A stretch of DNA of 34,198 nucleotides from positions 1 to 34,198 of the IMG/VR virus record IMGVR_UViG_3300050194_000006. One strand, written 5' to 3'. The DNA is from a virus. Lineage: Duplodnaviria > Caudoviricetes. The position numbers and the translations under genes were made by a program. Positions 1-34,198 of the stretch are shown here, piece after piece (within the stretch, counting starts at the first letter, position 1; each line of letters begins with the position of its first letter). Under the pieces are notes generated by a model, which worked only from the letters and a program-made list of their open reading frames with translations, searched no databases and was not told the DNA's origin.

Positions 1-3
1 GTT

Positions 4-168
4 ATGAAATCAATAACTAAATGGCTAAACAAAGACACTAAGCCACAAACAAAAGAAAACGTTTACATTCCTAAAATTAAAATTCAATCAACAGTTAATG
101 AAGGTGAAGGAATGACATTCAACGAAAAAGCAGAACATATTTTTAAACAGATAAAAGCGATTCAATGA
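4..168 (+). CDS. hypothetical protein (54 aa, MKSITKWLNK...KAIQ); not in the ORF track
   Basis: ATG at 4, TGA at 166-168 overlapping the next ATG (ATGA coupling). Confidence 0.65.
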   Translation: MKSITKWLNKDTKPQTKENVYIPKIKIQSTVNEGEGMTFNEKAEHIFKQIKAIQ

Positions 169-440
169 CCAAAGAAATGAAGCACCAAATGGATTTAACA
201 CTAGCACTTATGTTACAGATGCAAAGTGTTATCCATACAATTGACCAATTAAGCAACACATTAATTTACAAGCGAGAATTTAAAATTCGTTGTGAAAACT
301 TTTATTCATTCATTGAAAAAGAAGTAGAAAAAACAACTGCAAATTTAGATAGTGAGCAATCTCAAAACTATATTGATATTGTAAAACGAATTGACGATTT
401 AGTAAACGAAATTAGAATAAACGAAGATGAAGAACATTGA
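165..440 (+). CDS. hypothetical protein
   Basis: 91-aa ORF overlapping both neighbours. Confidence 0.7.
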   Translation: MTKEMKHQMDLTLALMLQMQSVIHTIDQLSNTLIYKREFKIRCENFYSFIEKEVEKTTANLDSEQSQNYIDIVKRIDDLVNEIRINEDEEH

Positions 441-822
441 TAATGAATTAGATTTCGAATCCGTTGTAAAACTGATTGAAGAAATGGATTTAAAATCTAA
501 ATGCAGACTAAGAGAAAGGGTTTATGGTAGATTTATTTTGTATAAATATCTACGAAATTACAATCTTTCACTTGATAGAATAGGCAAATTTTTTAATCGA
601 GATCATTCTACGGTATTGCATGGACTAAAACAATATGAATTACTATCTGAATACAGATACAAACATGAAGATTTCGATATTGTTAAAAACTATATTTGTG
701 AAAAATTAGGAATAAGTAACCGATTGGTATTAGTTCAAACATTAAAAGAGCGTGTATTAGCTTGTGAAGATTTCTACCAAATGCGATTACTACAAGAAGA
801 ACTTAAAAAAACGATGGAATGA
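427..822 (+). CDS. DnaA C-terminal (domain IV)-like HTH DNA-binding protein
   Basis: SLDRIGKFFNRDHSTVLHG matches the DnaA domain IV signature SLxxIGxxFxxRDHTTVxH. Confidence 0.75.
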   Translation: MKNIDNELDFESVVKLIEEMDLKSKCRLRERVYGRFILYKYLRNYNLSLDRIGKFFNRDHSTVLHGLKQYELLSEYRYKHEDFDIVKNYICEKLGISNRLVLVQTLKERVLACEDFYQMRLLQEELKKTME

Positions 823-947
823 CAATTAGAGAAAAAAGAGCAAAGCAGTTGATGAAAAGAGATTGGGCAACAACTACGCATTGTAAAAAGTATTTATGCT
901 ATAAATGGAGATTGAATAAATCAGTAAACAACGAAGAAGGAGCGTAA
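819..947 (+). CDS. small basic hypothetical protein (42 aa, MTIREKRAKQ...)
   Basis: ATGA overlap with the upstream stop; TAA at 945-947. Confidence 0.45.
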   Translation: MTIREKRAKQLMKRDWATTTHCKKYLCYKWRLNKSVNNEEGA

Positions 948-953
948 CAGATA

Positions 954-987
954 TTTGAAACTTATATCAAAATAATTCCTATCTTAG
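954..987 (+). promoter_or_regulatory. Bacteroidota-type promoter (variant -7 box)
   Basis: TTTG at 954-957 and TATCTTAG at 980-987 (consensus TAnnTTTG, one mismatch). Confidence 0.45.
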
Positions 988-990
988 CCG

Positions 991-1092
991 TATCATAATT
1001 ATTTTTTGTTTACGGTTAGGTAAAAAATAGGGGTTAAATGCTAGTTTTTCCCCTTTTTTAATTCCACAAAGCACCACTAAGGTGCTTTTTTT
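991..1092 (+). ncRNA. putative anti-start-codon small RNA 1
   Basis: No ORF; lies between a promoter and a terminator; 5' TCATAATTATTTTTTGTTTA is complementary to several phage translation starts. Confidence 0.5.
1068..1092 (+). terminator. intrinsic terminator
   Basis: AAAGCACC-ACTAA-GGTGCTTT followed by a T-run. Confidence 0.75.
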
Positions 1093-1098
1093 GTATTC

Positions 1099-1379
1099 AG
1101 GAGAAACTTTTTAGGCCATTTTACAACTTTTTACTGTGTTTTACCTGTGTTTTTACTATCTTTTTCTGAGTGATACCAAGCATTTCAGAAGATTAGGAGA
1201 AAAAAAAGAAAAAATATTCAACCTATTCTATATATAAAAAAGGCCAAAAGTAGAAAAATAAAAAAATCTGAAAAAACTTTTTACTTTTTTACTAAAACCG
1301 TTTAGTACCACGTAAACACTCAGAAAAAGTTAAGGAGAAAGTCAGGTAAAACATTTTATTTTAGTAAAAACTTTCTCCT
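1099..1379. repeat. putative replication origin: iteron-like boxes in a large imperfect inverted repeat
   Basis: TTTTAC at 1119, 1129, 1139, 1151; perfect arms 1160-1172/1317-1329 (13 bp) and 1137-1147/1343-1353 (11 bp); A-rich centre. Confidence 0.55.
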
Positions 1380-1380
1380 T

Positions 1381-1414
1381 TTTGCATTGTATGTTAAAAT
1401 TATTATTATATTTA
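1381..1414 (+). promoter_or_regulatory. Bacteroidota-type promoter of the replication operon
   Basis: TTTG at 1381; TATATTTA at 1407-1414. Confidence 0.45.
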
Positions 1415-1419
1415 CAACC

Positions 1420-1527
1420 GTATTAGCGCGATTTAAAACAAGACATTTTTTAATACAGGGGGTTTAATTGCCGATTCTATTTGGTCGTGCTAATACTCGG
1501 CAAACCCCCTTATATTTTTAGCACGGC
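1420..1527 (+). promoter_or_regulatory. structured leader / antisense RNA switch (CI/C4-like architecture)
   Basis: 14-bp stem 1457-1474/1497-1510; loop 1484-1496 is complementary to 1420-1431 and to 1518-1527. Confidence 0.55.
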
Positions 1528-1710
1528 ATGGATGAAACTTTAGAAACATTAAAAGGCCATTTACCCAATGTTTATATTTGGCGTGAAATGGATTCAATTT
1601 GGTTTAACTCAGTTATACCATACAAGACAATCAGAAAGTATTTAAGTAAGCCTATTAGGATGTATGCAATATATCCATCAGATGGTAAAACATTTATAAT
1701 TCTACATTGA
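1528..1710 (+). CDS. hypothetical protein
   Basis: 60-aa ORF directly after the structured leader, overlapping the helicase start. Confidence 0.55.
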   Translation: MDETLETLKGHLPNVYIWREMDSIWFNSVIPYKTIRKYLSKPIRMYAIYPSDGKTFIILH

Positions 1711-3167
1711 TGAACGATAATAATACATTTCCATTTTGGACTGAAGGTGATAACGGTAAAGTATCACTTGACAATTACGAGTTTAAAGAGTTTTTAGAAG
1801 CAAACAATTTCTTCAAGAACAAACCAAACCCGAATAGTTCATTTAACATTATTCACAAGGATGGAATATTCTTAAAGATTCGTGATGAATTAGACGTAAA
1901 GGATTTTGTTTTAGATTACATTTTGAATAACAATCTAGGTAAAAGAGTTTACAACTTAATGACTGGCCGTGCTTCGATATTTCAAAGACAATATTTGTCA
2001 ATGATTAAGAGCGATGAAATTACAGTTTTGCGAGATACGAAAGATAAGGCCTTTTTATTCTATCAAAACGGAGTTGTTGAGGTATCTAAAAATAAGGCCG
2101 AACTAAAACCTTATACGCATTATGGTTTACATATTTGGGAAGACCAAGTAATAAAACGTGAATACATTGATGCAGACCACCACGAAAGCGAATACCGTAC
2201 TTTCATTTGGAAGATTTCAGGAGGTTTCGATTTAACGGCCAACCCAACAAGTGAAGAAACAGAAAAGTATAAAAACGCAGTAGCAAGATATAATACGTTT
2301 CAAACTGTTATTGGTTACTTACTTCACAGTTATAATGTAGGAGGTGATAATAAGGCTATAATTCTAAATGATGAATTGATTTCAGACGATCCAAATGGTC
2401 GAAGTGGAAAAGGTTTATTTTGGAATGGCCTTAAACACTTAAAGAAAGTTCAATCGTTAAACGGTAAGTCATTTAAATTTGACGCACCATTCCCCTATCA
2501 AAGTGTAAAAACAGATTGTCAAGTTTTGGTTTGGGATGATGTTAAAAAGAACTTTGATTTTGAACAATTGTTTTCTGTAATTACTGAAGGTATTGAAATT
2601 ACCTACAAAGGCAAGGACACTATTAAACTACCTATTGAAGATAGTCCTAAAATATTAATCACAACGAATTACACAATCAAAGGTAAAGGTGGCTCACATG
2701 ATGCAAGAAAATTTGAAGTAGAACTAAGTACATTTTTCAACTCAGATTATACGCCAATTGATTTCTTTGGCCATAAATTATTTGATTCTTGGGATGCAAA
2801 AGAATGGGCAAGGTTTGACTGTTATATGATTGAATGTTTAAAGAAGTATTTGAACAATGGCTTAATGAGTTACAATAGCATTTCTTTGCCGTTTAAGAAA
2901 CTTCAAGTTGAAATTAGTAAAGAACTATATGAATGTATTGATGCGGTTGTTAAAAACGAATGGATAACGGCAAATGATTCCTACGAAAACTATTTAACCA
3001 TGATTCCAAAACGATGGAATGCTAAAACGAAAAATGCAGTAACGATTGATATTAAAAAATACTGCAAATTTCATGGCCTTGAATATGATTCTAATACATC
3101 AAATGGAGTTAAAAAGTTCATGATTAAACAAAACGGATTTACAAACGAAGATAATTTACCATTCTAA
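1707..3167 (+). CDS. SF3-type replicative helicase (C-terminal part of a phage primase-helicase)
   Basis: Walker A GRSGKG, Walker B LVWDD, motif C ILITTN, arginine finger DARK; C-terminal DNLPF; start may be ATG 1710. Confidence 0.8.
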   Translation: MMNDNNTFPFWTEGDNGKVSLDNYEFKEFLEANNFFKNKPNPNSSFNIIHKDGIFLKIRDELDVKDFVLDYILNNNLGKRVYNLMTGRASIFQRQYLSMIKSDEITVLRDTKDKAFLFYQNGVVEVSKNKAELKPYTHYGLHIWEDQVIKREYIDADHHESEYRTFIWKISGGFDLTANPTSEETEKYKNAVARYNTFQTVIGYLLHSYNVGGDNKAIILNDELISDDPNGRSGKGLFWNGLKHLKKVQSLNGKSFKFDAPFPYQSVKTDCQVLVWDDVKKNFDFEQLFSVITEGIEITYKGKDTIKLPIEDSPKILITTNYTIKGKGGSHDARKFEVELSTFFNSDYTPIDFFGHKLFDSWDAKEWARFDCYMIECLKKYLNNGLMSYNSISLPFKKLQVEISKELYECIDAVVKNEWITANDSYENYLTMIPKRWNAKTKNAVTIDIKKYCKFHGLEYDSNTSNGVKKFMIKQNGFTNEDNLPF

Positions 3168-3457
3168 TGGAATCAATTAAAGAAATGATGGTTCGGATTG
3201 GACTAGACCCAGACCATATTAAAAATGTAGAATACCGTAAATGCCAATTGTATTTAGCTAGACTTATTCAAAGGACTGAAACAACACTAAAAAAGCTACA
3301 AGAAACTGATATGCAAACGGAAAAAATTAAAAGCACCGAACGCACGTTGAATAACTTAATATTTTGTCATAATAAAATGTACGAAATGGAAGGTATTATT
3401 CACGCATTAAGAGGTGAAAATGAATTGTTAAAACAAAGATTAGATGGTAGAGCTTAG
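3167..3457 (+). CDS. hypothetical coiled-coil protein
   Basis: 96-aa ORF coupled to both helicase genes. Confidence 0.65.
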   Translation: MESIKEMMVRIGLDPDHIKNVEYRKCQLYLARLIQRTETTLKKLQETDMQTEKIKSTERTLNNLIFCHNKMYEMEGIIHALRGENELLKQRLDGRA

Positions 3458-4853
3458 AGATTATCAACAGAAGATTATAGATGGAATACGTGCAAGCATT
3501 AAGAACGGAAACAAACGTATAATTCTATGCGCACCAACCGGCTCAGGCAAAACTGTAAAGTTTACATTTATGGTTTCAGAACATTTAAAACGTGGCGGTA
3601 AGGTATTAATTCTTACACATCGAACTGAATTAATAAATCAAACAGATAGTACATTTTCAAAGTTCAATTTAAACCCTGAATTGATTACAGCAGGAAGCAA
3701 ACCAAATTTAGAAAATAGTTTACATATCGCAATGATTGAAACGTTATACAAGCGTGCTGAACAATACGCAGAATTTATTGAATCACGAACCATGATAATA
3801 ATGGACGAAGCACATTTAACAACATTCAATAAAGTGTTTCCATTTATTTCTGAGAAAACTGTATGTATTGGAGCAACAGCCACACCATTAAGAACAGGTA
3901 AACAAGAATGTTTAAGTGAGTTCTACACCGATATGGTACAAGAAATTGACACGCCACAATTGATTCGTGAAGGTTATTTATGTAATGTACATACATACGG
4001 TATTTTAATTGAAACTAAAGGCCTTAAAAAAGTTGGTGAAGATTACGATACTAAACAATATTACGATCAAAACAAAACGTATAAGGGAGTAGTTGAAAAT
4101 TACCTTCGATTAGTAGCTGGTAAAAAAACGATTTTGTTTGCATCAAACATTGAAAGTTCTAAACAAGTTTGTGATGAATTTAATTTGAATGGAGTTAAGG
4201 CCATGCACATTGATGGTAACACACCAAATAATGAACGTATTGAAATATTGGAATGGTTCAAGAATACACCAACGGCCGTACTTTGTAACTGTGGAATATT
4301 AACCGCAGGATATGATGAACCAAGTATTGAAGTTGTAATTCTATACCGTGCTACCTCATCACTACCTTTATACTTGCAAATGGTTGGCCGTGGTAGTAGA
4401 AAACAAGAAGGTAAAGACTTTTTCTATTTACTTGACTTTGGTAACAATGTAAAACGTTTTGACTTTTGGGAATCGCCAAGACTATGGAATTTAAACAAGG
4501 CCGAGAAAAGCAGTAAAGTAGGTGCTTCACCAATTAAACAATGTAAAAAATGTGGTGCTTTAGTTGTGGCAAAGGCTATAAGTTGTGAGTATTGTGGTAA
4601 TGCTTTTCCTGCTAAAGAGAAATATGATGTTGACGAGGTGGCCAAGTTAGTGTTATTACCTAAAAAGAATTTATTAATGCAGGCCGATATGGTTGAAAAG
4701 GTAAAACTTGTAAAATCTAAAGTATTAAAAGCTAGTTATGTACTACACAATTTAAAAACGTATAAAGAAGCTGAAGAATTTTGTAGGCTTATGGGTTATA
4801 AAGAAGGATTTATTTACGAAAATAGAGATAGATATGAAGTATTCGGAAAGTAA
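3444..4853 (+). CDS. SF2 DEAH helicase (RadD/YejH-like) with C-terminal zinc ribbon
   Basis: LRDYQ, APTGSGKT, DEAH, TATP, QMVGRGSR, CKKC...CEYC. Confidence 0.92.
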   Translation: MVELRDYQQKIIDGIRASIKNGNKRIILCAPTGSGKTVKFTFMVSEHLKRGGKVLILTHRTELINQTDSTFSKFNLNPELITAGSKPNLENSLHIAMIETLYKRAEQYAEFIESRTMIIMDEAHLTTFNKVFPFISEKTVCIGATATPLRTGKQECLSEFYTDMVQEIDTPQLIREGYLCNVHTYGILIETKGLKKVGEDYDTKQYYDQNKTYKGVVENYLRLVAGKKTILFASNIESSKQVCDEFNLNGVKAMHIDGNTPNNERIEILEWFKNTPTAVLCNCGILTAGYDEPSIEVVILYRATSSLPLYLQMVGRGSRKQEGKDFFYLLDFGNNVKRFDFWESPRLWNLNKAEKSSKVGASPIKQCKKCGALVVAKAISCEYCGNAFPAKEKYDVDEVAKLVLLPKKNLLMQADMVEKVKLVKSKVLKASYVLHNLKTYKEAEEFCRLMGYKEGFIYENRDRYEVFGK

Positions 4854-5181
4854 AATACAGCAAGAATGTGTTATGTGGTTTACAAATACATTTTGTTTAA
4901 AGCATCACGAACCAAGATTATTAATGTTTAGCGTACCAAATGAAGGTAAGGACGCAAAAGAACAATCTAGAAAACTACAAACAGGAATGTTGAGTGGTGT
5001 TTCAGATACAATAATTGACTTCGGTAAAAAGTTAGTGTACTGTGAATTTAAAGATGATAAAGGTAAACAGTCAGATAAACAAATTGAGTTTCAAGAACGT
5101 GTTGAAAGTCTTGGCCGTGAGTATTGGGTAATTAGATCGCTTGGAGAATTTAAAACAAAAGTATATGAAAACAAAATTTAG
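4834..5181 (+). CDS. VRR-NUC domain nuclease
   Basis: ESKIQ, VPNEG, GVSD...EFK...GKQSDKQ PD-(D/E)xK pattern. Confidence 0.85.
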   Translation: MKYSESKIQQECVMWFTNTFCLKHHEPRLLMFSVPNEGKDAKEQSRKLQTGMLSGVSDTIIDFGKKLVYCEFKDDKGKQSDKQIEFQERVESLGREYWVIRSLGEFKTKVYENKI

Positions 5182-5326
5182 ATACAGAAACGAATTAGAC
5201 ACAACATGGAGTTTTGGATGTGTATATGTTCCGAAAGAATTATTCGGAAATCAAGTAATTAATTATTTGCGTGATGACTTGCAAAAGCTAGGAATTAAAG
5301 CGAAGTATGTTGAATTGGAGAAATAG
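5141..5326 (+). CDS. hypothetical protein (likely start ATG 5165)
   Basis: Short ORF in the operon. Confidence 0.5.
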   Translation: MENLKQKYMKTKFRYRNELDTTWSFGCVYVPKELFGNQVINYLRDDLQKLGIKAKYVELEK

Positions 5327-5332
5327 GAGAAT

Positions 5333-5521
5333 ATGAAATATACACACACTTATAAAAACTTATACGGTAACGATGTTAAATGCTTCATTGATTACCCAAC
5401 TAATTCGGATATTATCAATTCATGGATAGAATTATTTGATGATTTTGAAGTAATTGTTAAAAATGAAAATGGTTGTGGTATTTATTTATATTATTCAAAA
5501 TTAACTGAGATTAAAAAATAA
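5333..5521 (+). CDS. hypothetical protein
   Basis: 62-aa ORF. Confidence 0.55.
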   Translation: MKYTHTYKNLYGNDVKCFIDYPTNSDIINSWIELFDDFEVIVKNENGCGIYLYYSKLTEIKK

Positions 5522-5532
5522 TTTCACTTCAA

Positions 5533-5565
5533 TTGCAATTTAATTAAAATAAATACTTATCTTTG
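5533..5565 (+). promoter_or_regulatory. Bacteroidota sigma70 promoter
   Basis: TTG at 5533 and perfect TATCTTTG at 5558-5565. Confidence 0.7.
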
Positions 5566-5587
5566 GACAAACAAAAAACAAATAATT

Positions 5588-5731
5588 ATGAGAGTCGGAG
5601 ATAAAGTATATTTTAATTATGACATTAATAAAAATGTGTACTCAGTGGTTTGGGTAAATCCTGATAAAGATTTTGAAGTACAGCTTAATGATGGAAGTTA
5701 TGTAATGACTAGTGATTTATCAAAAATCTAA
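5588..5731 (+). CDS. small hypothetical protein (47 aa, MRVGDKVYF..., SH3/KOW-like start)
   Basis: ATG inside the 17-bp repeat; TAA at 5729-5731. Confidence 0.6.
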   Translation: MRVGDKVYFNYDINKNVYSVVWVNPDKDFEVQLNDGSYVMTSDLSKI

Positions 5732-5770
5732 AATTATTAAAAAGAAACAATTTAACTAAAACAAATAATT

Positions 5771-5911
5771 ATGAAAAAGCAAAACGAATATACGTTTAAA
5801 CATTTAGTTAATTCTTGTATAGTTGTAACTATAAAGGCGTATTCAGAAATTGAAGCACGGCAAATGTTTGCAAATTATGTAAAAAATTCACAAGACTATT
5901 TTATAGTATAA
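5771..5911 (+). CDS. small hypothetical protein (46 aa, MKKQNEYTF...)
   Basis: ATG inside the 17-bp repeat; TAA at 5909-5911. Confidence 0.6.
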   Translation: MKKQNEYTFKHLVNSCIVVTIKAYSEIEARQMFANYVKNSQDYFIV

Positions 5912-5929
5912 CAATAAAAACAAATAATT

Positions 5930-6442
5930 ATGAAAGAACACAATGTTGACTGTATGAAATACAGAAAAGCTACACACATAGCAGGTGTAGACGTTGAAGC
6001 AATCATCGCAGAAAAAGGAAAATGTATAGTAACGATTAAAGATGCGTACTATTCAAAAGGTGTTGACGTATCGGGTAATAAAACAGATGGTTACTTTTTA
6101 GAGTTTGCCGAAGATATTAAACCGATGGTAGTAAATTCTGGTAATCGTAAAGTCATTGCTTCGTTATGTAAGCAAACAAAACAATTAACACCTATTGAAA
6201 GTAGAAATATTGCCAATTGGGTTGGTATGCAGATTGAATTATATTTTGATGCAACTGTTGAAATGATGGGTCAAGTAATAGGAGGTATCAAAGTAAAACA
6301 GCAAGCAGTAGTAGTTGAAAAGAAAACGCTAAACGAAACACGGTTTGCTAAAGCATTACAATCTATTACGGATGGTAACTATACTCGCAAAGAATTAGAA
6401 GAGAATTTTGTATTAACAGATGAGCAAATTGAAAGGTTATGA
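5930..6442 (+). CDS. putative ssDNA-binding/annealing protein
   Basis: KPMVVNSGN...WVGMQIELY...GGIKV core; C-terminal RFAKALQSI...LTDEQ tail of the kind seen on Bacteroidota phage recombinases; near the YqaJ gene. Confidence 0.5.
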   Translation: MKEHNVDCMKYRKATHIAGVDVEAIIAEKGKCIVTIKDAYYSKGVDVSGNKTDGYFLEFAEDIKPMVVNSGNRKVIASLCKQTKQLTPIESRNIANWVGMQIELYFDATVEMMGQVIGGIKVKQQAVVVEKKTLNETRFAKALQSITDGNYTRKELEENFVLTDEQIERL

Positions 6443-6792
6443 GAGTGAGATATGTAAGAAAAGCTAAATGGTTTAATAACTACCACTTAACAATTGGAAA
6501 TATTTATGAAGCTACAATTAATAGTTTTGATAATTATGAACTTATTGATAATATTGGAGGAATAACAACTTGCTTTGAATATGAAATAGAAGTAATCGAA
6601 GAAACACAAACAGACCAAATAGTAGAAAGCATTATAAACCAATTTAAGCAACGTAGCGAGGTTGGAATAGCTAAATACGGAACAACACTAGAGCGTAAAG
6701 ATTTAACTACCTTAGAATGGATTGAACACGCTAAACAAGAAGCAATGGATTTTATACTTTATTTAGAACGATTAAAACAAGAAATGTTATGA
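6439..6792 (+). CDS. hypothetical protein with C-terminal all-alpha NTP-pyrophosphatase-like domain
   Basis: RSEVGIAKYGTTL...WIEHAKQEAMDFILY motif. Confidence 0.5.
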   Translation: MRVRYVRKAKWFNNYHLTIGNIYEATINSFDNYELIDNIGGITTCFEYEIEVIEETQTDQIVESIINQFKQRSEVGIAKYGTTLERKDLTTLEWIEHAKQEAMDFILYLERLKQEML

Positions 6793-6980
6793 ATCCAATA
6801 GAGAAAGCAAAAGAACTGATTGAACAATTCATACCATTGGTTGAATCTTTCAGCGAGCAACAAAGAATCGAAAATGCAAAGAAATGCGCATTGATTGTCG
6901 CACAACACGTTTTTAATAGTTGTGTTTATGAAGAGAATTATTATTGGCTAGAAATTATTGAAGAAATACAAGCACTATGA
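6789..6980 (+). CDS. hypothetical phage protein
   Basis: PIEKAKEL...AKKCALI...YW pattern; ATGA-coupled. Confidence 0.7.
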   Translation: MNPIEKAKELIEQFIPLVESFSEQQRIENAKKCALIVAQHVFNSCVYEENYYWLEIIEEIQAL

Positions 6981-7639
6981 AAATTCACAACGTACTCCAA
7001 AGGTCTACCGAATGGCACTTACTTAAAAAAGGCGTAATAGGTGGCACATTAGCAAAAGGTTTATTTGTTAAATCAGATACTTTGCTGAATGATTTAATTA
7101 GTCAAATGATTGAAGATTTTGACGATGAAGAAGATGGCTATATTTCTTATGCAATGCAAGAAGGTATAGACAAAGAACCAATAGCACGTGAAGAACTAAG
7201 TCGTGAAGTATTCGTTAAGTTTAATGAAGTAGGATTTATTACGCATGACACGATCAAAATATTAGGCATCAGTCCTGATGGATTAAATGAAGATGGAACA
7301 ATACAATGCGAGATTAAATGCCCAGCTTCTAAAAAACACACCCAAACAATACGACAAGATGAAATACCAAGTGACAACATTCACCAAGTGCTTCACGCTT
7401 TCGTAGTGAATGAAAAGCTAGAAAAGAATATCTTTTGCTCGTATCGTCCTGAGAATAATATTTGCCCATTGTGGTATAAGGTTGTAACTCGTGATACTGA
7501 AATTGATTTAGGTACGAAAGCTAAACCAAATATCAAAACAGTTCAAGAATGGGTAGATATTGCATTGATTGAAGCTGAGTTATTAGATAAGCAAGTCGAT
7601 GCTGAGTTAAAAAGATTGGAAGAAAAGTATTGTCAATAA
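6977..7639 (+). CDS. YqaJ/lambda-exonuclease family nuclease
   Basis: QRSTEW, GxxxEPIAR, SPDG...EIKCP, Q motif. Confidence 0.88.
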   Translation: MKIHNVLQRSTEWHLLKKGVIGGTLAKGLFVKSDTLLNDLISQMIEDFDDEEDGYISYAMQEGIDKEPIAREELSREVFVKFNEVGFITHDTIKILGISPDGLNEDGTIQCEIKCPASKKHTQTIRQDEIPSDNIHQVLHAFVVNEKLEKNIFCSYRPENNICPLWYKVVTRDTEIDLGTKAKPNIKTVQEWVDIALIEAELLDKQVDAELKRLEEKYCQ

Positions 7640-7680
7640 ATAAATTCTTATTATATTAGCAGAACAAAACAAAAAAGATT

Positions 7681-8013
7681 ATGAAAAAACAAGAAATAGA
7701 AGAACTGACTAGAACGGCTTTGTGTTATATTTATCAATGCAATGACAATGCAGTAATAGCCGAAAGAGATAATTCAATGACATCGATTTATGCGGCACAA
7801 GAAAACTACAAGGCATTTTTAGACAATCTAAAAGAACTTAATAAAGCAGTCGAAACACAGCAAACATTCGACAATTTAACCAGCTTACGTGAACAAGCGC
7901 ATTTTAAAATGAAACGAGCGCAATATGCTGACCATTTAATGGAGCAAGCACAATATCAAAGTGAGGTTGATTTATACGATAAACGAATTGAAATTTTAAA
8001 AACCAATAAATAA
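7681..8013 (+). CDS. hypothetical protein
   Basis: 110-aa ORF with an A-rich leader. Confidence 0.65.
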   Translation: MKKQEIEELTRTALCYIYQCNDNAVIAERDNSMTSIYAAQENYKAFLDNLKELNKAVETQQTFDNLTSLREQAHFKMKRAQYADHLMEQAQYQSEVDLYDKRIEILKTNK

Positions 8014-8019
8014 ATAAGT

Positions 8020-8445
8020 ATGAAAAAAGTAATTTTATCAGTAGCAGTAATTTTAACTGCAATTTCGTTAACAAGTTGTAACGATTATCAACGTCAACAA
8101 GCGCAGTTAGATGCAGAAAGTCATGGCAAAGAAATTTTACTAGAAGCTGAAAGTTCTAAAAAAGCAAAGATTGAAGATGCAAAAGCTGATTTAGAAAGTG
8201 CTAAATTGAATGCTGAGAAAGCAATCCTTTTAGCGCAAGCAAAAATTAAACAAGCTGAAGCAAATGCACAAGCTACGGTTATTAATGCACAAGCCGAACA
8301 GAAACGTATCAATATCATGAAAGATGCTTTAGGTGGTACGGAAAACTATATTACATTCATGAAGTACCAAATGATGTATTCAGGAAAAGGAAACAAGTAT
8401 TTTGTAGCTACTGAAGCTAGTTTACCAATTATGTTGAATAAGTAA
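8020..8445 (+). CDS. lipoprotein with Ala/Glu/Lys coiled coil (resembles an SPFH C-terminal region)
   Basis: Signal peptide with lipobox LTSC; AEA/AQA heptads; C-terminal YFVATEASLPI. Confidence 0.7.
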   Translation: MKKVILSVAVILTAISLTSCNDYQRQQAQLDAESHGKEILLEAESSKKAKIEDAKADLESAKLNAEKAILLAQAKIKQAEANAQATVINAQAEQKRINIMKDALGGTENYITFMKYQMMYSGKGNKYFVATEASLPIMLNK

Positions 8446-8540
8446 TGAAGTTGTTAGCTATTGTTGTAATTGGAATACCATTAGTTGTATTGCTTTACGT
8501 AGGAGTGGCGAAAATCATTCGTGCTATAATTAAAGATTAA
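8445..8540 (+). CDS. small single-TM protein (31 aa, MKLLAIVVIGIPLVVLLYVGVAKIIRAIIKD)
   Basis: TAATG coupling to the lipoprotein stop; hydrophobic helix. Confidence 0.55.
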   Translation: MKLLAIVVIGIPLVVLLYVGVAKIIRAIIKD

Positions 8541-8547
8541 AAACAAT

Positions 8548-8579
8548 ACTGCGGGATTCATTCAGTTTCTCGCAGTTTT
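8548..8579 (+). terminator. hairpin, possible terminator
   Basis: ACTGCGGGA/TCTCGCAGT 9-bp stem with a short T-run. Confidence 0.4.
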
Positions 8580-8614
8580 AAAACAACACTATGAAATTTT
8601 AAAAGAGAAATAGG

Positions 8615-8863
8615 ATGAAAGCGGAAGTAAAAGAACAAGAAGTATTCAAGCCAATTACACTAACAATTACAATTGAAAGTGAAGAAGAGTTATGTAATTT
8701 GTGGCATAGGATGAATGCTCAAATTGATTTGTTTAATGGTGATGCAAAAAGGTATTATAATAGTGATTATTTAAAACACAAAGTAAGTAGAGATTTACAA
8801 AACTTATGGGATGAATTAGATGGATTAATAATCTACCGAAACCTAAAAAACAAAAGAAAATGA
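8615..8863 (+). CDS. hypothetical protein
   Basis: FKPITLTITIESEEEL motif typical of small phage proteins. Confidence 0.7.
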   Translation: MKAEVKEQEVFKPITLTITIESEEELCNLWHRMNAQIDLFNGDAKRYYNSDYLKHKVSRDLQNLWDELDGLIIYRNLKNKRK

Positions 8864-9057
8864 AACAAGCATTTCAAATAAAAGTAAAGGACTTTGTGAA
8901 ACGTACAGGTATGACAATTTCAGCTATTTGTAAAGAGGTTAATTACTCGCAAAATTCAAAGGTTAGAAAGTATGTGTATGATGATAATTTCAATAAGGAT
9001 TTGGAATTGAAAACGATTGAAAGAATTAGTAATTTTATTGATGGATATGGAAAGTAA
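8860..9057 (+). CDS. XRE/Cro-like HTH protein
   Basis: GMTISAICKEVNYSQNSKV...LKTIERI helix pattern. Confidence 0.55.
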   Translation: MKQAFQIKVKDFVKRTGMTISAICKEVNYSQNSKVRKYVYDDNFNKDLELKTIERISNFIDGYGK

Positions 9058-9250
9058 AAAACTATGGTACGGTGGAATTCGTGTTTACTTAGATAACAAT
9101 GAATTTCTAAAACAAAACATTGAATTAAAAAATAAAGAATTTAAAATATCATTTATTGATAGCTTAATTCAAGAAGGATATATTACTGAAAAAGAAAGCT
9201 ATATTGATAGCATTTTAAAATACGAACTTTGTTTAATTGAAAAACAATAA
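9047..9250 (+). CDS. hypothetical protein (start ATG 9047, MESKKLWY)
   Basis: Track ORF 9017-9250 begins at TTG; ATG 9047 lies in a 17-bp repeat shared with the next gene. Confidence 0.55.
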   Translation: MESKKLWYGGIRVYLDNNEFLKQNIELKNKEFKISFIDSLIQEGYITEKESYIDSILKYELCLIEKQ

Positions 9251-9252
9251 TT

Positions 9253-9483
9253 ATGGAAAGTAAAAAACAAACATCAGTTGAGTGGTTATTAGATAAACTA
9301 AAATCACAAGGTTTATTAATTGGAGAGATTGATAATTTAATTGCAGTCAACCAAGCCAAAGAAATGGAAAAGCAACAGATTATTGATGCGGTTCAAGAAA
9401 CTATGGAAGAAATGAATTTATATGAAAGTTTTTGAACTTTAAAAAATGGAGAACAATACTACAACGAAACATTTAAACCATGA
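9253..9483 (+). pseudogene. KQTxVEWL...AKEMEKQQIIDA family protein interrupted by an in-frame TGA at 9433-9435
   Basis: Frame continues TLKNGEQYYNETFKP to TGA 9481-9483, which overlaps the next ATG. Confidence 0.55.
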
Positions 9484-9752
9484 ACAATAGAGACGAACAA
9501 GACAAACAATGGTATTTCACAACGTTTTTAGATGCAATTAAATTTGAATTCTATTTGGTTGTAGTTGGACTTATTACAATGACTATCTATTTTAAACAAT
9601 GTGAACCACCTAAAGCACAAGTTCCGCAAGTAGTTGAGTACGAATGTCCGATTATCGCCGATACTGTGAAACATGATTGGGTGAAAGACTCAGAAATTTG
9701 CATTGAAAAGCGGTTAGTTTATGACCAGATGTTAAACGACATTGATAGATGA
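9480..9752 (+). CDS. single-TM membrane protein
   Basis: Hydrophobic FYLVVVGLITMTIYF. Confidence 0.6.
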   Translation: MNNRDEQDKQWYFTTFLDAIKFEFYLVVVGLITMTIYFKQCEPPKAQVPQVVEYECPIIADTVKHDWVKDSEICIEKRLVYDQMLNDIDR

Positions 9753-9763
9753 AATAAATTTCT

Positions 9764-9771
9764 TATATTTG
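9764..9771 (+). promoter_or_regulatory. Bacteroidota -7 box
   Basis: TATATTTG 5 nt upstream of ATG 9777. Confidence 0.55.
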
Positions 9772-9776
9772 CTTCA

Positions 9777-10223
9777 ATGGATAAATTCTATTTGATAGCG
9801 AAAAGTATAGCAGGTGAATTAGGCAATGACTTAGTTCACCATACTTTTTTATTGATGCCTGATATTGATTTAGAAATTAATGGGGGTTATTTTGTAAACG
9901 CTATGAAGTTGCAATATTATTCAAAACGATCTAGCTTCAACAAAAACTTTCGACCTGACTATTCACCTTTAAATTTTGATTTAACAGATACGATTGAAGA
10001 TGAATCAATAAAATACGATGCTAATTTGTTGCATAAGATATTTTTAGAATTAGAGATTGATGGCTTAGGTTATGAAGTTGGAATATACAAGGAAGCTACT
10101 TTGGTAAGCAGTCAAATAAAGGTGGCTAAACGATTAAAAAAATCAAGGTGGCGAACGATATCACCGATTTGTAAACAGATTAACAACGAAATACGTAAAC
10201 GATATGAAATACTTAATACATGA
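9777..10223 (+). CDS. sigma-factor-like late transcription regulator
   Basis: Region-2-like IAKSIA...DLVH; region-4-like HTH SQIKVAKRLKKS; sits just before the packaging genes. Confidence 0.5.
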   Translation: MDKFYLIAKSIAGELGNDLVHHTFLLMPDIDLEINGGYFVNAMKLQYYSKRSSFNKNFRPDYSPLNFDLTDTIEDESIKYDANLLHKIFLELEIDGLGYEVGIYKEATLVSSQIKVAKRLKKSRWRTISPICKQINNEIRKRYEILNT

Positions 10224-10455
10224 ATACTACCAGCTTGTTTTAATTGCTTGGTTTGTATCTTACATTTTGCACCAAGAATTGAATTTGCCTTACATTATTC
10301 GAAAGGTGTTTAAAATTAGCATGACAAAATATGTTAAACTCATTGATTGTTACCCTTGCGTATCATTTTGGATAACACTTGGTTTAACCTGGTCGCCACT
10401 TGCAAGTATTGGAGTATATTTGATTGCAGTATTAATTGATAGATTGAGAAAATGA
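10204..10455 (+). CDS. membrane protein with CxxC (DUF1360-like)
   Basis: Hydrophobic helices and DCYPCVSFW. Confidence 0.55.
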   Translation: MKYLIHEYYQLVLIAWFVSYILHQELNLPYIIRKVFKISMTKYVKLIDCYPCVSFWITLGLTWSPLASIGVYLIAVLIDRLRK

Positions 10456-10847
10456 AAATAAGTAAAGAAGCAAACGATTCATTGAATGTGATTCGTGGTA
10501 AAGTAATGCGTAAAGCTATTGATATTGATGAACAAGAATTTCTACATTTGGATTTAGTTCACCGTGAAATTACAAAGCTATCGACAGGAAAACCGATTGG
10601 AGTTAGTAAAGGTTGCTCAAGTTGTATCAATAACGCAGTAAATATCTTGTATAACTTTGTTATGTTTCATGAAGAAAAACACGAAGCGACAGAAGTAAGT
10701 AAACCAAATATTGAAGTGGTTACGGTTACACAAGATAGATTGACTGAGTTAAAAAATACTTGTGATAGTTACGGCATTAAATACCACCACAAAGCAGGTG
10801 AAAAGAAATTGATTGAATTAATTGAAGAGTATCATGGCAAAGCATAA
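10452..10847 (+). CDS. hypothetical protein with CxxC and a C-terminal HeH/SAP-like motif
   Basis: GCSSC; ELKNTCDSYGIKYHHKAGEKKLIELI. Confidence 0.55.
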   Translation: MKISKEANDSLNVIRGKVMRKAIDIDEQEFLHLDLVHREITKLSTGKPIGVSKGCSSCINNAVNILYNFVMFHEEKHEATEVSKPNIEVVTVTQDRLTELKNTCDSYGIKYHHKAGEKKLIELIEEYHGKA

Positions 10848-11235
10848 ATATATTGAAACGCCTGAAAAGCTATTTGAGTTATTCGAAGCGTATAGAAAGG
10901 ACGTAAAATCGAAACCTAGAACGAATCATGTATTTGTTGGTAAGGATGGACAAGATGCACGTCAAGAACTAGAACGACCTTTAACACTTGAAGGATTCCA
11001 AAACTATTGTGAAGATAATATTTGTTGTGTGAATCAGTATTTCGACAATCAAGATAAAAGATATGACGATTATATTACTATCTGTTCACGTATAAAGAGA
11101 ATTATTCGCCAAGACCAGATAGAAGGCGGTTTAGTTGGTCAATACAACCCAAGTATTACACAGCGATTGAATAACCTGAAAGAACAAACAGAAACAACCG
11201 TAATAGAACAACCGTTATTTGGTAGCGAAGATTAA
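10834..11235 (+). CDS. terS: terminase small subunit (P22 gp3-like)
   Basis: ETPEKL...F..Y, RPLTLEG, EGGLVGQYNPSITQRL; TAATG-coupled to TerL; ATG 10834 preferred over the track start 10822. Confidence 0.8.
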   Translation: MAKHKYIETPEKLFELFEAYRKDVKSKPRTNHVFVGKDGQDARQELERPLTLEGFQNYCEDNICCVNQYFDNQDKRYDDYITICSRIKRIIRQDQIEGGLVGQYNPSITQRLNNLKEQTETTVIEQPLFGSED

Positions 11236-12398
11236 TGTTTAAGTACACAACCGCAATAAAAAAGATTAGAGCCTTAAAGAAATTCATCAAAGGCGTTCAA
11301 GGTGGAACAAGTGCAGGAAAAACATTTGGCATCCTACCTATTGAAATTGATTATTGTACGAGGAATCCACTTACAGAAACTTCAATTGTAGCTGAATCAG
11401 TACCACATTTAAAGCGTGGTGCAATGAAGGACTTTAAGAAGATAATGAAGGAAACAAACAGATGGGTTGATTCAAGGTGGAATGCTACTGATTTTAAATA
11501 CACTTTTGCAAACGGATCGTATATTGAATTTTTTAGTGCTGACAATGATTCAAAATTAAGAGGTGCAAGACGTGATAGGCTTTATATGAATGAAGCTAAT
11601 AACATGACATTTCACGCTTATACTGAATTAGCATCTAGAACAAAACAAAGCGTTATACTCGATTGGAATCCAACAAATGAATTTTGGTTTCATACTGAGT
11701 TGATGAATGATAACGATGTAGACTTTCTAATAATCAACTACCAAGACAACGAAGCCTGTCCTGAATCAGCATTGAACTTTATTCTTAAAGCAAAAGAGAA
11801 AGCTGAAAACTCCGACTTTTGGCGAAATTGGTATAACGTTTATGGACTTGGTTTAATTGGTAACCTTGATGGGGTTGTATTTAACAATTGGAAACAAGTA
11901 GGTTCTATTCCTTCAAATGCTAAGTTACTCGGTTACGGTATGGATTTTGGATATACAAACGACCCAACGACATTAACTGCAATCTATGAACTAGATAATG
12001 AATACTACTTTGATGAATTGATATATCGAACAGGGCTAACAAATCAAGACATTGCAAAGCTATGCAAAGAAGTGGGAGTTAATAGCGAATATATCTATGC
12101 CGATTCAGCAGAACCAAAATCTATTCAGGAATTAAAGAATGCTGGTATCAAGATTACAGGTGCTGAAAAGGGTGCGGATTCGGTTATGTATGGAATACAA
12201 AGAATGCAGGAGAAACCTTTTAATGTAACCAAGCGAAGTACAAACCTTATCAAAGAATTACGTTCTTATACGTGGGCTAAAGATAAAGCAGGTCAAACGC
12301 TTAATAAACCGATTGATGCGTTTAATCACTCCATTGATGGTATTAGATACTTCTTTACCACAACTAAGAAATACACAGGTAAATACTTTGCAGAATGA
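11235..12398 (+). CDS. terL: terminase large subunit (PBSX/SPP1 type)
   Basis: QGGTSAGKT, MNEAN, DWNP, GMDFGYTNDPT, ADSAEP, NHSIDGIRY. Confidence 0.95.
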   Translation: MFKYTTAIKKIRALKKFIKGVQGGTSAGKTFGILPIEIDYCTRNPLTETSIVAESVPHLKRGAMKDFKKIMKETNRWVDSRWNATDFKYTFANGSYIEFFSADNDSKLRGARRDRLYMNEANNMTFHAYTELASRTKQSVILDWNPTNEFWFHTELMNDNDVDFLIINYQDNEACPESALNFILKAKEKAENSDFWRNWYNVYGLGLIGNLDGVVFNNWKQVGSIPSNAKLLGYGMDFGYTNDPTTLTAIYELDNEYYFDELIYRTGLTNQDIAKLCKEVGVNSEYIYADSAEPKSIQELKNAGIKITGAEKGADSVMYGIQRMQEKPFNVTKRSTNLIKELRSYTWAKDKAGQTLNKPIDAFNHSIDGIRYFFTTTKKYTGKYFAE

Positions 12399-12472
12399 GG
12401 TTACTTGTTTACATATTACTTTTATTAATATCTTTGTTTATTTGGTATGATATACTTGAATTTATCTGTTGA
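12395..12472 (+). CDS. possible 25-aa hydrophobic peptide
   Basis: ATGA overlap with the TerL stop; MRLLVYILLLLISLFIWYDILEFIC; may be a by-product of AT-rich promoter DNA. Confidence 0.25.
   Translation: MRLLVYILLLLISLFIWYDILEFIC
12429..12436 (+). promoter_or_regulatory. Bacteroidota -7 box upstream of the glycosyltransferase pair
   Basis: TATCTTTG 10 nt before ATG 12447. Confidence 0.5.
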
Positions 12473-13322
12473 CGATTACGCCAATATGAGCCACGAAAAT
12501 GCAAATGCGTTACGTTCAATCGGAGTGCATTGTAAAGACTATTCTATTAATCGACACGTGTTCAACTATGCAACACAATCACTACCAATTAGACCGCAAG
12601 ACATCAAACATATTGTAGGCGGTTACGATTGTGTACAGATATTTCATAGCGATGAAAGACTTTTAAGGCACGTCTTAGAAGGTAAGCCTAAACGAATTGT
12701 AATATATCATTCAGGAACACGATATAGGCAAAACCATGAAATGTACAATGAGTTATTCAAAGACTATAAACAACTGACTGACCAAACAGAGTTCATTCAA
12801 TTAGGTAATATGAGTTACATTGCACCACATACTACATTGATAAGCCAACCTAAGCGCCAAGATGGTAAACTAATTATAGGACATTACCCTAGCAATCCAT
12901 TTGTAAAGGGGACAGATGGCATTGAATATGTTTTGAATCAGTTTAAAAATGACTTTGAAATACGAATAGACCGTACCAAAGTAAGTCATGACCAACAACT
13001 TAAACGAATGAGTGAATGTCATGTTTATGTAGAACTATTTGCACCTATGCAACAAGGCAAACAATACGGTTGTTTTGGTGTAACAGCATTTGAAGCGAGT
13101 GGTTTGGGTTGTCATGTAGTTACTCAAAATCTAAACCCGAATGTGTACGATGAGGTTTATGGTGCGTGTTATTTCAGTTTAGCGAATGATGAAGAAAGTT
13201 TTTATCGTATCTTAGAGGACTTAAAACACGTGGATAGGAATATGTTATTAACTCCAGCAGGTTTTTATATTAATCATAATATCGAAAGCACAGGTTATAA
13301 AATTTTAGAATTGACGAAATGA
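12447..13322 (+). CDS. GT-B fold glycosyltransferase (GT4-like)
   Basis: HYPSNPFVKGT, then FGVTAFEASGLGCHVV (GT4-like FGxxxxEAxxxGxPVV). Confidence 0.75.
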   Translation: MIYLNLSVDDYANMSHENANALRSIGVHCKDYSINRHVFNYATQSLPIRPQDIKHIVGGYDCVQIFHSDERLLRHVLEGKPKRIVIYHSGTRYRQNHEMYNELFKDYKQLTDQTEFIQLGNMSYIAPHTTLISQPKRQDGKLIIGHYPSNPFVKGTDGIEYVLNQFKNDFEIRIDRTKVSHDQQLKRMSECHVYVELFAPMQQGKQYGCFGVTAFEASGLGCHVVTQNLNPNVYDEVYGACYFSLANDEESFYRILEDLKHVDRNMLLTPAGFYINHNIESTGYKILELTK

Positions 13323-13930
13323 AAGTAAGCGTAATAATTCCATACTCAAAAGATAGGGGCTATTTAGACCAGGCAATCGAATCAATAAAGAATCAAAACT
13401 TTGGCGGTGATATTGAAATAATTTTAAGTAAGTCGGATAAATCAGTTTCGTATAATCTGAATGAAGGCATTAAGATTGCAACAGGTGAATTTGTAAAGTA
13501 CTTGTGTGATGATGATATGTTAACACCTAATTGTTTAGCAGATTCAGTTGATGCAATGGAAGGATTTGATTTTATTCATGGCAAAGCAATTAACTTTTTT
13601 GAGAATGGTTTACGTACTATTCATGTGCCACGTGTTCCATTTCCTGACTTAAAACAAATGAAGCATCAAAATATAATTCATGGTGGTTCGCTTATGTATA
13701 GACGTGATGTATTTGAATGTTTCAATGTTTGGTTTGATGAGTCGTTAACATGTGCTGAAGAGTACGATCTAAATATGAACTTACTTTCAAAAGGTGCTAA
13801 GTTAGGTTATTGCCCTTCAACATTATATTTATACCGTAGACATTCAGAACAAAAAAGTCTAGGGAAACAAGCGAATCAAAAAGAACGATTAGAAAAGATT
13901 AAAGCAATTCAAAACAGATATGGAAATTAA
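13319..13930 (+). CDS. GT2 family glycosyltransferase
   Basis: KVSVIIP, AIESI..Q, YLCDDD (DxD), EEYDL, YRRH. Confidence 0.9.
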   Translation: MKVSVIIPYSKDRGYLDQAIESIKNQNFGGDIEIILSKSDKSVSYNLNEGIKIATGEFVKYLCDDDMLTPNCLADSVDAMEGFDFIHGKAINFFENGLRTIHVPRVPFPDLKQMKHQNIIHGGSLMYRRDVFECFNVWFDESLTCAEEYDLNMNLLSKGAKLGYCPSTLYLYRRHSEQKSLGKQANQKERLEKIKAIQNRYGN

Positions 13931-14507
13931 ACTACCAAAGACGTATAAAGATTTACGCATTAAACATTTGAAGCCTATTCAAACGGATAAGTATTTCGGG
14001 CAAATGGATTTAGATTTAATGGTTGAGTTTATAGCTGACTTTACAGGAATAAAGAAAGCTAAGTTAATGAGTATTGACGTGAAAGATATTACTAACTTAT
14101 CGAATCATATTGCTACATTGTACGCTTCAATGCCTGTCGTTAAACACCCACCGAAAGAAATTACTTTAAATAGCAAAACGTATGAACTTGTAAACCCTGA
14201 AAAGATTGGTGTAGGTTGGCATATTGATTGGTCAAATGGAGATATTGAAAGCGACCCCGTAAGAATGGCGTGTTTGATGTACTATCCAAAAGGTGCAATC
14301 TATGGTGAAGTAGATGCTTATGATAATCTAGTCAATCCTATTAAGGATCGTTACAAAGAGTTTGAAAATCATTTACCATTATCAACATTTTTAGAAGCGT
14401 CCAATTTTTTTTTGCAACGCTTCGTAACATCAACGAAGCGATACGCGGAAAAGGAGATACTATTAGTACAAGCGAGAAAGTTAAATCCTTTCAATGGGAG
14501 GAAGTAA
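13920..14507 (+). CDS. tail assembly chaperone (gpG-like), unshifted product
   Basis: Contains a T9 slippery run at 14405-14413 plus a stimulatory hairpin. Confidence 0.65.
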   Translation: MEIKLPKTYKDLRIKHLKPIQTDKYFGQMDLDLMVEFIADFTGIKKAKLMSIDVKDITNLSNHIATLYASMPVVKHPPKEITLNSKTYELVNPEKIGVGWHIDWSNGDIESDPVRMACLMYYPKGAIYGEVDAYDNLVNPIKDRYKEFENHLPLSTFLEASNFFLQRFVTSTKRYAEKEILLVQARKLNPFNGRK

Positions 14508-14641
14508 TTGACGATGTAAGTAAGGAATTTAACATGACATGGCACGAGGTTACTAGAATGAATATCTTTGCTTTTAACCATAAGTGTAAATACTTAGTAC
14601 ATAAACGTAAGAAAGAGATAGCTAGTAAAAAGGGTCGTTAA
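13920..14641 (+). CDS. tail assembly chaperone -1 frameshift product (gpGT-like, about 240 aa)
   Basis: The -1 frame from the T-run is open to TAA 14639-14641: FATLRNINEAIRG...WEEVIDDVSKEFNMTWHEVTRMNIFAF... Confidence 0.7.
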
Positions 14642-14661
14642 CGTTTGATTTTGTTATATTA
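14631..14661 (+). promoter_or_regulatory. candidate late promoter, copy 1
   Basis: AGGGTCG-N14-TGTTATATTA; near-identical copy at 21649. Confidence 0.5.
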
Positions 14662-14663
14662 TA

Positions 14664-15263
14664 GTGATGGCAAGTGAAGTTGACATATTAAACGCACTTA
14701 ATCTAGGGACGTCTAAAGCGGTTGTAGAAGGGAAACCAAATTCACCGCTTGGACAGTTACTAACTACGCTTGCAAATGATGTTACAAAACAGCTAACCGA
14801 TTCGATGGATAGCTATAACATTCGAGCAAGTAATAACTTAAGGCAGTCAATTTTACCGACTAAAGTAGAAGTAAATGGTGATGTAGTTACAGTTGGAATT
14901 TCAGCACCGTTCTATTGGAAGTATGTGAATTATGGTGTGAATGGTTTTGCTGTAAATCATGGTGCGCCAAATTGGGGAAGTACAGGAGCGACACGTGAAG
15001 ACTTTAAAAAGTCAATAGGTGCGTGGCGAATGAATGTAGGTATTAACTTAAATTCATTTACAAACGATTCAGGAGAACCGATGTTTAAAAGTTACGACAA
15101 ACTAGATGAAGGACTTATGTACATGGTAGCAAAGAACGGGCAGAAACCTAGACCGTTTTACACCGATGTTGTGAATGATAAGTTAGTTAACTATCTTCGT
15201 AAACCAATAGAGAAATTATTTAAAAAAGCAATGACAGTAGTAATAGTTGACCCATGGCAGTAA
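14664..15263 (+). CDS. putative tail completion/neck protein (HK97 gp10-like)
   Basis: LRQSI, YWKYVNYG, KPRPF motifs; start may be ATG 14667. Confidence 0.5.
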   Translation: MMASEVDILNALNLGTSKAVVEGKPNSPLGQLLTTLANDVTKQLTDSMDSYNIRASNNLRQSILPTKVEVNGDVVTVGISAPFYWKYVNYGVNGFAVNHGAPNWGSTGATREDFKKSIGAWRMNVGINLNSFTNDSGEPMFKSYDKLDEGLMYMVAKNGQKPRPFYTDVVNDKLVNYLRKPIEKLFKKAMTVVIVDPWQ

Positions 15264-16378
15264 CATTCATTTCAACCCCTCAAGATTGGTCGCCTTCTGA
15301 CAATCCGCTTACATTTGTATTCAGTTCTAACCAAACATCAAATGCTAATTTTACGTATAAAGTACAAACATTTGTTGATGGTGTTCAGGTTGCAGAAGAT
15401 ACGGTATTTTTAGAGCGTTCAACACGCTCGCATTACGATGCTTCTAGTGTAGTTAAAGACTTCATTCAAGTTCCAACACGTTCAAATACTTTGTATAGTG
15501 AAGCTAATTATTCAAATGAAGTGTACATCAAGGTAATTGAAAACTACGGTACTACACCAACCGACCACGCAAACGCATCAAGCACACCAATTAACGTATT
15601 TAAAGCGTGTTTAAGCGACAAAGCGTGGAAGAGTTATATAAGTACTGACTATGTAGGTTTAAAGTATCTTACAAACATACCAAGAAACGAACGTATTTAT
15701 CAATTAGGAATACAGTCAAGCCCATTTTATTTAAACATTATAACGGATGGCGCATCTAGTGAATTAATAATAAACGTATTTGATTCGTCGGGAACGTTAC
15801 TAGATTTCTATTCTGAAACACAATCTTATTTAATTAGTCAAATCAATTTAAGCCCTGAGTTATTAATTGATGCTGGTTTAGATTTAACAGGTGCTTCGTA
15901 TTATACAGTTCAAGTAGAAGCAAGTGAGATGCTAAGAATTGATTTATTGTTAGACTATTGCTATTCACCTAATACGCTTCAATGGCCTAATGAGTTCGGT
16001 GCTTATGATTCATTTATCTTTGAACATAATTTAGAACAAAGTGGTGAAGTGAAAGACCAAACATACGGTAAACAGTTTGGGCAATGGAACGGAACTTCTT
16101 TTGAGTACGATATAAATTCAGCAGGCACTTTAAGAGTAGGTACAAAACAAAAAGACAAAGGGGTTATTTATACAAGCTATATCACACAATCAAAACAACG
16201 TTGGCTATGTGAATTATATAAATCACCAAGACATTACTTAATTGATACTGAGGGCACAGTTGATTCAATCAAAATCACTACTAACCAATTTAGTTTTCAA
16301 CAAGACAGATTTGAAGAGTTAATTTCTGAATCAGTAGCCTTTGAATATACAAACGGACATAACGGTATATCACTATGA
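15254..16378 (+). CDS. structural protein (distal tail/baseplate-like)
   Basis: WxNxxGAYD and WLCELYKSP motifs; beta-rich; precedes the hub-like gene. Confidence 0.55.
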   Translation: MAVTFISTPQDWSPSDNPLTFVFSSNQTSNANFTYKVQTFVDGVQVAEDTVFLERSTRSHYDASSVVKDFIQVPTRSNTLYSEANYSNEVYIKVIENYGTTPTDHANASSTPINVFKACLSDKAWKSYISTDYVGLKYLTNIPRNERIYQLGIQSSPFYLNIITDGASSELIINVFDSSGTLLDFYSETQSYLISQINLSPELLIDAGLDLTGASYYTVQVEASEMLRIDLLLDYCYSPNTLQWPNEFGAYDSFIFEHNLEQSGEVKDQTYGKQFGQWNGTSFEYDINSAGTLRVGTKQKDKGVIYTSYITQSKQRWLCELYKSPRHYLIDTEGTVDSIKITTNQFSFQQDRFEELISESVAFEYTNGHNGISL

Positions 16379-18654
16379 CAGATGAACTAATCTCAAACGG
16401 TTATAGTTTAGATATATCTGATACTATTCCGATTCCTGTAAGCTATGCAATAGCAGACGTTAAAGAACCAAGCAAGCGTAAAAAGTCTTATTCAAAAGAA
16501 ATTACGCTACCTGCAACGATGAATAACAATGCTTTCTTTGCTGGTTCATTCAGATTAACATCAAATGATAGTATAGTAAACTTTGATGCTACTGCAAAAG
16601 CTGAAATTGTACTTAAAAAACGTGGTGTTGTTGTATTAAAAGGGCTTATTAAACTAAATTCTGTTGTGATAAACGATGGAGTACCTAGTTATAAATGTCA
16701 AATATTCTCTGAATCAGTAGATATATTTCTATTATTACAGAATATTATGGTAAGTGAGTTAGATTGGAGCGCATATAATCACACTTTAAGCCGTACAAAT
16801 ATCAAAAATTCATGGACTGCAACGGCAGGAAGTGGATATTATTATCCATTAATTGACAGAAGACCTCGTTTAGGTGCTACAATTTGGAATACAACTGACT
16901 TAGTTCCGTATGTTTATGTGCGTGAAACCTTACTTAAGTGCTTTGAATTAGTTGGATTAACATGGGATTCTAATTTTTTAGATAGTTCACAGTTCAAAAA
17001 TATACTGTTTGGTTATGGTGGTGGTGAGATTAGAACATTACCACCTGCAGAATTGAATAACAGAAAGGTGTTGATAGATAATGGAAACTATATCCTTTCT
17101 AAAACAATGAATGGAGGTACTGTTTATATGAACGTCGGAAATCCATTTGACCCAGATAATCAATTTTCTACGTTTACAAGTACTGAAACACAAGACCTAT
17201 ACAATCAATATGAACTTGGTGAAATAACAATACAAAGAGCAGGTGATTACACAATGGATATCAATTTAGTTCTTGACTATTCAATCACAACAGATAATAT
17301 TTTCAATTCATTTTATGCGCCTGAATTAGTGTGTTATAAAAATGGAAACCCTTATTATACAATTAGCCCTACGTCTTATTCGAATGTAGCATTAAGCGGA
17401 ACTTTAACTTTCGACGAAAACGCATCAACTGTAATAACAGCAGAAAGTGGTGATATATTTACATTTAAGTTTCGTGCAGGTATAATAAGCAGTTATACAG
17501 ATTATGACGACCCTGCATATTATAACGGACAGCCACCGTTTACATTGGATATGTCAACAAATGCTTTAAGCCCTACGTCTATTCATTTGACTTGTAATAA
17601 TAGCACAATAACAGATGGCGAAACTGTACTTTTAAATCAGTTCTTGCCATCAATGAAGTGTAGTGATTTTATGTTGAATTGTATTCGTCAATTTAATTTA
17701 TACATATCAGACCCCTCAGAAAGTGGAGTATGTAAGATTGAACCATTAAGTGATTACTACCAACAAACAAATGTATTCACAGATATTACAGATATTGTTG
17801 ATAACGATAAAGAAATTCAGATTCGACCAAGTGCAAATGAGTTTAAAAAGAATATTCTATTTCAATTTAAGAAACAAAACCACTATGACTTTGAACAATA
17901 CTTTAACAAGTGGAATGTTGAGTACAACAACTTAAACCAAGTACAAGGTAGTTACTACGCTAAAGGTGATTACAAAGTAGATTTAACGTGGGCTACAATT
18001 ATACCTTATGAAGTGTCTAGCGGTATTTTAGTGCCTAGATTTATTAAGATTGAAAACAATACAGTAAAACCGAATAATGGCGATCCAATTATCTGTTTCC
18101 GTAATGGAAGTAAAACAGGTGCGTGGACTTTTAAAGATACGGTTGGAAGCGGTCAAGAAGTACTAACTACTTATCCATGTATTCACCATTTCAATAATTG
18201 GACTAACCCGACATTCGATTTATCATTTCAGCTTACAAATGAATTGTACTATATAGCAAATAAGATAACGACTAACAACTGTTACAGTACTTACTACTTT
18301 GATTTTGTTAACGAAATGACAAATCGTGCAGGTCAAATTGTAAAGTTATACGTATATTGGAAAGCACTTGATGTAAGGAATTTAGACTTTAGTAAATTCT
18401 TAATGATAAATGGTGCGTTATTTCGATTGAATGAAGTAAACGAATTTGCACCCGAATCAGAAGATAGTACACAGATTGAATTGATTAAAGTATTAAAGGC
18501 AAAGAAAAAGAATAGACAAAATTTAACAATACCAAGAGTAGCACCCGTTGGAGTTGGAATGGCTAGCAGTCCAGTAGGTGTTGGAATAGATACAGGAGTT
18601 TCAAGCGGTGGAAAAGATACCGTTTTAGTTTATAGTAATTTAAGTAAAGGATAA
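16375..18654 (+). CDS. tail tip / baseplate hub-like protein
   Basis: 759 aa; IADVKEP...SYSKEITLP N-terminus, YYPLID, FNLYI, INGALFRLN C-terminus. Confidence 0.65.
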   Translation: MTDELISNGYSLDISDTIPIPVSYAIADVKEPSKRKKSYSKEITLPATMNNNAFFAGSFRLTSNDSIVNFDATAKAEIVLKKRGVVVLKGLIKLNSVVINDGVPSYKCQIFSESVDIFLLLQNIMVSELDWSAYNHTLSRTNIKNSWTATAGSGYYYPLIDRRPRLGATIWNTTDLVPYVYVRETLLKCFELVGLTWDSNFLDSSQFKNILFGYGGGEIRTLPPAELNNRKVLIDNGNYILSKTMNGGTVYMNVGNPFDPDNQFSTFTSTETQDLYNQYELGEITIQRAGDYTMDINLVLDYSITTDNIFNSFYAPELVCYKNGNPYYTISPTSYSNVALSGTLTFDENASTVITAESGDIFTFKFRAGIISSYTDYDDPAYYNGQPPFTLDMSTNALSPTSIHLTCNNSTITDGETVLLNQFLPSMKCSDFMLNCIRQFNLYISDPSESGVCKIEPLSDYYQQTNVFTDITDIVDNDKEIQIRPSANEFKKNILFQFKKQNHYDFEQYFNKWNVEYNNLNQVQGSYYAKGDYKVDLTWATIIPYEVSSGILVPRFIKIENNTVKPNNGDPIICFRNGSKTGAWTFKDTVGSGQEVLTTYPCIHHFNNWTNPTFDLSFQLTNELYYIANKITTNNCYSTYYFDFVNEMTNRAGQIVKLYVYWKALDVRNLDFSKFLMINGALFRLNEVNEFAPESEDSTQIELIKVLKAKKKNRQNLTIPRVAPVGVGMASSPVGVGIDTGVSSGGKDTVLVYSNLSKG

Positions 18655-18658
18655 AAAT

Positions 18659-19186
18659 ATGTGCCAAGATAAATTTGAAAGAAGACAGATAAAAATGGGT
18701 TCAGGAGTTCCAACAATTCCTGCAAGTACTGACCATAGAAACGGAGATTGGATAGCTACCGATATTTACGATGGGGAGTTGTATATGGATACTAATACGG
18801 GTTTGACTTATACGAGGAATGGTGCTTCAATAATTCCTGCGGGTAGTGGTGCTGAAAACTTTGCAAATGCAGATTTGACATTAACAGCAATAAGAACACA
18901 TGACTTGAATAGCTTTGGTGTGCTTTTTGAAAATGGTTCAGTAGGCATTGATTCAACAGGTGTTACCGTAGATTCATTTTCAGTTATTACGGATAACTCA
19001 AACTTATCTTATAGTGCTATTGTTGTTGAAAATACAAATAGTGGGAATGCTTTTGTTGTTAACGATGGTTTAATAAAGTTTTTAAATATGCCTGTATATG
19101 CAAATGAAGCTGGTGCAGTAGGTGGTGGACTTGCAACAGGAACACTATATAAAACCGCAACAGGTGAACTAAGAATTAAACTTTAA
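18659..19186 (+). CDS. short tail fibre/spike-like protein
   Basis: N-terminal PT...IYDGELYMDT anchor motif; C-terminal YANEAGAVGGGL..G.LY. Confidence 0.55.
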   Translation: MCQDKFERRQIKMGSGVPTIPASTDHRNGDWIATDIYDGELYMDTNTGLTYTRNGASIIPAGSGAENFANADLTLTAIRTHDLNSFGVLFENGSVGIDSTGVTVDSFSVITDNSNLSYSAIVVENTNSGNAFVVNDGLIKFLNMPVYANEAGAVGGGLATGTLYKTATGELRIKL

Positions 19187-19514
19187 CCAATTTAACACCA
19201 CTAACATTGAACGTTAAAACACCAATTTCTAAAGTATCTCTATCCGTTCTAATCATGTACGGTATAGTTTGGCTTTCGTTTTGGGTTAACGTGCTAAAAC
19301 CGAATGATTGGTGCAGGCAAGGATTTGAATATGTATCAAAAGAATACGATTCTAAACCGTTCACTTCAATTGTTAGTTGTATATATCCTTCGTTAAATCT
19401 TTCATTCACATACGATGCTCGAAAGTCAACAGTTGATTTTAATAGATTGTTTGGTTTAATTTCTTTTGAACATGAAAACAACCCAACAGCGAGTAACAAC
19501 AATACCTTTTTCAT
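19176..19514 (-). CDS. lipoprotein moron (possible superinfection exclusion)
   Basis: MKKVLLLLAVGLFSC signal with lipobox; the only credible minus-strand gene; has its own promoter. Confidence 0.75.
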   Translation of the reverse strand: MKKVLLLLAVGLFSCSKEIKPNNLLKSTVDFRASYVNERFNEGYIQLTIEVNGLESYSFDTYSNPCLHQSFGFSTLTQNESQTIPYMIRTDRDTLEIGVLTFNVSGVKLVKV

Positions 19515-19537
19515 AATTAATTTATTTGTTTATAATA

Positions 19538-19545
19538 CAAACGTA
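19538..19545 (-). promoter_or_regulatory. Bacteroidota -7 box for the lipoprotein moron
   Basis: TACGTTTG on the minus strand, 23 nt upstream of the ATG. Confidence 0.6.
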
Positions 19546-19568
19546 TTAAATAATTCAATACAAAACAC

Positions 19569-21650
19569 ATGGCAGAAGAAATAATTTTTAAGACCTCAGT
19601 CGATACAGGTACAACTGCGAACGATTTACAAGCAATTGATAAGGAATTAAAGAACATTGACGGCACTACTAAGAATACTAGTAATGACTTAAATAAAACC
19701 TTTGACGACCTTAACAAGCGTGTTGAAAGTGGCACTATGTCTGTGAAGCAGACTATTAAAGCTATTAAAGAGTATCAAAATATAGCGTTAAAAAGTTCGG
19801 AAAATTCACCAATAGGAATAGAAGCTGTAAAACGTGCAGGGGAGTTGTCAGATAAAATTGGTGATTTACGAGCGACTATAAATATTGCCGCTACTGATGG
19901 TGCCAAAATGAAAGCGGCAATGCAGATTGGCTCAACAGTTATAGCTGGTTACGGTGCGTTAACAGGAGTACAAGCGTTGTTAGGTCAAGAGAATGAAAAC
20001 CTTACTAAATCACTTGTTAAGTTGCAAGCCGTTCAAGCTGTATTAGCATCACTTGAAGAAATACGAGGGGCATTAGAGAAAGAATCATTCTTGATGCAAA
20101 AGGCTAAGACTTTACAAACTTGGTTACTCACAACTGCAACAGGTGCTTATGCTACCGTAGTGGGAACATCAACAGGTGCAATGAAGTTGTTTAAGATTGC
20201 ATTAGCATCAACAGGTATTGGATTGTTCATCGTTGCTTTGGGTGCAGTAGTAGCGAATTTCGATAAGCTGAAAACTAAAACCGCACAAGTTAGCGCACAA
20301 TTTCAAGATGCTTATAAGTCATTTGCCAATAAATACCCCGAAGCAAGTAAAGTAATTAAGACAGCTTTAGAGGTTGCGTTTTTTCCGATTACGATTACTA
20401 TTAAATCACTTCAAAAGTTATACGATCTATTTACAGGTACAACAGAAGCAAGTAGAAAAGTGAGTGCAGTACAAGCTGAAAACCATGCCAAACATATAAA
20501 ACAATTAGATGAGGAAGCAAAAGCACGTGAAGAAAATATTAAAGGCATTGATAGAAAAATTGCGTTACTAGAAGCTGAAGGTAAAAGTACTATTGCATTG
20601 CGTGAAGAAAAGATTAAACTTCAAAAGCAAGAAGCAGAAGCAAACCTAGCATTTGCCAAATATATGAAGGGTCGAATGGAGGGCAATGATATATTCGAAC
20701 AATCATTTCAAGACATGGTTTCAGCGGCTGAGGATTCACTTAATACGATTGAAGTATCGGAAGCAAAACTAAACAAAGAAAAGAAAGACCTCGCTAAAGA
20801 ACGTAACGATGAAGCAAAAGCAGAAGCGGATAAAGCACTAGAAATTCAGAAGGATAAAAACGCACAAGAACTAGAAGCATACATAGATAAGAGAGATGCT
20901 GAACGTCAAATGCGTTTAGATGAACAAGCGTGGGGTGAAGAACAAGAAGCACTAGCTAAAGAAGCACAAGCATTAAAGGACGAACAAGCACAGCAATTAC
21001 AATGGGAGAAAGAAGCGGCAGATGCTTTAATACTTAGTAATCGAATCAAAGCAGAACAAGAAACAAACGCACAAATACTAGAAGACCATAGAAAGTTAAA
21101 CGATGCAAAAGTTCAGATTGCACAAATGGGTGCTAAGTCTTTAAATGATTTAGCTGAGGGTGTATTTGCGGTTGCTAATCGTTTCGGTGCGCAAGATGAA
21201 AAGAGTAAAGACCAAAGAGCAAGACGACAGTTTAAAGTGGCAAAGGCTTTAAGTTTAGCTACTGCAACTATTGATGGTATTCAAACAACTATTGCCGCAT
21301 TTAGAAACGGTATGCAAAATCCTATACCATTACTAGGTCCTGCAACTGCGGCTGTGTATGCAGGTGCGGCAGCTATTACTTCAGCGGCTAACATTGCTAA
21401 GATTGCTAGTACTCAGTACGGTGGTGGTGGCGGTGGTGTGGGTAGTTCTGGCGGTGGTTCGGTAAGTCCTCCAACAACTGCGCCTAATATGCCAAATCCA
21501 CAACTTGCAAACGCTCAAACAACTTTGACGAGTGGCATAGGCAATGAACAACCTAAATCAAACATCGGAAAAGTATTTGTTGTTGACTCAGAAATCACAG
21601 CAAAACAAAACCAAACAGCTAATACATTAAGTATTGCTACGGTTGGTTAG
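19569..21650 (+). CDS. tape measure protein
   Basis: 693 aa, Ala-rich, helical/coiled coil; ALASTGIGLFIVALG; NIAKIASTQY plus Gly-rich tail and VFVVDSEIT. Confidence 0.85.
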   Translation: MAEEIIFKTSVDTGTTANDLQAIDKELKNIDGTTKNTSNDLNKTFDDLNKRVESGTMSVKQTIKAIKEYQNIALKSSENSPIGIEAVKRAGELSDKIGDLRATINIAATDGAKMKAAMQIGSTVIAGYGALTGVQALLGQENENLTKSLVKLQAVQAVLASLEEIRGALEKESFLMQKAKTLQTWLLTTATGAYATVVGTSTGAMKLFKIALASTGIGLFIVALGAVVANFDKLKTKTAQVSAQFQDAYKSFANKYPEASKVIKTALEVAFFPITITIKSLQKLYDLFTGTTEASRKVSAVQAENHAKHIKQLDEEAKAREENIKGIDRKIALLEAEGKSTIALREEKIKLQKQEAEANLAFAKYMKGRMEGNDIFEQSFQDMVSAAEDSLNTIEVSEAKLNKEKKDLAKERNDEAKAEADKALEIQKDKNAQELEAYIDKRDAERQMRLDEQAWGEEQEALAKEAQALKDEQAQQLQWEKEAADALILSNRIKAEQETNAQILEDHRKLNDAKVQIAQMGAKSLNDLAEGVFAVANRFGAQDEKSKDQRARRQFKVAKALSLATATIDGIQTTIAAFRNGMQNPIPLLGPATAAVYAGAAAITSAANIAKIASTQYGGGGGGVGSSGGGSVSPPTTAPNMPNPQLANAQTTLTSGIGNEQPKSNIGKVFVVDSEITAKQNQTANTLSIATVG

Positions 21651-21678
21651 GGTCGAATTTTTAATAAATGTTATATTA
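21649..21678 (+). promoter_or_regulatory. candidate late promoter, copy 2
   Basis: AGGGTCG-N13-TGTTATATTA upstream of the head genes. Confidence 0.5.
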
Positions 21679-21686
21679 ATATAGAT

Positions 21687-22769
21687 ATGTTACCATTTTT
21701 CAAAATAGTAGTTAACGAAAATGACGAAACAGGAATTGATTTTAATTCCTTCGTCGATGCTCCTGCTCACATGAAAGCCTTTATAGCTTTCGGTAAAAAC
21801 CAAGTACGTTACGAATTTAACGAAGAAAAAAGAATTGTTACAGGTGTAATGATTTCGGCAGGCACTCCAATATACAGAAATTCGCCTGACATAGGTGAAC
21901 ACTATGTAGTATTTGATGCCCCAACGATTGACCTTATACGTAGAAAATTCTTTAAAAACGGATTTATTCAAAACGTAAACAAACAACACAATTCTAAAGA
22001 CGTAATTAAAGGTGCTACGTTAATTGATTCTTATATCGTTTCAAATAGCGACCCTAAACTACCGAACGTTCCTGAAGCATTTACACAAATGAATCTGCAT
22101 GATGGCAGTTGGATTGCTTCGTATTACGTTGAAGACAATGTGTTGTGGGATGATGTGAAAAGTGGCAAGTTCGTAGGCTTCTCTGTTGAAGGATGGTTCG
22201 AAAAAAAACAAATTAAAGTTAAAACAAAGATGAGTAAACAAAACAAATCGTTTTTGCAAATCATGAAGGATATGTTTAATGACAATCCTGAGACTGCAAC
22301 AACAGAAGAAGTTACGTTTTCTGAAGCTACTACCTCAGAAGGTACAGTTGTGTTTTACGATGGTGAATTAGCAGAAGGCACTTTACTAACAATTGAGTTA
22401 GATGGTGTTAAAGTTCCTGCACCTGGAGGAGAACATCAATTGACACTTGCTGATGGTACAGTGAAAGTTGTAACGTTGGATGGTACAGGTGCAATTGTTT
22501 CTATTGTAGATGCAATGGAAGAGCAACCTGAAGAAGTACCAACAGAATTAAGCGCAGAAGTGGCGGAAGTATTAGCAAAAACTATTAAAGGTGTTGATGC
22601 TAAGTTCGCTGAATTTGAAGCTAAGTTCACAGCGATCGCAAAAGAAAACGAAACACTAAAAGCGGAAATCGAAACTTTCAAATCTTCAGGAAAGTTCGGA
22701 GCAAATCCAAAGAAAGTTGAAGAGCAAAAAACAAAAAGTTACAAAGACTTACTAAAAGAAACAAAATGA
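21687..22769 (+). CDS. prohead protease (XkdF-like) fused to scaffold
   Basis: FVDAPA, EKRIVTG, NKQH, GSW, VKSGKFVGFSVEG; acidic/coiled-coil C-terminal half. Confidence 0.8.
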   Translation: MLPFFKIVVNENDETGIDFNSFVDAPAHMKAFIAFGKNQVRYEFNEEKRIVTGVMISAGTPIYRNSPDIGEHYVVFDAPTIDLIRRKFFKNGFIQNVNKQHNSKDVIKGATLIDSYIVSNSDPKLPNVPEAFTQMNLHDGSWIASYYVEDNVLWDDVKSGKFVGFSVEGWFEKKQIKVKTKMSKQNKSFLQIMKDMFNDNPETATTEEVTFSEATTSEGTVVFYDGELAEGTLLTIELDGVKVPAPGGEHQLTLADGTVKVVTLDGTGAIVSIVDAMEEQPEEVPTELSAEVAEVLAKTIKGVDAKFAEFEAKFTAIAKENETLKAEIETFKSSGKFGANPKKVEEQKTKSYKDLLKETK

Positions 22770-23740
22770 AAAAACTTAATCAAATTGTAAAAGACAGATT
22801 TGCTTATGATGTATCTGATTTGACGTCATACACAGATGAGCAATCAACTAATATGTTAACTGACTTAGTTTATAATGCAGGGTTAACACCACGTATTTCT
22901 GTAATGGAAGGCGTAAAAGGTTCAGAAAAAATTAAATTGTTGGAATCAGCACCAGTTGTTCAAGCGGCTTCATCTTGTGGATGGAATGCTTCAGGTGGTA
23001 TTGTTTTGACAAACGAAACTTTAACTACTGAGCGTGTTAAAATTCAAGAAGAGTACTGTAACGAAGACTTGAACGGAACTTGGGCGCAGTTGATGAATGC
23101 GGCAGGTGCTAATCGTCAAGACCAAGAAGCTCCATTCTCTGACATCATGGCATCTTACTACGTTAAGAAAGCGGCTAAAGCTAACCAAGATTTGATGTTG
23201 AAAGGTGATACTACATCACTTGTGCCTTCATTGGCTCACTATGATGGGTTTATTAAAAAATGGGATGCGGATGCTGATTTGATTACATACACTTCTACGC
23301 AAACATCATTGACTAGTTCAAATGCTTTGGATGTTGCTTTAGGATTGTACAACACTATCGACCCTGTATTATTTGATAACGGTGTTAATGTTGAAATTAT
23401 CGTAGGGCGTGAAACATTCCGTAAAATCATTGAGCAAAACTACAATGATAACAACTACAACTACACAATTTCAGAAGAAGCAGGAGTTGAGCCTTCATTC
23501 ATTTTACCAACTACTAACATTCGAGTTCGTGCTTATTCTCAATTGAATGGTACTTCTAAAATGTATGCAGTACCTTATGATTATATGTTCTTCGGTACAG
23601 ATTTAGAAGGTGATTTCGAAGGGTTTGAGTTTAAATACAATGAGCATGACGAAAAATTACGTTTCGGTGTAAAATGGCGTTCAGGTGTTTCTTATGTATT
23701 CCCTCAATACTTTACTAAATTAGCATTAGCTATCTCTTAA
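22766..23740 (+). CDS. major capsid protein
   Basis: 324 aa directly after the scaffold; C.W.ASG, EEYCNEDL, YDGFIK, FGTDL motifs. Confidence 0.85.
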   Translation: MKKLNQIVKDRFAYDVSDLTSYTDEQSTNMLTDLVYNAGLTPRISVMEGVKGSEKIKLLESAPVVQAASSCGWNASGGIVLTNETLTTERVKIQEEYCNEDLNGTWAQLMNAAGANRQDQEAPFSDIMASYYVKKAAKANQDLMLKGDTTSLVPSLAHYDGFIKKWDADADLITYTSTQTSLTSSNALDVALGLYNTIDPVLFDNGVNVEIIVGRETFRKIIEQNYNDNNYNYTISEEAGVEPSFILPTTNIRVRAYSQLNGTSKMYAVPYDYMFFGTDLEGDFEGFEFKYNEHDEKLRFGVKWRSGVSYVFPQYFTKLALAIS

Positions 23741-23751
23741 TTTTATAGAAT

Positions 23752-24282
23752 ATGTGTGAGTTAACTTCAGGATATAATGCGTTATGCGACACTCAAGGCG
23801 GTGTTGAAACGTGGTACTTGTTCGCTACTAAAGATAGCGCAGGTGCAAGTAATATTGATACACTCACGATCGCAAATGGTCAAGTCTCTGCATTAACATT
23901 AGTAACGGGTAAGTACGCTTATCCGTTCAATGTTGAAATGGAAACATCGACTTTTACAGACAAGGCAGTAGGTGATAGAGCAAGTAAAGCGTATGCACGT
24001 GAACAATCAGCAACGATTGTAGCGCACGGTAATACAGCCGAAATGATTACTATGATTGAACAACTTTGTCAAGGTCGTGTAAGTGCAATTGCAAAATGTA
24101 ACGATGGAACGTATGAATTGTTATTTGCTGAAAACGGTGCTAAGGCATTAGACGAACGTGCAGTAGGTACAAAATACGAAGACATGAATGGCAACACATT
24201 GACATTAACAGGTAAAGAGAAATTAAAAGCATGCAAAATTTCTTCAGCTATTGTTGATGCGTTGTTAGAGCCAGCATCTTAA
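23752..24282 (+). CDS. major tail tube protein
   Basis: MCELTSG...CDTQGG start; DMNGNTLTLTGKE end. Confidence 0.65.
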   Translation: MCELTSGYNALCDTQGGVETWYLFATKDSAGASNIDTLTIANGQVSALTLVTGKYAYPFNVEMETSTFTDKAVGDRASKAYAREQSATIVAHGNTAEMITMIEQLCQGRVSAIAKCNDGTYELLFAENGAKALDERAVGTKYEDMNGNTLTLTGKEKLKACKISSAIVDALLEPAS

Positions 24283-24289
24283 ATAATTT

Positions 24290-24319
24290 AGGGAGTTGAA
24301 ATACACTCCCTTTATTTTT
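24290..24319 (+). terminator. intrinsic terminator after the capsid and tail tube genes
   Basis: AGGGAGT-N8-ACTCCCT followed by TTATTTTT. Confidence 0.65.
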
Positions 24320-24325
24320 CTAACT

Positions 24326-24493
24326 ATGGAAAAAATATTCGTTAAAGGTTTAGGACTTATTGAAAACAATGAGGAAAACAAACCGCTATTAATTAAAAAA
24401 GGTTTAATCGAAGATGATACTATTAAGACAAGGGCAATCAAACCCAATAGCGTTAACGTTAAGCGAGTTAAGCCAAAGCGAACTACCAAGTAA
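24326..24493 (+). CDS. small basic hypothetical protein
   Basis: ATG 24326 (MEKIFVKG) preferred over TTG 24296. Confidence 0.45.
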   Translation: MEKIFVKGLGLIENNEENKPLLIKKGLIEDDTIKTRAIKPNSVNVKRVKPKRTTK

Positions 24494-24803
24494 TTGGCTA
24501 TTCGTTTTTACATTAGAGCAATCTAGTGAATACACATACAAATTATATTTAACTGATGTATCACAATCGGTTAACAGTTACAACCTTTTTACACTTATAG
24601 AGGGTACTGATGTAACATTTCGTTCAATAGGCGACTATGAATACCAAGTTTATCAAATGCCAAACGGTGGTAGTACAGATGAAACACTAGGGCACTTAGT
24701 AGAAATTGGTAAGATGCGACTAATTGAACCAACAGAAGAGCAAATTCCTACATTTAATGTAGATACAAATACAGATATTTATGATTCGAACGCTATTTCG
24801 TGA
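24414..24803 (+). CDS. structural protein (Ig-like) upstream of the portal
   Basis: YNLFTL...GDYEYQVYQ...VEIGK. Confidence 0.6.
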   Translation: MILLRQGQSNPIALTLSELSQSELPSNWLFVFTLEQSSEYTYKLYLTDVSQSVNSYNLFTLIEGTDVTFRSIGDYEYQVYQMPNGGSTDETLGHLVEIGKMRLIEPTEEQIPTFNVDTNTDIYDSNAIS

Positions 24804-26538
24804 AGCAAATAAGCCTGAACCTACTGAGAAAATAGAGAAAAATGGTACAGTTTCCTGGGGTGTAGATAATCTTTACGCCCAATTTTTGAATGGTGCTTAC
24901 TATGACAACCCTATTCACGGTGGTATTATTAACCAAAAGGTAAAATTTATTACTTCAGGGGGTTTAACAGTAACAGGCGACCAAGGTAAATTACAGTTTG
25001 GTAGTGGTAATTCACTACAAATGTTAGTAGAATCAATCGTTTTAGACTATGAAATCGGTGATACTTTTAGTGTAATCTTCAAAAAGTCTTTAAGTAGTGG
25101 GTTATGGTATGCTGAAAACGTTGATTTTGAGTTAATACGTGCTACTGAAAACCTTGTATTCTTTGATTATTCAGATGATTGGAGTAAATCAATGACCCAA
25201 CAATCGAAAGATAAAACAGGTTATCGTAAAATTAAATCAATTCACTATGTATCACAAGAAGATACTGAGTGTATTTTTACTAATATCACAAGACCTAAAC
25301 AACGTTATCACAACGATAAAAAGAAAGTATTAACTTCTAACTATTACCCTGCGCCAAATTACTCAGGTGCTATTACTTCTATTCTTTCAGGAATCGAAAT
25401 GAGTTACTTTACTTATTCAGAAGTAGTAAACGGTTACAAAGGTGGTACATTAATAAACTTAGCTAACGGTCTACCTGAAACAGTAGGCGAAGAAGATAAG
25501 ATTATCAAACGCATCAAAGGTGAAGCATCAAATAGAGATACACAAGGCGGTTTAACAATTACGTTTTCGGATGGTCAAGATTCAGCACCAACAGTACAAC
25601 AAGTAAACGGTAATGACTTAGATAAACGTTACGACCAAACTAAGAAAACTGTACGAGATGAAATAATGGTTGCACATGGTGTGATTAGTCCTGCATTGTT
25701 TTCTGTAATGAGTGAAAGTCTTTTTGGATCTCGTGAAGAAATGGAAACGGCTTATTTGTTATTCAAAGAAAACTACGTGCAATTTAGACAACGTACAATT
25801 GAAGATTCTTTAACTTGGTGCTTCAAACGTTTAAATGGTTTCAATGGTGAAATTAAATTCAACGATTTTATGCCGTTAATTTTAAAACCTAAAGTACCTG
25901 AAGTGGTAGCAACTCCACAACCTATTGCACAAGAAAAAATGTCTGAAGAAATAGACGTTGTAGCAATGTTTGAAAAATGTGGTGTACTTAAAGACGAATA
26001 CACTATTTTAAATTCACGTGCTTACAATTCATTTGAAGATAACGAAGAAAGTTTTAAGAATGAGTTTATATTAGGAAAATTCGCTTTTGAATTAACCGAC
26101 ATTGATAGACAAATTCTACAAATGATTGACAATGGCGAAAGTTTTGATTCAATCAGTAAAGCAATTGGAAAAGGTGGTGTTTTCATTTCACAGCGTTTAC
26201 TTGCGTTGGGTGAAAACGGATTTGTTAATGATTGGGAAGTTACAGATAAAGGTAAAAAAGCGAGTGTTCCTGCAACTGAATTAGAAGTGCGTTATTCTTA
26301 CGAGTTACGTTCGAATGCACCTGACTTAGTAGCTGGTGGTTCTAGTCGTCCGTTTTGTGAAAGAATGGTAGGTTTAAACAGAATGTACACACGTGATGAA
26401 ATAAATAAAATATCAGATGCGATTAACCGTGATGTATGGACTTTTAGAGGCGGTTGGTATCATAACCCTGAAACGGATGTAAATACACCTTCATGTAGAC
26501 ATCAATGGCAACAACATATTACAGTAAAAAGTAAATGA
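24781..26538 (+). CDS. portal protein with C-terminal extension
   Basis: WGVDNLY, PIHGGII, YYPAPNY, IMVAHGVISPALF; extra wHTH and SRPFC...CRHQW region. Confidence 0.85.
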   Translation: MIRTLFREANKPEPTEKIEKNGTVSWGVDNLYAQFLNGAYYDNPIHGGIINQKVKFITSGGLTVTGDQGKLQFGSGNSLQMLVESIVLDYEIGDTFSVIFKKSLSSGLWYAENVDFELIRATENLVFFDYSDDWSKSMTQQSKDKTGYRKIKSIHYVSQEDTECIFTNITRPKQRYHNDKKKVLTSNYYPAPNYSGAITSILSGIEMSYFTYSEVVNGYKGGTLINLANGLPETVGEEDKIIKRIKGEASNRDTQGGLTITFSDGQDSAPTVQQVNGNDLDKRYDQTKKTVRDEIMVAHGVISPALFSVMSESLFGSREEMETAYLLFKENYVQFRQRTIEDSLTWCFKRLNGFNGEIKFNDFMPLILKPKVPEVVATPQPIAQEKMSEEIDVVAMFEKCGVLKDEYTILNSRAYNSFEDNEESFKNEFILGKFAFELTDIDRQILQMIDNGESFDSISKAIGKGGVFISQRLLALGENGFVNDWEVTDKGKKASVPATELEVRYSYELRSNAPDLVAGGSSRPFCERMVGLNRMYTRDEINKISDAINRDVWTFRGGWYHNPETDVNTPSCRHQWQQHITVKSK

Positions 26539-27014
26539 GCCAAAGAAGATACATACAAGATAAATTGACTAGTGGTAGTAACATTAAAACTATCAACGGT
26601 TCGACTATTTTAGGTAGTGGAAATTTGGTAGTTGGTGGGTCATTTAGCGGTACTATGGACGATATTGCAAATGGCACTACGTATGTAAAAACTGAGAATA
26701 ATTATACAGATTCTGAGGTTACAAAACTTGCAGGTATTGCTTCGGGTGCTGAAGTAAATGTCAATGCTGATTGGGATGCTATAAGTGGCGATTCTCAGAT
26801 ATTAAATAAACCTACAATAAGCGGAACAAATACAGGAGATAACGCAATTAACACTTTGTATAATGGGTTACTAACTATTCAACAACAGCCTAAAATAGTT
26901 AGTTCTAACATAACAATACAAGCTAATTATTCAGCAATTGTAATAGGAAAATATAAAGTAAACTCAGGAATAAAACTAGTAATTAACTCAGATGCAACAT
27001 TAAGAATTTTATAA
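26535..27014 (+). CDS. fibre-like structural protein
   Basis: IKTINGSTILGSG, KLAGIASGAEVNVNADW and ILNKP fibre motifs. Confidence 0.6.
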   Translation: MSQRRYIQDKLTSGSNIKTINGSTILGSGNLVVGGSFSGTMDDIANGTTYVKTENNYTDSEVTKLAGIASGAEVNVNADWDAISGDSQILNKPTISGTNTGDNAINTLYNGLLTIQQQPKIVSSNITIQANYSAIVIGKYKVNSGIKLVINSDATLRIL

Positions 27015-27015
27015 A

Positions 27016-27600
27016 ATGGCAGAATTAGATTTAACATCAATAGCGGCTTCAGGAATCTCAACACCTTCAACAGGTGTAACAGCGGTTTATACTGATGCAA
27101 CAACAAAAAGATTAGCTTCTAAAAATGATGCTGGCACGGTTTCGGATTATGTTGATTTAACAAGCACTCAAACTTTAGCAGGTAAGACTTTAACCACTCC
27201 GAATATTGGTGTGGCAACAGGCACTTCTTTAGCGGCAACAGGCGCAATTACAACTTCTTCTGCAACTGCCGCTGGCATTGGATATGCAACAGGCTCAGGT
27301 GGTGCAGTTACACAATTAACATCAAGAACAACAGGTGTAACACTTTCTAAATTGAATGGTGCGATAACATTATTTACAGCGGCAGGTTCAGCAACTTATC
27401 AAAGTTTTACCGTAACAAATACAGCGGTTGCAGTAACGGATAACATTATCATAAGTCAAAAAAGCGGAACAGATACTTACATTGTTTTAGTAACAAATAT
27501 TTCAGCAGGTTCATTCAAGGTTACATTCGCTACAACAGGCGGTACAACTTCTGAAGCACCTGTATTTGTTTTCTCAGTCATAAAAGGAGTTGTAGCTTAA
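27016..27600 (+). CDS. Thr/Ser/Gly-rich fibre/decoration protein
   Basis: QTLAGKTLTTP, GGAVTQLTSRTTGVTL. Confidence 0.6.
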   Translation: MAELDLTSIAASGISTPSTGVTAVYTDATTKRLASKNDAGTVSDYVDLTSTQTLAGKTLTTPNIGVATGTSLAATGAITTSSATAAGIGYATGSGGAVTQLTSRTTGVTLSKLNGAITLFTAAGSATYQSFTVTNTAVAVTDNIIISQKSGTDTYIVLVTNISAGSFKVTFATTGGTTSEAPVFVFSVIKGVVA

Positions 27601-27610
27601 TTTTAAATAT

Positions 27611-28117
27611 ATGAACGCAAATTTAATAACAACAGCAAAGGTTAAAGATATTAGCTACATTGATAAAAATGTAGAAGATAGCATTTTGAAGATTACGATT
27701 CAAAGAGTTCAAGATAATATTATTCAACCTATTATTGGTACAAGTTTATACAAAAGACTTTTAGCAGGTATTATTGCAAACGATCTAAATTCAGATGAAG
27801 ATACTTTATTGAATGATTACATCGCACCTTGTATTGCTTCAGCTTGTGATTATAAGATTATCTATCCAAACATTTATAAGACACGAAATAAAACAGTTGG
27901 TGCAAATCGTGATGAAATAATGACGAACGCAGGAACTTCTGAAGCTACTGAATTACGTAATGAATACCGTAAAGACTTTGAACCTTACAGATTGGCGTTA
28001 ATTGGATTCTTGAAAGATAATGAAACACTTTACCCTGAGTATTACAATTGGGTATGTTCATTTGAAAACATTGCACCAGACAAAGGTAAAACGAAAACAA
28101 ATATTAGATTTATATGA
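27611..28117 (+). CDS. head-tail adaptor-like protein
   Basis: VQD.IIQPIIG..LY, LLNDYIAP, LYPEY. Confidence 0.6.
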   Translation: MNANLITTAKVKDISYIDKNVEDSILKITIQRVQDNIIQPIIGTSLYKRLLAGIIANDLNSDEDTLLNDYIAPCIASACDYKIIYPNIYKTRNKTVGANRDEIMTNAGTSEATELRNEYRKDFEPYRLALIGFLKDNETLYPEYYNWVCSFENIAPDKGKTKTNIRFI

Positions 28118-29910
28118 AGTTAAGCGTTAACCAACTTAGACTAGAATTAGCCGACATACAAAGTTCTCACTTGATGTTACATACATTCTTTTGGGGCGAC
28201 TTTGCACGGGCTGTAAACGAAGAAACTATTAACTATCCTTTAATGGCTTCTTACTATCCTAGTGCTTCAATCCTAGACAATCAAACGTCTATTCCTATTA
28301 CGATTGTTTTAGCTGATAAAATCTATACTGACTATTCTAATTTGAATGATGTTGAAAGTGATACATTGCAATATTGTAGACACATATTCAACATTATGAA
28401 TAAATCGAAACGTTGGCAATTATTAGGGCGTGTTGAATCATGTAGTGTAACTAAGTTTATTGAATCAAATGCAGATATTTGTGCAGGTCATATTATGACA
28501 GTAAATTTCATGCTTAGAGATTCAAACTCTATTTGTGATTTACCTATGAGTGGTTACGATTTTGACCAAGTAATAGGGTCAAGTTGTTTGCCTGTACAGA
28601 TTTATCGTAATGGTGTTTTAGTTGATACGATTGAAAGTGGTGGTATGTACTCTTATATAACTGATGCGTTCACTTACACGATTAAAAACACAGCGTTAAC
28701 TACTTTGTATAGTGGTGATGTAACAAGTAATTTAAACGTTACCATTCAAGATAGTACAGCCGTACTTAAAGATACAACAGGAGATATAATAAGCACAACA
28801 AACATACTAGCAGAAGGTAGTCAAGATATTGTTGCTCCTGATTCCGTTGTTAATTTCAAATATGAAGATGATTCTCCAATAGTTACAAGAAATTATTTAA
28901 GTGGTTCAACACAAGATTTAACACTTGCAAATAATAACGCTACTAACTCAGATGCTAGTTATTCGGAAAGTGTACCTTATGGTGAAACAATAAACTTACC
29001 AGACATCACTATAAACGTACAAAACACTTTAGGCACAACTGTAAATTCTACTACTTCACCAAGTGTTCAAGATGTTATTTTAAACGCACCTGATGCAACT
29101 ATAAACATCAAAAAGTTTGGTGATGGAACTATCGCAAGTATTGACGTACCAAGCGGAACTACGGCAAACTATTCAGTAGCAGACAACGCAATAACAGTAA
29201 ACGGTACAAACGGCTTTACAATAGATGCAACTGACCCGCTAAACATTGTATTGAGTGATGGCACATCAACTGTAACGCCCGTATCTGTAACTCCAAATGC
29301 AGGTTCACATCATGTTGATATAGTTCTACCTACTAACTCCCCTACGTATTCAAGTGCAATGTTAATTAAAACAGGGCAAACTACAAGTTACGCAACTAAT
29401 GACGACGGGGATTTAGAAAAAGGTCGTGGTTCATCTTTCTTTACTTTGGTAGCGAATAATCCATTTGGTAATACAAACAGATTTACAGATACTTTAGGCG
29501 GCACTACATACGCTAATAATATCGTAATTGATTGGAGTACTTACAACGGTTCGACTGTTTTAGGCTATCGTAGAACTGAGTTAAATGTAACTTCAGGCGG
29601 TTGGGCTAGTTGTGTTTCAACTTGTGCGGCACTTTCTTTCGGTGGATTTACAAGCGGTTGGAGATTAGCAAATCTAAACGAGTGGAATAATATCTTAAAC
29701 ATTGAATATACAAACCCTTTAGGATATACACCTTTTAGTTCTTTTGCATGGACTTATAGCTCACATACTTCATCTTCTTTAAAAGTTGCGGCGGCTTCTT
29801 ATTCTTGGGGAGTTCAGGCTTCGGGCTACCAAATAGGCAAAGACAAAACAGAAAACAGTTCATGCTTAGCAGTTAGAACATTTACAGTAACAGGAACAAC
29901 ACTCTCATAA
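28114..29910 (+). CDS. tail-terminator-like N-domain fused to a repeat stalk and a DUF1566/Lcl-like C-terminal domain
   Basis: N-terminal FFWGD...YPL...ESDT...CDLP; middle xPD repeats; KTGQTTSY..DDG and GWRLANLNE. Confidence 0.6.
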   Translation: MKLSVNQLRLELADIQSSHLMLHTFFWGDFARAVNEETINYPLMASYYPSASILDNQTSIPITIVLADKIYTDYSNLNDVESDTLQYCRHIFNIMNKSKRWQLLGRVESCSVTKFIESNADICAGHIMTVNFMLRDSNSICDLPMSGYDFDQVIGSSCLPVQIYRNGVLVDTIESGGMYSYITDAFTYTIKNTALTTLYSGDVTSNLNVTIQDSTAVLKDTTGDIISTTNILAEGSQDIVAPDSVVNFKYEDDSPIVTRNYLSGSTQDLTLANNNATNSDASYSESVPYGETINLPDITINVQNTLGTTVNSTTSPSVQDVILNAPDATINIKKFGDGTIASIDVPSGTTANYSVADNAITVNGTNGFTIDATDPLNIVLSDGTSTVTPVSVTPNAGSHHVDIVLPTNSPTYSSAMLIKTGQTTSYATNDDGDLEKGRGSSFFTLVANNPFGNTNRFTDTLGGTTYANNIVIDWSTYNGSTVLGYRRTELNVTSGGWASCVSTCAALSFGGFTSGWRLANLNEWNNILNIEYTNPLGYTPFSSFAWTYSSHTSSSLKVAAASYSWGVQASGYQIGKDKTENSSCLAVRTFTVTGTTLS

Positions 29911-29911
29911 T

Positions 29912-30133
29912 ATGAAAATAAAACTTAACAACTTTTCCGCTACAATAGATATTGAAAGCGTTGAAATAGCAAGCGTAAACGATAACGTAAAAGCAAAGAC
30001 TGCAAGCGTTGATTTAATAATAAATGCTAAATTTGGCGTAACATTAAACGGCTTCACTTATTCTACCACTTGGGAAGATAGCGAAGTCTTAGAATGGGCA
30101 AATAATGAACTGAATAAATACGTAATAAAATGA
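29912..30133 (+). CDS. small protein, possible fibre chaperone
   Basis: 73 aa directly after the fibre-like gene. Confidence 0.55.
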   Translation: MKIKLNNFSATIDIESVEIASVNDNVKAKTASVDLIINAKFGVTLNGFTYSTTWEDSEVLEWANNELNKYVIK

Positions 30134-30372
30134 GCCTAGAAACCACTCTAAAAGCAATTAAGGACTACGGAATTACGGGGGTGTTAGTCGTTTGGTTATT
30201 TATGACTAATAACCGCCTTACAATTGTTGAGGGAAAACTGTTCGATTGCTATATGACAAAACACGTGAGCGTTGGAACTACTGAAAATGTGCTATTAATT
30301 CCCGAATTTTTGGCAATACTACCGAGTAATCCTGTGGGTAAGATTGAAAAAGTTATATGTAATAACGTATAA
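30130..30372 (+). CDS. single-TM protein (holin/antiholin candidate)
   Basis: YGITGVLVVWLF helix; first gene of the lysis region. Confidence 0.5.
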   Translation: MSLETTLKAIKDYGITGVLVVWLFMTNNRLTIVEGKLFDCYMTKHVSVGTTENVLLIPEFLAILPSNPVGKIEKVICNNV

Positions 30373-30420
30373 AAAACGGCAAAATGTATAGTATATTATT
30401 TAAAATTGTTACATTTAACC

Positions 30421-30480
30421 GTTCATTAGTCAAATCGTTTAGGTTGTTAGCCCCATTTATTTTTGTAAGTGGGGTTTTTT
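30421..30480 (+). ncRNA. putative anti-start-codon small RNA 2
   Basis: TACATTTA box at 30410-30417, TCAT 5 nt later, terminator at 30449-30480; no ORF. Confidence 0.35.
30449..30480 (+). terminator. intrinsic terminator
   Basis: AGCCCCATTTAT/GTAAGTGGGGTT stem followed by a T-run. Confidence 0.75.
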
Positions 30481-30495
30481 AATTATGTTTGCTTA

Positions 30496-30717
30496 ATGAA
30501 AAATATTATAACTCAAATAATTAACGATACACTCAAAAAAGAGGGTAAGTTTAGCAGAACTAGTTTAACGATGTTTTCTGCATGGTTTGTAAGTTTAGTA
30601 ATGTCTACCATTGATTTTGCTTTTAACGGTCTTAGATTCGATGTATGGTGTGTTTTAGTAGGTGTAGCACTTGGTTCTAAAATAACAGATTCATTTAGCA
30701 AGAAAATTGAAAAATAA
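30496..30717 (+). CDS. holin (2 TM)
   Basis: GKFSRTSL followed by two hydrophobic helices and a basic tail; ATG 30496 follows a TATGTTTG box. Confidence 0.6.
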   Translation: MKNIITQIINDTLKKEGKFSRTSLTMFSAWFVSLVMSTIDFAFNGLRFDVWCVLVGVALGSKITDSFSKKIEK

Positions 30718-30748
30718 GTTTATATTTGCCTAAACGAAAAATAAGTTT

Positions 30749-31225
30749 ATGTCAAGAATATACCAACTCCTAATAATCCTAATAGCATTTACACTATCAA
30801 TTGTAGTACTTCTATCATTTGCTTCATGTAGTGATGCTAAACAAGCGCAAAAAGGCCATAATAAGTTTATCAAGCATGGTGGTAAGTTAAGTTTTAAGAC
30901 CGATACCTTAATTATAAAAGACACTATTAAAGGAATTGACGGTAAAGATAGTATCGTGTATCGCGATATGCAATATGTATGCCCTGAACTGCAATTACCT
31001 AAAACACGTTGGCAAACTAGAATTGAATACAGATACAAAACAAAAATAGAAAAGGCTCAAATTAAATGGCAAACTAAATATAAGATTAAGTATGTTAAGC
31101 AATCGAACAAACAAGATAGTAAGGCGTTCAAATGGTATCACTATTTACTGTTAGTTGTTGCTTTCGTATTAGGTGCTTATCTTCGTGGAGTTATAGCAAG
31201 TTTATTTTATGTGATTAAAAAATGA
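30749..31225 (+). CDS. unimolecular-spanin-like lipoprotein
   Basis: N-terminal signal with FASC lipobox and a C-terminal TM helix; TATATTTG box at 30721. Confidence 0.6.
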   Translation: MSRIYQLLIILIAFTLSIVVLLSFASCSDAKQAQKGHNKFIKHGGKLSFKTDTLIIKDTIKGIDGKDSIVYRDMQYVCPELQLPKTRWQTRIEYRYKTKIEKAQIKWQTKYKIKYVKQSNKQDSKAFKWYHYLLLVVAFVLGAYLRGVIASLFYVIKK

Positions 31226-31229
31226 GAAG

Positions 31230-31541
31230 ATGACAGGAAAATATTTAATAACAACAGACGCTTGGTTTATTGCTCCTGATGGTAAAAGTTATACCTCAGT
31301 ATGGGGCAATGTTGAAATTGTAAACGATTCAATTTTAGGAATAAAAACAAATGCAAGGAGTGCGAATTGGTTTGCTAAAATAGGAAGTGAAGATAATCAT
31401 GTAATTGTTGCAGGGTGTCAAATTCACTATGCAGTTAAATGCGAATCGAAACCAAACACAGAAGACGTTGATGATTGGAATGTTGACGCTTCTAATTATC
31501 TTGAATTTAAAAGACCGACAAAAATTTATATAGCTGAATAA
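31230..31541 (+). CDS. hypothetical protein
   Basis: 103-aa ORF inside the lysis region. Confidence 0.7.
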   Translation: MTGKYLITTDAWFIAPDGKSYTSVWGNVEIVNDSILGIKTNARSANWFAKIGSEDNHVIVAGCQIHYAVKCESKPNTEDVDDWNVDASNYLEFKRPTKIYIAE

Positions 31542-31565
31542 TATTAAACGTAAAGACTTAACAAA

Positions 31566-32135
31566 ATGAATTTAGAAACATACATTAATTTTACAAAAAA
31601 GTGGGAAGGTGTACTTTCTAGAGATACAAACGATTCAGCAAGTTCTTATCCATGTCCTACACCGTACAAAGGTAAAAGCGGTTATCATACAAATATTGGA
31701 ATTACCTACAAAGTATGGGTTTCAGTATTCGGTAAAAATAACAATACTCGATTCTTTGAAATGAATAATGAAGATTGGTTTAAGGTATTCAAATCACTTT
31801 ATTGGGATAGCGTAAAAGGAGACGATTACAAGTGTTTTAGCATTGCAGTAATAGTAACAGGCATGGCTTGGGGTTCGGGTGCTTCACGTGCAGGAATTAC
31901 GCTACAACAAGCAATTAATAATTGCGGTGGTAATGTAACAGTTGATGGTAAAATAGGAATGAAAACAGTAGCAGGTGCAAATGCTATAAACGACCTAAAA
32001 CTATTCAACGAATTGATAAGATTAAGAAAGCAATTCTTTTTAGCAATATCTGAAGTTGGAACTAAAAATGCTAAATTCAGAAAAGGTTGGTTAAATAGAC
32101 TTGCCGATTACGAAAAAACTTTTAAGCCTGCATAA
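31566..32135 (+). CDS. endolysin, GH108 with peptidoglycan-binding C-terminus
   Basis: KWEG, TNIGIT, YWD, VDGKIG..T, F.KGWLNR. Confidence 0.85.
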   Translation: MNLETYINFTKKWEGVLSRDTNDSASSYPCPTPYKGKSGYHTNIGITYKVWVSVFGKNNNTRFFEMNNEDWFKVFKSLYWDSVKGDDYKCFSIAVIVTGMAWGSGASRAGITLQQAINNCGGNVTVDGKIGMKTVAGANAINDLKLFNELIRLRKQFFLAISEVGTKNAKFRKGWLNRLADYEKTFKPA

Positions 32136-32149
32136 CGTAGGCTTTTTTT
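32124..32149 (+). terminator. intrinsic terminator
   Basis: AAGCCTGC-ATAAC-GTAGGCTT followed by a T-run. Confidence 0.7.
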
Positions 32150-32169
32150 ATTTAACTAAACTTGAAACT

Positions 32170-32940
32170 ATGAAGAAACGAATGTTTTTCGATATTGAAA
32201 CCTCTTTTAACGTTGGTATATTTTGGCGTAGTGGTTATAATCTAACTATACAACCTGATGACATAATAAAAGAACGTGCTATTATTTGCGTATCTTGGAA
32301 GTGGGAAGGTAGCGACAAAGTACATAACTTGACTTGGGATAAAAACCAATGCGATAAAAAGCTATTAAAAGCCTTTATTAAAGAACTAAACAAAGCAGAT
32401 GAAGCAATCGCACATAATGGGGATAGATTCGATATTAAATGGCTTAGAACACGTTGTTTATTTCATCGTTTAGAAATGTTCCCACAGTATCAAACTATCG
32501 ACACGCTTAAACACGCTAAAAGTCAGTTCAATTTTAATTCTAATAAACTAGATTACATTGCTAAATATTTGGGTGTAGGTGCAAAGATTAAGCATGAAGG
32601 AATTGATATGTGGAAAGCAATTATTTTTGAAAAGGATCAAGATGCTTTAAAGCGAATGGTTGAGTATTGCGACATGGATGTAATAGTACTTGAAAAAGTA
32701 TTTGAAGAATTGCAACCTTATACAAAACCGAAAGTAAATTATTCAGTATTACGTGGCGGTGAAAAATTTGGATGCCCTAATTGCCAAAGTTATGAGATTA
32801 GATTACGTAAAACTTACACAACACCAGCAGGAACTATTCAACATTATATGAGTTGCAATAGTTGTAACAAGTCAAGCTACAAAATAAACAACAAAACATT
32901 CATTGATTATCTAAAATGGAAGATGAAAAACAATTTGTAA
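32170..32940 (+). CDS. DEDDy 3'-5' exonuclease (RNase_H_2/DnaQ-like) with zinc ribbon
   Basis: FDIET, AHNGDRFD, IDT, YCDMDV, CPNC...CNSC; ATG 32170 preferred. Confidence 0.85.
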   Translation: MKKRMFFDIETSFNVGIFWRSGYNLTIQPDDIIKERAIICVSWKWEGSDKVHNLTWDKNQCDKKLLKAFIKELNKADEAIAHNGDRFDIKWLRTRCLFHRLEMFPQYQTIDTLKHAKSQFNFNSNKLDYIAKYLGVGAKIKHEGIDMWKAIIFEKDQDALKRMVEYCDMDVIVLEKVFEELQPYTKPKVNYSVLRGGEKFGCPNCQSYEIRLRKTYTTPAGTIQHYMSCNSCNKSSYKINNKTFIDYLKWKMKNNL

Positions 32941-32994
32941 AACATTTTTTAGTATATTAGCACACAAATCTACCACCAATACGAGTAGATTTTC

Positions 32995-33027
32995 AAGCCA
33001 CCACATTGGATTGTAGGTGGCTTTTTT
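32995..33027 (+). terminator. intrinsic terminator
   Basis: AAGCCACC/GGTGGCTT stem followed by a T-run. Confidence 0.75.
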
Positions 33028-33033
33028 ATGTTA

Positions 33034-33174
33034 TGTATCAATATATCTTGACATTTTACGCAATTTGTATTAAATACTCTTTACATTTTACACATTTTTT
33101 GTAAAAACTATTTACAGTTATGCACTTTTTTACGTATTTATACTTAGTTCTTTCTACGTAGTTCTACTTAGTTG
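33034..33174. repeat. degenerate tandem repeats / operator-like boxes
   Basis: 32-nt units at 33034 and 33066 (24/32 identical); TGTAAA-N5-TTTACA at 33100; TACKTA at 33131, 33141, 33155, 33165. Confidence 0.6.
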
Positions 33175-33207
33175 TGCAAATAATTGTGAAAAAAAATGTT
33201 CAGAAAC

Positions 33208-33237
33208 TTGTTTTATTAAAATACGTTCGTACCTTTG
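33208..33237 (+). promoter_or_regulatory. Bacteroidota sigma70 early promoter
   Basis: TTG-N19-TACCTTTG. Confidence 0.75.
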
Positions 33238-33272
33238 TAAGGTCAATAAGGCAGTAAACAAAAAATAAAATC

Positions 33273-33644
33273 ATGACAACATCAAAACAAATCGTTCGCA
33301 CAATTGCAGATATGGCAAATGATAACGAACAAATGACAAAAAGCATTCTAGGTAAATTCGTAGTTGAGGAATGTGTTAAACTAAGTGAAAAGCCGTTTGT
33401 ATTCAAAGAAGTTAAACCGATAATTGATTCGTGTAGTTATTTGGTTAAACAGATTGAAGATTGCACCGATGGAATTGAAGCACTTGAAAACAAATTAACT
33501 ACAATGAAAAGTTTAAACGATGAAGGTTTTGTATTTCCTTACGAGCCTAAAGATTTCGACAAAGTACAAGAAAGCCTAGATGCTACAATTAGACAAAAAG
33601 AATTATTCACTAAACAGCTTATTGAAGCTATTGAAAAGATTTAA
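33273..33644 (+). CDS. hypothetical protein
   Basis: 123-aa ORF after the promoter and an A-rich leader. Confidence 0.7.
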   Translation: MTTSKQIVRTIADMANDNEQMTKSILGKFVVEECVKLSEKPFVFKEVKPIIDSCSYLVKQIEDCTDGIEALENKLTTMKSLNDEGFVFPYEPKDFDKVQESLDATIRQKELFTKQLIEAIEKI

Positions 33645-33647
33645 GTT

Positions 33648-34187
33648 ATGATTAAAATTGAAATTAAAAACAGATTTACAGGTAGTATAATTTTTACTTA
33701 CGAAAAAGAAAATGCTACTATTAAAGAAGCGGTATTAAAAGCATTAAAAGAAGGTGCTAACTTGTACGGTGCTAACTTGAGAGGTGCTAATCTCGAAAAT
33801 GCTAATCTCGAAAATGCTAATCTCGAAAATGCTAACTTGAGAGGTGCTAATCTCGAAAATGCTAACTTGAGAAGTGCTAATCTCGAAAATGCTAATCTCG
33901 AAAATGCTAATCTCGAAAATGCTTTTCTCAAAAATGCTAATCTCGAAAATGCTAACTTGAGAGGTGCTAATCTCGAAAATGCTAACAGAGTACCTATGTT
34001 TTGCAAATGGACACATGGAACAAAAGGTGATTTAATTCAAATAGGTTGTAAAGAAAAAACTATTGAAGATTGGGATTTATTCTTTGCATCTGATGAAACT
34101 TACGAAACTGATAGAGACACAGATGATTTCAAACAGATACAAGCAGTTTATTTAGCTTACAAATCATATTTAACACATTTAAAATAA
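33648..34187 (+). CDS. pentapeptide repeat protein
   Basis: About 15 ANL(E/R)x repeats; [10 protein letters not shown]-cap and IQIGC C-cap. Confidence 0.92.
33756..33986 (+). repeat. 15-bp coding tandem repeat
   Basis: GCTAATCTCGAAAAT and GCTAACTTGAGAGGT units. Confidence 0.9.
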
Positions 34188-34189
34188 TA

Positions 34190-34198
34190 GTTATGAAA
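34190..34198 (+). repeat. 9-nt terminal overlap with positions 1-9
   Basis: GTTATGAAA at both ends. Confidence 0.7.

Follow-up and report, generated by a model that had tools for sequence, protein, structure and literature searches.

A conserved non-coding unit of a 34.2-kb phage that probably encodes a FopS/GibS-like small RNA complementary to its own early gene starts

The closest described systems to the unit analyzed here are two small RNAs of B. thetaiotaomicron: FopS, a member of a small RNA family that blocks translation (as described in the excerpt of PMC11697453 used here), and GibS, whose AU-rich, unstructured 5' seed base-pairs over start codons and which acts in a host lacking Hfq (according to the excerpt of PMC7366714). 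The phage RNAs treated in the excerpted part of a review target either one gene each or the host (PMC12197685), and in F. johnsoniae transcription starts 4-5 nt after the -7 box, with little -33 signal (PMC6847099, from an excerpt). No report of an RNA such as the one proposed below was found for Bacteroidota phages in the literature searched, a search that left most subscription papers outside. How early genes are turned off in small Bacteroidota phages is, to our knowledge, largely unknown.

The window, that is, the whole stretch of DNA analyzed (34,198 nt), is a 34.2-kb IMG/VR virus record estimated to be 99% complete, whose ends overlap by 9 bases. A protein scan identified a primase-like protein, a helicase, a terminase, a portal, a tape measure and an endolysin, and gave no match for an integrase among the 55 window proteins scanned. 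The promoter boxes are of the TAnnTTTG type with a TTG 17-22 nt upstream, which, by the descriptions excerpted from PMC7366714 and PMC6847099, points to a host among the Bacteroidota. The unit (976-1062) closes an early gene cluster that opens at 33273 and has a DnaA-C-type HTH gene among its members; a terminator comes next, followed by a repeat-rich block and the primase. The early genes also include one for a pentapeptide-repeat protein (33648-34187). The repeat-rich block (1093-1400) is non-coding, contains inverted repeats flanking an AT-rich center, has a similar block at the equivalent place in most of 24 relatives viewed, and is likely the replication origin. A hairpin-forming leader (1415-1500, arms 1420-1431/1485-1496) lies between a promoter box at 1407 and gene 1528, which directly precedes the primase, and two genes, the second of them glycosyltransferase-like, lie between the terminase and the structural module (12447-13930). 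Two further intergenic units were noticed: one at 32953-33030 (box TATATTAG, C/A-rich body and strong terminator), which is common to G001 and G004, directly precedes the early promoter and shows no pairing with gene starts, and one at about 30400-30480 (a strong hairpin, and CAT within a U-rich stretch), also present in G001, G003 and G004.

The features of the unit are as follows (window positions; types A to F are the sequence types of the family described below):

976 to 1062, plus strand: conserved non-coding unit of type A, without substitution in five genomes whose flanks differ
954 to 957, plus strand: TTTG, a possible -33 element (TTG 22 nt before the box), not conserved, missing in the other four copies
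980 to 987, plus strand: putative -7-like promoter box TATCTTAG, one change from TAnnTTTG
992 to 1059, plus strand: predicted 68-nt small RNA, from A992 to the end of the U run
993 to 1013, plus strand: seed, by sequence pairing the complement of an A-rich leader plus AUG
1016 to 1022, plus strand: TTAGGTA motif, common to types A, B and C and absent in D (later family members were partly picked by it)
983 to 1020, plus strand: predicted stem 983-992/1011-1020, which would mask part of the seed
976 to 1033, plus strand: predicted alternative pairing 976-982/1027-1033, a transient antiterminator in read-through RNA
1029 to 1059, plus strand: intrinsic terminator-like hairpin 1029-1053 and U run T1054-1059, predicted with P about 1.0 from 992
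1068 to 1092, plus strand: second terminator (hairpin 1068-1088), outside the unit, belonging with the origin/primase block

The box is of the same class as the TATATTAG found before gene 7681, and the F. johnsoniae box-to-start spacing (PMC6847099, excerpt) would place +1 at A992, yielding a 68-nt RNA with six terminal U. The first 8 nt of the seed are 0.98 unpaired in the predicted fold of an RNA starting at 992. The original prediction described an ORF-less unit of about 100 nt ending at the 1068-1088 terminator; the ORF-less unit holds, and its borders have been redrawn to 976-1062, with an RNA of about 68 nt and its own hairpin at 1029-1053. The hairpin at 1068-1088 is ruled out as the terminator of the unit, since it lies outside the conserved block, is separated from the unit by a whole gene in G001 and has no match in G002-G004. 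TTTG at 954, also proposed as part of the promoter, is outside the conserved block and not kept in the four other copies. The 10-bp stem that had been pointed out (983-992/1011-1020) does form in the predicted fold, in a read-through transcript only, because the promoter box and the spacer lie in the stem, and the minus-strand ATG at the element opens, as stated then, only 5 codons and is not a gene start. A minus-strand peptide is ruled out because opposite-strand ORF lengths differ by type (5, 35 and 3-15 codons), and a replication primer because in G003, G004 and types B-D the unit is not located near the origin.

Positions 976-1062 are kept without substitution in four IMG/VR contigs (G001-G004) that have different genes on both sides, the sole change among type A copies being a 1-nt deletion in the A run of G003. 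These are the same four contigs that hold the first early gene, the DNA of which is 77-95% identical between them, and two neighboring genes show synonymous change at 28/77 and 6/43 invariant-residue codons, compared with no substitution in the unit. Stem-pattern searches for diverged type A copies gave only chance matches beyond the four known contigs (in viral records, where one of the searches covered 19/64 parts, in metagenomes with 49 matches and in GTDB with 43 matches), and the first early gene had no relative in alignment-based metagenome or GTDB scans. The 43 GTDB matches, from the sole scan that covered Bacteroidaceae, contained no homolog; 18 of the 401 genomes of a Flavobacteriaceae sample matched a looser pattern, about as many as in the reversed control, and none of them had a terminator of -9 kcal/mol or better. 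Types A and C gave no BLAST match among annotated phages, where the primase has only distant relatives.

The pairings reported in the original prediction are all present: 993-1004 matches each of the starts 5588, 5771 and 5930 as a perfect 12-nt complement, 11 nt pair (with one G-U each) with the starts at 9253 and 34193/4, and all 20 nt pair, with two one-base bulges, with 19511-19532 on the minus strand. The longest perfect complement elsewhere in the window, which had gone unmentioned, is of 15 nt (999-1013 against 33254-33268), in the leader of gene 33273, the first in the early operon; this leader also opens the early operon in G001 and G004. The predicted targets are:

33248 to 33276, plus strand: leader and start of the first early-operon gene, -14.6 kcal/mol, with the 15-nt perfect match
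5570 to 5591, plus strand: promoter-proximal start 5588, -13.8 kcal/mol
7662 to 7684, plus strand: promoter-proximal start 7681, -14.3 kcal/mol
30731 to 30752, plus strand: promoter-proximal start 30749, -13.3 kcal/mol with the seed and -18.5 with the whole 5' part
19511 to 19532, minus strand: start of a lipoprotein-like moron gene, -12.9 kcal/mol
6772 to 6792, plus strand: operon-internal start 6789, -14.9 kcal/mol
5763 to 5774, plus strand: start 5771, a weaker candidate, 12-nt match, -11.7 kcal/mol
5922 to 5933, plus strand: start 5930, a weaker candidate, 12-nt match, -11.7 kcal/mol

The three TAATTATGA repeats had been put forward as targets; their matches are confirmed, and the strongest predicted targets are instead the first genes behind promoters, not all three repeats. 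The moron gene (19176-19514) is the only clear minus-strand gene of the window, located in the tail module with its own promoter, and in G001 a different protein is found behind the same leader.

Pairing is enriched at true starts over other ATGs and shuffled controls, the comparison on which the original prediction had placed weight. At -12 kcal/mol or better, the seed (992-1013) pairs with 6/56 called starts of the window versus 3/1115 other ATG contexts (one of the three shares its site with start 6789), and the mean of the six best pairings is reached by 0/500 shuffled seeds and by 1/500 shuffles with CAT fixed. The 12-mer occurs eight times at up to one mismatch (the element itself included) versus 1.71 expected, and 0/100 shuffles reach eight. 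At the same threshold, 27 of 201 distinct starts are paired in type A genomes, whose counts are not independent since they have leader families in common, versus 8/731 and 5/617 in loci of related phages that lack type A, a number of which turned out to carry other types. Within type A genomes the paired starts comprise 12 of the 18 promoter-proximal ones versus 15/183 others, and none of the 34 genes longer than 250 aa. The duplexes are weak (-12 to -15 kcal/mol before the 2.7 kcal/mol needed for seed opening). In the 12 members of the family described below whose unit follows a lysin gene, the matching starts belong to other transcription units, so that pairing would take place in trans.

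The original prediction extended this possible repression to host mRNAs, which a proxy test did not support: in two Flavobacteriales-type genomes used as stand-ins for the host, 3/163 and 2/150 starts (5/313 host-like starts) are paired at -12 kcal/mol or better, which equals the background rate and speaks against host shutoff as the main role. It is improbable that the RNA represses in trans chiefly against others, whether superinfecting related phages or host mRNAs: siblings do have leaders in common, the seeds of types A and D also pair with TTATGA starts of other lineages, and phage small RNAs are known in superinfection exclusion (PMC12197685, excerpt), but besides the background-rate pairing with host-like starts, the match of seeds to their own lineage fits self-regulation or sibling exclusion instead of general host shutoff.

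Within one genome, an inverted leader would give the same enrichment, and reverse complements of real starts outscore the seed, both of which would fit a unit devoid of function, either the remnant of an inverted gene start or a chance AT-rich stretch before an ordinary terminator, as would a recent spread of the type A copies. We consider this highly improbable in view of the wider family. A scan of 917 intergenic CAT-bearing 22-mers from 49 AT-rich loci, ordered by pairing with the starts of their own locus, places type A at ranks 1, 2, 5 and 7, and two look-alikes at ranks 10 and 17 (L009 and L024). Pattern searches gave 120 matches, among which nine distinct rows carried a terminator at or below -10 kcal/mol; all nine are members (a lower bound, like the other member counts, because one of these searches covered 49/64 parts), and the other matches are mostly in or opposite ORFs. 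One pattern match, L050/G050, proved to be the normal start of a minus-strand gene and was discarded. A scan of 39 records, 12 picked by patterns and 27 by primase alone, under relaxed criteria (a box, a gap of 3-13 nt, an intergenic [TA]CAT[AG]A, and a hairpin of -9 kcal/mol or better plus U) gave 17 matches, one per record in 17/39 records (five of type A, four of B, five of C and three of D), against 0-2 for each of ten control trinucleotides. When the box was not required, 17 of 21 CAT matches had one versus 10/88 controls; 11 of the 17 members come from records picked with box-requiring patterns, and 6/27 primase-only-picked records carry a member, all with a box. A strict scan and an un-normalized scan both missed the types other than A, and a sequence-only covariance model built from 11 members failed to recover type D and yielded no new member among 84 sources. 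By the scans used, 4 of 14 near-complete primase relatives (G005, G013, G014 and G019) have no such unit.

The box precedes all 17 members, although it deviates from the near-invariant TTTG end in 15 of them (it is canonical only in G052 and G054), and the -33 element is not kept. Types A and B have a longer 3' motif in common. That box, UCAU position and terminator are kept in four sequence types argues against absence of function, as do the differing opposite-strand ORFs, the low counts of the control motifs and the scatter of carriers on the primase tree (7 changes for 9/29 rows, with a shuffled mean of 7.9; G045 is a long row). UCAUAA is invariant in types A-D. We take this sequence to resemble the methionine tRNA anticodon loop, so that the RNA might be a decoy or stabilizer and not a repressor, mimicking that loop against anticodon nucleases or shielding mRNA 5' ends. 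Type B can expose UCAUAA in a GGG...CCC hairpin in read-through RNA; however, no anticodon-like stem-loop forms in types A, C and D, the AUG lies within the duplex in all four types A-D, and a decoy would have no need for a variable part that tracks the leaders, so we give this idea very little credence. The host-shutoff, tRNA-decoy and chance readings are thus weak.

Seven more records carry, at the same position, a box, a short U/G-rich RNA and a terminator without CAU, and were named type E (L465:11415, L466:6796 on the minus strand and L490:5289, in G008, G010 and G007) and type F (G030, G031, G040 and G048). Types E and F mirror the AAAC-rich early leaders of their lineages, with the box right after the gene at the lysin position, and type E has TTAGGTA in the terminator loop. 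Two further candidates have the same layout with a changed core: UUCAUAUU at L488:11836 (G045), where the box TATCTTAG is identical to that of the window, and GCAUAUAAUU at L484:6565 on the minus strand (G048). In type B (L353:10001-10047, L343, L367 and L390), the box-spacer and the body can fold into a short stem with UCAUAA in the loop, with one compensatory and one breaking change, and a 35-codon frame runs antisense from the unit into the lysin end.

The position of the members bears on whether the unit is transcribed independently. In 16/17 members a stop codon precedes the box by 1-8 nt (by 32 nt in the window), and in 12/17 (types B, C and D) the unit lies 1-8 nt after a lysin gene; the five upstream genes checked (one of type B, two of C, one of D and one of E) all encode a lysozyme or an M15 peptidase. 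The unit could therefore be the 3' tail of the upstream mRNA (that of the early operon in the window, of the lysin in types B-D). It would then act once processed, or in cis, through a terminator/antiterminator switch, by pairing with its own 5' leader or with the start that follows. The best perfect match of type A, in the leader of the first gene of the same operon, would fit, as would the pairing of box and spacer with the body in read-through RNA (type A and part of B and C) and the transient antiterminator pairing 976-982/1027-1033, predicted with P 0.97-1.0 before the 3' arm of the terminator is made. Three of the five type A copies are directly followed by a gene whose start pairs with the seed (-14.7 to -16.3 kcal/mol); such an arrangement, with alternative pairing and a paired downstream start as in a riboswitch or attenuator, is absent in types B-D, where the unit precedes the early promoter and 142-200 nt separate it from the next start, which has a promoter of its own. 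Against a 3' tail, in types A, C and D (13/17) the predicted start, 4-6 nt past the box, is also where the seed sets in, and the seed is buried in read-through RNA (predicted opening cost of 7.8 kcal/mol versus 2.7 from start 992), while the upstream stem is weak in G026, G055, G056 and type D; moreover, the window and G002 keep the unit without a following gene, and at equilibrium the terminator wins over the antiterminator (P of the latter 0.00-0.11 once the arm is made). We thus regard a 3' tail, the main rival, as unlikely. From the predicted start, UCAUAAUU is 0.98 unpaired in the window and 0.54-0.99 in 16/17 members, the exception being G003, in which the folded stretch included the start of the next gene.

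Over the starts of genes of up to 250 aa, the type A seed reaches -14.5 in type A genomes versus -10.7 in other carriers and -9.2 in the rest, a preference for the own genome that is absent for types B and C and weak for D, and TTATGA is not enriched over all these starts in carriers (93/511 versus 109/733, p = 0.12). Among first genes behind a full promoter, TTATGA is found in 28/39 in carriers and 10/54 elsewhere, and at promoter-proximal starts of primase-picked records in 12/15 and 6/48, the per-record share at such starts being 0.74 versus 0.17 (16 and 22 records, p = 1.5e-5). When seed types and lineage leaders are compared in a double-centered matrix, which draws on 5-15 leaders for each lineage, on genes called by a simple program and on a promoter filter chosen after type A was seen, the own lineage is best in every row. 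This fit corresponds to 1/24 permutations for types A-D and 1/720 for A-F (E and F having been named after their leader match was known), and it is matched by 0/2000 U-rich intergenic 24-mers of the same lineages and 0/2000 shuffled seeds, the former also counting against a chance origin. The real seed beats 120/120 sampled control 24-mers in types A-E and 110/120 in F. An apparent one-base indel match holds in G007 and G010 and fails in G008. The co-variation of seed and gene starts in related phages, which the original prediction proposed as a check, is therefore borne out at promoter-proximal leaders, and fails for types B and C over all starts.

Judged by what defines a trans-encoded base-pairing small RNA, the locus is a non-coding unit with a promoter-like box and a putative intrinsic terminator, has a conserved seed predicted to be accessible, and shows complementarity that appears enriched at initiation regions and to change with them, types B and C excepted over all starts. 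The 976-1062 unit probably encodes a FopS/GibS-like trans-acting RNA (of a predicted 68 nt) that represses early mRNAs of the phage itself. The proposal that a trans-acting RNA occludes the AUG of early and moron genes thereby gains support from the conservation of the unit, the enrichment at starts, the 17-member family and the lineage-tracking seeds, its host extension being left aside, and it is still one that we infer. Host RNA polymerase would read the -7-like box and start at A992, and termination at the 1029-1059 hairpin would leave a free U-rich 5' seed, which could cover the AUG of the first genes behind strong promoters together with their short, unstructured leader of 18-25 nt. Initiation would be blocked, there being no Shine-Dalgarno pairing in Bacteroidota, and as the RNA accumulates, early and moron proteins would decrease and structural genes would be spared. 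Because the box is one base off consensus, the RNA may build up slowly, so that early proteins are made in a pulse. The same RNA would also act on early mRNAs of a sibling phage that infects the same cell, and kin exclusion is compatible with the same molecule.

A broader reading, which we offer tentatively and hold to be possible and not probable, is that small Bacteroidota phages make their early-to-late switch in this way: each lineage has a private motif in its early leaders, and a small RNA to match (types A-F) silences all these mRNAs at once, as well as co-infecting kin. If true, it would represent a protein-free, co-evolving translational repressor and immunity code, enabled by the absence of Shine-Dalgarno pairing. 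A seed that changes with a whole class of leaders offers a handle on class-wide translational control and on possible RNA-based kin exclusion, and would give Bacteroidota genetics a naturally occurring collection of compact repressor RNAs that differ from one another.

Comparison with other known RNAs places the unit as follows, each source being represented by an excerpt. Mycobacterial B11 is similar in repressing many genes by mirroring a generic translation-initiation signal, although it is chromosomal and uses C-rich loops against Shine-Dalgarno sequences (PMC10470900), whereas the unit is U-rich and faces an A-rich leader plus AUG. The phage RNAs sar (P22), OOP and aQ (lambda), PAK_P4as15 and STnc6030 also time phage genes or exclude superinfection by base pairing, but act on one gene each, mostly from the opposite strand (PMC12197685), while the unit is encoded elsewhere and would reach a gene set through a shared leader motif; a cis-antisense arrangement of the sar/OOP type was not found, as the opposite strand opens only 5 codons and the matches are elsewhere. 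PreS/LPR1 of lambda is likewise a trans-acting phage small RNA that acts at translation initiation in the lytic cycle, but, unlike the unit, it acts on host genes, enhances dnaN translation and works in an Hfq-bearing host (10.1101/2024.10.31.621285). In Rfam 15 (4227 families), the window gives only a GAIT match, with E = 2 and outside the unit, and five loci with B and C members give no match up to E = 2, so that covariance models do not place the unit, as predicted from its sequence, in the FopS/GibS family. GibS resembles it in its long AU-rich unstructured 5' seed pairing over start codons, and differs in being chromosomal and sugar-regulated, with two seeds and metabolic targets (PMC7366714). 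FopS has the same layout and target position (PMC11697453). Multiple copies in Bacteroidaceae chromosomes mark the FopS/GibS family, whereas the unit is present as one copy per phage record, its predicted targets are early genes of the phage itself, and its seeds differ between lineages. The unit is real and conserved, and it would work as FopS and GibS do, set apart from them by the covariance-model result and by its lineage-specific seeds.
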